Source: Asterias rubens (taxonomy: Eukaryota). From it: a stretch of DNA of 64,000 bases. The stretch is taken from positions 12,276,001-12,340,000 of the forward strand of contig NC_047069.1 in NCBI RefSeq assembly GCF_902459465.1, given 5' to 3'. The notes below the pieces were generated by a model, which saw only the letters and a list, made by a program, of their open reading frames with translations, did not search any database and had not been told where the DNA came from. Below are positions 1-64,000 of the stretch, piece by piece (position 1 is the stretch's first letter; each line of letters opens with the position of its first letter). A program made the position numbers and the translations under genes.

Positions 1-359
1 ATATTTTTTAGCATAAAAACTTAGGTTACAAGTAATGGAGAGCTGTTGATAGTATAAAACATTGTGAGAAACAGCCAGCTCTGAAGTAACAAAGTTTTTG
101 AGAAAGAAGTAATTTTCCATGAATTTGATTTTGAGACCTCAGATTTAGAATTTGAGGTCTCAAAATCAACCATCTGAAAGCACACAACTTTGTGTGACAA
201 GGGTGTTTTTTTTTTCATTATCACCTTGCAACTTCATCGACCGATCAAGCTTAAATTTTCACAGGTTTGTTATTTTATGCATACATGTATATTGGGCTAC
301 ACCAAGTGAGAAGACTAGTCTTTGACAATTACCAACAGTGTCCACTCCAGTGTCTTTAA
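1..359 (+). mobile_element. MITE family A (TTAA-flanked, Kolobok-like), cut by the window edge
   Basis: It has the family A body with the central palindrome TTGAGACCTC...GAGGTCTCAA and ends ...CAGTGTCTTTAA. Confidence 0.85.
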
Positions 360-701
360 AGCCATTGGACCCTTTCGGTAAACAGTATTGTCCAGGGCCC
401 ACACTTCGTGTATCACAACTTCTATATCAAATAACAAACATGTGAAAATTTAGGCTCAATCGGTCATTGGAGTCGGGAGAAAATAACGGGAAAACCCACC
501 CTTGTATCCGCGCGTTTCGCCGTGTCATGACATGTGTTTAAAATAAATCTGTAATTCTCGCTAACGAGAATTGATATTGTTTTACTGTTTTCTCAAAAAG
601 TAAAGCATTTCATGGAATAATATTTCAAGAGAAGTCTTTCACCACTACCTTCTGTAAACCCTGTAAGTTATTTGTAAATCTGTGAACTTTTTTATGGCTT
701 T
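356..701. mobile_element. MITE family B (termini TTAAAGCCATTGGAC), abutting the family A copy through a shared TTAA
   Basis: A second copy lies in the opposite orientation at ~4584-4926. It shares the GATGAC..ATTGAGCCTAAATTTTCACAGGTTTGTTATTTTAT module with family A. Confidence 0.8.
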
Positions 702-1358
702 AATGATAATAATATTAACAGAGGCTTCTTATATAGCATGCATAGCCATCACTCAGTGACGCTCAAATTCTTTTTTTTTTTAAACATCTCAGCGAAGAGA
801 AAAATTCATTTCTTTTCTTTATTTAAAAAAGGGGGTAATGAAGAGTTGTTATACTGCCCTCTATTGACTGTAGTTGTTAAGTCTGTAAGATGCAATCCAA
901 GATGTCTGACCAATAATAAACGTATCATAAATCAGTCTAATCTAACATGTCTAAGCGTCTCAGTGGATAAAGCCACAGGCATGTGGGAATACATTTGAAT
1001 TTTGAGACCTAATCCTTAGCACCATGTGATGGTTAACAAGGTGCAGCGTGGCGCAATATGCTGCCAATCAAACCAGGAACACAGAGACGAACCCCTTCTT
1101 TTTTTTCGATAAGTGCACTGGATTCTTTTACGTTTGTACACAACACCTGGGACCAACGGGTTTACATCCCATCCGAAGGGCGAAGCACCATGGTTAGGGT
1201 GTTCAAAGGACACATGTGTCAAGAATGGGACTCGAATCCACACTCTGCTGATCAGAGTTTAAACCGCTCTTAATCGCTAGTCCATAACACGCCTGCACAA
1301 GTTTGACATCAAAGTATTGTCATTTTGACACAAGCCATTTACCCTGCCATAGACTTAC

Positions 1359-4300
1359 TCGTATTTATCCCGCTGTCGTCCATTACCAAAGACAGATTGC
1401 TTGTACATCAATAATATGTTGGCTCTTTTTTCAGGAAACTGATGCCAATTTGCGGGAGACCTGAGTTCAAAGAGTTTAACCACAACCTGCTTGCTGAAAG
1501 ATGATGGGGAGGTGCAGTCCAAATACTGTGGCAGAAAAAAAGAAATGATTCCTGCATTAATACAAAAATTGCATTGAATCTTTAACACTTCACGTTGGAG
1601 GATGTGTACATCTGCTAAATTTTTCTTAAAATGGCCAGTACGGTAGACGGTCTTGTTCACCACAAACAACTTTTGGAGCCCATTTTTTTTCCAGTCAGTC
1701 GGAATGTTGAGATTATTATTCACCAGTACTGAGTATACAGTGCTAACACACATCTGTGTATGGGTAAAAATCAAAATTAATATTCTTTATCCCCGATGCA
1801 AATTTAACATCTCTTATAGGTAATTTCTCAATAAAATATGAAAAGACTTCTAGCTAGAAGTCTTTTATTCCTATCTGAAAGCACACAAATTCGTTCAACA
1901 AGGAGAGCTGTTGATAGAATAAAACATTGTGAGAAATGGCTCCCTCTGAAGTAACTAAGTTTTTGAGAAAAAAACAAATAATAAAAGACTTCAGTTGAAG
2001 CCTGTATGCGTGAAATCACACAAATTCGTTAAAACAAGGGTGCTTATTCTTTCATCATTTTCTCGCAACTTCGATGACCAATTGAGCCCAAAGTTTCACA
2101 GGCTTGTTATTTTATGCGTATGATGGGATACACCAAGTGAAAACACTGGTCTTTGACAGTTACCAAATGTGCACAGTGCCTTTAATCATGTTGACATGCT
2201 CCGAGGCGTTGAACATGGCACTAGTAACAAACTAAACAAGTACAATTGTATCCACAAACTAAAAAATAAGAAACAGAATTACAGAAATATGAGTACAAAT
2301 TCTTAAAAACATTCCACCTGTTAGTAAAACGTGCAACTCGATAAATTGAATTCCTGAAGTATTAAAAATGTAATTTGATTTTAAAAGTCTAATTAATTGA
2401 AAGATTTGTAACAACTGCAAAGATGACACTTTTTTTCATACCATAAATACATCATAATTGTATGATGTGAGCGAAAGTACGACCGTTGTCTTGCCGATGT
2501 ACATCACATTGTTTAAAGTGACCTTTAGCATTTTGCCCACCCTTAGGCTTTCAGCGCGGAAGACGGATTTGGCGGATTGTCCAGAATCAAACAGCTTCGA
2601 CATTAAGTATTGAAAACTCTGTTGGTTTCAAATAGAAAGAAAAAAGACTATTACAAAAATAGGAAATCATGTGTTTATTTCAGGAGCTTTACAGAAATAA
2701 TACAGTTTTGTCGAGCAAGTCTTCCGGGTATAATTCGATCTTCCAGAACCAAGTTGGTCTCTTTTGAGTTTTTGTGTGTGCAATTCTGTCATGTCTGTGT
2801 ATACAAATACTTTAGTTGAACATACATGTAGTTTATGGCTTTAAAATAAGAATTGTATTGAGTGGGAAACAAGTTTGGCCATAAAATTAATTTTTTTTTT
2901 ACAAATCCCCAAAAGAAAAAATAAGAAAAACATGGACCTAAAAGTTGACCTTCGTATCCAGTTATTTGAAAGCAATTCATAATTCAACCATCAAGTCAAC
3001 AACATTCCCATTGCTTTCACTTATTTTGTTAAGTGTTGGTTTCTCTTCGGTGCTTTACACAGGGTTAGCATGAAACAAGTATAGTTGGTAAGACATCTAG
3101 TCAAGTGATGCAGTGAGCGATTTTTCTTGTACTTTGACAGAGCAAAATACTACACAAAATGCAACAGTTGCTACTAAAAAATCCCCATTTGCTACTCAAT
3201 ACTAGCATTCAGTGTGCAAAATAAATTAGCTGTATATTTGTTGCTAAGAAAATTTGCTGGACAAATTTGTTCCCTGTAGGGTGTTGTGGCCGAGCGGTTA
3301 AGAGCATCAAATTCAAGTTCTGGTGGTTAAGTCACCGGAGTGTGGGTTCGAATCCCGGTCGTGACACTTGTGTCCCTGAGCAAGATGCTTTACAATAATT
3401 GCTTCTCTCCACCCAGGGGTATAAATGGGTACCTTTGAGGGTCGAGGTTATTATTGTATTTGAAAAAGCCTTCTGAGTGCTCAGGCTGTATACTCCGCAG
3501 GGAGCGGAGAAAGATTAAAGGAATGTTATTGGCCTAATGACCAGGGCACAAATGTATATAGCCCATTAATATGGTTATTGTAAAGTGTGCTAATGTATGT
3601 TCCAACTAGTTTTTATTATTATTATTATTCCCTATGCTGCTTACCTGAACTGAGATATCTAAACGCTTTTTGATTACATAATCAATGAAATTCTCTACTA
3701 CTGTGGAATATTTGTCTTCAAAACGATCTCTCCATGAAGATGTTTTCTCACAAAAATACTAAGGATAGAAAAGAAGGAAAGACAAAAAACACTGACAATT
3801 ATGCATGAGATTACTCTTGAGTAAAATGATGTTTTATAACAACACTTTTCCTTTTAATTTTCTCTACGGCTTAGAAGGCAAGGTCTCCATTTTGGGCGAT
3901 TGTCAAAGACCAGTATCCTCACTTGGTATGCCCCAATATATGCATAAAATAATAAACCTGTGAAAATTTGGGCTCATTTGGTCATCGAAGTTGCAAGAGA
4001 ATAATCAAAGAATAAAAACACCAGTGAAATTAAACTGAAAATATTTAATTTATACCTTCTTGAAACCTTGGTAATACAGCTCCACAATATCAAGTTTCTC
4101 CCTGCCCGTGGCATCCTGGAATGTAACCGACATAGAGGGGCTCATCTCTCTACCAATGCAATCTGACTTTTTATCTGGTTCAGAATTCTCTCGATTTCTT
4201 CTCGAGGAAGTCCGTTCAGCAGCTACTACCTCATAGGTATAATAGGGCTTCATGCCGTTGGTGACAACCACTGCGACCGTTGCCAATGTAGTTGGATTCA

Positions 4301-7300
4301 CGTATACTACGATAGGCTGCGGTAACATTTGATTGCAATTGATGCGAAAGTTTGCAAACGTTTCCTCTGAAAGCGTGAAGAAAAATCTATTTAAAAAACT
4401 GGGCTGCTTGCTTTGTGCATGTTATAGCAATCAACATCTTTTTTTTTAACTCATTGTTTTGTACAGAAATGTAAATGTTATGTAAAAGGAGTAGGTCTCA
4501 TAACTCAAACCTAGTCCCTAATACCTTGCAGGAAAATACTGAATATTGATTAATTTTTGGAAATACCAAAGTTATTCCCTCCCTTTAAAGCCATTGGACA
4601 ATTTTGGTACAGAAAAAAAAAAAAAAAGTTCACAGATTTACAAATAACTTACAGGGTTTGCAGAAGGTAATGGTGAAAGACTTCTCTTGACATATTACTC
4701 CATGAAATGCATTACTTTTTGAGAAAACACTAAAACATGTCAATTCTCGATATCGAGAATTACGGATTTATTTTAATCACATGTCATGACATGGCAAAAC
4801 GTGCAGACTCCGATGACTGATTGAGCCTAAATTTTCACAGGTTTGTTATTTTATATAGAAGTTGTGATACACGAAGTGTGTGCCTTTGGAAAAAACTGTT
4901 TACCGAAAGTGTCCAATGGCTTTTAAGTAAGGAAAAGCTATAACAAGGGCCCAATTTCATAAAACATGTAAGCAGCCGTTTTGTGCTTACGGAGCGGCCC
5001 TTAGCAGAATGTCTATTTCATAAAGCTGCTAACCATAAGCAAGGGTAAATGCTGGCTAAACCATAGTAACCACACAATTGACATAACAATGTTAAGCCAT
5101 GGTGAACGTGCATGCGCACATAACAAAATTCTGCTAACTGGAGAAATCTTGGTGAAATACGTTTGTGCGTGGGGAAATTTTTCTGTTACTAAGCACAAAC
5201 ATTTGCTTACCGGTAAGCAGCACAAACATTTGCTTACCGGTAAGCAGCTTTATGAAATTGGGCCCAGGTGTTTAAGAGCCGTGCTTCTAATTGGTGGCTA
5301 TGGCTTTGGCTGTTGCTAAGGCTGTTGCTAAGGGTAGCCTATGCCTCAACACCCATTCAAATAAGGATCCAACCACAGCCATAGCTGTTACCACTGTAAC
5401 GACTTTTTCACCTTGTTTTTAAATAGACACATCTTACAGCCAGAACCGAAGACATGTTTTCAATGAGGTCCTGTAACTTACCAGTACCCCTGGGCACTGA
5501 TGACGGGCAGAAGTTGTCCCATTTGTGGGGCTGCTCAGAGCAGGAACAATCAAAGTGCACTTTTCTGTAAAAAAACACAACAAATTTTAGACAGTTATAA
5601 TGTATAAGTTTGTGGCCTGACACTTTGACCCTAGCAGAGTATTTCTCGAAGGCTAAAGCCCGGTTCATACTTCGCTTTGCGAATGCGAAGCGAATGTTGA
5701 CGCCACAAAATTCGCAACGAATTTCGCAGCAGTTCAGCTCTGCTCAACTCAATTGCGAAAGGAAAGTTGTGAAGTCAAATTCACGTCAAATTTGCTCGCG
5801 CATTCAGATTCGCAGGAAGTACGAGCCGGGCTTTATCGATCTATTAACACAGCAAACATAACAGGTATACTGGTGTGACAGAGGCAGAGGGACAGAGCAG
5901 GGAGAAACTGTGGATAAGGCACCTCAAGTCCATTCAATCAACCCATGCTCTGAACATCCATAAAAGGAAATGATTACTGACGGTTGGTCTACGCCTTCTC
6001 CTTTATCCAACCGATATCCAACTGTTATTAAGTCTGCCTCATTGCCTAACTATAGTTTACTTTTTTCTCTATATATATTCCCATGTTTCATTTTTTCCTT
6101 TGAGTTTCTAACCTCTTATGGTCCAATCAGCCCCTTCAATCTACTTGGGTCATTAAACTGAATGGATGATCTAATAAAGTTTTGTTTGGAAAAGGAATTA
6201 CATAGAGATAACAGGTGTTAGTTGTCAGATGAAAAGGATGTTCTATTCTAGCCGCTTTATTTAATGGAGCTTTCCCTTAATGCAGGCACGCTTAGACAAT
6301 TTTTAGAAAAATGGGTTTCCACACATCACACTAAACATGAGAATCACACAAAATTTTCCATAATGGACTAGACTTGAGTCTATATAGTTGAGGTCTATAC
6401 AAGTTTTTTTTTTTTACCCAGTGTATAGATCTAAACAGACAGTCCGGAGAGGAGGTAGATTCTGTATCATAGCAGCACTCAGATGACCTTCAGGGGTTAC
6501 GTAGAGGTCAGGGGTCACTCCTTGAACATCTGCAGCCTGTTCGCGTCTCACTTTGGTGTTCCTTTAGAGAAAAATAAACTTTTAAATGTCTTCAGCTTTC
6601 ACAAAAAATAGATAATAGTATAATTGTAACACAGGCAAGGGTCTAGTCTTCTGTTCAACCTCTTCCACAATCTAATGCTGAAAGAGGGCGCAATGATATG
6701 ACATGTCACAGCAGTTTGAGTAAACCCACCTGTCATGGCAGTAGGATGGGTGGCCCAACCCTCGTCGCCAGACTAAAGGAAGTACTCTTAAGGGTGCCCT
6801 TATCTTCTTCCCCAGAGCCTTGGTCTTGAGGTCGATCCAGTCCAGGAAGAGCCACCAGGGGTGCGGTTTCACAACGTCTTCAGACAATGTCATGGCAACA
6901 GATCCTGGAAGCTGGGTGCCATACCCAAACCTGTCACACACAAAAGATGAGAGGTGTCAGACCCAGTCAAAATGAAAAGAGAATTGTTTGAGAGGTACAA
7001 CCGACGGGGTGCGTTAAACCCAAATAGTAGCTGAGAATTGCTTCATTTTGTTTGAATATATTGAGTGTAAATGATAAGGCAAGTAGCCCGTGGAGTTTAC
7101 AAGTGAAATTAAAAAAGGCTTCCAACTCTAGAATTATTATAAGACAGACATTAGTTCTTATAAACACGTTTAACCAAGTACATGTACATGAAAAAAGGCC
7201 AGGAATTTCATTATTGAAAGGGCAAGGCCATTATAATTTTGCAAAGAGCACTTCCATTGGAAGATCTTAAAGTCAATGGGAAACTTTTAACGGGGCACCA

Positions 7301-10300
7301 AAAAACCAAGACCAGGAATAATAATAATAATAATAATAACGAGGTCTTATAGAGCGCACAAATCCACAAAAGTGCTCAGGGCGCTATTACAGAGAAAATA
7401 CAAACAAAAATAACAAAGAACAGATTAAATACAAAAGAACGGATCTATAGACATGAGGTGTGTTTTGAGAGATGTTTTGAAAGAGTGAATGGAAGTGGAT
7501 GTTTTGATGTGAAGAGGTAGTTGATTCCAGAGACGTGGTGCCGCAATAGAAAAAGATCTGTCCCCCCAGGTGCGATTAGACTTGATTTCTTGAAGAAGAT
7601 ATCCGTTAGCAGAACGAAGGTTGCGAGATGGTTTGTAGATGTTTAGCATGTCATGGATTTAAGCAGGTGCTTGCCCATTTAGAGATTTGAAAACAATGAG
7701 CAAGAGTTTATATATGAAATTTCCTTATTGAAAGGGCAAGGCCATTATAATTTTGCAAAGAGCACTTCCATTGGAAGATCTTGAAGTCAATGGGAAACTT
7801 TTAACGGGGCACCAACAAACCAAGACCAGGAGTTTCATGATTAAAAGCATTATTATTTTGCAAAGGGCACAACCATTGGAAAATCTTAAAGTCAATGGGA
7901 AACTTTTTGAAGGGCAACCAAGGCCAAGACCAGGGGCAACAGACCGAAGCCATGGCCTCCGTGGCCTGCGCCTAATTCCTGGCCTGTGAAAATCCGACAT
8001 GCTATTCGAGGAGGCAACAGGGGCAGAGGTTATAGCCTCCAGTGTTCTGCTCTTGGCCTTGGTGCCCCTTAAAATTTCAGTAGACTGTCAGATATTCCAA
8101 AAGAATTGCCCTTTCCAGAATACAAATGGCCTTGCCGTCTCAAAGAAGTGCTCGTTTTTGGTACCTTATGGAGACCAAGGACAAAACGTAAAAGGGGAAA
8201 CAAAAGAGCTCCATAGGGGAATATGGGGAAAAAAAGGAGTGCTCCACTAGGAGATTTGTGTACGAAGTCTTTGGGATACTTATAAGTGTAGGGACAAAGG
8301 GAAGAACAAAAGATAGCTCCACCAAGATGCACTTTTTAATGGGTGAACTTCCAGGCCTGCCGTTTTCTATGCAAGTCACGTTCCTCTTAAAGGGAAGGTA
8401 CACGTTTGGTAACTACTCAAAACAAATATTAACTTAAAAGCTGACTTGGTAATGAGCACTGGGGAGCTGTTGGTAGTATAAAACATTGTGAGAAACGACT
8501 CCCTCTGAAGTAACGTAGTTTTTTTAGAAAGAGGTAATTTCTCACTAAAATAATAAAAGACTTCTAGCTAGAAGTCTTTTATTCCTATCTGAAAGCACAC
8601 AAATTCGTCCAACAAGGGTGTTTTTTCTTTCATCATTTTCTCGCAACTCCGATGACCAACTGAGCTCAAATTTTAGCAGGCTTGTTTATATTTTATGCTT
8701 ATGATGGTATACACCAAGTGAGGACACTGGTCTTTGACAATTACCAACTCCGTACCTTCCCTTAAAAACAAACATCAGTCAAAAAAGACTTATCTACATG
8801 GTGTCACTGCAAAATATTGTTTATAATTTCATATCCAAACTGTGTTATTATTAAAATACCTTGCCATATGAAAGTTGAAAGCATTTTCAGCTGCTACCCC
8901 TTCACCAAGCATGGCTATTATCATGGAGAGATACAGCCCTACAAGGGCGCAGCGAGGTTGAAGTAACTTCTCCAGGCAAGCCCTCGCCTCCCTCAGCCAG
9001 GATCTATTACACTCCAAGGCACTCCGTGAACCCTGGTTCAATGGATCTTTGAGAATCAAAAACGCAAAACAAACTGTCTTTATCAATGAACGTATGAAGT
9101 CATGGCCACACATGGTGACTTCAAATGCATGCAACATAGGCCTCGAAATTAAGGGAAAAAATCCAAAAGACCACAGAACTTGTAGCAGAGAATCTTTACC
9201 GGACTTGGATTTTATTTACAAGATGGGAATTAAAATGAGCAGAGACTCGAATCAAAACGAGAACTAGGAAGAAACTATAAATAATTAGTAAACTTGCCGG
9301 TACAACCAGGTGTAAGTCTCTTTTGTGCAAGTGTTGGCTTTGAAAAGAGCCAGTGTTGTATCAACGTTTCGATTAAAAAGAGAACACTTTTATATCATCT
9401 TGAATGGTTTATTTGAACAGATACTAAGAGAAAATTTATTGCTCTTAGTATACTTTTTTCATTGTTTTAGGTTGTGTGTTGCACATAGAGACTCCTGCAT
9501 TATACACCATATAAATATCTCAAATTATTCTTATTATAGCTTTTTATAGAAATTGGAAGGTATGTAGGAATCAAATATAAACAGCGAATTTGCCCTCATT
9601 GTAATTTGGAGGTTGAAACTGAGATTCATTTTTTACTCAATTGTCCATTATACAGTGCTCTTAGGGAACAAATGCTTAACTTTGTGAGTGGAAATAATGC
9701 ACATTTATAGCTGTTTACTAACAGTGACAAATTTGAATTTCTTATGAGTTCTACAGATGATTCTATTATTAATTGCGTTGCCAAATTTGTCTTTTTATTT
9801 ATGAACTTAAAAGAAAAACATAAAGTCTGATTGCCCCTGTTGACTTTATTTTTCTCCTGCCAATGGAGTACTAAAAAATTCAGGTTTAAAATGTTGATGC
9901 AACCCTCCCCGGGATTAAGTGTTCCAACCTATCTTTTTAATACCGCTTTTTAGCTTTTTATGTCTTCTTCTATGGTCACCTTGCCAGTTAGTTTAGAATT
10001 TTAGCATAGTTAGGGTTAGAGGCGTCTGTCTCCTGAAAAGGTCAAAACTTTACCGATGCCAGCAGGGATAGGCCTATGTAATAAGTAATTAATTAGTTCT
10101 CCGTTGGCTGGACAGACGTATCCCCATACTTTTGTTTGGGCACTGGCCTGGTGACCAGTCTTTTTTCTTTGTCTTTTTCTTCCACTCTGTGCTTTTTAAC
10201 AAGTGTTCTGCGCCTCTGATCATTTTGTATGTAAGGGGCACAATATAAATTTTAATTATTATTATTATTATTATTATTCCAAGTTGGAATACAAAAATAT

Positions 10301-13300
10301 TAAAAAAATTAATAATTATTGTTATAATTTTTACCAGTTGGGCATCCAGCGTGACAATGTAGTAGAGATTCTACAGCGGCCAGCACTGCGTCTCTTTGAC
10401 CCTCCTCCTCCAGATAAGGGTCAAGCGTGTAGATACCTCTCAATGACCTATTGTCCGGAGAGCCCTCCATGGTCTGAGCATGCTCTGTAGTGGTTCTCCA
10501 TAGCTTCCCTGCCTGGATTGCCGAATGCCGGTCCATTAAACTGCAGAACAGATCAAATAATAGATCGCTAAATTAATGAAGACCCACCCACCAGTGCAAG
10601 TTCCTAGTATTGAATAACCCCTTTGTTGATATAAAAGTCGCCATATTGTAAACTGTATGCGCGTCTAATTGCGTACATCAAAGAAGCACGCAGCACGCAG
10701 CGTTCCAGGTTCGAATTTCTATGACACACGTATCCACACATACACTTACACGCTCACAGACGCCATGTTGTAGGTCAGATTTTGTAGGTCAGATAATCAA
10801 TACCGTCTATAGCAACGTTACGGGAAAGCTTCTTAAGAATGTCAGAGTTAGGCCACAAAAAGTCCGAAATTATGCATCCGTTTTAACGAGGGAGTGTTGT
10901 TTACATTGTCACCACTTTGGTCATTTCATTTAATGGATGAGCAGTTAATTTGCCTAGGGCATTCAGCAGCACAACTGATTTGTGCATGATCCAAATAAGA
11001 ACACTGTTTGGAAAAGCAATTACATGGAGATAACACGTGTAAGTTGCAAGACGAAAAGGATGTCTTTTTAGCCTCTTTCTTTAGAGGGGCATTCCAAAAA
11101 TTCAGGGCAGAAGTCCGGACAGCGACAGGTAAATAGGTTTTGAGTTTAATTTTAACCCAAAATATTCCACCTAAATGTGGAAGGTGAGGCAAGGGATCAC
11201 TATGCCATCCCCAAATTGTTTATTTTTTTTGCACGTTAAAGTGCTATAACAACGCCACGCCTGGTTCACATGCAAATTAACTGCTGCTAGATTTAAAGCA
11301 TCCTGAAGCTGTGGAAAGTTTAGGGCTCAATTTTATACAGCTGATTCAGCAGAAAAGATTGCTTAACAATTTTCTGCCAAGCAAGCAAAGGAGCAGGATA
11401 CCAGTCACAAATTGTATTTGTGACATGGTAACCTTATTCCAGTAAGCATAACGCTGCTATGCTAAGCTGTTTTTGTGTTTTTAAGCGGCTAAAAAGCAGC
11501 TGTATGAAATTGGGCCGTGATTGGAGATCCACTGACCCTTGATCATATGCAGAAGCTGCCAAAGCTAAAGACTGAAGAGTGAGTTTAGAAACCTCCAGTG
11601 GATAAAGGTTCCTTGTGGCTAGTTCTACGGCCTCGCGGTAAAACCGTCCAGCCGAGTCACATTGTCCGAAGCTGACTAGAAGTCGTCCGATGTCCGCCAG
11701 GATCATGGCTTTGTGACGTGCCCACAGGGTACTATGCTGGGTCTCTGATGAATCTTGGTCTGTTGATAAAAAGAATGAAAAAGAACAACTGAAATTTGCT
11801 GATCAGCAGAGTGTGGGTTCGAATCTCCAGCCATGACACTGGAGTCGTTAAGCAAGACACTTAACCATTGCTTCGTCCTTCGGATGGGACGTTAAGTTGT
11901 CCCATGTGTTATGTAACGCATGTAAAAGAACCCAGTGCACTTATCGAAAAGAGAATGGATTCGCCCCGGTGTTCCTGGTCCGATCGGCAGCAAAACCACA
12001 GCACCTTGTAAAGCATTACATGGTGCTATCAGAATTAGGTCTCATATTTCAAAACGTAGTCCCTTTTCTGGCAGGAAATACAGTATGTAACAGCGACAGG
12101 AGCATCACTGGGTGACGGACATGTGCGCTTTATAAGAAGCCACAATTTTTATTACTATTATTATCAGACTCAAGTTCAAGAGAATCGCCTCATCATCTCT
12201 GGCCTCACAGGTACCATTTCCTCCTTGGTGAAAAGAATCAGTTATAACCTAAGTGTCTTACTCAAGGACACAAGTGTCATGCCCGGGGATTCAAACCCAC
12301 ACCCTGTTGACTTAGCCACAAGCACTTGAGTCCTGTGCACTAGGCCACTCTGCCTAAACACACCAAAAAACTTTGGAGCATGAATCACATTTACAAGAAG
12401 GAAAAACCCCTTCTCCATTCCACTACCAATACCAAAATGTTACCTGCTGGATATTGCTGGATAACTTTCAGGAATGCTTCTTGAGCTCTTGTGCATCTAC
12501 CCCTAGCCCACCACACATACGCCAGCGCCAGATCAAAGCAGTGTTGTACTAAATTGGGATACCTGCACAAGAATACAGTCAAATACTCTATCATTACATA
12601 AAAATCATTGTGGCGTGTCATGTAGAGCACCGGATACAAGCTCTGGTGTTTGATCAGCAGAGTGTGGGTTCGAGTTCCGGTCGTGACACTTGTGTCCTTA
12701 TAAGCAAGACACTTAATCATGATTGCTTCGTAAAGTTGGGGAGGTAGAGGTAAGATACTCTGTTAACGTTACTACCAATTTTGATATGAACGAAACACAA
12801 TGCACGCCCTGTGTCCTTGGGCAAAACACTTCATAACAACAAGCTTCTCTTCACCCGGGGGTAAATGGGTACCTGGAGGGCAGAGTTGGTTCTTGTGACT
12901 GATTAGCTTAGTGCGCTACAGATTTGGCGGCACAGGCTGTATACTCCCCAGGGACCTGAGATGGTTTAAGAAATGATTTAAGGCCCAGTGACCAGAGGTA
13001 ATAATGATTAAGCGCCATGAGCCTCACTGCGTGATGGACCTGAGCGCTAAATAAGACGCCACTATTATTATTATTGTTATAGATATAAAAAACTAACCGT
13101 TTTTGCAGATATTGCTTGGCTTGAAAAACACTCAAATTAACCCTCCGCTGACGTTGACTTTCCTCTGATCTGGATTGTGTGCCAACGTTTGGACTGGAGT
13201 AGTGATGTGGTAGTGTCAAATTCAGGTAATGAGCAAGAGCTAGCATAGAAAAAAGACAAAGATACATTTAAAAATGTATACTATACGATAAGATAAGATC

Positions 13301-16300
13301 AACACAAATTTATTCAGCCAATCTTAAAAAGTTAAAAACCAAAAGATCGGAAATTGCACCTCAAGCTCTAACAAAATTACATTTCAAAACACTATAATAT
13401 TTTTTTTCTTAAATTGAACGTTAGCAGGAGAAAGCCAACCTAAGGACATCCTAGTTCCCATTGAAAGCAAGAACTACACGAGGATCTGTGGATTAATATG
13501 GCCGAGCGGTCTTGTTCGCCCAACTCAAGCTCTGGCGTTGTCAGCAGCACAGCGACGATTTAAATCTCAGTTGTGATGGCACAAAGATCCTTGCACAAGC
13601 CACATAACCATAACTGCTTTGTCCTTTGAATGGGACATAAAGTCACCGGTACCTGAGGAGTTTTTTTCTTATGTTGCCCATGGTAGCAAGCCTGTATACA
13701 GACAGATTTTAACCCAGACCAAAAAGTGCAATTGTGTGGGGTGTTGTTGCTGAGCAGTCTAGGGCGGTGGACTTAAATTCTGCAATTTACAGAATGAAAG
13801 TTCGAATTGTGGCCTGGTCAATCGCGACACTTATCTCCTTGAGCAAGTAACGTTATGAGCAAGGCACTTTATTAAAAATACTTCTTTCCACCAAGGAGTA
13901 CAAATGGGTACCAACGAGACCTGGGGAGTAACCTGCGATGGACTTGCATCCTGTCCAGGAGGAATAGAAATATTCTCAATCGTTTAGTGGCAAGGAAACC
14001 GGAAATAAATACCGACCTGGTGAGCCATATTGGCTCGGGACAGACTTTACTTTTAAATAGTGAAATTGAAATATGTTCACCATACCCCAAACCGCAGCAG
14101 TCTACACAAGTGGGGCTACCTTGCATCTCCGCTTTGTGCTTATGGTGAACCCAAGACGATGCGCCACATGATAGCTGACTGCCCACTCTCTCACTTTGAT
14201 GGTGGCACTGAAGCCCTTCACCTGGCTGAGGACCAAGCCATAAACTGGCTTACGGACTTTAAAGTGAGATCAGCGGAGCATACGACATCATCATCACCCC
14301 AAACTAGCTACACCAGGGAACTTACCCGCAATTTTCCAGTCAACTGAGGCCAAGTTCTGCAGGCTGACTGGAAGCATCCACTGGCCTTCCTCTGGGTGTC
14401 TTTCCGGAGGTGGGTTCATCATGTATGAACGCCAGTAGATTGCCACGTTGGTCCTCCAGAGGGATCTTGCATCTCGCCTTAGAATAAATGTCTTGATAGA
14501 AATTACCAAACAATAATAATATCCAGTTAATAAGTGTTTTCACATCCGAAGGGCATCTCAAAGCGCTTCCAACATTATTACCCCTGCAGCCAATTTCACA
14601 AAACGCTAGGATTAATCCTATCTCGAGACTGAGGATTAATCTTAAGGTCTGCATGCTACAGTAGGTTGGGACTCGTCCTAAGTCCTAAGATTAATCTAAA
14701 GTTTGGTGAAATCGAAGACTGGTCACAGGCCTTAAATAATTCCTTTAACCATCTCAGCTCTCTGGTGAGTATACAGCCTGTGCAACAAACATGTTGGACA
14801 ATTCGGACACAGCCTTTAACAAACAAGAACCATAATATGGAATAGGCTGAACATTTTGATTGAAATTGGCTAGTGATTATAAACTGCAACTTACCTTCAC
14901 ACCGTGTGGTGGCAGCAACACCTCCACCGTGTTCCACTCAATCAGTACCTCAAGCACAGCCAAGTTGTGACACAGCCAGCGTAGCTGTACAGCGGAAAGT
15001 CTGGCGCGGTCTCTATGCTGTGAAACTACAGGCTTTAAGCCTGGCGGCAAGGGCCCGCTCCTACTGGGACCCTTCTGCATGCAAAGCTCCATCAGGGTGG
15101 GTACTCTCTGTGATCGATCTGCACCTTCGACTGAAACAGATTTCAGTGAACAAAATGATGAAAGCTAAAAACAAACAATTTTAGAGGACACAGCAAACAA
15201 AATAATAATAATAATAATACTAACAGTATTTATAATGCGCCAAATTGTCAAAGGATACAAGGTGCTGAGAAAGAAAGAAAAGGGAAAAGACAGAACAAAG
15301 ATAAGACCAGCTACGAAGAGTCAAAAAGGTGGGTTTTGAGAGCACGTTTGAAGGCTGTGACACTGTTTGAGCTTCTGGTTAGGGTAGGTAGAGAATTCCA
15401 TAGTCGGGATGCAGCAATTGAAAATGCCCTGTCACCTGCAAGTTTATGGGTTTTGTGAACTGAAAGGGATTTACCAGTAGAAGAGCGAAGAGAGTAAGAG
15501 GATGTCTGGAGTGAAAGGAGAGAGGAGAGATAATCCGGGGCACAATGATTGAGGGATTTATATGTGTGGACCATTGTACGGAATTGAATGCGTTGGGCAA
15601 CTGGAAGCCAGTGTAATTGCTTGAGAAGTGGAGATGAGTGAGTGAATTTTCTACTTAGAAAAGAAGTGGTATCTCTGAAATGAGATTGGAAATAAATGAT
15701 TTGGTCTTTAAAAGTCAAGATGAGTGTCATCCTAACTGTAGGACCAGCCTATGTTTTTAATATCTCCTTGGACTTGTCCTAAGTCAGGGCTAGGCCTAAG
15801 TTCTTTGTGAAATCGACTCCTGGACTGTCAACACAAATCTAAAGATGTTATCATACATGTAGCAAAGCCAACATATCTTCCTCCCTGTGAGACCAACATC
15901 ACCTATTATGCAAAATTCTAAGGGTGAAAAGAGATGAATGACAAATAATAGACAAAACCTCAGGCCTGTTTTACCAATGTCTAAATCGCACTCAGTGTCG
16001 CTGCCTCTCATAAAGTGTTCCAGGAACTCAGTTCTCAGCATGTGTCTCATCCTTCGCCTCTGTATCTTAGTCTTACGTCTGCGATGTGTACCATCTTGAG
16101 TCGGTAGAGGTGTCTCTTCAACAAAACCAATCTCATCCTCACTGCTCGTGTCGCTCTCTTCACATGAGAAGTCTTCCTGAACTAGAAATCAGAGAGAGAT
16201 GAAACATTGTTGAATTGTAAAATAAAAACCATCGCAAATTTCATAGAGTTGCTTTTGAAGCACAAAAGAGTGCCTGAAAAAGGTTTGGATGAGCAAGAAT

Positions 16301-16873
16301 TAAGCAGGACCAGTTGCAAGTCACATATGTGACATAGTAGTTTTGCTGGTAAGTTTATTATGGTAAGCATATAATGGTTATGCTGAGCAGCTTTTTGTGT
16401 TTTTAAGCAGCTCCATTAAATTGGGTCCATAGAGCTCCTTAAGCCGAACAGAGTTGCTTTTAAAAGCAGAAATAAACATGATACTGGTCACAATTTGTAG
16501 ATATGTGACATGGTCGTTTGGCTACCAGTAACCTTATTTTGACGAGCATAATTTTGGTGTGCTTATAGCTACTCTATGAGGAGATATAACTTAGAAAAAT
16601 GATTTAAGAGACTCAGTCCTTACTTTCCAGCTCCGCAAACGCTTCCTCCTCAGTTTTAAAGCCATCATCAGCATCTCCCTGTCCAGATGCTGACTTAGTC
16701 TCCGATCCTCTGCCTCTGTCATGATTGGGAGCAGGGACAGAGATGGGTGACTGATCATTCTCTTTGGCATCTGCTGACAGGGCTAGCGAGATAGAACGGG
16801 CAAACTGGCCTTTTTTTTGTATTGCTGCTAACTGTGCAGCCGAGATATCACTGGATTCAAAGCCCTCGTCCAT
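1359..16873 (-). CDS. Uncharacterised ~964-aa protein: acidic N-terminus, BC-box/cullin-box-like motif, TPR-like repeats, beta-rich C-terminal half (15 coding exons; 3' end uncertain)
   Basis: Exons on the minus strand: 16873-16624, 16181-15975, 15130-14895, 14491-14326, 13239-13098, 12562-12444, 11759-11537, 10540-10335, 9118-8860, 6930-6730, 6561-6418, 5564-5482, 4366-4056, 2618-2442, 1525-1359. All are GT-AG bounded, and phases join into one open frame of 2891 nt. The acceptor at 9119 is weak. TPR-like segments: LALAYVWWARGRCTRAQEAFLKVIQQYP and AMILADIGRLLVSFGQCDSAGRFYREAVELA. The last exon ends either at a GTAAGT donor (1358) or reads through to TAA at 1355-1357. Confidence 0.85.
1818..2185 (+). 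mobile_element. MITE family C copy with an internal rearrangement
   Basis: It carries the central hairpin AAAAGACTTCTAGCTAGAAGTCTTTT. The sequence then jumps back at a CAAGG microhomology to the left-arm sequence and ends GTGCCTTTAA. Confidence 0.75.
3278..3612 (+). mobile_element. tRNA-Leu(CAA)-derived SINE
   Basis: A box TGGCCGAGCGG, anticodon-like TTCAAGTTCTGG, B box GGTTCGAATCC, central TCTCCACCCAGGGGTATAAATGGGTACC domain and ATT tail. The acceptor stem is not intact. Related copies or fragments: 1016-1293(-), 11790-12165, 12140-12365(-), 12605-13075, 13495-14055, 42020-42330, 45650-45860, 61330-61520(-). Confidence 0.8.
4584..4926. mobile_element. MITE family B
   Basis: TIRs TTAAAGCCATTGGACA ... 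TGTCCAATGGCTTTTAA. It is the reverse complement of 356-701. Confidence 0.8.
4947..5265. mobile_element. MITE family F (TIR GGGCCCAATTTCAT; Harbinger-like)
   Basis: TIRs GGGCCCAATTTCAT / ATGAAATTGGGCCC. It contains a perfect 27-bp tandem duplication (5194-5247). Related copies: 11323-11516, ~16290-16590, 24202-24451, 25051-25233, 36835-37053, ~49797-49990, 57130-57323, 59542-59733. The flanks resemble CWG, so the superfamily call is inference. Confidence 0.75.
5655..5833. mobile_element. Small MITE (TIR TAAAGCCCGGTTCATACTTC)
   Basis: Inverted ends TAAAGCCCGGTTCATACTTC / GAAGTACGAGCCGGGCTTTA. Confidence 0.7.
7199..7985. repeat. Repeat family E: ~115-bp units, interrupted by an L2
   Basis: Units at ~7199-7317, 7717-7830 and 7831-7930. 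Related sequence lies at ~27345-27400, 44330-44520 and 50687-50830. Confidence 0.75.
7318..7716 (-). mobile_element. 5'-truncated L2/CR1-clade LINE
   Basis: The ORF2 C-terminus reads WGDRSFSIAAPRLWNQLPLHIKTSTSIHSFKTSLKTHL. A 3' UTR and a (TTA)n tail follow. Confidence 0.85.
8387..8765 (+). mobile_element. MITE family C, full length
   Basis: TIRs TTAAAGGGAAGGTAC ... GTACCTTCCCTTAA. It has an A-type body with a different central palindrome, AATAAAAGACTTCTAGCTAGAAGTCTTTTATT. Confidence 0.85.
14056..14297 (+). mobile_element. Non-LTR retrotransposon 3' fragment with a degenerate CCHC knuckle (I/Ingi/RTEX-like)
   Basis: It encodes LHKWGYLASPLCAYGEPKTMRHMIADCP...AINWL and ends CATACGA(CAT)n. The clade assignment is inference. 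Confidence 0.7.
15200..15725 (-). mobile_element. 5'-truncated L2-clade LINE
   Basis: It encodes LHWLPVAQRIQFR...GDRAFSIAASRLWNSLP...FKRALKTHLF and has a (TTA)n tail. Confidence 0.88.
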
Positions 16874-17039
16874 CTGCAATGCAATTCAAACGAAATGGTA
16901 CGTATATTAAAAATGCTAATTTTTGTTTACGGAGTGAGTTATTGTTTTTGAGTTAACGGAGTGAGTTATTATTTTTTTTCATTTTCATATTCTGGATGTG
17001 AACCCAAGAACACTCTGATTCTAAGCAAACTGAATCACT

Positions 17040-17285
17040 GTACTACCATGGAGGAAGGAATGTGGTACTAGACTACTATAGCCATGCAAGGACCTACATG
17101 TAGGAGAAAAGAAAGGGAAAGAAAGTTTCAGTTTTAGATGTGGGAGAAAAACACATGATAACTAGTCCAGGCAAAACCCACGTAGTCAGGAACTGAAAAT
17201 CCAATCCACGTGTAGTGCCCCCGACGCGGGGGACGTGATTCCTGAAGATGGAAGGCGAGGAAAGATACCAATCTGCCAACCCGTA
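17040..17285 (-). mobile_element. SINE-like fragment
   Basis: It has a GGGTTTT..CTGGAC...TTTCTCCCACATCTAAAACTG body resembling SINE central and tail regions. Confidence 0.5.
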
Positions 17286-17534
17286 TTTAGACTGTTGTGT
17301 TTACAGATAACTTGTAGCAAGTCTAATGACATGTATGTCAAAGGTCATGTGCATGAAGGCCGCCGTCATGTGAGTCATAGTAAAAATGAGTCAACGTGAA
17401 ACTGAAAGAAAGTGCAACATTAAATTGGTGACTTCAAATTGATTTGTCCTAGTCATAGTAGTTATTACAGTGTTAGCTAGAAGTGGAAGACACAACATAG
17501 ACGTAGAGTAGATTATGTTTTAGGAAAGATGGAA

Positions 17535-17660
17535 AAGTTTCCGTATGGCGCCACCACTTTTTCATTCGATATGAAATAATATAGTATCTTATTTACCTCA
17601 ATGAGATATCCCTTTTTGTAAAAATTAGTGAAAAGGTGGTGGCGCCATACGGAAAGTTAT
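17535..17660. mobile_element. MITE family G (~125 bp; TIR CCGTATGGCGCCACCACTTTT)
   Basis: Inverted ends are visible. Further copies lie at 19428-19566 and (partial) 53730-53823. Confidence 0.75.
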
Positions 17661-18128
17661 CCGGAAAGATTTCCGCATCTGCATGGTCATACTTTTTTAT
17701 GGATTTAATTTAAATGTTTTATTGGATGATGGCCTTTTATTTTTACTTTTCCCAAAAGTTTGACATACATTATTAGGCTGTAGCAAGCAGTACTGTCTAG
17801 ACATATAGGCCCTATTATGCCATCGATAACGGTGGGTTTTTTTTAGGTTTTTTTTATAGCTAGTATTACTAATTATAGTATTACTACTAGTACTAGCCAT
17901 GTATTGTTAGCTAAGCAATTCTGCATCGGGTAACCACATAAAATTCCTTTAATTTAGTACTATTAAATTACCTAGCTGCGCAGAAGGGTTAAAACAGAAC
18001 GTATACAATCCTCAATCCTCTCTACACTAACTAAATCTAATGTTTACAGAGGAGTGTCAATTGGTTGAAAATGAAACACAATTTTCTGAAATATCGTTAC
18101 TTCTTTTCACTCTTCAGTCTTTACTTAC

Positions 18129-18473
18129 CACCAACAAGTTGAACTTTACACTTGCAGTTCAAGCCTTCTTAAACCAAGGTGTGTGTGGAAGGAAATGAAA
18201 CAGGTCTCCCTCATCAATGATACAAAACTAGACAACAGGAGGTAAATAAACAATCGTTGATTCATGAAAGTTGCAAGACCAGTGTGCAACAATACAACAA
18301 TAATTCAGTTTGTTGTTGTCCAACCTCTGAATGATCGTTCCCAACGATTTGGTCCGTTCAGAAGTTAACCGTGCGGGGACGAGCGGAAACAGCGTGCAAA
18401 ATACATTAGCGCTGTAAACTGCTGACCAATGCACTTTTTGCATTGAAACGCACCGTGACCTAGCCCCCCACAG
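18129..18473. promoter_or_regulatory. Compact bidirectional promoter and first non-coding exons of gene 1 (-) and MTIF3 (+)
   Basis: A strong minus-strand donor TG|GTAAGT at 18128 and a plus-strand donor CAG|GTGAGC at 18474 face outward. There is a CCAAT box at ~18426. The TSS positions are not directly visible. Confidence 0.6.
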
Positions 18474-19629
18474 GTGAGCTCCGAAATAATTTCTCTAAAT
18501 TGTGATGTTTACGACAAAAATAAGGTCGATAGGTAGATGACGGTGGAGGTAACTTGGTCGGCCTTAAAAATATTGTGGTTGGCCATGGTTAGCGTTGCCG
18601 TTGTTGTACACGAGATAGATGCTAATTTACAGCAATTACTTTTTGTACACAACTATTGAACTACTAACTAAAGCTGACTGAGTAAAAGGCTGAAAGTATC
18701 GTGTAGAAGCATAGCCCCACTTGTGTGGCCAAGGCTACATGTAGCTCGGCTAGCGGCCACACAAAAGAAGTGGGGCTAGAGTACACAGAACTTGGCCCAG
18801 AACTTACTTAGAAAAGTGACGGAACACGCACTACAGTCTACACAGGGTTTGCCCTAGAGTGTTTAGATAGTAACGATGCCAATGACCAATGTGGCTATTT
18901 GTAAATGTAATGCATGGATTTGTCTATTATTCACAGTACACACAAAGTTATCATAAATAAGTCAAAATAGAACGACTACTATATACTAGTACTACTACTA
19001 CTACTAGTACTAGTACAGTAGTACTACTACCTAGGTAGGTATAGGCCCACGTACATGTAGTACAAGGCAATAGTAGTAGTAGAATGGAAGTAAGTATACA
19101 GTTCAGATCGGGCCCTGTACTCCTACTATGATGAGGTTTCGTTCTGTAGTCATGGTAGTGGAGACGATAATGGAACGAACCTCATAGAGTAGATATGTAG
19201 AGTAGGAGTAGAAGTAGGGCCCATCCATGTATCATTTTTTGACATTGGATCGTTTTGAGTGGAGGAATTGCATCCATCCCCCAGCACGTTGTCATGGGTC
19301 TTTTTTCTTTATTACAAATATTATTCAGATTAAAGTAAAGTTTACTTCAAACTAACAATAATTTTATAAATAGGTTTTGTTTTTAGTTTTTGAACTATAA
19401 AGTAATTTTTTAGGTTTAATTCTTTAGATAACTTTCCCTATGGCGCTACCACTTTTTTTACTCATTTTTACAAAAAAGGAAATCTCATTGAGGAAAATTA
19501 GATACTAACCACTACTTGTATTATTTCATATCAAATGAAAAAGTGTTGGCGCCATATGGAAACGTTTCCAATTTGTTGTAAAGGACTAATCTTCTAGAGC
19601 ATATCCTTTTATTTCAAGCAGGTGCAGTG

Positions 19630-22405
19630 ATGCTTTCAAGAGGACAGCATGCTGTGCTGCAGCAGTGCTTGATTCCAACCTGGACATCAAGGTCACAAAG
19701 TCTCAATCATCTCGTTAAAAGTCTCCACCAACTATCCAATCGGACTGCTTGCACTGGGTGCCGCAGAGACAGAATCTTGCAGCTTCGTCAAAACCCATGG
19801 AGTCGTAGAGTGGAGAATTACCTCAAAAATGCCAGAGGATTCTGCAGCACAAAGAATTGGACTCAAACATGCACGAAACAGCATCATCTTTTGCAGAGTA
19901 GAGAAGCTTTTCAAATTCAAGGCATCGTCCACAAGCCACTCAAGGCAGCAGTTTTTCTAAGACCTTTATCGTCGGAATCAGACCCCGGTCAGAGTGCCTC
20001 ATTTAAAATTGACATTACTGAGGAAGGCTTGGTGGATGATGTGGCCAAAGAACTTGATGCTGAGGGGGCGGGTGAAATCAAAATTCCAAAGGGGAAAACT
20101 TTGCCTAGGAACGGCTCAAAGAGGAATGGCTCATTGACGGTAAACATTCTTTTGAACACCGAGAAGCTGGTTTTAGTGGGTTTTTTAATAACAACTTTAT
20201 GTACAGTACAACAGCAGAATATGGCATTGCCATTCTCCTGAGGATGATCAGAGCATACTAATAGAAATGTCAAAATGTCAATCAATGGTTCTTTTCGTTG
20301 GTCTTAGGTTCGAACCCCACCTGAGTGATTTGCCTGTGGATTTTTTTTCCCCACAGAACTCTGGGAAAGTGCTGAGTACATAGTGCTTTATACATATCAG
20401 TGTGTCTGGGAAAAAAATGTTTGTGCTATTTATCCCCAATGCAAAAACTAACATTAGGTTTGGGTCGTTTTTTTTTTTTATCTGCAGGAATCCCTGGTAA
20501 GCGTTGGCAAACTTGTACCAGACAAGATTGTCAATCTCTTGGATGAAGAAGGGGAGTTGTTAGGTTCACTGCACCGTGCTGAGGCCATTAAACAAAGTCA
20601 GAAAACCGGCCTCAAACTTGTGTTGGTCAACTCAAAGACTAAGCCGTATCCAACATATAGGTACAGGGAAAACTTTGAGGAGTGAAGCTTAAGATAAAAA
20701 TAATAATAATATTGAATATTTCTAGTGCACCATGTCTGTCAATGATGACACTCCTGGCGCAAAAACAAGAACTCTGCTACATGTATATATACAAAAACAA
20801 CCAAAGTTCAAACATGTCAAAAGCTACGGTTTCCGATATATTTCTGTTTTGAGATGTTTCTTGAATTGAGAACAATTATCTGCCTTTCGGAGATGAAGTG
20901 GGACGCTGTTATGAGTTCAAATTAACCCAGGCAATACATGGATATGAGAAGAACTCTAAAGAGAACACTTGGATTAAAAAGTGGTTGACAAAAAAGCAAA
21001 ACTAACCCCTTGACACCTTTGGCAATTGTCAAAGACCAGTGTTCCCACTTGTTGGTGTATCTCAACATATGCATAAAATAACAAACCTGTGAAAATTTGA
21101 ACTCAATTGGTCATCGAAGTTGCAAAGGAATAATGGAAGAAAAAAAACCCTTGTCACACGAAGCTGTTCTTTCAGATGCTTGATTTCGAGACCTCAAAAT
21201 CTAATTCTGAGGTCTCAAAATAAAATGCAAATATTTTAGTGAAAACTTACTTCTTTCTCGAAAACTACATTACTTCAGAGGGAGCTGTTTCTCACAAGGT
21301 TTTATCATAGATTTTGTACTTTCAACAGCTCTCCATTGCTTGTTACCAAGTAAGTTATTATGCTAAAAAGTATTGTTAGTAACTATCAATAGTGTCCACC
21401 GCCTTTAACCTAGGGAAAAAGCTTGTCAGCATGTGACAACATACCATGGGGTCGATGCAGCCAATAAGGTCCCTTGCTGCAGGGTTTTTAGTTAAGTTCT
21501 ACTTTCCCTCAAAAACGAGACCTGACCAAATCCTTACTCATCTCTTCACATCAGATTAATGACGGGTAAACAACTCCACCAAGAGCAGATGGTACACAGA
21601 GAGAAAGCCAAAAACGCCAGTGCCCAAACACAGATCAAAGAGGTCCGATTGTCCGGTAACATAGAAAAACACGACCTGGAGGTCAAGCGAAAGCATCTGC
21701 AGGGCTGGCTGAAAGAAGGAGAGTCGCACGTCCACGTCAGAGTGACTGTGATGGGTGGAGGCAAGGGAGTGAAGAAGATCACTAAGGAACAACAGGTGGG
21801 TTAGGGTTCACAAAATATGGAAAATAATTTTGAAGGGAAAGAATTTATTTGTTTTTCGGACGAGTCCTTCCATTTGGTTTTCAGTTTTGTTCTGTTTTCA
21901 ATAAATACACTCTGAAACCAAGCTTGGGAGCCAAGAAAGATTACTGGAATTTGTTTGGTCTAATGAAAAATGCACTGTGTAAGTTATTATTATTGTTAAA
22001 AATGTTTTGTACGTAGGATTTGAAACTTTGCATATTGGTGGAAGTATAACTAAGAGAGGTTTGCGGTAACAATATGTGAATATCTCTTTTGAGTAGTGTT
22101 GGTTCTGAAAAAAAAACGGTGGTTAACGGCCTCAACATTAAAACAATTTGTTTATTGTTACTTGTGTTTACTAGATGGCAGTTGTCCACCAGTTGATGAA
22201 TGGCATTGAAGACCGAGTCACCTTTGCAAGCAAGCCAAGGGATATCGGCAGGGAGGGTATGAACCTCTCCGTGGTCCTCAGACCTATGTCAGCCAAGGAG
22301 AAGGCCAACAGAGTCAAGCAGAAGAATGCTGAGGAGAGCCTGAAGCAGGCAGCGGGAGACTCAAGGGAAGAGGCTAAAGTTCAGGATGAGAAAGTGGACA
22401 GTTGA
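19630..22405 (+). CDS. MTIF3: Mitochondrial translation initiation factor IF-3 (~384 aa)
   Basis: Coding exons 19630-20139, 20488-20660, 21555-21795 and 22175-22405 are phase-consistent. The IF3 N-domain reads VNLLDEEGELLGSLHRAEAIKQSQKTGLKLVLVNSKTKPYPTYRLM. The IF3 C-domain reads IKEVRLSGNIEKHDLEVKRKHLQGWL. The N-terminus is Arg/Ser/Leu-rich and presequence-like. AATAAA lies at ~22461-22473. Confidence 0.9.
20290..20455 (+). mobile_element. SINE of a third family in MTIF3 intron 2
   Basis: B box GGTTCGAACCC and tail ...TTTATCCCCAATGCAAA. The same tail occurs at ~1700-1815 and 31385-31483. Confidence 0.65.
21010..21408 (-). mobile_element. MITE family A in MTIF3 intron 3
   Basis: Homologous to the other family A copies. 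It ends ...CCACCGCCTTTAA. Confidence 0.85.
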
Positions 22406-22459
22406 ACAATGTGGACACATTCGTTCCTGTTTCTGGTGTTTGTTAGGGTGTAGTGGTCA

Positions 22460-22735
22460 ACAATAAATAATAAATACAACATTTTATAGAGCGCTATAAT
22501 CAGATTGACAAAACAGATGGGTTTTAAGTAGCGATTTAAAAGTGTCCAATGAAGGAGCTGCTTGAATGTGGGTGGGTAGCTTGTTCCAAAGTGTTGGAGC
22601 TATGACTGAAAAGGCGCGATCACCATAGGGTCTCATGGTGTGGGGTCCCGGGGAAAGCTGGAAATGAGCGATTGAAGAAGAGCGAAGCCGTCGGGTAGCT
22701 GATGAAAGTGAAGAAGAACCAAGGGTTTTCGTTCA
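22460..22735 (-). mobile_element. L2-clade LINE 3' fragment just downstream of MTIF3
   Basis: The minus strand reads RPYGDRAFSVIAPTLWNKLPTHIQAAPSLDTFKSLLKTHLF and has a TATT tail. That tail supplies the AATAAA nearest the MTIF3 stop. Confidence 0.8.
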
Positions 22736-23319
22736 GATGAAATATTCACAAGATGAAATATTTACAGTTGTTTATTTTCGGAAAGACTTTCAAGGGTATT
22801 TGCATCTGTATTCAGATTTTTAAAAGTCTCCAATGTAAAATAAAAATCCTGGTTTTTTTGTTTAAATAAAATAAGTCGGGCTCTGTGATGTACTTATCTA
22901 GCACTGAGGATACTGTTCTCAAAAGCTCAATGGAATCTATAAGTCCAGGGGTTTATTAACAAAATGTGGAAAATCCTTAATTTATGGGGGTAAAAGAAAT
23001 CAGAACTCAAGGATACCTGACAAACAACAGGCTCAGTTATTTGATAACATGCATGAATCATCAAATTGAATGTGTGAAGAAGCTTGTGAAGAGACCTGCA
23101 CAATTTGACTAGGATAATTTTGTTCTTCCATTGGCAAAATATTTTTGAAATGTTTAGTATTCTATCTCGTCTGTTGGACAATAAAACTATAATAATATGA
23201 CACCAAAGAGAACCACTTCGTGTATGTTCATTGTGTAATGGAATTATTTTCCTCATATACATTAGGTCAACAGTTTATCACCGAAAGTTAAATTTAAAAC
23301 AACCTTACTTCTTCTGCTA

Positions 23320-23695
23320 TAAAGACAATGGACACTATTGGTAATTGTCAAAGACCAGTCTTTTTACTTGGTGTATCTCAACATTTGCATAAAATAACAA
23401 ACCTGTAATTTTTTTTAGCTCAATTGGTTGCTTAGTTGCGAGAAAATAATGAAAGAAAAAACACCCTTGTCACATGAAGTTGTGTGCTTGCAGATGCTTG
23501 ATTTCACGACCTCAAAATCTAATTCTGAGGTCTCTCGCAATCAAATTACTTCTTTCTCGAAAACTATGTTACTTCAGAGGGAGCTGTTTCTCACAATGTT
23601 TTATACCATCAACAGCTCCCCATTACTTATTACCAAGTAAGGTTTTATGCTAATAATTATTTTGAGTAATTACCAATAGTGTCCACTGCCTTTAA
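23320..23695 (-). mobile_element. MITE family A between MTIF3 and GTF3A
   Basis: Ends GGACACTATTGGTAATTG ... AATTACCAATAGTGTCCACTGCCTTTAA. Further partial copies lie at ~3870-4010, 26860-27142, 29370-29640, 31715-32000, 58160-58392 and 61740-61925. Confidence 0.85.
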
Positions 23696-24201
23696 AGTTA
23701 CATCAATGTGAGCTATCGGCTGAAACTTGTGTTATCAACATGCCTGTTAGCTTTTTTGAGGTATAGTGGACACTATAGGAGTGCAGATTGGTTTGGGTGT
23801 CTACAGACAAATTTACCCGAACCAAATAGTGTCATAGTGTTGAGTCCACCATACCTCAAAATGGTCATTGGGCTTCATCGCTAGTCCCTTTTGAGGATTC
23901 CTTGCCATTTGCCAGAAAGATGTAAACAAATAAATACAACTTAAAACAAATCTCATTGAGCTCAGTGACTGTTACATTTAATCCAATGTATTTTTAGCCT
24001 GTTTTCAACAATACTGGATACAGTAATTATTATTAAAAATATTGGTCATACAGTAATTTATTATCAAAACCAAATAAAATATAGAAATATCTCATATTGT
24101 TTTTGCCGCACGACGATGTTACCAAAGAAAATTCAACTGGTTGTGTATTTTGTAAGGTTTGTCTGAGCACTGCATGCTTTGATTGCTCGATTAAACAATC
24201 G

Positions 24202-24451
24202 GGGCCCAATTTCATGGCTCTGCTTACTGCCGAATTATGCGTTTACAATCACGATTTCCCGCTTACCTGCAAGCGCCAAATTTCTGCACTAGCCTTGTAA
24301 TCATAGAATGCCTAGTAACGTGGAGTACGCACTCCCAGAAGCCAAAATTTGCCGCTCACCCGTGAAATGCGTTTGCCGTAAGCACAGAATTCCCCACTTC
24401 CGTAAGCGCCAATTCTGTGCTTACGATAAGCAGAGCCATGAAATTGGGCCC
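24202..24451. mobile_element. MITE family F subtype
   Basis: Extended TIR GGGCCCAATTTCATGGCTCTGCTTA / TAAGCAGAGCCATGAAATTGGGCCC. Confidence 0.8.
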
Positions 24452-25934
24452 TGCTGCATGCAATGATCCTATCCCCCTAGCCTTACACAATGTATGTAAA
24501 GCTTTTCATGTCTGCTGTTCACAGAGTCATTAGATATGAGCGTCCGATTTCAGATTTTTTTCAGAGCTCCATAATTCAAATCTTGCCTGTGACAAGCTAC
24601 TATTCTCACCAGATTATCATTCCATAGGCGGCACACTATTTATGGCGGTAGGTCGGATATTCCTAAAGAAACTGTCGTTCTCGTTACATATTTCAGCTGT
24701 CAACATATCCTGCAGCCATGGAATATTTATCTTGTGAGATCAGTAGCTTCTTCTAGTTCTGTTGAGTAATGAAGTATACTCAATACCCATAAAGACAAGT
24801 GAGATAAAATAAAAAACAGTTAAATGCATGTTAAACTGTCTCAGGAAGTCTCCTCATTTTGATTCTGGTCTTTTAAAAACAGCTCTGTTCCAGTTAACAT
24901 TTTGAGCTACACGACCTTGTGGATTGTTCCCACAAATTCGAGCCCTGAAGACTAAGGGTATAATCTTTGCAATCACTAAAATTCAGCTGTAGATCTTGGT
25001 CTTCTCAAAATCTGGGTCACAAATTTTTATTCCTATAGCATCTCAGAATGGGGTCCAATTTCATAGAGCTGCTTAAGAACAACAAAGTAGCTAAGTACAA
25101 CAAAAGGATGCTAACGAAAAAATGGTTATCAGCTAAACTACCATGTCACAAGTTGTGACTGGTATCCTGCTTATTAATGCTTAACATTTTTTAGCAATAT
25201 TTTCTGCTTGAAGCAACCCTATGAATTTGGGCCATGTGCTCTTCTGTAGTTCAATCATCTCCACCAGTGTTGTAGCCACGGTGGCCCGAATTTACAATTT
25301 TTAGCCCGGCACTCGGAACAAAATACATTGTGCCGCCAAGCACAGATTTCCCCCAGATTAGTTCAAAATAATGTCCACTGTGCATTGATTTGAGACACGA
25401 TATTAGGTGTATCAAATGTCACCAAGAAAGAACACAGTCGATAAATGTCATTCAACTTATTGCATGGCCCCACGAAATGAACTGTTTGGAAACCTGGCAT
25501 CATGCAGAAAGCTAGCAATTAATCAATGATGACCTTAGGCCTCATAGTTAAAAAAAAACATGAATAATTTTGTTGATCCGCTCGCCCTTGGTAGACTTCG
25601 AACAAATTTTAATTATATAGCCCACCATTAAAATTGGTCTAGCTACAACCCTGATCTTAACGTTGAGATGTACTCGTCCTATTTGGTTTTCTTTGCATCA
25701 CTCATTGATCTCGTTCACTCTTTTTTTTTCGAAATAATCCCGGTTTTTATTTCACTTAGGTTTGATGGATTTAGTACCACTCTGCCGAACCAAACTTGCT
25801 TGACAAGGGGTGAGGAATCCTAGAAAATCCTGAACAATTCTGAAATGCACTGTGTGGCAGGATTCTGATGTCATAACAAATTTTGTAAGGCTCCGTCTAA
25901 ACCAAAGACCCTTTTGTGTTGAGGGATTATACCC

Positions 25935-28900
25935 TCATTGGTTCTGCTCCTTTGAAGAATGTTCAACATCATTCCCAGTTGAAGACGTGTCCATCTCATT
26001 ACCAAGTGTCTCTTCGTCTTCATCGTTCAGAATCGCCTGCCTCTCATCAATCGGCGATGTCTCCATGTCTTCTTGAACGGTGTCTTCAGTAGATGTCTCA
26101 GTGTTCTGGGCAGATGTCACAGTATTTTGGGTAGACATCTCAGTGTCTTGGGTAGAAATCTCAATTTCTTGGGCAGACGTTTCTGTGTTTTTGGTAGGCG
26201 TGTATTTGGCAGACGTCTCTGTGTTTTGGGCGGAGGTCCAAGTGTTTTGGGAAGCCATCTCAGTGAGTTGGGCAGATCTCTCAATGTGTTGGGCAGTCAT
26301 CTCAGTGTCTTCGGTAGATATCTCAGTGTCTTGGGCAAACGTCTCTGTGTTTTTGGCAGATGTTTCTGTGTTCTGGGTCGACGTCTCAGTGTTTTGGGCA
26401 GAGGTCTCAGTGTCTTGGGTAGACGTCTCAATGTATTGGGCAATCAGTTCAGTGTGTTGAGAAGAGCTAGACATCTCAGTGTCTTGGGTACACATCTTAG
26501 TGTCTTGGGCAAACATCTCTGTGTTTTTGGCAGGCGTGTTTTTGGCAGGCGTTTTTTTGGTAGACATTTCTGTGATTTGGGCAGACATCTCAGTGTTTTT
26601 GGCTTTAATCTCAGTGTCTTGGGTAGGTTTTTCATCTGTAGTTCCACCATCATCTTTGTGAGATTCAATTTTGTATTTAGTTTGTCTTGGCCTTGTTAGT
26701 GTGGCTGAATCTGGGAAGCAGGAGAGTTTTGAGGCCAGACCTCTCTTCTTCCGGGGCTGAAAATAGGAAACAATTTTACAAAAAATCAAATATAATCCTG
26801 ATTCCTAGATATTTGTACATTGTTCGCATTTGTGCAAAAAAAATTGTCTGTCTCCTTCAATTAATCCCGATTGAAAAATACAACTGTTTCGCAAGATACT
26901 GGTCGTCGAAGTTGCAAGATAATATTGAAAGAAAAACACCCTTGATTCTCAAACTCTAATTCTGAGGTCTCAAAATCAAATTCTTGGAAAATCACTTCTT
27001 TCTCGAAAACTACGTCACTTCATAGGGAGCCGTTTCTCACAAAGTTTTGTACTATCAACCTCTCCTTATTACTCGTTACCAAGTAAGGTTTTATGCTAAC
27101 ATTTATTTTGAGTAATAACCAATAGTGTCCACTGCATTTAAAGATATAACAATTACCTTGGGTGGTGGGCGTTTGTAGTCGGCATTATGCACCACTTGAT
27201 GTTTAGACAGTGAGCATTTATGAATGAATGTTTTACTACAGCCGGGGTGATCGCAGGCATAGGGTCGTTCACCGTCGTGGTAGTTCCTGATGTGAAGCTC
27301 CAGATATGAAGCCTGTGGGAAAAACAAATCAGATGTCAGGCATGGAATATCTTCTTTGAGAGGGCAAGGTTATTGCAGGGAACATTCTGGAATGATACTT
27401 CAAGGCAGATGCTAAGATTTATCCTAACTAGAATAAAATATATTTCTCCAACCAAATGAAATACGAAGCGCCTGAAATCTTTTTTTCAAAACTTATATTT
27501 TCTCTGGCCATATGAAAAACGGAACGGCGGAAATCTGTTTTCAATAAAGTTTATTTTTAATTAAAAAAAAAATTTTCCCGGCCAGATAAAACGCAGAGCG
27601 CCGGAAAAAATCAGGGGAAAATTTGAAAAAGCCGGAACTACGGCAATAGCCAGAAAACTGGGATCCCTGAAACTAAGTTGTGGAGGTAGTGCTTTCTGCT
27701 CTACCAGCCAGGCTTTCTGATGGATGATACCATAATAATAATTGGGTCTCAGAATTCATCACTGCAATAACATTTCTTTCTGAAAATTTGAATATACTCA
27801 GCGCCTTGAGTACCTTGTTTGGTAGATACGTGCGCTATATAAGACTTTGATATTACTATTACCCAAGCCTACATCCGCATGGACTGTAAAAGGGGTAGCC
27901 CCATTTCAGCGCCAGGAGTAGGTGGCAACGACCCCTGGCAAAAATAAATTGTAGCCCACACCTTGAAGTGGCCTCCAGGCCTTGTGTGTCTGGCGACTTG
28001 CATAATTTTCTTTTTTAAATAACAAAAAAACTGTGTGTTTGATTACCAGTACTGGTAAGCAATTATTGTCTCCTAAGATAAAAATTATTTTCATGATATT
28101 TTTTTTTTTACTAATTTCTCAAAACCAACAGCACCTCAGCAAGTAATATTTTAATCATTCTCTTTAGAATCGTTGGAGGCGGCATTTACCTTGAGGTATG
28201 ATCGGTCACAGTTCTCTCTCGGACAGGTCAGAACTTCCTTAATCTGCTCATGGGATTTTACATGGGCACGAAGCTGTGGATACAAATTCAATTCGATTAA
28301 ATCAACATTCATGAATACCCCAGACAGTTTCTCTACTAAAGACCAGCTGGAGCTGTTTATAACAAGCTGGCTTCCACGTGTCGGGCGTGCCACATTATCA
28401 CGCGGAACGCAATTCATAGCTATAGTAACAGTGCGTAATCTAAGCGTGCGCGTAATCTAATTGCGCACATACACACAACCCACGCGCATCAAACAGATTC
28501 TTCACAAAGTTTTGGAAAAAATATTTCAAACCTCATGTATGCGCCGTAGCACCCTGTAAACCCTTACAAAGTGCTAAATGATTGGTTCTCAGGATTCATC
28601 ACTGCAATAACCTTTCTGAAAGTTTGTATATACTCAGAACCTTGAACACCTTGTTTGGTAGATACGTGCGCTATATAAGACTCTGATATTATTATTATTA
28701 TTATCATCCTGGTAAAACTTCACAGAGTATAGGAGTATATTCATACCTTGTGCTTCTTGTAGTAGACCTTCCCACATGTTTCACACTTAAATTCTGAGAA
28801 AGAAGAAAAAGAAGAGACATGATTTTTGTTTTTCCTCATAATAAAGCTCCATAAAAACTTTAACAAGTAAATAATAACTAGTCTGTAGACAAAATCATAA

Positions 28901-30714
28901 CAAAGCAAATCTGATTGCAGCCGAAGGCTAAATTAAATGAAATTTTCATTATTAAAATCTACACTTTTAAGTGCCAAAGCAAGAAACACAAATATTCAAA
29001 AATACATAATAAAATAATACAATCGGCCTGTTAGATAATGCAAAATTTGTTAAATAAATTTGGGAGACGAAACAGTCAAAATAAATACACCTAAAAAAGT
29101 TATGCAATTAATAAAATAAGAGCAATATAAAATAAAAACCAAACAACTTGTTAAGCATTTAAAATACCAATGCACACAAATATTGAAAAAGTTTCAAGCA
29201 TATCATAATCAAACTCAAAACATGTAAATTTACTGTATTGCAAATAATACACGAAGCTCACAGTCAATATATCAAATATAAGGCAAAATGTACACAAAAA
29301 GAAATTTAAACTGGCAAAATGACTAGCCATTTGAATACATGTATTATAAAACCAGACAATTATTCAAAATAATTATTAGCATAAAATAATTACATGGTAA
29401 CGAGCAATGGAGAGCTGTTGTTAGTAGTTGTTAACTGTTGTACGGCTCCCACTGAGGTAAAGTAGCTTTTGAGAAAGAGGTAAATCCTCACTTGAATATT
29501 AAAATACTTCAGTCCTGAAACCTTTTTAAGGCATCCGAAAGCACACAAATTTGTGCAACAAGGGTGATTTTTTCTTTCATTATTCTCTTTCAACTTCGAT
29601 GAATTTTTTTTTCGTCTGTTTTGTTATTTTTTGCATGTTGGGATCCTCCTAGTTAGCTTTTTGCAAAGTAGCCCATCAGGCTTAAACACTGCATTTTGCT
29701 TGCCCCAGAAAAATATGTATATATATATACCTGTCATATGCTCAACAGAGAGATGTTTCCGCAGCCCACTCCATGTAGTAAAGTGAATATTACAACCTTC
29801 CTTGTCACATGTGTAACCTGGGTGGACGAAGTTTGTAATGGTCAATAATTTGGATAAATCACAATACCTGTTAATACATGTAAACATGTACATGTATGTT
29901 AATTCTGCATCAGGGATAAAGAATATATTATTGGGGTTATGCCCTTGCACCTAGTACACAAGACACACCGTATAAAGTAAAAAACACGTACTACAATACC
30001 TTGCAGTAACAGTTAAAAGCACTTCACGTGTTTGTAACAAATTCAATCGCTACCCACTGTTTTCATACAGAACTGCAAGTAAATTGAGTGTTATGAAGTA
30101 TGATCTGGTGTCTATACAATGCCTTCCTTAAAAGACCTGTGTGGAGAAGCGACCCCTATGAGGGAAGTATACATTTGTACTGGAATATTTCAAAGAGCAC
30201 CAATGCAACGACAAGAGGGCATGAGGGAAATTTAAAATGTCGGGCCAGGCATTCTACTTGTCAACAATCCACACTCTCTCAATCTGTCAGTAAGTTAATT
30301 CAATTCAATTCTTTATTGTGTTTAAAAAGACCCTAAATGAAAAATGTACATGTCTAAGATTGATAAAAGATCAGAAACAGTACAATAAAACTGTTAAACA
30401 TATCAAGATATAAAAAAAAAAGGCATTTGGATAACATTGACATTAAACAGGGCAGTAAAACAAATAGAAATCCTCACCTTTGTGTATTTTCATATGGCTT
30501 TTTAACTTGCTGGGAAGCACGAAACTGGCCTCACAACCTTCATGTTCACATCTATAAAGACAGAGGAGAAAAAACACAGTTGAAATTTAAACCGAGAGAG
30601 TAGCAAAAACCTATTCTAGAAACAAAAAGCCTTGCAGTCAAGCCTTGCAGTCAATTGCCAATACACACATGGCTCAAATTTGTTTATTTATTGGTATATT
30701 ATTATTATTATTTA

Positions 30715-30751
<37 letters not shown>

Positions 30752-33700
30752 GTATAACAAAATGACCAGAAGGAGAAGTGGAAAGGGTCAAAGTACATCT
30801 TAAAAATAGCAACAATAACATATTAAAATGCAATGAAGTGTAAAAAGTACAAAATTTACAAAACACTACATAACAAAATTACATTTATTTCAGCAATTAT
30901 GAAATGACAAATTACAAATCTCACTAGTTCAATGGCAAAATGCAAAGAGGGGGATCAACAAAACGACAGGACTTGTAGCTCAGAATCTTCAGTGGACTGT
31001 GATTTTATTACAAGACTAGAATCAAGATGTGTGCGCCTTGAGCACCTCATTTTTGTGGATTTTGGCGCCCTTTCTTTCATATTATTCTTATTATTAAAAT
31101 TCGAACAGACTACACGTATAATCAAATTAGTGCACATATATATGTGTAGTCCACATACAAGAACCCAGTTGCATTTACATGAACCACTAAGAGAAGGGGT
31201 CTGCCCCGGTGTTTCTGGCAGTGGCTGCTGAATGCGCCGCAGCACCTTGTAACCCCTCAAAAAGTGTTCCATAAATTGTCTCATAATTAACTTTGGTTTT
31301 TACCCGTACACCGATGTATGTTAGCACTGTTTACTCAGTACTTTCCCGCGTCCTGTGAACAAATACCACAGGCATGTGAACAATTTCACAGGACTCGGGA
31401 CAGTACAGTGCTAACACACATCGGTGTATGGGTAAAAACCAAAATTAATATTCTTTATCCCCGATGCAAATTTAACATCTCTTACGTCTCATAATTAAAA
31501 AACTTTAAACCCTGTCTGAAAATACATTCAATATAATGATAAGCGCATCAAGATGCCTGTCTGGTAGTTCTTTATCACACCCCTAAGGCCTATCAAAGCA
31601 CTCGCTATTTTATCCTGCAAAGTATGTGGAGCTACGTTTTGAAGGATGAGACATACCTTTATAGCAATAGGTAAAGTTTACGAGGTGCTGTGGGGCAAAA
31701 TGCAGGCAATCAGACACTTGGTAATTGTCATAGACCAGTCTTCTCACTTGGTGTATCTCAACATATGGATAAAATAACTAACCTGTGAAAATTTGAGCTC
31801 AATTTGTCATCGAAGTTGCGAGATAATAATGAAAAAAAAAACACCCTTGTCACATGAAGTTGTGTGCTTTCAGATGCTTGATTTCGAGACCTCAAAATCT
31901 AATTCTGACGCCTCTGAGGTCTCCCCATTACTCGTTACCAAGTAAGGTTTCATGCTACTAATTATTTTGAGTAATTACCAATAGTGTCCACTGCCTTTAA
32001 ATAAAGCACAATATAAAAACTAGTTATTTTTATAATATATTTACCTGAATGGTTTGATGTTGGTGTGAAGGTAGCTGTGCACTGTGAGATGCTGACGCTT
32101 CTTAAAGGTTTTCTCACATCCTTCATGATTGCACTGAAGAGAAAATCAGAACTCAGTATCCATAAGAATTGTCCTGAGAATTTTTCTTATCGACTGAGTG
32201 AGGCCACCTTACTCCACAGTCGTAGAACTATTGTCATGTTGAGACTTAAAGGATTTGGGTACTTTTTCAAAATGTCCGTAGATTTACATTAAACTTACAC
32301 AGTTTGAAGATAATGATAGTAGAAAGCTTCCCTGAAAATATTACGTGCTGAGGTATTGTAGTTTTTGAGAAATGAGTAAAACAATGTCATAAAAATACGT
32401 TTGTAAATGTTTAAAATAATTTTCGTCTCATGAGACGAAAATTATTTTCATGACATTTGTTTAACTCATTTCCCAAAAACTACAGCACCTCAGCACGTAA
32501 TATTTTCAGGGAAGCTTTCTACTATCATTATCTTCAAACTGTGTAAGTTTAGTGTAAATCTGTGGACATTGTGTTTTTTGTCCTACAAAAGTTACATAGA
32601 CCCTTTAAGTGAAGAAGAATTGAACTCTGGTAAACAGTTAAGCGTGAGTGTTACCCTAGGATTGCGTGTGGTGCGTTTTACAAGAAATAAGAGTGAGCCC
32701 TTGGAATGACAGATGATATGGGCCGCTAGCTGGTATGTAAACAACTATTGGGGAATTCTAAAGATAGTGGGAAAATTGTCCTTACACTAATCACAGTCCG
32801 CTTACTTGTGGAGTAAAAAATTTGGTTCTGCAAAATGACGGACAGTGTTAGTTCACAAAGTAAAAAAAACCACAATTTTGAGGGACATTCGTGTGAATCA
32901 GTTATCACCATTTAAGACTTTACTGTTAAATCTTTGGTTTATTTGTATCCAAACTAAAAATCACAATGGCGTTGGTCTAAATGCACATGACCTATGACAT
33001 AATGGAAGTTAGACTAGCGCTGTAGTCTCTTGTCAACACAACATTTACCTACCTTAAATACTCTCTCGCGATGGATTCTGCGGATGTGTTTCTTTAGAGT
33101 ATCAACTATGCTGAATGTTTTGTTACAGCCATCCTCCATACACCTGGGCGCGAGATAAAAGAATAGAGAGTTAGAATAATCATGTCTTAAGAAAGGGTCT
33201 ATGTACTTTTTTTTCTATACACAAAACACAATGTCCACAGATTTACATTACCGGTAAACTTGCACAGTTTAAAGAAAATGATAGTAGAAAGCTTCCCTTG
33301 AAATGTTACTTACTGAGGTGCTGTAGGTTTTGAGAAATGAGTAAAACAATGTCACAAAAATGTCACAGTAATAACCAGTTATGGTACATGTATGTTATGG
33401 TACAATATCATAACTGGTTGGTACGTTTTTACATGCTAAAATAATTTTCGTCTCACCGAGACGAATATTATTTTGTGACTTATTTTACTCACTTCTCAAA
33501 AACTACAGCACTTCAGTAAGTAACATTTGAAGGGAAGCTTTCTTCTTTGATTATCTTCAAACCGTGTAAGTTTATTGTACATGTAAATCTGTGGACTTTT
33601 TGAAAAAGTACCCGAATGCTTTAATGTGGCCATTGCTCATACAGCATGACAAATGACAAACTACTAGATATAACCAATAATTTGTCAGTTTGTGTGTAAT

Positions 33701-36700
33701 ATTTTAAAAAGTGAGATTTGTTTACAAAGTTACAATTTTTGGAGAATCCCATTTGATCAGTAGATACAAGTCAGTGCTTGAAATTAACACTGGAAATGAA
33801 CACAGGGCCTGCCTGAGACCAGTGATTTTAGTGTCGGGCCAGTAAACTCATTACTGGGCAAGCCTGATGGTCTTGTGTTTTTAAATTGATTATTAAAAGC
33901 ATATAAGGCAATAATAATAGGCTAAATCATCTTGTAATATTTTTTTTTCAATAATAATAATTTGGGGGATAATCAACCTTACTCGCAGCTAAGAGCTGAA
34001 TTGCGAAGGACGCGGCTACAACGTGTTCGAGAAGCAGGCATGCAAGGGCGCCTCTTGCTGCCAGCCACATCAACCCATTATGACCACGGAGCACAGCCAA
34101 GATCAAAAGTGTTTGATTTTTCCCGAGGGAGGAAAACCGGATGGTCTGGAAAACCCTCGTGGCACAGCAGAGAACCAACGCACAACTTAATGGGAATCGA
34201 ACCGGGGTCATCTTGGTGAGAGACGAGCGCTTTACGCACAAGCCAACCATGCCACCCCGGTAAAGGTAGAATACGAGTCTGATCCAGTTGTCTTTCAATT
34301 CTTTTCAGTATCAGAGTACTGCACAAGAAGCCAAAACAGATAAATTCTTGTCCACTAACAATTTTGAGCTACGTACAAGCCCTATGGTCTTGTGTATATT
34401 TCCCCAATGCAGTACATGTCATGGTTAAAGCCCTGTATAGAACTTTATCACGTTGTCACCATTTTGGTCATGTGTTCCCTGTTTCCATTAACAGTAAAGA
34501 ATACTAACATTCATTATGCGCATGGCACCAGACTACATGTATTATTTCGTCCAGCCTCAGTTTGGTTACAATGAGTTGGAACGAAACAAAATTAAGATGG
34601 CCACACCATGATAAAGGTCTATTGAGGGCTTTTTAAGTAAGTCTTTGTAACTCTGTAACTCACACAAAATCTTTCTTGTCGGAATGTGTTGACAAGTGTC
34701 TTTGAAGGTGGCCTTGCCGTGTGTAGTTCTTGGTACAGCCTTCATGGGTGCATATAAACTCTCTCTGTCAAAAATAATTTTGAACACTATTAAAGGCAGT
34801 GGACACTATTGGTAATTACTCAAAATAATTATTAGCATAAAACCTTACTTGGTAAGGAGTAATGGGGAGCTGCTGATTGCATAAAATTGTGAGAAACGTC
34901 TCCCTCTGAAGTAACGTAATTTTTGAGAGAGAAGTAATTTTCCACAAATTTGATTTCAAGACCTCAGAATTAGATTTGAGGTCTCGAAACCAACCATCTG
35001 AAAGCACTTTCATATGTATTACCTCGCAACTTCGACGACCAACTCAGCTCAAATTGTCAGGTGTGTTATTTTATGCATATTACATGTAGCTTAGATGTAT
35101 CCACCAAGTGAGAAGACTGGTCTTTGAAAATTACCAATAGTGTCTTTAAAGGCACAGTCATCATTTTGTTTTTGTCAAAGTCAATCATGGAGGAAGGAAG
35201 AGAAGGAGCTCGAACGACCCGCAAAACCGCAGAGTAACAAAAGAATACCCTGACAATGCCCCTGTCTGACCAGTGGAAAAAGATAGGAGACCTCCAGCTG
35301 GACGGCCGATTAACGAGCAGGATTAGATCTCTTTGTACAGAAGGTGTGGTACCGCCAGACTGCGCCGTTGCCTTCGTGCTAAGTTGAATAATTGGAGACA
35401 AGAATTGTGAACATACACGTTTCCATTTACCGTTTGTGGTGTTTCACGGAAACATCATGGCATATTTTTACATTTTTTGTGACTTTCGCTAGCTAGCGGT
35501 GGTTCAAAACTTGGGTACTAGCACACGAGGGTGGTTGGTATTCAATTGTGTTTTTTCAAATTTGGGGGGGTGGAAGTGTACACAATTTTTATTGTTTTTT
35601 CTGTATTACATCCATACGTCATACGACACCATAGTTGAGTGAAGAACCAAGTGCGCACGCGCCAACTCACATATGCCCAGTTGCCCATTGTTTGTATAAG
35701 GTATGTGGGTGATTACGAGGTGTCGTTAAACTTTTGAAGTCCCTTCTTCGAACTCCTTCTCTTCCTTCCTCCATGAGTCAATGCATAGGCAAGAAAGACA
35801 CAATAAAAGTAATATTTTATAATGTCAGTCGAATACAGTGAAAACTTAGAACTTGCTAAGAAAAACAGTGTCTCTGGCCATTTTTCAACAAGTTGCTGCA
35901 GGAAATATTTTCAGCAAAAAATACAAAATGAGTTGAGTTCCTTCCGAATTAAATGAAGAAAGAAAGTAAACAAAATTAAATACATTTCTTAATTAACATT
36001 GTTTTTACTTGAAGAGGCTAGAAATAAGACTCCCCAATTAATTCAATATATATTGATTGGAGTATTTAAATAAACAAATAAAAATAATATTGATTAGGTT
36101 TAAAATATAAATTTGAAAAAAATATACATATAGAAAGTTGAGTAAAAATCTGAGTGATATACACTTTTTACAGCAGTTAACTTTTCAACAAGAACAAGCG
36201 CTGTACACGCGGCCGAACTGACGAGCCGCGACTGAGTTGGACTAAACCATTTTGTAGAAGGGGTGTTACGCGGCAGCGCACTGTCCGTTTACGATGCCCG
36301 CCGTTCATGCATATAGCACACACGCACTGCCGCGTAACACCCTTTTTACAGAATGGTTTAGTCCAACTCCGTTGTGGCTCGGCAGTTTGGCAAGCAAGTA
36401 GGCTGGTGCCGCGTGTACAGCGCTTGGTGACCAATTGACCAAAAAATAAAGCGTTGAGCATATTGAGAAGTCAAAAAACGTGTGATGCGGCAGAAAAACA
36501 ACAGTGAGTACCGAGCAGAAAACTAAATTTTTTGAAGATGTTTTTTTAATTTAACTCAACAAACAGGCCATACAAGCACCATGAATGTATATTGAGTGTG
36601 ATGGGAAAGTTTCGTGTGTGGAGTACAAAGGAAATGTTAGTAAATGATGGCGAACGGTCGTAAAACTTTCATCTATCAACGGCGATTTTAAAAACGTATA

Positions 36701-37315
36701 GCGTTAACTTAAGGAGGTCCAAAATATTAGACCCACCTATAAGGCTCACGGGGAGCCTTATAATTATATAGTTTCTAGAACTTAGAAGTAGCTCATCAGT
36801 AGCTGTAGCTCCATGACCATGATGCCGTAACCCATGGCCCATATTTCATAATAAAGACTAACAATTATATTAGCAATATTTTTATAATTTTATAAATAAT
36901 TAAACTTTAAAAAGCACACAACTTGCTAGTCGGAAAACTTAACCCTCCTGCTGTCGGCAGGAGGGTTACGTTAATCGCAACTAACAACTTGCTTAATTAA
37001 TTAATCAAGCAGTATTTTCTGCTAACTAAATCTAAACAATTGAAATTGGGCCCATACAGTGAACAGTCCTTCCTACTCCTCTAGAATTATATGATATTCG
37101 TTTCGCGTTCGTCTATCGTCTGCTTCAGTTTCCAGCTAGTAGTACTAGTAGTAGTAATTAACAAATAATAATAAATAATTTCTGTCGGAAATAGACCCCT
37201 ATGGGTTGCACGCTGTACTTACTTTACCATCGTGTTTTGCGAGATGTTCGCGTAGTTGCCATTTCTTCTTAAATGACCCCTCACAGCCTTGTAAAGTACA
37301 CTGAAAAATCTTCAT
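25935..37315 (-). CDS. GTF3A: Transcription factor IIIA (nine C2H2 fingers plus long repeat tail, ~547 aa)
   Basis: Coding exons 37315-37223, 34764-34664, 33143-33053, 32133-32045, 30551-30478, 29817-29731, 28793-28747, 28273-28190, 27312-27157 and 26756-25935 are all in phase. There are nine fingers, mostly C-x4-C, with finger 7 C-x2-C. TFIIIA-type features are finger 6 [10 protein letters not shown], finger 8 [10 protein letters not shown] and the post-finger motif [12 protein letters not shown]. Fingers 1-6 each occupy their own exon, as in vertebrate TFIIIA. Confidence 0.93.
26082..26615 (-). repeat. Coding minisatellite (21-bp unit, ~26 units) in the last GTF3A exon
   Basis: It encodes TE(T/M/I)S(A/T)(Q/K/E)(N/D) heptads: 22 heptads, three 5-aa units ([15 protein letters not shown]) and one 9-aa unit. 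Confidence 0.95.
30692..30751. repeat. (ATT)n microsatellite
   Basis: Read directly, with one interruption. Confidence 0.9.
32246..32608. mobile_element. MITE family D (near-perfect foldback, TTAA-flanked)
   Basis: The arms pair across almost the whole length around AAAATAATTTTCGTCTCATGAGACGAAAATTATTTT. A second copy lies inverted at ~33187-33623, on the other side of a GTF3A exon. Confidence 0.85.
33187..33623. mobile_element. MITE family D, second copy
   Basis: Homologous to 32246-32608 in the opposite orientation, with a ~50-bp insertion. Confidence 0.8.
33945..34258 (-). mobile_element. tRNA-derived SINE (second family)
   Basis: The minus strand starts GGGGTGGCATGGTTGGCTTG...GGTTCGATTCCC and ends in a (TTA)n tail. 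Confidence 0.75.
34792..35150 (+). mobile_element. MITE family A in a GTF3A intron
   Basis: It starts TTAAAGGCAGTGGACACTATTGGTAATT and ends ATAGTGTCTTTAA. That TTAA is shared with the next element. Confidence 0.85.
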
Positions 37316-39432
37316 GGTACCTACAAATAGCACGAGTATCAGTATTTACACAGGATAAATAATGACAAATATGCCTTCTTATTTAAACGTTCACATGCAG
37401 GGATACAATTTTGCAAAATTTTGCTGTCAAACATTTCGCTTCGACGATCGTGCACTTGTGTGAGAGAGAATAGACAGCAAATCTCCGTGTAATGAGTGAG
37501 AGGTCAAAGGTACATTTGTAAGGATCCGTACATTCGGTCAGGCTGGTGGCGCCCTTCACGAGCCTCAAAGTTAAGACATCAGATTTTCAGGCTTCGGGTG
37601 TCTTGAGCTCCATGATACTTTTCTGCTACCTCACCTGAAAAACAGATTTTACTCTCTTTTTACGGTCCTTGAAAGCAAAAAAGCGAATGGACACTTTCGG
37701 CCGCCTAAGTAAAATTTGTTTTTCCGGTATCTTAAAGGAGAATAAAAAGGAGATGGCCACTATTCGGCCGCTAGAAAGCAAAGTTACATTTGTACAAAAC
37801 GTTCGATCTGCCTTTCTCAATATTCGGATTAAAGCAGATGGCCACTTTTTGTTTGCCAGCATAAAAGGAGATTAAGTAAAACCTGCTTTTCTGGTAACAT
37901 AAAGTAGAACAGTAGATCTACTTTTCTGCTATTATTTCTATAACCAGAAAAAGCAGATGGCCACTTTTCGTCCTCATCATACGTGATTTGTTCTCAGGCA
38001 GGAGGTACACATGTATATGATACAAGTATTGGGCAGAAGCCTACGACAGCTTTCGATAGTACGAAGTATTTTTGAAAAACATTTTACCTCAAAGCTATGT
38101 GGTTTTGTAAAAAGGCATGTTTCATCATGCTCAAAAGTTTAAACCTGATTTTCCATTTTTTTGATTTATGGACTTCTTATTATTTGTTTCGCTTAGCTTG
38201 TTAATTAAAATTACGTTACGGTTTAATGGTGATTAACTTGGTTATTTGCGTGTATAATAATTCTTTATTATCTAATTTTTGTTTGGGGCTAAATCAAAAA
38301 GCTAAACATTGTTTTGATGTATTAAAATACTTATTTTTCTGCCAGTTTTGTGCGCATTTCCCAAGCCAATTAGGACCAACATTAAAGCCTCAATTTATCC
38401 AGTCGCCTCAAAAGTTCAAGCTCAAAACCCCTTGTTCGAATATTGTTATTATAATAATTTACACATTCTATTATTGGACGACCCCCAATATAATAGTTAT
38501 TATTCAAAAGTAACTGTGGTTTAAAAAAAATGATAATAAAACTGTTTTGTGCATTCTCTCTCTCAGTAAAGTGAACATCTTAGTAAAGTAATCATGCTTC
38601 TGCAATATGTTGTTTTAAACTTTGTATAAAAAAGGGTTTAAAAAGTACTCTTGTAGTTTTTCTTTAAAAAAACCACTCATTTCCAATGGGCGTTTAGGAG
38701 CAGCTGTGATACAAAACTTTAAAAGTCATTGACAAAATTAACGTTCAACTTTAAAACGTTTGTTTATTTGATTATTCCATCAAATGCAATTCAATGCACA
38801 AAACTTACAGAATGGGAATTCAATCATACTTCCTTCACCTGCAATTTTGTTTAACATATGACAACAATTGAGCCACAATAAATGAATGTTTTCAGCAAAT
38901 TTACTCTGGAATAGTTAAACCTAAATTATATTGCACATTATAAACAGTATACATAAAATGTAAAATAGCCATCACCAATTACAAAAAAACAAACCCATAA
39001 TGTTATATACAGTAAAGTAGAATGAAAAGTAACAAATATTTTACAATTCTTAACAAAGAGCATTTGAGACCCACTTAAAATCTCTACTAGTCATACTTTT
39101 GTAGGAATGCAATTTTACTTTCTAAAACTGTATAGCTTTGTCATGCCAAATTTGACAAAATGACATTTTAAATTGTCTAATTTATAAAATAAACAAGTAC
39201 TTACCATAAACCGCTTATGTTTGTAACTAAATTTAAGTGTGGGTGGTGGTTCTCGCAGGTTTGAAATAAATACCTAACATTTATTATCCATAAAAACCAC
39301 TAAATTTTGAGCACAGCCATGACAGCTTTAGACCACAGCGGATACAAACAGCTTGTACCAAATTTCCAATGCGTCCATTCAGGGTCGCATTGGACATTTG
39401 GTACAAGACTTGACCGTGTTCCAGTTGAGATA

Positions 39433-39817
39433 AAGGCAGTGGACGCTATTGATAATCACTCAAAATAATTATCAGCATAAAACCTCACTTGGTAACGAGT
39501 AATGGGGAGAGGTTGACGGAATAAAACATTGTGAGAAACGGCTCCCTCTGAAGTGATGTAGTTTTCGAGAAAGAAATAATTTTCCACAAATTTGATTTCG
39601 AGACCTCAAGTTTTGAATTTGAGGTCTCGAAATTAAGCTTCTGATGAAAGCACACAACTTCATATGACAAGGGTGTTTTTTCTTTCATAGTTATCTCGCC
39701 ATTTCGATGACCAATTGAGCTGACATTTTCACAGGTTTGATATTTTATGCATATGTTGAGATACACCAAGTGAGAAGACTGGTCTTTGACAATTACCAAT
39801 AGTGTCTGCTGTCTTTA
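39433..39817 (+). mobile_element. MITE family A
   Basis: A full-length copy with both termini and the central GAGACCTC/GAGGTCTC palindrome. Confidence 0.85.
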
Positions 39818-41028
39818 AGTATCCCATGTTCATATAGTATGTGCTTTTAAAACAAAACCCACTATATGTTCTGTATTAATTTCCCAGACACTTTTAGTGA
39901 AAGTACTGTGGTAAAACAATCAACAAAACTAGCCATGTATGGGCCTATGGTGATGATTGGTTATAACAAATAAATGGTCTCCTTCGGGTTAACCCTATAC
40001 TAGTGCCTATAAAGTACTTGTAATGCCAATTATTTTACCCAGTAAATTTCTACTTTTCTTTTAAAATTTTCAAATAAAATTTCTAGAACCAACGACTGTA
40101 GTCAATGCATGCACGAGTTGAAAGTGGACTTCCCAAAATTTATATCAAACTTTCACAAAGGTCATTTTAAGGGTAAGTGGTTTCAGCAAAACTATGGCTC
40201 TGAGAAGAGCTGTTGCATATTCTGCCCATCTTCAGCCAGTAAGTTTACAATCTATAACTAACAATTGCGTAATAAGTATGGCTGAATTTATCAATTTACC
40301 AATACAGAATCTGAATGTTGGGCGGAATTCATCAGCCTGGAATACTGCTAGGGTCAAGCAAAGGAAAGAGAGTGAATGATCCATCAACAAGTAAAGATCT
40401 TTATCCTGTGAAGCCACAGAATGAATAGCTTCTGACTAGTACCCCGCACAAACATACAACAAAAAAGGAGACCCCCAACAATAGGGGTAGATAGCTCAGC
40501 TGGTAGAGTGCTGCATGATCACCCAAAGGTTGAAGGTTGTTCAAACCAAAACTTATTTAAACATTTACCCAGTCAGTTTCCCTTGTGGTTTATCACTTTA
40601 TCCTGAAACTGTTTTAATAGCATGTGTTAAACATGACATTGTTTACAGCAGAGCCACAGAGTCCGGACTTCCTACATCTTAAACTTAGTGAAAAATGGCA
40701 GCGTTTGATTTTGTTTATCCTGATATGAGACGAGGCTGTTATGTTGAAATTACAGCACAGTGGTTGTAGTCAATAACTGTTTCTGTTGAATCGGCCATTG
40801 GATAATCACTTGCCAATGATGGAAACAGTTATTGGTAACAGCCGCGAAAAAAATGCACCACTTGATTTGTACTGCGCAAAGCCACACTTAGGAGAAGTTG
40901 CACAACCAAACCTTTAGTGATTTCATACTCTGTTTGTAGAACTGGGCCACTACACTGGTGAACTCTTCTTTCATATATTACTTTAAAACTACTTTTGTAA
41001 CGCGTAATGTGATTGGTTGTTTCAGTAC

Positions 41029-44000
41029 TCAGCTGCTACTGCGTGAGATGACCATCCAGCCAATCACAAAGTAGAAGAGAAAGATGGGGTAGACAGCTAG
41101 GAGTTTCCTGTGCTGTGGTTGGCTGTCGGCAAGAAAGGCCAGTGAAGCTAAATAATTAAATAAAAACAATAAATACAAAGTTATGTTTCAAAATTAATAA
41201 TATAACAGTAAATATATAAAAGTTTGTACTTATTACGTTTTGTTTAAACGTCCACAGTTGCCAATTGAGTCAAACACATCCATAAATCATCTCAACTCCT
41301 AAGAAGTATGCAGCCCCAGCTCTGTAAATTCTTCTAACTAATCAAATTGAACATATAAACATTTTTTGGTCCCTTATTTGAAGAGAAGCAATTACAAATA
41401 GATATCTTGTTTGAAAGGGAATAGACCTTATGAGCATGGCGTTATTTGAGCAGAGAGCCCCCGTGTCAAGATAAGAAGAGGGCTCCCTCGTGTCAAGGTA
41501 AGGAGAGGGCTGTTCATTGGCTAATCCTTAGCCTGAACAATTGATATCACACTTCGAGGCTCGTGAGTAACGCCACATTGACCCAATTCACCTGACGTCA
41601 TCATCAGAATATCTTGGATGCGCCATACTGGTGGGCAATGTCATTATTGTGCGTTATTCAGCGAAGTGCACATTTAAGGCGACGCGTCGTTTACATATAA
41701 ACCTATTGACCACCAAAATGGTGAACCTGGCACAGTGGCCGCATGTGGCGCGCGTGCAAGGGGTCAATACCAGCCTTTGCGCACCTGGCAGGACACTGCA
41801 AGATGTACCCTTGACCTTGCATCCCATTCACACAGAGATTAGATTTGTAGTCATTACAAACCACATCCCCTCCTCGGACAGTATGTTTACCAAATGAAAT
41901 CATCGGGTCTGAAAGACCAGTGCCTGTCTTTATTCTTGCGGTAAAAAAAAACAACAGGGGACTAGTCTGACAATCCTGTGCAGCGCCTGTACAGATTTGT
42001 GCATTTCCATTGTTTGATCCCCAGCGGTGACACTTGTGTCCTTAAGCAAGACACTTCACCATTGCTTCGTCCTTCAGATAAGATGTTAAGCTGTTGATCC
42101 CATGTGTTGTGTAAAGCATGTAAAATAACCCTGGGTTCGCCCTAGTGTTCCTGGCTGTGGCTGCTGTATGCGCCGTAGCACCTTGTAAACTCTTATAAGG
42201 TGCTACCTAATTGGGTCTCAGAATTCATCACTGCAATAACCTATCTTTCTGAGAGTTTGTATATACTCAGCGTCTTGAGCACCTTGTTTGGTAGATACGT
42301 GCGCTAGATAAGACTCTGATATAATCATCAGTTTACCTATACTGACTCTAAGATAGTTGGATGGCTGGATTAAATCAATACATGGGGTCCATTAGACTAT
42401 TTAAAACTGGGATTTTAAAAAATGTTTTCAGTACATTTTGAACTCACCAAAAGTTGACCACAAAAATGCAAAGATGACGATGGGCAGTCGGATGAAGAAC
42501 AGAATGGTGGAGTCTCCGGCCAGAACGAGGAGACGACAGACAATGAGGCTGATGACAAGGGGCAGGATGCAGTAACCAAGAACACAAACACTCTGGAAGA
42601 ACGAACTGCATGGAGGACAAACATTACAAAAAATCAAACATTTGCATAATAAAAAGTAAGTGTGCGTTTTTAAGAACTATATCAGCCGCCAAATTTTTCA
42701 CTGTTTGAGATTTTCTTCTCAAATACCAAACTGAACCTTTCTTTATCACGTTTTCTAAATCTTCAAGCTTTTGGGTTCCATGCACAAGCTAGTGTATCTT
42801 GGGGTTTAGATTTAAAATTAAACTCATAAAATCATAAATCAAAAAATAACATAATTTAAAATGTTCCAGATTGCACTATTACATTAGAGCTGTTAAAACA
42901 ACGAACATCAACTAACAAACATTCTAAACTTGCCAAATTTGGTCCAGAATGCTTTATATTTTTAGAAGAATATGATTAGTTTTTTGATTATTTTTTAGAA
43001 TCCACATTTTGACGCCAATCCTAACCAAACCAACAAGTCAGAAGCGGTTTGGTCTGAAAAGCGGTTGAACCAAACACGTGCAAAGGCTTAATCAACGAGG
43101 GCAGTACAAATTTGTTTCTAGTCAAGGTTGACAAGAGGCACTCAAGGACTAAGAACGATCATGTCCTTCCAATTTTCACAGAGGTAGCCTACCCCTCACT
43201 TACATGACACCTCCAAGGAGTTTAGAATTGAGAGCAACCACGATGGCACCGAACGACAGAAGAGCAAATACTTCAGAGAACTGAGAGTTGACTGCTTCAT
43301 GGGACTTATCATCAGTAGTGGTTGACTCTTGCAGTAGCCTAAAATGAGAGACAATTCAAATTTGTCACATAACTTTTATGAAATTTGATGGGTATGAAAA
43401 TTCCATGACAAAATAGCTAGCTGGCCTTGGTTTTTACTTTTTTCTACAATTGTGAACCCCAAGATGTTACAATTCAGGAGGTATTCATAATAAATAATAT
43501 GGTTTCATAATAAATATTGTCTTTTTCTAAGCTTTTATCAAGAGTGGCTTTTAGCACGTTTGGGAGAAATTGCATTAACAAAATAAAAACACTTGTGCTT
43601 TCAAACATAAATGACTATACAGTGCTTACTCGAATAACAATTAAATTGCAACCAGACACAAATTTATTTAAATTGACCGATGAAAGGGATAATAATAACT
43701 TACATTGCAAAAAGTGTGCACAACACAAGAGGTCCCCACAGATCCCCTGGAATGAAAGAAATACATGAGGACAAAACTGTTGAGAAATGTATGAAGAGCA
43801 CTTTATAATTACATGAAAAGTTTAACCATGTTAACTTTTGATACCAACAATGGCCTAGAAGAGCATCATGATCAAATCAGGCATGTGTCTGCAGTTGGAA
43901 TTAATAATAATATAACAATAATAAAACAGCATTATGCTTTGACAATTTAAAGGACTATACAGTTGTAATTACAAAGATACAATAGTGACTAGAGACACAG

Positions 44001-47000
44001 CATATCAGTTGTTAATAAAGATTACAAATGTAAAATGCTAAAAATTACTTACAGTAAAAAAAAGGCTCCAAGAAAAACAAGAAAAAAAGAACACCTTAAT
44101 AACACATTACTTATTTTAAAACCTGACCAGAAATATGACAAGCTAAGAAATATAATAGTCAATACACTTAAAAACTTAGTAAATAAACCCATCAGTAATG
44201 AACTGGAGCACAAACAGGGCCTTTTATGAACTATTATCCAGTAATGTATGTCTTATCTATTGAGAGTGCTTGGGTGAGACTGAGGAGAGTTTATTCATCC
44301 ATGTACATGAACATGTACAGCCATAAGCCTGCTTTTATGGGTGCACAGGGCTGTATGCTTCGTTTTTGAAATGACAAGGGCACCAAGGCATTTTCTCTTT
44401 GGCAAAGGGCACCCTATGAGGAAATTGTAAATTTCTACTGGAGCATTTCAAGGGCACCAAGGCAATGGCAAGGGGCAACGGAGGCAATCGCCTTTGTTGC
44501 CTCCTTGAAGTATCAGGCCTGGGTGCAATCGTTTAGCTTCCCTGGGTCGACCTCGGTGTGTGGCGTTTTTTTTTTCCAGGACAAACGTGTGAAGATAATT
44601 ACCCACGTTTGTCCTGGAAAAAAAAAACCGCCACACACCGGGGTCAACCCAGGGAAGCTAAACGAACGCACCCTATAATGACAACACAGCCCTCTAGCAT
44701 CTCATGAAAATAATCCCAGCATAGACCCCTTTCTTGCATGCCACCATTGTTGTGTCGCTGTGGTCAAGTGGCTAGACTGCAGGACTTGCAATAACATGGG
44801 TGTGGGTTTGGAATCCCCCAGCTAGCCACTGTTTTCACAATGACTGAATAAATGTGACCCACTCTGTGAAAATGAGTCACATGTCGCCCATAAGTTATGG
44901 ACAGTTTAATGGTTTTTTTTTCTTTCTCTTTTTAAGATCTTTAGTAGTTGCATGGTTAACCTTTAGAACAATTACTTTTAGGCAATAAAGCTATCATACT
45001 TATGTCTAATTTGTATCCTTTTGCACACAATGGTAGTTTAAAATATCATTTTTTTGTAATTCGTTTTTCACAAAAAATGGTGTAGTGGCTAATTTCAAAC
45101 AGGAGTAACTCAGTAACTAAATTCCTGAAATTGCCTACATCTGACTCATTTTCACAGAGCAAGTCACAAATATTGTCGCCTAGTTACTGAATCACAATTT
45201 CTTGATTTGTGTAATTCATAATCATAGACGTTAACCCAATGTTTGAATGAGAGAGATTGGCTGTTGTGAGCTTGGTGTTTATTTTGCAGAGTTCCCTTGA
45301 TGGGAAGATCATTCAAACAAATAAACAAACAAACAAACAAACAAACAAACAAACAAACAAACAAACAAACAAACAAACAAACAAACAAACAAACAATCTA
45401 TAGGTGCATACATTATTGGTTCTAGATTGTTTGTCACAAGCTAAAGTTTAAATTGTTACTTACATTCTTTAAGAAGTGCTTTACTCTGTTTTGGGTACAT
45501 CACGTGGAACAGCTTCAGCCCTATGGCTTTAATATCTCGCAACTGCCAAACAAATAAAAGAAATATCCTTTTAGGGAAAGCTAAAACAATCAGTAAAGTA
45601 CTAAAACATTTGTGCTACTTATTTTTTTTTATTTGAGTCTTGGTCTGGTCAATTGTGACACTTGGCTTTTGCATCCTTGAGCAATGCACTTGATCATATT
45701 TGCTTCTCTCCATCCAGGAGTGTAAATGGGTGCTGGCGAGAGCTAGGGAGTAACCTCAGTGGACTGGTATCCTGTCTGGGGGGAATAGACAAATTCTCAG
45801 TCGTTTAATGTTGATGAAACTGGGTATAAACACCGGAAAGATGAGCCATATTGGCTCCACACAGATTTTATTCTCTGAGGACACAAACAACCACAAAAGT
45901 ACAGATTGAAAAAGGGTGCCCTGACAATTTGCAAAAAGACCAACTGGAGAGGATTTGTAAAGCCCACCACACCAAACATGACAAATCAGCCACTGTGGCC
46001 CCACAACCAGGCTGTGAGTGTCAACTGATTTTTTTTTTCTTTCTGCAAGTGATGAAATGATTTTTTTGTTTTGTTTTACTGAATGCAAAATAACTACAGA
46101 TGTTGAATATTTGTATTTTTATTTTTTATTTTTTAATTTTTTAATTATTGTTTGTATTTATAATTTTGTTATTCATAAAAGCAGTGACAAATTACATAAA
46201 TTAGTTAAACACTTACAAAACAAACTGTCATAATAATCATTAGATATAAAAAAGAAAGAGAAGAAATGTAAACAGAAAAAGGAAAATGGAAAAAATTGCA
46301 GTTATGTCCAGTTAAAAGGTACCAATTCCAGACGTTGAATACTTACGACTGTTTCCCTGACCGGCTCATCGAGTGTGGATGGTTCAGAATCATCTTCAGG
46401 TGCTCCTGGGACTGTGATGTCTCCATCGACGGGATGCTCCAGTTCCAAGTCTGTGAACTTGTTATCCAACTGTACAAAAAATTGCAGATTCTTTAAAAAA
46501 AGAGAATGAACTTAAACTCTGTAGACAATGTACACAGGTTTGTAAATAACCATGGGAACAAAAATATTGCGATGCCATACTCCACCAGGGTTTGAAAATT
46601 AGTGGTTGCAAATGCGAGTAAAAACAGCTTTGGGTGGGTCAAAACCCTTCCTTTACTATCCCCCTGGGTGAGTCAAACAATTGGTTTATTATAATCATAA
46701 AAAATACATTTTCCATCGCGGCCAAAGACTGAATAAATACGGGAAAACCATAACAATTTACACAGGCAGACTACTGACTGTTTTTCCTCTTATTACATTT
46801 ACAAGCTTTTCAATGATACCGAATTTGTTGGGGCGGTCTGGTGTAGATATTTGATTTTCTAAAAAACTTGGTGAATAATTGTAAATTCGCAATAATTGTT
46901 TGATTGAAAGAACAATGCTGTGTAACTCAACTAAAAACTGTGTTCAAATTAAAAATGACATATCTTGCTTGGTAAAATGTTTAAAAATGGTTTTTCAAGC

Positions 47001-47389
47001 CGATTTAAACACCATTTAGTTTCTTTGTTTACAAGCTTTCCTATGGTCATTTAGGCCATAGGCCTACATGGAGTACACATTTAATTTGGTTGCCTATCCA
47101 TAACATTTGCAAGTAACAACATCAAACATGGGCATCCACCAACCGAAACACATTCTATTTGATTTCAATTAATAATTGACCTGCTCTGATTCTGTGACTG
47201 TCACTGTGGTGACTCGGATTAATAATTTTTAAATTAGTTGATTATTGGACTGAAAAGTAAATTACTATCAAAAACGGTAGTGTAACAAAATACGGAATCT
47301 CAAAACAGAACTATCCCTATCTTCCACGCGAATCTTCAATTAAAAAACATTCGAACCTTTAGCGACGAATCTACTGCCACGTCTGCCAT
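41029..47389 (-). CDS. YIPF6: Yip1 domain family member 6 (229 aa)
   Basis: Exons 47389-47357, 46469-46347, 45542-45464, 43746-43704, 43338-43204, 42605-42448 and 41147-41029 are in phase. Motifs: STLDEPVRETVLRDIKAIG, WDLWGPLVLC, LNSKLLGG, SFFQSVCVLGYCILPL, FLADSQPQHRKLLAVYPIFLFYFVIGWM. Confidence 0.95.
44521..44672. mobile_element. Foldback MITE (~68-bp arms)
   Basis: GGGTGCAATCGTTTAGCTTCCCTGGGTCGACC... pairs with ...GGTCAACCCAGGGAAGCTAAACGAACGCACCC around a short loop. Confidence 0.8.
45314..45397. repeat. (AAAC)n microsatellite
   Basis: About 20 tetranucleotide units, read directly. Confidence 0.95.
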
Positions 47390-47517
47390 GATGAAGAATA
47401 TTGCTGAAAAATAAAAAAATTCTACACAAAAGTATATGCCAATGGTTTCCCGTGTTATCAAACCCAAAACCGTTCAAATATTTGGGTAATTCTTTGCACC
47501 AGACTAGACAAATGTAT

Positions 47518-47533
47518 AGCGCCCTCTATTGGC
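47518..47533 (-). promoter_or_regulatory. CTCF-like motif overlapping a CCAAT box, upstream of YIPF6
   Basis: The minus strand reads GCCAATAGAGGGCGCT, one mismatch from CCRSYAGRKGGCRS. It lies ~130 bp upstream of the YIPF6 ATG. Confidence 0.4.
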
Positions 47534-49226
47534 TTTGCAAACTAATTGTAAACAAGGAGCTGATGTTTTGTTTTACCCAAGGCTTCCTCTTCCTCCATGG
47601 TTAAATAGAGCTATTAACAAATTAATCTCCATTGTATGTGGAGTATAGAGCTTTTGTATCATAAAGAAAACACATTCAGACAAATTGTTCTCTTGTGCTT
47701 GCTATTGAAGATTGACACGCCCCCCATATTAAACTTTCACACAAAAATTAAGTAGAATGCTAAGTGGCATTCTACTTAATTAGTAGCATTCCTCCCCCAA
47801 ACGAGTACTCGTCTCATCTCAAGTGTTAACTTCATCCCTACAAGATTTATTTTGGGAATGGTTTACTTCATTCTTGACTTCTAAACGCCCCTTCCCCCAG
47901 ATTATCATACCGCAAGGTTGACAAGTGAACAAGTCAACCAACAAGATAGCGTGAAAGCTTGCGAGCCCGAAGAAACCTGCTGTCTTACATTATCCTCAAC
48001 TCTGCAATATTGGCCGCAATATGGTTTCATTCTAAAAACTGCTTATTTTTTTTTGATTTATCTGTTTAATTACCCAATAACTTTTGTTGTTGTTGAGGGG
48101 GTGGGGGGGGGGGGGGGGTTAAAAACAGAGATTTCTAGTTATAGGTCGAAATTCACATCCCATAGTGTACGGCATGGCACACCTACAATAAACCATGTAT
48201 AATGATCACTTCCTCCCCAAAGTTCTTTGAGCAGCAAAGGTTTTAGCAGAGATTTTAGAGATAGCAGTCCAACTTTGTAATACATGAACTTGGAAAGGTG
48301 GGGCAAAGGATGAGGCATGGGGGGAACACGACTTGATTAAAGGTGGCTGGTGCTACAGAAAATTGCAACAAACTAATTTTACAAGTTGGAGAACACTATG
48401 TAACCTTTGTTTACAAAAAGGGCGACCTTACATTCCAGATCATTTCCTGACAGGCAAGATACTACACACTGGCCATATTTTACATTTCGCATAAAATTCA
48501 CACATAAATTCTTGAGTTATACATAGAGCTGTTCAAGTTTCTTCACACCAACATTTGATGAAAATCGATCAGAGCATTATCCATGAAATGCAACACGTTC
48601 TTTTTATAAAACTGTGTACAAATCGGCCTTATAGGAAGTGCTTTTTGTAAACACAGGATGTCCAAGGTTACATGGTCAACAAACACAATATGTTTGGTAG
48701 TTTAAAAAGATAATCGACATTCATGTTTGGGACTAAACATAACGGTCCCTTTTTATCTTTTTAAACATCCCATTAATTGTAGGCACTGATTTTACACTGG
48801 AGGGGGGGGGGGGCACAACAGTTGAATGTAAAGCAGTTTGTTAATACATAACTTCATACAAAACAAATTAAACAAAGCACACTGGATATTTTATTTTCCT
48901 TTCACATCTTGTTTATTCAATGAAAGGCAATAATATAAACAATTCCCACATTTCAATCATCAGTCCACAGTGAAAACGATGATGCCCAAGTCTGTCCACC
49001 AATTTTCAGGATTATTTCCAGATTCACAAGAAATTCAAACCAAGGTTCTTCTCTCAGATGTTAAGACTCAGAAAAAAATCTGCAATCTTGGTTCTCCACC
49101 TTACTGAAGCTTCTTGTGGCATTCCTGGGTCCTTCGATTGGTATCATCCTATAGATAGTATCCACTTTGTGTGTGTGTGTGTGTGTTGCAGGCAGGTTGG
49201 ATTGTATGAAGAGTTTGAAGTTGTAT

Positions 49227-52200
49227 TTACTGCTGGGCTACTTCTTCAATGGTGGTCTTCTCTGAGACGTAGATGCCATCAAGAAACTTTCTGATGTCCT
49301 TGTTCTTGACTGTGGTCGACTGTTGGATCAAGGCAGCTGTAATTGCAAAATAAGAACGGAAGGAGAACAAATAAACCACTGACAGACTTAAGATATAGAA
49401 CTAAATCTGTATCAGGACCCCCCCCCCCCCACCCCCTAAAATGCTACAAAACACAGAAAGGACTTGTCAAAATTCACAAAAGAAAACGCGCATAATGAGT
49501 ATGGAATTGTCCATGCACATGTGCTGGAATAATTATTCAGTTCGTTAGGAGGCTTTTGGGGTGCTGGGTGGCAGCAGATTTACCAGGTAAAATCCATTGT
49601 TCTTGCTCATGTATGCAAGCAATGTAACATTGTTTACTATGTAAACAATGTACCTTTGCACGTACCTAGTACGGTAGTAAATCTGCTTCAACCAAACGTT
49701 CTAAAGTCTTCCATTAGAATGTTCCCGCCAATCCAACTGTCGAGATGCTTCCTTACCAAGGCAAAACTGATTTGCCCATTAAAAGTAAACCATAACTGCC
49801 TAATTTCTTAGAGCTGCTTGAGCACAAAAACAAGCTGAACACAACAATATTATGCTTACCAGAATAAGGTTACCAGCCACACTTCCATGTCACAAGTACA
49901 ATTTGTAACTGATTAGCATGCTCACTTCTGCCAAGCAAAAAATTGCTTATGCAGTGTTTTCTGCTTAAAGCAGCTCTATGAAATTGACTTAGACCAGCAC
50001 AAAACTTCAGCTTTAAAACCATGGATAGAAACTTTAATGTGCCGCCTGCTTGACGGCTCGAGGGCGCCCTGAAACATTTTGTATCACTTCCCGGGTAAAT
50101 TCATTCATACCCAAAATAGTTATTAAAGACTGGAACACATTTCCACCACTGACATCATATCCATCACGGACAATAAGACGCTGTGACAACCAAGCAACTT
50201 CAAACTACGCCACAACAAAAGTGACATAACGCGATACAAACTTTGCTGGACGAATCACGTATACCCCCGGAAGTGATAAAAATACTATTGAGAGCACAAT
50301 CAGGCGGTCAAAAATATGACACATTAATAGCACAGAGTGACAGGACATTGAATTGCTCTTGATTTTATACCCAACTGACCTGACTGTGACACCAGCTCGA
50401 TATCGTTCCCCTCAATGATCAGCTCATCCTTCATCTTAGAGGACATCGTGCACTTAACGCCGTCCTTCATGTAGACGCGGCGGATGAACTTCTCGCCGAG
50501 AAAGTTTCGCACTTCAAGGAGCTTGTTGTCATCTTGGATGGCGCAGTTGATGGGGAAATGAGCGTACACACAACGCATCTTGTACTTGAAACCCTTCAAG
50601 GAGATGGAAAGACAAAATTACACTATAGTCAATGCAGATAGAACTGCTTTAACAAAGGAAAGTCACTAAACAAAAACCTGGAATTTCCTCTTTGAGAGGG
50701 CCAGGCCGTTTTTATTTAGCAAAGGGCACTTCTAATGGAAAACCTTAAGGGCCATGGGAAACATTTGGTGGGGCACCAAGGCCTAGACCAGGACAAGGCC
50801 TTTGTGGCATCAGCGTAATTCCAAGCCTGTGAACAGTTCAGCTTACAGAATCTTTCTCTGAAACGCTCTGTCCAAAAAAGTCATCAAAATAATAATAATA
50901 CTCCAATAATATGATGAATCTGGTAAGCCTGACAAAAGTGAATGATTTTTGGGATAAAGTTACAAATGAAGTTTTTCAATGCGATCAATGCATGTTTGCG
51001 ACATGAATGTTAGTATTCATTACTATTGGAAACAGGGAACATGACCAAAAGTGCTGGACGAATAGTGAAATTTTTGTTATTCGGATACCGCTGGCCAACT
51101 ATCCGAAATTAACCGGATATTCGAATAGTTTTTTCGCCGCTAGAGGGGGCTATTGGTTTTAGACAGTGTCACTTGGTTCGTTCATAAAAATGACCGGATC
51201 TAATTTAAAGATGGTGATTTGCTTTTTCTTTTGATCGTGATTGACTCTACGTGAAGGAAAACGTGTATAATCTTTGAACAAAATACGTCGGAAATGTCAT
51301 TGTTTTAACTCTTCATGGAGGTGAGCATAGTTAAATACTTAATTTATGCTGTTTTATGCTGTCTTAATAGAAGTTTCATAAGGATTCAGACAAAACATTT
51401 ATATCAGTTGTCGCCCGACGTCCGCGGATATTCGGATATTAAAGAATATCCGATTACTTGGTTGTAATTACAGAACTATCCGGTTTATTAATAGGTATTC
51501 GCACCCTATGCGGATATCCGGTTACGAAAAAAAAAGGCATTCGCGGTTACGGATAGGAAAACCTATTCGCCATTAACCGGATATTCGAATAATTCGCCCA
51601 GGCCTAATGACCAAGATGGCGACAGCGTGAGAAAGGTCTATTGGGGTAGTTGTTCGTGAATATTCTTTTAGGTTGAATGATTCTGCCTGGTTTGGGGTTT
51701 TTTAAATAAACTTGTGATGGTATAGCCAAGCTAAATACTTACCATTGTGACACCTTTGATCATGTTCTCAATGTGGGTGCATACAGTGCGGACACATGAT
51801 AGCTCCTTGCGGGTCCCGAACCACTTGTTCACTCTGATCTTCTTCTTGCTGATCCTCATGAGCTCCACACTGAGGTGCTTGAAGTTCCTGACCAAGGTCC
51901 CGCGTGGCCCCTTGACCGTGACAAGGCGGGCCTTGATTGTGACCTCAACTATATTCAGAGAAAAAAAAAATGTACATTCAAAATGAAACATTTGGTGTTC
52001 TGTCTAATTTCTTTAAACAAGCCATCAAACAAATAAGGTTTCAGCTTAACAAATGACATTTGCTTTTCCCCCAACCATGTTTTTAAGTAGTCCATTGGCG
52101 TTTTTTTCACTTGCCCACAGGAAGTTCTCAGAAAAATGAGTCAGAGTGAAGTTTTAGATAATGCGATATTGGCGGCTACAGTAACAAAATGAACGACGAG

Positions 52201-52576
52201 CCAATCCAGACAAGGGTAAGCCCCAAAGATTATAGAGCGCCGTAGGCGCAAGATGCGGAACTCGGGCTGAAATGTGAAATCCCACTGGACGGCATTTCGG
52301 CAAGTAACTCTTTTGATACAACAATAGATTAGTGCAGATTAGTGTAGACAATGACCGTTTCTATCAATGGGAAACAAAACATTCACTTGCTGAAATGGCG
52401 CCCATGCGTATTTCACGTTCCAACAATAGATAAAGCTTCAGTTCCGCATCTTGCGCCTTCGGCACTCTATAATCTTTGGTAAGCCCTGCCTCAGATTATC
52501 ACATTAGGTGAAATGTACATTAGTGCTTACTATTCTCAGGGATTTCCACAAATCTGGATGCCAGTATAGTCTTCAT
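49227..52576 (-). CDS. RPL9: 60S ribosomal protein L9 (uL6), 191 aa
   Basis: Exons 52576-52531 ([15 protein letters not shown]), 51948-51743 ([10 protein letters not shown]...), 50593-50380 ([16 protein letters not shown]...) and 49336-49227 ([28 protein letters not shown]) are in phase. Confidence 0.97.
52224..52480. mobile_element. MITE in RPL9 intron 2
   Basis: A ~40-bp inverted repeat CCAAAGATTATAGAGCGCCGTAGGCGCAAGATGCGGAACT / AGTTCCGCATCTTGCGCCTTCGGCACTCTATAATCTTTGG. Confidence 0.75.
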
Positions 52577-52721
52577 GGCTGCAACTATTAAAAAAAAAAA
52601 AAAAAATGGAGAGAAAATAAAATATGTTAGAATACTTGAGTTTTTTAATTTAAGTTTTAGAGCAAATGAGAAATGCTTACCCTGTAATCTTGACAAGGCA
52701 CCCTATACTGAGCTGTTATGG

Positions 52722-53346
52722 TCAAGGCCAAATAAAAAAAAATACCAGTTAATCGTCCAGATTTTTCAAAAAAGAGGAGGATGAGGGCCTTATTATTTAT
52801 TATTTACTATTAATTTATTTTTCAAGATGGCCGCTTAGTATTTCAAATCAAACAGTGCACCAATTCTTCAGTTTGAATCAACCGCAAATTTATTTTATAC
52901 CTATTAGTTGCATGAGGACCTGTGTTAACTCTAACACTAATAGGGTCGGATAACACTAAAAAGAGTTGCTGGTAGGCATTCACTATATTGTTTTATGAAA
53001 CAGACGGTTAAAAGTGTGCGACAAGTGGGGGCCGCATCCTTTTTGGGCCGCATCCTTTTTTTTAAAATACTATTTTAAAAAAAAAAAAAAAAAAAAAAAT
53101 CAATCTTTTCAAAAGGACTTGCCTAGACGCTTTCCCGAATCTAACGTGCAGGTCTTCTTGCAACTAATAGGTAAATAAATAAGTTTGCGGTTGATTCAGA
53201 CTGAGAATTGGTGGGCTGTTTGATTTGAAATACTAAGCGGCCATCTTGAAAAAAAATAGTAAATAGTAAATAGATAGTAAGGCCCTCATCCTCCTCTTTT
53301 TTGAAAAATCCGGACGATCAACTGGTATTTTTTAATTTGGCCTAAG
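52722..53346. mobile_element. MITE with ~190-bp TIRs in RPL9 intron 1
   Basis: 52722-52911 is the reverse complement of ~53158-53346 (AGGCCAAAT...ATACCAGTT...GAGGAGGATGAGGGCCTTA...CAAGATGGCCGCTTAGTATTTC). Confidence 0.8.
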
Positions 53347-54337
53347 TGATCATTACTAAAGCTTACTGCAGCAGTTGCCAGAGTTGCAGGGGATTCTGCA
53401 TCTGGGAAAAGTTTATTTTGGCAAATAGCCGAGATGGTGACCAACCATTGAAAGAGCAAAACCGAGCGCAAGCTGCTTGTGCCAAAAATGAAGACCAGCT
53501 AATTCAACAAAAAAGATTATTGTGAATGTGAAGATCATGTCACATATTCAAAAACTCAACTTTTTCACTTCAAAAGTCAGCCACAGCAGAAATGTCTGAG
53601 CGAGTTATATTAAAAAATAAAAGTATACTGAATAATATTAAAACATGTGTATAAAGCGCTTAATGCCGTCATTAAGCATGTTAAGCACACCAACCCCTAA
53701 CAATTTTAGAGAACTTATTTATTTCGATATGGTTATGAAATAATAGTGTCTCATTTACCTCAATGAGGTATCCCTCTTTGTAAAAATGAGTGAAAAAGTG
53801 GTGGCGCCATACGGAAAGTTATAAAAAATAAACAAAAAAAACTTATTTAAGTTCACAATTGATTTCAGTAATTACCTATACCAAAATTATTTGTGAACGG
53901 TATCGCAAGTTTAACACAATTATAAATTTCGTTAACTCAAATGAGCACTTAATCATTAAATTAAAATCAAAATTGTTAATTTATATTTAATATATTAAAT
54001 ATAATAATTGAAAGTTTTTGTTGAACAAAAAAAATAAATAAATAAATAAATAAGTCAACAAATCCATGTTTTCATTGAATGATCATATTTTCATTATCAA
54101 TCAAGTGTCAGAGCAAAGGCATTGATTTGCTGATTAATTTACAGGGTTTCATAACCTTGAAAATTATCACAATCCTGACAATTGTAGAGCTATGAATTTA
54201 ACAAGTTAACAGATGTCGGAAATGGACGCATTTACATTAATCATCATACTGTGGCCAATGTAGCTGGCGTTAGTTTCGTACAATTTGATACTCGTGGAAA
54301 GTAACGTTCATTAGTTTAAACTTGTTAATTTGATTAC

Positions 54338-54379
54338 CGATCAGAACTTAAAATTTGTAAACTTCTCCAAGTGAAGAGA
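54338..54379 (-). promoter_or_regulatory. Candidate RPL9 TCT initiator / 5'TOP first exon
   Basis: Minus-strand TCTCTTC (54379-54373) matches the TCT motif YC(+1)TYTYY of ribosomal-protein genes. A donor CG|GTAATC follows at 54337. The next RPL9 exon starts at 52584, 8 nt before the ATG. Confidence 0.4.
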
Positions 54380-55132
54380 ACACTACACAGTTGTTTTTAA
54401 TTTGTTCGCAATGCGAGAGTAAAGAATGCCATTACCATGGGGGTGAAATCGGATGAGCGACAGTTCACACGTATTTTCGGATGTGTTTACTAGTGTGGCC
54501 AATTGTATTCGTGCACCAAAATTCTTCAAAGATTTTAAAAATAACTGCTAATATTTGGCAAAAAATACACACTTCACTGTGACTACAGTTTTTCTCTTTA
54601 ACAATCTATTTTGTCTTTACTTCGGGATGTCTTTTAGAAAACGGGGAAATAATGGATTGAAATTAACCATCCCTCAGTTGGTATTACCTTCTTTTCAGCC
54701 CGACCAAAAGAGGAAGTTAAAGGTATTGTGGGAAAAAATCAAACTCCCCAGAATACCCAACAATTGTTCGTTATTTACCCCCCATTCGTGGTGGTGGAGA
54801 GTGCGTATATCATCAACGATTGAAAGTTGGAAGCATGGAGGTAGAAATGAAATAAAAAAAATCAATGTGTACTTTTGACTTGTTTATATATTTTGTTTAT
54901 TTATTCACTTTTTATCTATTTTGTCATTATTATTATTATTTTTTTTTGGGGGAGGGGGGAGGCGGGGTGTTGGTGTGGATTGTTTGTAATCACTTTGTAA
55001 TAATACAAACGATTTGTATTGTGAACAGAAAGAATGTCTCAATAAAGTTTTTGAGTGCCTGGAGCTTATGAATTGATTGTGATAGCCCATACGGATTTCA
55101 AGGGGAAGGGGCGTGTCCAACACGTGTACTGC

Positions 55133-55503
55133 TTAAAGACGCTGGCCATAATTGGTAATTGTCAAAGACTAGCCTTCACAGTTGGTGTATCTCAACATAT
55201 GCATAAAATAACTAACCTGTGAAAATTTGAGCTCAATCGGTCATCGAAGTTGCGAGATATACTAATGAAAAAAAAAAAAACCGTTGTCACACGAAGTTGT
55301 GTGCATTTAGATGGTTGATTTCGAGACCCCAAGTTCTAAATCTAAAGTCTCGAAATCGAATTCGTGGAAAATTACTTCTTTCTCAAAAACTATGGCACTT
55401 CAGAGGGAGCCGTTTCTCACAATGTTGTATACCATCAACCTCTCCCCATTACTTGTCACCAAGAAAGGTTTTATGCCAATAATTATTTTGAGTAATTACC
55501 AAG
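55133..55503 (-). mobile_element. MITE family A, one terminus truncated
   Basis: It starts TTAAAGACGCTGG and has the family A body. It breaks off at ...GAGTAATTACCAA. Confidence 0.85.
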
Positions 55504-56071
55504 AGGATCGACCATCTGGAACTATTTTGACCATCCCAGCACCCGGCCCCTCGCCCTCCTCTGACACGTAGTCCCACTATTGCTATGCCAATACTTTTTT
55601 CCTCAATACATTGTTGGAATATTTTAGTTGTCTCATGCCTTCTTTTATGCTCACTGAGCAAAACTTGAATACCGAACTTTATCGAGCTTGAAGGGGGGGG
55701 GGGGTGTAGGGTGGTCACGGTGCGGTGCGACACGGAGGAAGATGGATGAGATGAGGACAGTTTGATGCTGCCAAATAAATTACCAGAAATCTGGGGAGTC
55801 CTTAAAACGTGTCCGTCTCGGCTGGCCATCTCACTGGTGCCCGTGACGGTGTTTTAAGACGATGTGGAAAACAGTATACCAGCTATCTTTTCACTCTCAT
55901 CAAAACAACATTGGAGATTCAGTGGTTGATGTTCCTGCCGCCTCTAGCTGTCACTTTTTTGGCGTTTGCACTTGTTTAACAGTTTCCAATTTTTTAAAAA
56001 TAATACCACATCAAGCAGGAAGCTGTTCACATTAAATCTGAGTTGAAATATTTGATTGCAAAGGTTTAAAT

Positions 56072-59524
<3,453 letters not shown>

Positions 59525-62500
59525 ATATTCTATCGAGACTAGTGCCCAATTTCATACAGCTGTTACGCAGAAAATACTGCTTTAAAAAAATGCATTGCTA
59601 AGCAAAACTGAGTGGGCACTAGTTGCAACAATGCCAACTTTATAGGTTGTTGGCCCCAATACCTGTTTTTGCAAAGCAAGATTTTCCTGTGCTTAGCAGG
59701 TTATTGTGTTTACAGGGTTTATGAAATTGGGCCGAGAGACCTTGATCACGGTGCCAGCATCTTGTTCTTTCTTCCATTCAAACAAAGGTTAAACCAGAAT
59801 GAGTTTGGAAAGACAAAGGGTCAGGTTCCTTTTTGGTATAATGACAACCATATTTGTTACTGTTAAACCATACAGGGAAAATGATTTTGGCTGCAAGGAT
59901 GGCAAACATTTAACAAATGAATGGAGTCAAAATTTAATAGCTTCGCAGTGGCTATGGCCGGAAAACCGAAAAGTACCATTCTTCATTGCCAAATCCAAAG
60001 TTGCTTGATTCAAACACGGCCAGACACTACTGCATGGCACTTGATAAACATCAGTCATTTGTTCATTTCAAATTTGTGTATTATCTTCAGGGGGGGGGGG
60101 ATGGATTATGAAACTTTTGAGGTATTCCAGTCGGTTCCAAATGCAAATTTTAAAACCTATCTGAATAAGTTACACATTTTAGGACAAATTTAAAATGAGT
60201 TCCAACATTGAAATTAAATAACGGACGTTGCTGATAACAGCTATGCCAAGAGTTCATGTTGTCCCACTTATGTACATGTATTCAGATGGCATACGAGCAG
60301 TTTGTGGTAATTAATTTTAACACTGTACCATCATCAACTTAAACTGTCTTTTATAAATTTGTTTACAAGTAGTTTGTTTTCGTGAGTTTACACTCTACCA
60401 TGATTGACGACTACAATCTGTTGTAAATTGAGCTTTTTAAAATTTGTATTGGGTGTGGTTTCACTTGAAATGGGTACTTGGACTGCACAGGGTTAAAATA
60501 ACTTTGGGAACTGAGGTAATGGAACAATTTTAAACAATGACCATAAAATTGTAGTGTGCAAGAAGCCGCCATTTGTGCCTGCAATTCAATCATTATCTTG
60601 GTAAAAAAACACATCAAAAAACAACTAAGAAACAGACTATGCAATGATTCTGTTCATTTACTCTGACAGGGGTAGTCCTTTATTATGGTTTAGGAATCAA
60701 GAAACTTCCAACTACAATTGCACAGCTGATGCACAGCTGATATGCTTTAACCTCATCAGAAAACTAGTTTACTTGGTCAACCTTAAAAAGCTAGCATTAT
60801 GCCGTTAAATGATTTACTTAAAATTAAGTTTTTTTATTTTTCTCTCATGGGGGGCTTTGTATGAATATGTTTTTATTGCAAATGCATTTCCCAAATAAAA
60901 TAAAACACGAGTGATAATCCACAAAAAAGTTATACTGGTACTTGCGCATATACACTCAGTACTGAAGAAGGTTTAGCTAATGACACAAAAGCTGCATTAT
61001 CTCTTAGATTTGTGACAGCTGTATTTTGACTAACAACTAAAATAGATATTTGTGGAAAAAATGTAAAACGGGCAAGGGGATTTGCAAATTTAAATTAAGA
61101 ATAAATTTATTTTGTTTCTAAAAAAGTAACTTGCACTGTACATACACAAGTCACCATTATGTTGTCTTAACATGCATTAAATACATGTAAACTATACAAA
61201 TGACTCCTGCGTATTCATTTGCTGTGTTCTGTTCTCTACAATAATTTTGCAATACTTGGTTTGATTAAAATGAGGGTGCAATTACTTTGCGAGCGAGGTT
61301 AGTAAGTGGTGCCAATAACAAGCAAGTATCCTAGTGGCTGGATCACGGTGCTTTACAACATTATCCCTGTTCATCTTTGAATTTTCCTCAAACTTTCTGG
61401 GAGCATACAAGCTATGGGGTTAGTCTTACACATAACTGTCTTGGCCCTCGCAGGTTCTCATTTATACACCTGGGCTTCAGCAATTAGGGTTAAGTGCCTT
61501 GCTCAACCATGTAGCTCAGTCATGACTTGGTTAAAATGATTCTTTGGAAATACTGAGAGCCATGAAAAACGTGTGTTCTGAAGTACGTATTTGTCATGAG
61601 GATGTGGGTTTGAATCTTTACTGAAACAAAGCAATTGATTCCATGATTCTGGGTTTAGTTGTGATCAGCTTTCGACAGTAAAAGCAACGTGCGGAGCGTA
61701 GGGAAATTGGAAAGGGTGTGCCCAAAATTGGTTAGATCGAAAAAAATATATGTTTGCAGATTTGCACACAACTTTAACATGGTATGAAGATGGTCAAATA
61801 ATTTTCTAGTTCATCTGATGACCGATTTAACTCAACTTTCACAGGTTTGTTATTTCATGTGTATGTTGGGCAAAATGAAGTGCCGATACGCTCTTTGACA
61901 ACTACCAAAGTTGTCAACATCCATCATTTAATTTGAAGATTCAGTCTTGACAAAACATATCAGAACAGTGAACTTTTACTTTAATTGGATCAGTTTATTT
62001 GCTTTGAGACATGTGGGAAGAGAGAGTAAATTATAATATAATACATATATTGTTTAAATTGTCTTTGTCTTTAGGGAAGAGGGAAACAAATCTTCCTTTT
62101 CTTACATGTTAATGTAAAACTATTTTATATTTATTGTTCATTACTGGCTCCAGTCTCCCTTTATACAAGTTGGTATATGTTTTTCTGAACAATGTTAGCA
62201 CAATGTATTGACTGATGTTGACATGAAGTAAATGTATCTGAAATAAAATATATTCTTCTGGCAACCAAATGGTCCCCGATAAGCGACATGAATGACCCCA
62301 TTGAAGACCACAACAGTGGCAGGTAGTTTGTGCCAACGTAACGGCCACACCAACTGCAAATTGCCACACTCACTGATAAAGTCCACACCTGCTGAAAATG
62401 GCTGCAGCGAAAACCTATAGTGCCATCTGCCTCCAAATTTCACAGTCAAGACATCAAGAGACAGCATTATTAATGTCGCCTCAAAAACACAAGATTGTCT

Positions 62501-62609
62501 ACCATTTCTTTAATTGAAAACTACTCTTTCACAGGCATAAGCCTCAAAGAAATTGATACAAAATCAGCCATGTTTGAGTATTTTGGTAATTACGGTATTG
62601 GTTTTTGTA

Positions 62610-62945
62610 GCTATACAAAAACATTGTTTATGAAGGATTCTACACATCATTCCTAAAACCCTTCAACAAAGCATGAAAGTACGTGCTCAGACCATACTAA
62701 TGCATGTAAACACAGATTAAGTTTTATATTTCTTCTTTCATAAAACATGAAAAAAGACGTAATTGACTAAAAATAAATTCAACATGAAAACATTGTATAT
62801 GGAGGATTCTATGTACATGTAAAAACCCTCCCAACGAAGCATGAAAAGAACATGCTCGGACCATAATAATGTAAAGACATAGATTAATTGTTTATATTTC
62901 TTCTCTCATAATCCTGAAAAAGATGTAGTTGGCTAAAAATAATAG
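62610..62945. repeat. Diverged ~175-bp tandem duplication
   Basis: G(A/G)AGGATTCTA...AAAACCCT...AGCATGAAA...TGCTC(A/G)GACCATA...ATATTTCTTCT...CTAAAAATAA occurs twice. Confidence 0.7.
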
Positions 62946-63427
62946 CCGAGAGATTTTGAATTCTTTGTGAGATTAGCGTCTCTTTGATCTCTTTATCAAG
63001 CAATCCCTGAGTGCAATCTGTGGAAAGATGGACAAAAATCCAGGAATTAAAATTATTTCATTTTATTTATATATTTATTTAAAGCGATATTTAACCAGGG
63101 TACCCATCCAGCACAGATGATTATTTGGGGGCTCTCACATAATATAAAAATTACATCAAAGACAAAACACAAAGAATAACAAGGGAAACTTACTGGGTAA
63201 ATTAATGCTTCTTAAATAATAATAAATCTGAGTAGATTTTTAAAAATCTAGAGTATCACAATGTGGTTGAACTCTTTTATTTACAAGCACTGGAACTAAC
63301 AATTAAAGAGTTAATACTTGGGAATAACAATGATCTATAACCTTTCAAAGAAAAAGGGCGAACTTGGACAATCCAAGGCACTTTACGGCAGGCGTGCGTT
63401 TGAAACTGTTGCAACACCATATCCCGC

Positions 63428-63813
63428 TTAAAAGCACTGGCCACTATTGGTAATTGTCAAAGACCAGTCTTCTCACTTGGTGTATCTCAACATATGCATA
63501 AAATAACAAACCTGTAATAATTTGAGCTCAATCGGTCCTCGAAGTTCCGATATATTAATGAAAGAAAAAAACACCCTTGTCACACAAAGTTGTGTGCTTT
63601 CAGATGCTTGATTTCGAGACCTCAAATTCTAAACGTGAGGTCACAAAATCAAATTAGTGGAAAATTACTTCTTTCCCGAAAACTACGTTACTTCAGAGCG
63701 AGCCGTTTCTCACAATGTTTTATACCACCAACCTCTCCCCATTACTCGTTACCAAGTAAGGTTTTATGCTAATAATTATTTTGAGTCATTACCAATAGTG
63801 TCCACTGCCTTTA
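63428..63813 (-). mobile_element. MITE family A, full length
   Basis: TTAA at both ends, TIR (G)CACTATTGGTAATT and the central palindrome. Confidence 0.85.
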
Positions 63814-64000
63814 AAATAACACAAGTACATGCACACAAAACAAAGACACTCCATTTTTGCATGGACCATTTTTGTGGAAACACGTTTTTGCAGACCAAGA
63901 TAAAAACATTTTTTGCACTGATGTAATGATATCAAACTTTACCTGTTTGTCTCTGAAGGAGCGCTTTGTCTTGGACTTGATGTTGTATTTCTGTTTGACC

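What the first reader, a model, noticed from the sequence alone, without database searches (positions are those of the whole stretch)
1359..16873. Uncharacterised ~964-aa protein resembling an Elongin-BC/cullin E3 substrate receptor (BC-box + TPR + beta-rich domain)
Seen in sequence: 15 exons join in perfect phase, so this is a real, maintained gene. After an acidic, basic-cluster N-terminus comes VPTLMELCMQKGPSRSGPLPPGLK. This contains T-L-x3-C and, 9 residues later, PLPxxLK, resembling a compact BC-box plus cullin box of SOCS/VHL-box proteins. At least two TPR-like helices and a beta-strand-rich C-terminal ~400 aa follow. Established knowledge: N-terminal BC-box plus repeat domain is the layout of CRL2/CRL5 receptors such as APPBP2, ZYG11 and LRRC41. 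Inference: this is a lineage-restricted ubiquitin-ligase adaptor that I do not recognise as any named gene.
Basis: partly seen in the sequence, partly recalled or inferred. Interest (0 to 1): 0.7.

Follow-up and report, generated by a model that had tools for sequence, protein, structure and literature searches.

The report
Sea-star TPR–propeller protein with SOCS-like box
A real, transcribed sea-star gene encodes a roughly 1,267-residue protein of an unnamed, so far starfish-only four-gene family whose conserved N-terminal motif resembles the Elongin-C docking box of ubiquitin-ligase adaptors, but the binding has only weak computational support.

Summary
The gene is real and lies on the minus strand. 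But 1359 is a splice donor, not the gene's end. Five more exons lie left of the window, giving 21 coding exons and 1267 aa.

The main new result is a family. The same genome holds three intronless paralogues of 1170-1262 aa, collinear with this protein at about 28% identity. Database relatives are all unnamed proteins from the sea stars Asterias amurensis and Patiria miniata, plus one unidentified marine sample.

All ten sequences keep [VI]P-x-L-x-x-[LM]-[CS] followed by PG[LI], so the L-x3-C core is conserved. The "PLP" is not. Three tests give only modest support for an Elongin-C box:
- The strict BC-box consensus fails in the window protein (Gly at the last position).
- Pfam does not see a SOCS box, but a profile of this genome's own SOCS boxes finds the motif as its best match, in register.
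- A co-fold with Elongin C scored 0.44 against 0.00 for the controls, which the tool calls weak support.

The middle is a TPR-like helical repeat and the C-terminus is a beta-propeller. A cullin-ligase receptor is my leading reading, at about even odds.

The parts
16624..16873 (-). coding exon 1 (ATG at 16873; acidic, disordered N-terminus); an acceptor AG sits just before the ATG, so a 5'UTR exon lies upstream
   Evidence: RNA contigs X1 and X2; translation
15975..16181 (-). coding exon 2 (acidic run, basic cluster RRRKTKIQRRRMR)
   Evidence: joint 16181/16624
14895..15130 (-). coding exon 3: the conserved N-terminal box and the long helix that follows it
   Evidence: RNA contigs; 42% and 40% identical matches inside intronless paralogue ORFs
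15033..15104 (-). the motif VPTLMELCMQKGPSRSGPLPPGLK (residues 162-185): BC-box-like core plus a PLPPGLKPVV string
14326..14491 (-). coding exon 4
   Evidence: joints 14491/14895 and 13239/14326
13098..13239 (-). coding exon 5 (AALAH..L.LP motif, invariant in the family)
   Evidence: joint with cut +2
12444..12562 (-). coding exon 6 (CFDLALAYVWWARG; TPR-like)
   Evidence: weak TPR_6 match
11537..11759 (-). coding exon 7 (TPR-like)
   Evidence: also raw reads of X15; weak TPR_12 match
10335..10540 (-). coding exon 8
   Evidence: canonical splice sites and phase; collinear with the paralogues
8860..9046 (-). coding exon 9
6730..6930 (-). coding exon 10 (PWW, LPLVWRR motifs)
6418..6561 (-). coding exon 11
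5482..5564 (-). coding exon 12
   Evidence: weakest exon: short, little similarity to the paralogues
4056..4366 (-). coding exon 13
   Evidence: two ORF fragments from marine samples are 37-38% identical and share its 3' boundary
3645..3758 (-). coding exon 14
2442..2618 (-). coding exon 15 (start of the propeller region)
1359..1525 (-). coding exon 16; ends at donor GA|gtaagt. The gene goes on outside the window with exons at L007:8818-8940, 8336-8571, 6961-7078, 5111-5226 and 3772-4049 (stop)
   Evidence: genome-wide profile hit at C8:12269787-12270065

Best explanation
The gene encodes a ~1267-residue, probably nuclear or cytosolic protein. It has four parts: a disordered acidic/basic N-terminus; a short conserved box ([VI]P-x-L-x-x-[LM]-[CS]-phi, then phi-[PA]-P-G-[LI], then a long helix RL..phi.L.WLL); a TPR-like helical solenoid; and a C-terminal beta-propeller. 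The most likely mechanism is that of a substrate receptor of an Elongin B/C-cullin (CRL2 or CRL5) ubiquitin ligase. The box would dock on Elongin C and the nearby cullin, and the solenoid and propeller would hold a substrate. The gene is the only intron-bearing member of a fast-evolving four-gene family, seen so far only in sea stars. Shown: the gene, its transcription, the family, the motif's conservation and the propeller fold. Inferred: Elongin C or cullin binding, ligase function, localisation and substrates.
For: - RNA joins of exons 1-7 come from two studies.
- The contig length fits the model: 146 nt of 5'UTR, 3804 nt of CDS and ~273 nt of 3'UTR make 4224 nt.
- Listed variants in exons 3-7 run 7 synonymous to 3 non-synonymous.
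- Three intact intronless paralogues align over the full length.
- P163, L165, P182, G183, L197, W204 and L209 are invariant in nine full-length members, and Cys is kept in 9 of 10.
- The window protein and the parB clade fit the Cul2-box consensus PhiPxxPhixxxPhi, which PMC3355856 places 8-23 residues after a BC box. A true SOCS box of this genome reads NLPPGLRTYL, against PLPPGLKPVV here.
- hhalign of the family box against 18 SOCS boxes of this genome scored 20.2. One hundred column shuffles gave 8.3 +/- 1.7 with a maximum of 16.1. It is the best site across the whole family profile, 21.0 against 12.8 for the next.
- Co-folding exon 3 with Patiria Elongin C gave ipSAE 0.53, 0.43 and 0.44 (median 0.44), with a best control of 0.00. 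The runs agree in at least 37% of contacts, and the partner pLDDT was as low as 39. The tool's verdict is 'weak support': 51 of 78 solved complexes and 2 of 108 mismatched pairs reach the mark, but at 0.60 or under only 5 of those 78 do, as did all 4 mismatches that passed (of 180).
- The C-terminal 398 aa of a paralogue fold with pLDDT 74 and pTM 0.72. They match 7-9-bladed propellers at Z 13, including the Fbw7 and Cdc4 substrate-binding propellers.
Against: - The strict BC-box consensus fails in the window protein and the parA clade (Gly at C+4).
- The Cul5 LPxP is not conserved: the parA clade has Ala and parC is shifted.
- Pfam SOCS_box, VHL, Elongin_A and F-box models give nothing, even at E<=1.
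- A genome-wide SOCS_box scan hits 19 loci and none is from this family.
- A plain HMM of the genome's SOCS boxes does not rank the family boxes.
- The only PDB sequence match is non-significant: TCTE1, an LRR protein with a similar VPLLTELC helix that I do not know to bind Elongin (my own knowledge, not checked here).
- The box region has low pLDDT in both predictions.
- The co-fold gave no interface, used no Elongin B and may reflect memory of solved SOCS complexes.
- Exons 8-21 and the 3' end rest on homology and length, not on laid reads.
Confidence: 0.5

Rival explanations
1. The family is a TPR-propeller scaffold whose conserved N-terminal helix is a structural cap or binds some other partner. 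The likeness to a BC box is coincidental and the protein is not a cullin-ligase receptor.
For: - The BC-core motif alone occurs in 46% of shuffles.
- The strict consensus is not met.
- No Pfam or HMM detection.
- A similar VPLLTELC helix sits in TCTE1, which I do not know to bind Elongin (my own knowledge).
- In the co-fold score range 0.34-0.60 the calibration holds 5 true and 4 false pairs.
Against: - The motif and the following PG[LI] string are invariant across paralogues that are otherwise ~28% identical.
- The SOCS profile picks exactly this site out of ~1230 columns, in register.
- All three co-fold controls scored 0.00.
Confidence: 0.38
2. The box is an F-box-like or Elongin-A-like module that recruits Skp1/CUL1, or acts in a transcription-elongation complex, rather than a SOCS/VHL box.
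For: - The order of hydrophobic helix, a Pro-containing turn and a long helix also recalls F-box and Elongin A modules (my own knowledge).
- The basic cluster suggests a nuclear protein.
- Skp1 and Elongin C are both present in the genome.
Against: - No F-box or Elongin_A Pfam match at E<=1.
- The LPxE and C..W spacing of F-boxes is absent.
Confidence: 0.07
3. The window copy is a decaying or non-functional member, or its main transcript lacks the conserved C-terminus, so only the intronless paralogues carry the function.
For: - It has the longest branch in the family tree (1.69).
- Variants in exons 1-2 are mostly non-synonymous (7 synonymous to 10 non-synonymous).
- An alternative 3' splice path fits the contig length and ends ~20 nt after an AATAAA.
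Against: - The frame stays open through all 21 exons, with canonical splice sites.
- The gene is transcribed in several studies.
- Exons 3-7 run 7 synonymous to 3 non-synonymous.
- All 103 family-invariant residues are kept, including the C-terminal W..DG..CCI.
- Exon-13 homologues with the same exon boundary exist in two marine samples; one of them (ERZ26222911) also holds the P0004 relative.
Confidence: 0.05

Closest known systems
SOCS-box proteins (BC box + Cul5 box; e.g. ASB, SPSB, WSB1), substrate receptors of CRL5
   Same: The core x-L-x3-C is followed after a short linker by a Pro-containing phi-P-x-x-L-K string. The profile-profile alignment is in register with this genome's own SOCS boxes. 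There is a repeat-type substrate domain; WSB1 also has a propeller.
   Different: The box is N-terminal, not C-terminal. Pfam SOCS_box does not detect it. LPxP is not conserved in the family. The linker length varies from 6 to 14 residues.
VHL-box proteins with an N-terminal box (ZYG11/ZER1, LRR1, PRAME, ZSWIM8), receptors of CRL2
   Same: An N-terminal BC-like box is followed by a large repeat domain. The window protein and the parB clade fit the Cul2-box consensus PhiPxxPhixxxPhi quoted in PMC3355856.
   Different: The repeat domains differ: TPR-like plus propeller here, against LRR/ARM or SWIM there. There is no sequence similarity outside the motif. The parA and parC clades break the Cul2-box consensus.
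APPBP2
   Same: TPR-type helical repeats combined with a BC-box-type docking motif (my own knowledge).
   Different: No detectable homology. APPBP2 has no propeller and is about half the size. This was not tested beyond Pfam and PDB profile searches.
F-box/WD40 receptors (Fbw7, Cdc4)
   Same: A small adaptor-docking helix module plus a C-terminal 8-bladed-type propeller. These propellers are among the best structural matches (Z 12.4 and 11.9).
   Different: The docking module is not an F-box (no Pfam hit). Propeller similarity is generic, at 9-12% identity.

Membership tests
BC-box (Elongin C-binding) proteins | Consensus (A,P,S,T)-L-x3-(C,S,A)-x3-(A,I,L,V) | tested here: inconclusive
   The window protein reads T-L-M-E-L-C-M-Q-K-G, so the last position is Gly. 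The parA clade also has Gly. The parB clade and parC fit fully. P and L are invariant, and Cys is kept in 9 of 10.
BC-box (Elongin C-binding) proteins | Physical binding to Elongin C / Elongin BC | tested here: inconclusive
   Co-fold of exon 3 with Patiria Elongin C gave a median ipSAE of 0.44 against a best control of 0.00. The tool's verdict is 'weak support', and no interface was reported.
SOCS box (Pfam PF07525) | Match to the SOCS_box profile above its cut-off | tested here: not met
   No hit at E<=1 for exon 3 or the full-length paralogues. The genome-wide scan finds 19 SOCS boxes and none in this family. An HMM of the genome's own SOCS boxes does not rank the family boxes. Only hhalign gives a signal: score 20-21, P 0.0008 for the box alone and 0.019 for the full length.
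SOCS box / CRL5 receptors | Cul5 box with LPxP | tested here: not met
   The window protein has G-P-L-P-P-G-L-K. The parB clade has Q-V-P-P, the parA clade has Q-I-A-P and parC has S-K-I-P. Only PG[LI] is invariant.
VHL box / CRL2 receptors | Cul2 box PhiPxxPhixxxPhi, 8-23 residues after the BC box (PMC3355856) | tested here: inconclusive
   Met by the window protein (LPPGLKPVV, 6 residues after the box end) and by the parB clade (VPPGLIPRL). Not met by the parA clade (IAPGL...) or parC. The composite motif occurs in 3% of shuffles.
TPR repeat proteins | Pfam TPR match above the gathering score | tested here: not met
   Only sub-threshold hits: TPR_6 at 0.021, TPR_12 at 0.0086 and TPR_10 at 0.00093 in 3 of 8 members. 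AlphaFold shows paired helices across parB 196-540 at pLDDT 55-79. The region is TPR-like, and membership is not established.
Beta-propeller (WD40-like) domains | Closed multi-bladed all-beta fold | tested here: met
   The model of parA 865-1262 has pLDDT 74 and pTM 0.72 and is all-beta. VIA Z scores of 13.3-11 to 7-9-bladed propellers cover residues 8-398, and Foldseek agrees. There is no WD40 Pfam hit, so the fold is met but not the sequence family. The window copy was judged by alignment only.
F-box proteins | Pfam F-box / F-box-like match | tested here: not met
   No hit at E<=1.

The most novel reading that the evidence does not exclude
Sea stars have evolved their own fast-diverging family of Elongin BC-cullin substrate receptors with an architecture not described before (N-terminal SOCS/VHL-like box, TPR-like solenoid, C-terminal propeller). 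One ancestral intron-bearing gene (this one) was amplified by retrocopying into three intact intronless paralogues, possibly for lineage-specific (for example immune or reproductive) target recognition.
Probability: 0.3. Interest if true: 0.65.

Novelty: new variant of a known kind. Interest (0 to 1): 0.5.

Why it matters
If the box really docks on Elongin C, this would be a new class of cullin-RING ligase receptor and a taxon-restricted one. It would show how the ubiquitin system gains new substrate receptors, here by retrocopy amplification and rapid divergence, in a deuterostome lineage used for developmental and regeneration studies. Even without that, the work turns four "uncharacterized protein" entries into a defined family with a domain map, a corrected gene model and a short, mutable motif that can be tested directly. 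It does not bear on any long-standing open question.

Tried and rejected
- **Exhaustive HMMER search with exon 13.** It gave only two short ORF fragments. In hindsight this was a poor use of the single job.
- **Fetching the contig behind one fragment.** The 11,975-bp ENA contig has no DNA available.
- **First ab initio model.** It got exon 5 and the exon 6 acceptor wrong, because a repeat at 12624-12731 was read as coding. RNA corrected it.
- **Mixed alignment of fragments with full-length proteins (A2).** It was unusable as a profile.
- **ESM Atlas search by features.** All scores were under 0.8, so there is no lead.
- **Family profiles against PDB sequences.** Nothing was significant.
- **Full-length AlphaFold model of parB.** Mean pLDDT was 46. 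I used it only for secondary structure and a coarse propeller signal.
- **Metagenome scans.** The C-terminal alignment found one 1.2-kb contig.
- **Plain HMM of the genome's own SOCS boxes against six-frame ORFs.** It did not rank the family boxes.
- **Earlier findings by words.** Nothing related turned up.
- **Whole spliced protein.** It has no reference, so it was not sent to Pfam, homology, fold or atlas tools. It was analysed only inside scripts, and the intronless paralogues served as its proxies.
Full report
**What is there**

The window is from a sea-star genome. The gene lies on the minus strand. Logan RNA contigs from two studies were laid on 11000-16999: X2 record 4 (4224 nt) and X1 record 1 (3633 nt). 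They join seven coding exons:
- 16873-16624
- 16181-15975
- 15130-14895
- 14491-14326
- 13239-13098
- 12562-12444
- 11759-11537

Raw reads of X15 also support the 11759/12444 joint. The ATG at 16873 directly follows an acceptor AG, and 146 nt of contig lie upstream, so a 5'UTR exon sits beyond 16999. Among the variants that one search lists inside exons, exons 3-7 show 7 synonymous to 3 non-synonymous changes. The disordered exons 1-2 show 7 to 10. The folded part is therefore under constraint.

**The gene is longer than the finding**

Searching the window's own genome with exon 3 found two 40-42% identical matches inside uninterrupted ORFs of 1262 and 1200 aa. A family profile found a third ORF of 1170 aa, and it also hit the window gene exon by exon, including one exon left of the window. 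Aligning these paralogues to the window plus 10 kb of left flank (L007) shows that 1359 is a splice donor (GA|gtaagt). Five more exons follow, at L007:8818-8940, 8336-8571, 6961-7078, 5111-5226 and 3772-4049.

The resulting model has 21 coding exons and 1267 aa. All splice sites are GT-AG. It is collinear with the paralogues from end to end and keeps all 103 family-invariant residues.

The numbers add up: 146 nt of 5'UTR, 3804 nt of CDS and about 273 nt of 3'UTR make 4224 nt, the length of the X2 contig. Both contigs carry 2734-2735 nt after exon 7. RNA-type runs also hold the last-exon stretch.

One point stays open. Under this model the contigs end 34 nt inside an interspersed repeat, which is a natural place for an assembly to break. 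An alternative 3' path, with introns of 88 and 558 nt, gives the same length and ends about 20 nt after an AATAAA. That path would replace the conserved C-terminus. I could not lay more reads, so the conserved stop rests on homology.

**The family**

The genome has four members:
- this intron-bearing gene, on contig C8;
- three intact intronless genes, on C10, C19 and C18.

The window protein is about 28% identical to all the others over more than 1200 columns, and it has a long branch in the tree.

In a database of 5.8 billion proteins, the only relatives are "uncharacterized" proteins of Asterias amurensis (P0003, P0006) and Patiria miniata (P0005, P0007, P0008), plus one ORF from an ENA sample (P0004). 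That same sample also holds a fragment 37% identical to the window's exon 13, ending at the same exon boundary. A second exon-13-like fragment, from a TARA sample, shares that boundary. So the intron-bearing lineage probably exists in other species too.

No Pfam family passes its threshold. Only sub-threshold TPR models recur. No PDB sequence matches the family profile.

**Architecture**

A full-length AlphaFold model of paralogue parB is poor (mean pLDDT 46). It still shows these regions:
- a disordered N-terminus;
- a short helix over the box;
- a long helix after it;
- paired helices across residues 196-540 at pLDDT 55-79;
- a mixed middle region;
- a beta-rich C-terminus.

The C-terminal 398 residues of parA, folded alone, reach pLDDT 74 and pTM 0.72. 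They match 7-9-bladed beta-propellers at Z 13.3-11, including the Fbw7 and Cdc4 propellers (Foldseek agrees). In the window gene this domain is residues ~890-1267, mostly outside the window.

**The BC-box question**

Taken alone, the motif is weak. The core [STPA]-L-x3-C occurs in 46% of composition-matched shuffles. The strict BC-box consensus fails here because the last position is Gly. The core followed by a Cul2-box-like string occurs in 3% of shuffles.

Conservation adds weight. All ten sequences from four clades keep [VI]P-x-L-x-x-[LM]-[CS]-phi, then after 8-16 residues phi-[PA/I]-P-G-[LI], then RL..phi.L.WLL. P163, L165, P182, G183, L197, W204 and L209 are invariant.

The review PMC3355856 gives the Cul2 box as PhiPxxPhixxxPhi, 8-23 residues after the BC box, and LPPhiP as the Cul5 determinant. 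The window protein and the parB clade fit the Cul2 pattern. The parA and parC clades do not.

Pfam's SOCS_box model finds 19 loci in this genome and none from this family. A plain HMM of those SOCS boxes does not rank the family boxes either. A profile-profile comparison does give a signal:
- The family box against the 18 own-genome SOCS boxes scores 20.2 (P 0.0008), with the BC core and the Pro-containing string in register.
- One hundred column shuffles gave 8.3 +/- 1.7, with a maximum of 16.1.
- Against the whole 1232-column family profile, the SOCS profile's best site is exactly this box, at 21.0 against 12.8 for the next.

One genuine SOCS box of this genome reads NLPPGLRTYL, against PLPPGLKPVV here.

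**Co-fold**

I found the sea-star Elongin C gene and retrieved Patiria Elongin C, P0010. Co-folding it with the window's exon 3 peptide gave ipSAE 0.53, 0.43 and 0.44 (median 0.44). The best of three controls scored 0.00. The runs agree in at least 37% of contacts, and the partner pLDDT was as low as 39.

The tool calls this "weak support". The mark is reached by 51 of 78 solved complexes and 2 of 108 mismatched pairs. At 0.60 or under, however, only 5 of those 78 reach it, and so did all 4 mismatches that passed (of 180). No interface was given, my alignments were not used, and a pass may reflect memory of solved SOCS complexes. I read it as roughly a three-fold gain in odds.

**Verdict**

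I put about 0.5 on an Elongin C-docking cullin-ligase receptor. I put about 0.38 on a TPR-propeller scaffold whose N-terminal helix does something else. Small shares go to an F-box-like reading or a decaying copy.

It is best described as a new variant of a known kind: a candidate receptor with an undescribed domain combination, in a family seen so far only in sea stars. The spliced protein itself could not be sent to the search and fold tools because it has no reference, so the paralogues served as proxies.

Noticed in passing
L005:2902-6690 (-), L006:6276-9878 (+), L011:1987-5499 (-): Three intact intronless paralogues (1262, 1200 and 1170 aa) of the 21-exon window gene sit on other chromosomes. 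This pattern suggests old retrocopies that stayed functional. The parB orthologues are 96% identical in A. amurensis but only 42% in Patiria, so the family evolves fast.
   Followed up: partly
window 11800-12063, 12624-12731, 12843-12996, 14584-14703: Interspersed repeats in the introns reach very high depth in RNA runs (word depth up to ~27,000). They cause many chimeric joints and loose ends, for example 16472->11387 'goes back' and 14628/15802 on opposite strands. One repeat at 12624-12731 mimics coding sequence and misled the ab initio model.
   Followed up: partly
L007:3177-3533 (window -6823..-6467) and L007:2853-3065: A ~356-bp repeat starts 239 nt after the predicted stop. An AATAAA lies ~20 nt before window -7147, where an alternative two-intron 3' path would end with exactly the contig length. 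The true 3' end of the mRNA is undecided.
   Followed up: partly
L010:462-578 and 1465-1674 (-): This is the sea-star Elongin C gene. Its first coding exon is 98% identical to Patiria elongin-C (P0010). A second Skp1_POZ locus on C21 (L008/L009) is probably Skp1.
   Followed up: no
L023 (G000:C5:21121937-21122044): A genuine SOCS box of this genome carries NLPPGLRTYL instead of the usual LPLP, so sea-star Cul5 boxes tolerate the LPPGL variant seen in the window protein.
   Followed up: no
AlphaFold DB hits A0A6J8A118 and K1PVI8: Two uncharacterised proteins are the best structural matches to the family's propeller (E 5e-13 and 2e-6, 16-17% identity). I recall the accessions as bivalve (mussel and oyster), but the tool gave no organism. 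They could be distant relatives outside echinoderms. Their sequences could not be fetched.
   Followed up: no

Follow-up and report, generated by a model that had tools for sequence, protein, structure and literature searches.

TFIIIA, the first zinc-finger protein to be described, is a conserved factor for both the synthesis and the storage of 5S rRNA. One TFIIIA gene per genome has been reported for most eukaryotes (PMC3701560). The human protein measures about 42 kDa, and its C-terminal region is a disease hotspot (PMC13345412); the same paper, citing earlier work, describes the C-terminal region as needed for Pol III activation in vertebrate TFIIIA. In the window, the 64,000-nucleotide stretch of Asterias rubens DNA that was analysed, positions 26756-25935 of the minus strand are the last coding exon of an echinoderm TFIIIA (GTF3A) orthologue, which is single-copy in the assembly. 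Compared with human TFIIIA, the sea-star protein reaches 62.7 kDa, and the surplus consists of a repeat array of 186 residues and an acidic end of 43 residues, both past the presumed activation motif.

Spliced in silico, the TFIIIA model has ten exons and encodes 547 aa with nine C2H2 fingers, exactly the number returned by the regular expression C-x2-5-C-x12-H-x3-5-H, and its finger domain (residues 1-274) carries a net charge of +23. The spacing signature of the model is H-x4-H in fingers 3, 6 and 8 and C-x2-C in finger 7; Xenopus fingers 3 and 6, in the sequences from the PDB match, are likewise H-x4-H, and the spacing of Xenopus fingers 7-9 presumably agrees with this TFIIIA-type pattern. 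In the PDB comparison, which covers exons 1-6 (fingers 7-9 are without a vertebrate structure to compare), the TFIIIA entries 1tf6/1tf3 ranked 1 to 4 among all PDB sequences for each exon, with Xenopus TFIIIA as the top match for exons 1 and 6. Exons 1, 2, 3 and 5 matched the cognate Xenopus finger, as did exon 4 in the constructs of fingers 4-6 (1un6/2j7j). Exon 8 retrieved mostly generic zinc-finger proteins from the PDB; against the genome it matched itself at E 1e-32 and next a generic finger at 7.6e-8, so the gene is single. The likeness to vertebrate and Xenopus TFIIIA (1TF6, 1TF3, 1UN6) therefore comprises nine C2H2 fingers, the same spacing, colinear similarity, about one finger per exon, a single copy and, after finger 9, a basic segment containing the motif ...KRxLASxL... 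The LASKLSCF of this segment we take to correspond to the ...KRSLASRLTGY... activation motif of Xenopus; in a PDB search with the segment, no chain covered the region. Spacing, the finger-by-finger Xenopus match and the single-copy exon 8 bear out the preliminary description of the gene as a nine-finger TFIIIA, and the protein would be predicted to bind 5S rRNA as well as the internal control region of 5S rDNA. The coordinates are collected in Table 1. The modelled start of exon 1 is provisional, and a 5'UTR exon further upstream is possible (acceptor tttgtag/GTACC).

Table 1 Exons of the sea-star TFIIIA model and features of its last exon, in window coordinates
Feature	Position	Strand	Remarks
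Exon 1, finger 1, modelled ATG at 37315	37223..37315	-	Top PDB match Xenopus TFIIIA finger 1: 1tf6 12-39, 1tf3 1-30
Exon 2, finger 2	34664..34764	-	AG/GT splice sites; 1tf6 best stretch 42-73, cognate finger 2
Exon 3, finger 3 (H-x4-H)	33053..33143	-	1tf6 75-101, cognate finger 3
Exon 4, finger 4	32045..32133	-	Cognate in 1un6, 2j7j (4-32); 1tf6 best stretch is finger 2
Exon 5, finger 5	30478..30551	-	Cognate finger 5: 1tf6 137-159, 1un6 34-56
Exon 6, finger 6 (H-x4-H)	29731..29817	-	TFIIIA top PDB match, best stretch finger 3; spliced X9, X1 RNA contigs
Exon 7a, finger 7 (C-x2-C), first half	28747..28793	-	Fits 47-nt gap between 670 and 718 of X9 contig
Exon 7b, finger 7 (second half) and finger 8 (first half)	28190..28273	-	Spliced X9, X1 contigs
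Exon 8, finger 8 (second half), finger 9 and basic linker	27157..27312	-	X9 contig record 25 splices it to 26756
Exon 9, coding part, 273 aa and TGA (25937-25935)	25935..26756	-	Gap-free contigs X9, X1, X2, X14
LASKLSCF motif in basic segment (14 letters, not shown)	26715..26738	-	Presumed equivalent of vertebrate C-terminal activation motif
Coding minisatellite, 186 aa, net -22, 35% Ser+Thr	26067..26624	-	22 heptads, 4 pentads, 1 nonad
Two TPAKN pentads, each a full CDK consensus T-P-x-K	26523..26552	-	Contain array Pro residues; AlphaFold2 helix break
TPTKN pentad, third T-P-x-K site	26187..26201	-	AlphaFold2 helix break
Acidic C-terminal end outside the repeat, 43 aa, net -11, 30% Asp+Glu	25938..26066	-	
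3'UTR, lower bound	25300..25934	-	RNA contigs run on past stop codon to edge of compared stretch

The minus-strand frame of the last exon is open from 26756 to the stop, and its exon residues 45-230 form the array, which begins with a lead TQD and continues in heptads (consensus TEMSAQN), interspersed with the pentads TPAKN (twice), TPTKN and TVQED and the nonad TEMSSSSQH. Tandem Repeats Finder places a 21-bp array at 26091-26537 (21.3 copies, 69% matches) and further reports 63-bp and 120-bp higher-order periods as well as 15-bp and 21-bp pieces out to 26603. With units of 21 bp, divisible by 3, in an expressed open reading frame, this is a coding minisatellite, and it occurs only once in the 417.6-Mb assembly, searched as DNA and as protein. 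The preliminary description had counted about 26 units of 5, 7 or 9 residues (178 aa) and had placed LASKLSCF with some 260 residues beyond it, all of which is right to within a few residues; it had also correctly recognized the 21-bp minisatellite, the acidic end that follows it and the Ser/Thr-rich, acidic character of the tail. The array has a pI of 4.2 and 16% Gln+Asn, and the whole exon 9 product carries a net charge of -28, as against the positive finger domain. It holds 15 E/D-x-S/T-hydrophobic (Plk-like), 7 S/T-x-x-D/E (CK2-like) and 8 S/T-Q motifs, the last of which, with four in exon residues 90-127, make up an S/T-Q cluster (at least three within 100 residues), because the unit consensus itself contains S-(A/T)-Q. 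No Pfam family matched the exon 9 product.

Judged by sequence comparison, the array appears to be lineage-specific. A HMMER search of 1.84 billion representatives with the exon-9 protein returned 47 weak matches confined to the repeat, with neither zinc fingers nor the LAS-L motif in any of them, and these were rejected as TFIIIA relatives because they are unrelated low-complexity heptad proteins. The query found no match to itself among these representatives, so the missing orthologous tails are weak evidence. A word-indexed search with exon residues 1-45, under a 150-478 aa length filter that would drop long-tailed orthologues, gave no candidate, and a scan of metagenome contigs with exon 9 gave no match; 14 metagenome loci matching exon 8 were all generic poly-zinc-finger genes and were discarded as TFIIIA. 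Literature searches on TFIIIA/GTF3A in echinoderms, starfish and sea urchin yielded nothing on tails of the echinoderm protein. Unlike in sea-star TFIIIA, the array sat on no zinc-finger protein among the database matches. Four heptad proteins (P0008, P0046, P0036 and P0011; E 1e-19 to 1e-3) resemble it in their 21-bp/7-aa TE(T/M)xxQx units (WTEMFAQ, TETFSQT, TEESTKV), but they are without zinc fingers and share no flanks. As the similarity is confined to the repeats, it indicates convergence rather than family membership, and the presence of such units in unrelated proteins indicates that they arise repeatedly.

The differences of the units from their consensus comprise 17 synonymous and 68 non-synonymous changes, where neutrality would give 22.4% synonymous, 73.9% non-synonymous and 3.7% stop changes; the observed ratio is about 1.2. 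All four SNPs within the array are non-synonymous (4/4), and the single SNP in the acidic end is synonymous. Runs of a related species (relative B) contain about 8-13% of the whole-exon words versus 4% of the array words, and the exon flanks are better kept there than the array. The probability of meeting no stop in 186 codons under neutral divergence is only 0.047 and the antisense frame of the array is equally stop-free, so the open frame was rejected as strong evidence of selection. Because duplications of whole 21-bp units keep the frame automatically, only sub-unit indels are informative, and there are about two to three such independent events, each of 6 bp. Frame maintenance is supported by genuine, though modest, evidence. 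It had been proposed that the length changes keep the frame and hence betray selection: the frame is indeed kept, with indels of 6 bp, whereas the step to selection loses force to the automatic 21-bp duplications and the stop-free antisense strand. The suggestion that length may vary between alleles found no support, since the array has the same length in at least four haplotypes (the reference and at least three in RNA contigs). Together, the kept frame and the equal length suggest some constraint, something that a purely passive insertion could do without.

The available data are best captured by a reading to which we assign a probability of about 0.6, namely that the coding minisatellite tail is a tolerated, near-neutral, lineage-specific insertion whose function, if any, lies in bulk properties and not in a CTD-like code. 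The array would have grown by slippage or unequal exchange of the 21-bp unit within an already unstructured and tolerant C-terminal tail, downstream of what the presumed Xenopus correspondence marks as the activation motif. Its unit residues would drift almost neutrally, so that any function would come from bulk properties, and selection, if it acts at all, would act only on the open frame and on the hydrophilic, acidic, hydroxyl-rich character. One candidate role is that of a negative appendage (-28) that offsets the +23 fingers and thereby weakens or tunes DNA or 5S-RNA binding, by analogy with the tails of HMGB1 and UBF; another is that of a spacer that may hold the acidic end away from the fingers. 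HMGB1, UBF and nucleoplasmin-type proteins likewise carry a long acidic low-complexity C-terminus on a basic nucleic-acid-binding domain, but their tails are Asp/Glu runs where the sea-star tail consists of Thr/Ser/Gln-rich heptads, which makes this an analogy and not a homology.

Several other accounts of the tail must be weighed against this one. That the array is untranslated as modelled, whether as 3'UTR after an alternative end, as an assembly artefact or as a rare isoform, is very improbable. Contigs from the RNA runs X1, X2 and X14, which span exon 9 from the acceptor into the 3'UTR without a gap, end at the acceptor (26756-26758), which suggests more than one upstream sequence in the RNA, for instance unspliced pre-mRNA, and the window's own protein is without a match in the protein libraries searched. 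Against this stands the X9 contig (record 25, 1983 nt), which lies on 29731-29815, 28189-28273, 27157-27311 and 25731-26756 with 0 gaps and thus carries RNA from exon 6 through 7a, 7b and 8 directly into 26756 and through the whole array. The acceptor there is canonical (ttttcag/CCC) and in phase 0 with the donor AAG/gtaatt at 27157, and the frame runs unbroken from the fingers through motif and array to the TGA stop. Independent runs also reproduce the array without gaps, 76-100% of its words are present in runs of organism A that come from at least seven different studies, and none of the RNA joints listed falls inside 25935-26756. Splicing at 26756 and read-through of the repeat, two of the points that had been put forward for checking, are both seen in RNA. 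As to the form of the translated tail, it is quite unlikely that the heptads form long alpha-helices, with interruptions at the proline pentads, and act as a structured rod or coiled-coil-like interaction module. AlphaFold2, run on the single sequence, predicts helices at 46-66, 76-96, 99-184 (pLDDT 83-91) and 194-220 with breaks at the proline pentads (a ten-letter stretch, not shown, and TPTKN), a hint that the tail is structured and not featureless, and the true 7-residue period would fit two helical turns. But that prediction, made without an alignment, has a pTM of 0.25, ESMFold2 gives pLDDT 29-30 for the same segment, the a/d-type positions are taken by Thr, Ser, Ala and Gln instead of hydrophobic residues, and 35% Thr+Ser disfavours a helix. 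With a single sequence as input, AlphaFold2 often renders E/Q/A/M-rich repeats as helices. A homodimer prediction of the array scored 0.00 (pLDDT about 30) and speaks neither for nor against self-association. On the earlier claim of disorder, the low ESMFold2 values and the long AlphaFold2 helices point in opposite directions.

The reading of the preliminary description, a selected, phosphorylatable heptad platform that would act as an analogue of the Pol II CTD and tune 5S transcription or 5S-RNP/condensate storage in oocytes, is unlikely. Like the Pol II CTD (YSPTSPS), the array consists of C-terminal, Ser/Thr-rich, 7-residue tandem units on a transcription protein, and its 35% Ser+Thr, its acidity, its predicted Plk-like, CK2-like and S/T-Q motifs, the full CDK consensus T-P-x-K in three pentads, the maintained frame and the uniform length in four haplotypes would all suit such a platform. 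The motif counts, however, follow automatically from a T/S/E/Q-rich unit, the ratio of non-synonymous to synonymous changes is close to neutral with every array SNP changing a residue, and relative B preserves the flanks better than the array. None of the heptads (0/22) contains S-P, T-P or an aromatic position and so none has the Tyr of the CTD, from which the sea-star units further differ in being degenerate, neutrally drifting and strongly acidic before any phosphorylation. Without S-P or T-P in the heptads, the array resembles the Pol II CTD in unit length only, and the description of the tail as CTD-like is not supported, also because its units are not conserved. A more elaborate idea, in which the array is an echinoderm-lineage regulatory module of acidic helical heptads hinged at the three CDK sites, whose charge or phosphorylation state would decide, as oocytes grow and pass through meiotic maturation, whether TFIIIA binds the 5S gene, stores 5S RNA or releases it, is a long shot.

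If the tail is only tolerated ballast, it would be a curiosity of sea-star genome annotation. It is also an RNA-verified coding minisatellite that evolves almost neutrally inside an essential gene, and the 230 additional acidic residues immediately behind the presumed activation motif show how much the TFIIIA tail tolerates. As such, the sea-star protein is a natural test case for the idea that DNA- and RNA-binding fingers may be modulated by acidic appendages.

The data best support a reading in which the 21-bp array in the last coding exon (exon 9) of TFIIIA (GTF3A) is real and translated, a lineage-specific coding minisatellite that was inserted into the protein's C-terminal tail. Stop-to-stop frames carrying C2H2 signatures align between 37.3 kb and 27.1 kb on the minus strand, and joining them at canonical AG/GT sites yields ten exons. 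The resulting reading frame spans 1644 nt and encodes 547 aa (62.7 kDa), including exactly nine C2H2 fingers. Their spacing is C-x4-C...H-x3-H with two departures: fingers 3, 6 and 8 have H-x4-H, and finger 7 has C-x2-C. When exons 1-6 were each queried singly against all PDB sequences, Xenopus TFIIIA (1tf6, 1tf3) was always among the top four matches and led them for exons 1 and 6. For exons 1, 2, 3 and 5 the best-matching stretch was the cognate finger, likewise for exon 4 in finger 4-6 constructs, and for exon 6 it was the non-cognate Xenopus finger 3. By sequence, the gene is thus taken to be the TFIIIA orthologue. A second strong copy of exon 8 was not found in the 417.6-Mb assembly, which agrees with a published account that most eukaryotes have one TFIIIA gene (PMC3701560). 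A minimal upstream ATG-TGA in the presumed 5'UTR, ~80 nt ahead of the modelled start, and a good acceptor (tttgtag/GTACC) 5 nt upstream of the modelled ATG make the modelled 5' end, including its start codon, provisional.

Features of the TFIIIA locus (window positions)
Feature	Position	Strand	Description
Exon 1	37315-37223	minus	AG/GT model; ATG at 37315 modelled
Exon 2	34764-34664	minus	AG/GT model
Exon 3	33143-33053	minus	AG/GT model
Exon 4	32133-32045	minus	AG/GT model
Exon 5	30551-30478	minus	AG/GT model
Exon 6	29817-29731	minus	AG/GT model
Exon 7a	28793-28747	minus	AG/GT model
Exon 7b	28273-28190	minus	AG/GT model
Exon 8	27312-27157	minus	AG/GT model
Exon 9, coding part	26756-25935	minus	AG/GT model; TGA at 25937-25935
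Array	26624-26067	minus	exon residues 45-230
Array lead		minus	TQD; start of unit parse
Array heptads			n=22, consensus TEMSAQN; position 3 T/M, position 5 A/T, position 7 N/D
Array pentads			n=4: TPAKN x2, TPTKN, TVQED
Array nonad			n=1: TEMSSSSQH
TP short units	26523-26552, 26187-26201	minus	15 residues
Upstream ATG-TGA	~37390-37398	minus	presumed 5'UTR
Antisense ORF	26073-26699	plus	208 aa, VLGRRLS-type units
High-copy intron stretches	26828-27209, 27592-28164, 29311-29692		RNA-run contig cover
Intronic simple repeats	30688-30760, 28678-28715		left out of RNA contig alignment
Intronic tandem repeat	27452-27557		56-bp unit x1.9, upstream of exon 8

Within exon 9, the frame runs through 273 open codons to the TGA. 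A 44-residue basic segment (its first 14 letters not shown) precedes the array and includes LASKLSCF, which we take to be equivalent to a vertebrate motif (...KRSLASRLTGY... in Xenopus); no solved chain in the PDB spans this region. A 43-residue acidic end follows the array. In Tandem Repeats Finder the 21-bp array spans 26091-26537 (69% matches and 6% indels over 21.3 copies), accompanied by 63-bp and 120-bp higher-order periods and by flanking 15-bp and 21-bp pieces extending to 26603, while a manual, script-checked parse delimits the longer array in the table. The preliminary description of the repeat tail proved accurate. Neither DNA nor protein searches found a second copy of the array in the assembly (150 contigs), and exon 9 matched no Pfam family.

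The transcript data indicate that the array is part of the mature message. Fourteen public runs contain part of exon 9, and contigs of four of them, from four studies (X9, X1, X2 and X14), were aligned to 25300-31000. Specifically, one X9 contig (record 25, 1983 nt) consists of 29731-29815, a 47-nt stretch fitting exon 7a, 28189-28273, 27157-27311 and 25731-26756, with no gaps and seven differing letters in the last piece. This layout identifies a spliced mRNA in which exon 8 is joined to 26756 and the whole array is read through into the 3'UTR, exactly the splicing and read-through that had been proposed as a check. X1 holds a further spliced contig (record 6), X1, X2 and X14 contigs cover exon 9 from 26756-26758 down to 25556-25977, and others run on to 25300, giving a 3'UTR of at least ~635 nt. 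Among the differences listed, no indels or joints fall inside 25935-26756; all indels lie in the 3'UTR and all joints in introns. Judged by their SNPs, the contigs represent no fewer than three haplotypes in addition to the reference. Array length is identical in all of them, and the suggested length variation between alleles is unsupported, although contigs may hide rare variants. At 26016 the assembly has G and all four runs read A, a synonymous change (GAC to GAT); the reference has the rarer allele.

Sampled array words occur at 76-100% in runs filed under organism A, from at least seven studies. Runs filed under organism C (X14, X22), organism D (X16, X17) and marine metagenomes (X23, X24) contain 44-91% of the array's exact words, and the X14 contig is ~99.4% identical across 1.2 kb. 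These runs probably represent the same species, filed under another label or present as environmental DNA, and probably give no independent support for cross-species conservation. When 1.84 billion representatives were searched exhaustively, 47 weak matches emerged (best E 3e-19), with alignments confined to the repeat; none contains zinc fingers. The window's own protein was not recovered either, so echinoderm TFIIIA is probably missing from the library, and the search bears little on whether other echinoderms have such tails. Several matches are closely similar heptad repeats (WTEMFAQ, TETFSQT, TEESTKV) in otherwise unrelated proteins, which points to recurrent, convergent origins of such low-complexity units. 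Word-indexed protein searches and metagenome contig scans gave no useful relatives, and no description of echinoderm TFIIIA tails was found in the literature.

The introns hold repeats of their own. The three covered stretches, whose word depths sum to between 10^4 and 10^6 and which show many short contigs and joints between copies, are very high-copy transcribed interspersed repeats; one of the simple repeats reads as an Asn-codon run in one frame.

Constraint on the array appears to concern frame more than unit sequence. The 22 heptads differ from the unit consensus at 85 places, 17 synonymous and 68 non-synonymous. Neutral divergence with the observed transition bias would make 22.4% of changes synonymous and 73.9% non-synonymous, with stops at 3.7%; the resulting non-synonymous/synonymous ratio is ~1.2, with no excess at third codon positions. 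Among five RNA-contig SNPs, the four in the array are all non-synonymous (I to V, T to S, S to F, T to M), and the fifth, in the acidic end, is synonymous. The probability of a stop-free coding frame under neutral divergence is 0.047; the same-strand +1 frame gained three stops, and one antisense frame is fully open. This antisense ORF, without a stop across the whole array, most likely arises as a side effect of the unit's sequence and cautions against taking open frames in minisatellites as coding evidence. Since whole-unit duplications preserve frame by construction, only the ~2-3 sub-unit indels of 6 bp (pentad type and nonad) are informative, and the pentad type probably has a single origin, as its members share ACG CCT. 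Related-species runs (organism B) contain 8-13% of whole-exon words versus 4% of array words; by this rough measure, which sets two different word samples side by side, the exon flanks seem better conserved than the array. Together, this suggests that frame, and perhaps length, is maintained, but unit sequence is not.

What the tail might do can be framed by its chemistry. The array has a net charge of -22 and a pI of 4.2; Ser+Thr make up 35% of it, Asp+Glu 18% and Gln+Asn 16%. With the acidic end adding -11 against +23 in the finger region, the tail might tune the basic fingers electrostatically. A phospho-regulated role is likewise possible: the array holds 8 S/T-Q, 7 S/T-x-x-D/E and 15 D/E-x-S/T-hydrophobic motifs, and its only S/T-P sites are the three T-P-x-K pentads, which match the full CDK consensus. 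The TP short units hold all three array prolines. A helical module hinged at these CDK sites is possible as well, as AlphaFold2 without an alignment predicts helices at 46-66, 76-96, 99-184 (pLDDT 83-91) and 194-220, interrupted exactly at the proline pentads, with both ends disordered (mean pLDDT 62, pTM 0.25), whereas ESMFold2 in a homodimer test gives pLDDT ~30 for the same segment, so that the two models disagree on helix versus disorder. The proposed likeness to the Pol II CTD fails on that domain's defining features, S-P motifs and unit conservation, neither of which the array has.

Human TFIIIA is a ~42-kDa, nine-finger protein whose C-terminal activation region is needed for Pol III transcription and which is destabilised by an aberrant 64-residue C-terminal extension (PMC13345412). 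In the sea star, a coding minisatellite placed downstream of the presumed activation motif would be tolerated, and may perhaps be used, for the acidic, hydrophilic nature of the sequence as a whole, not for a heptad code.
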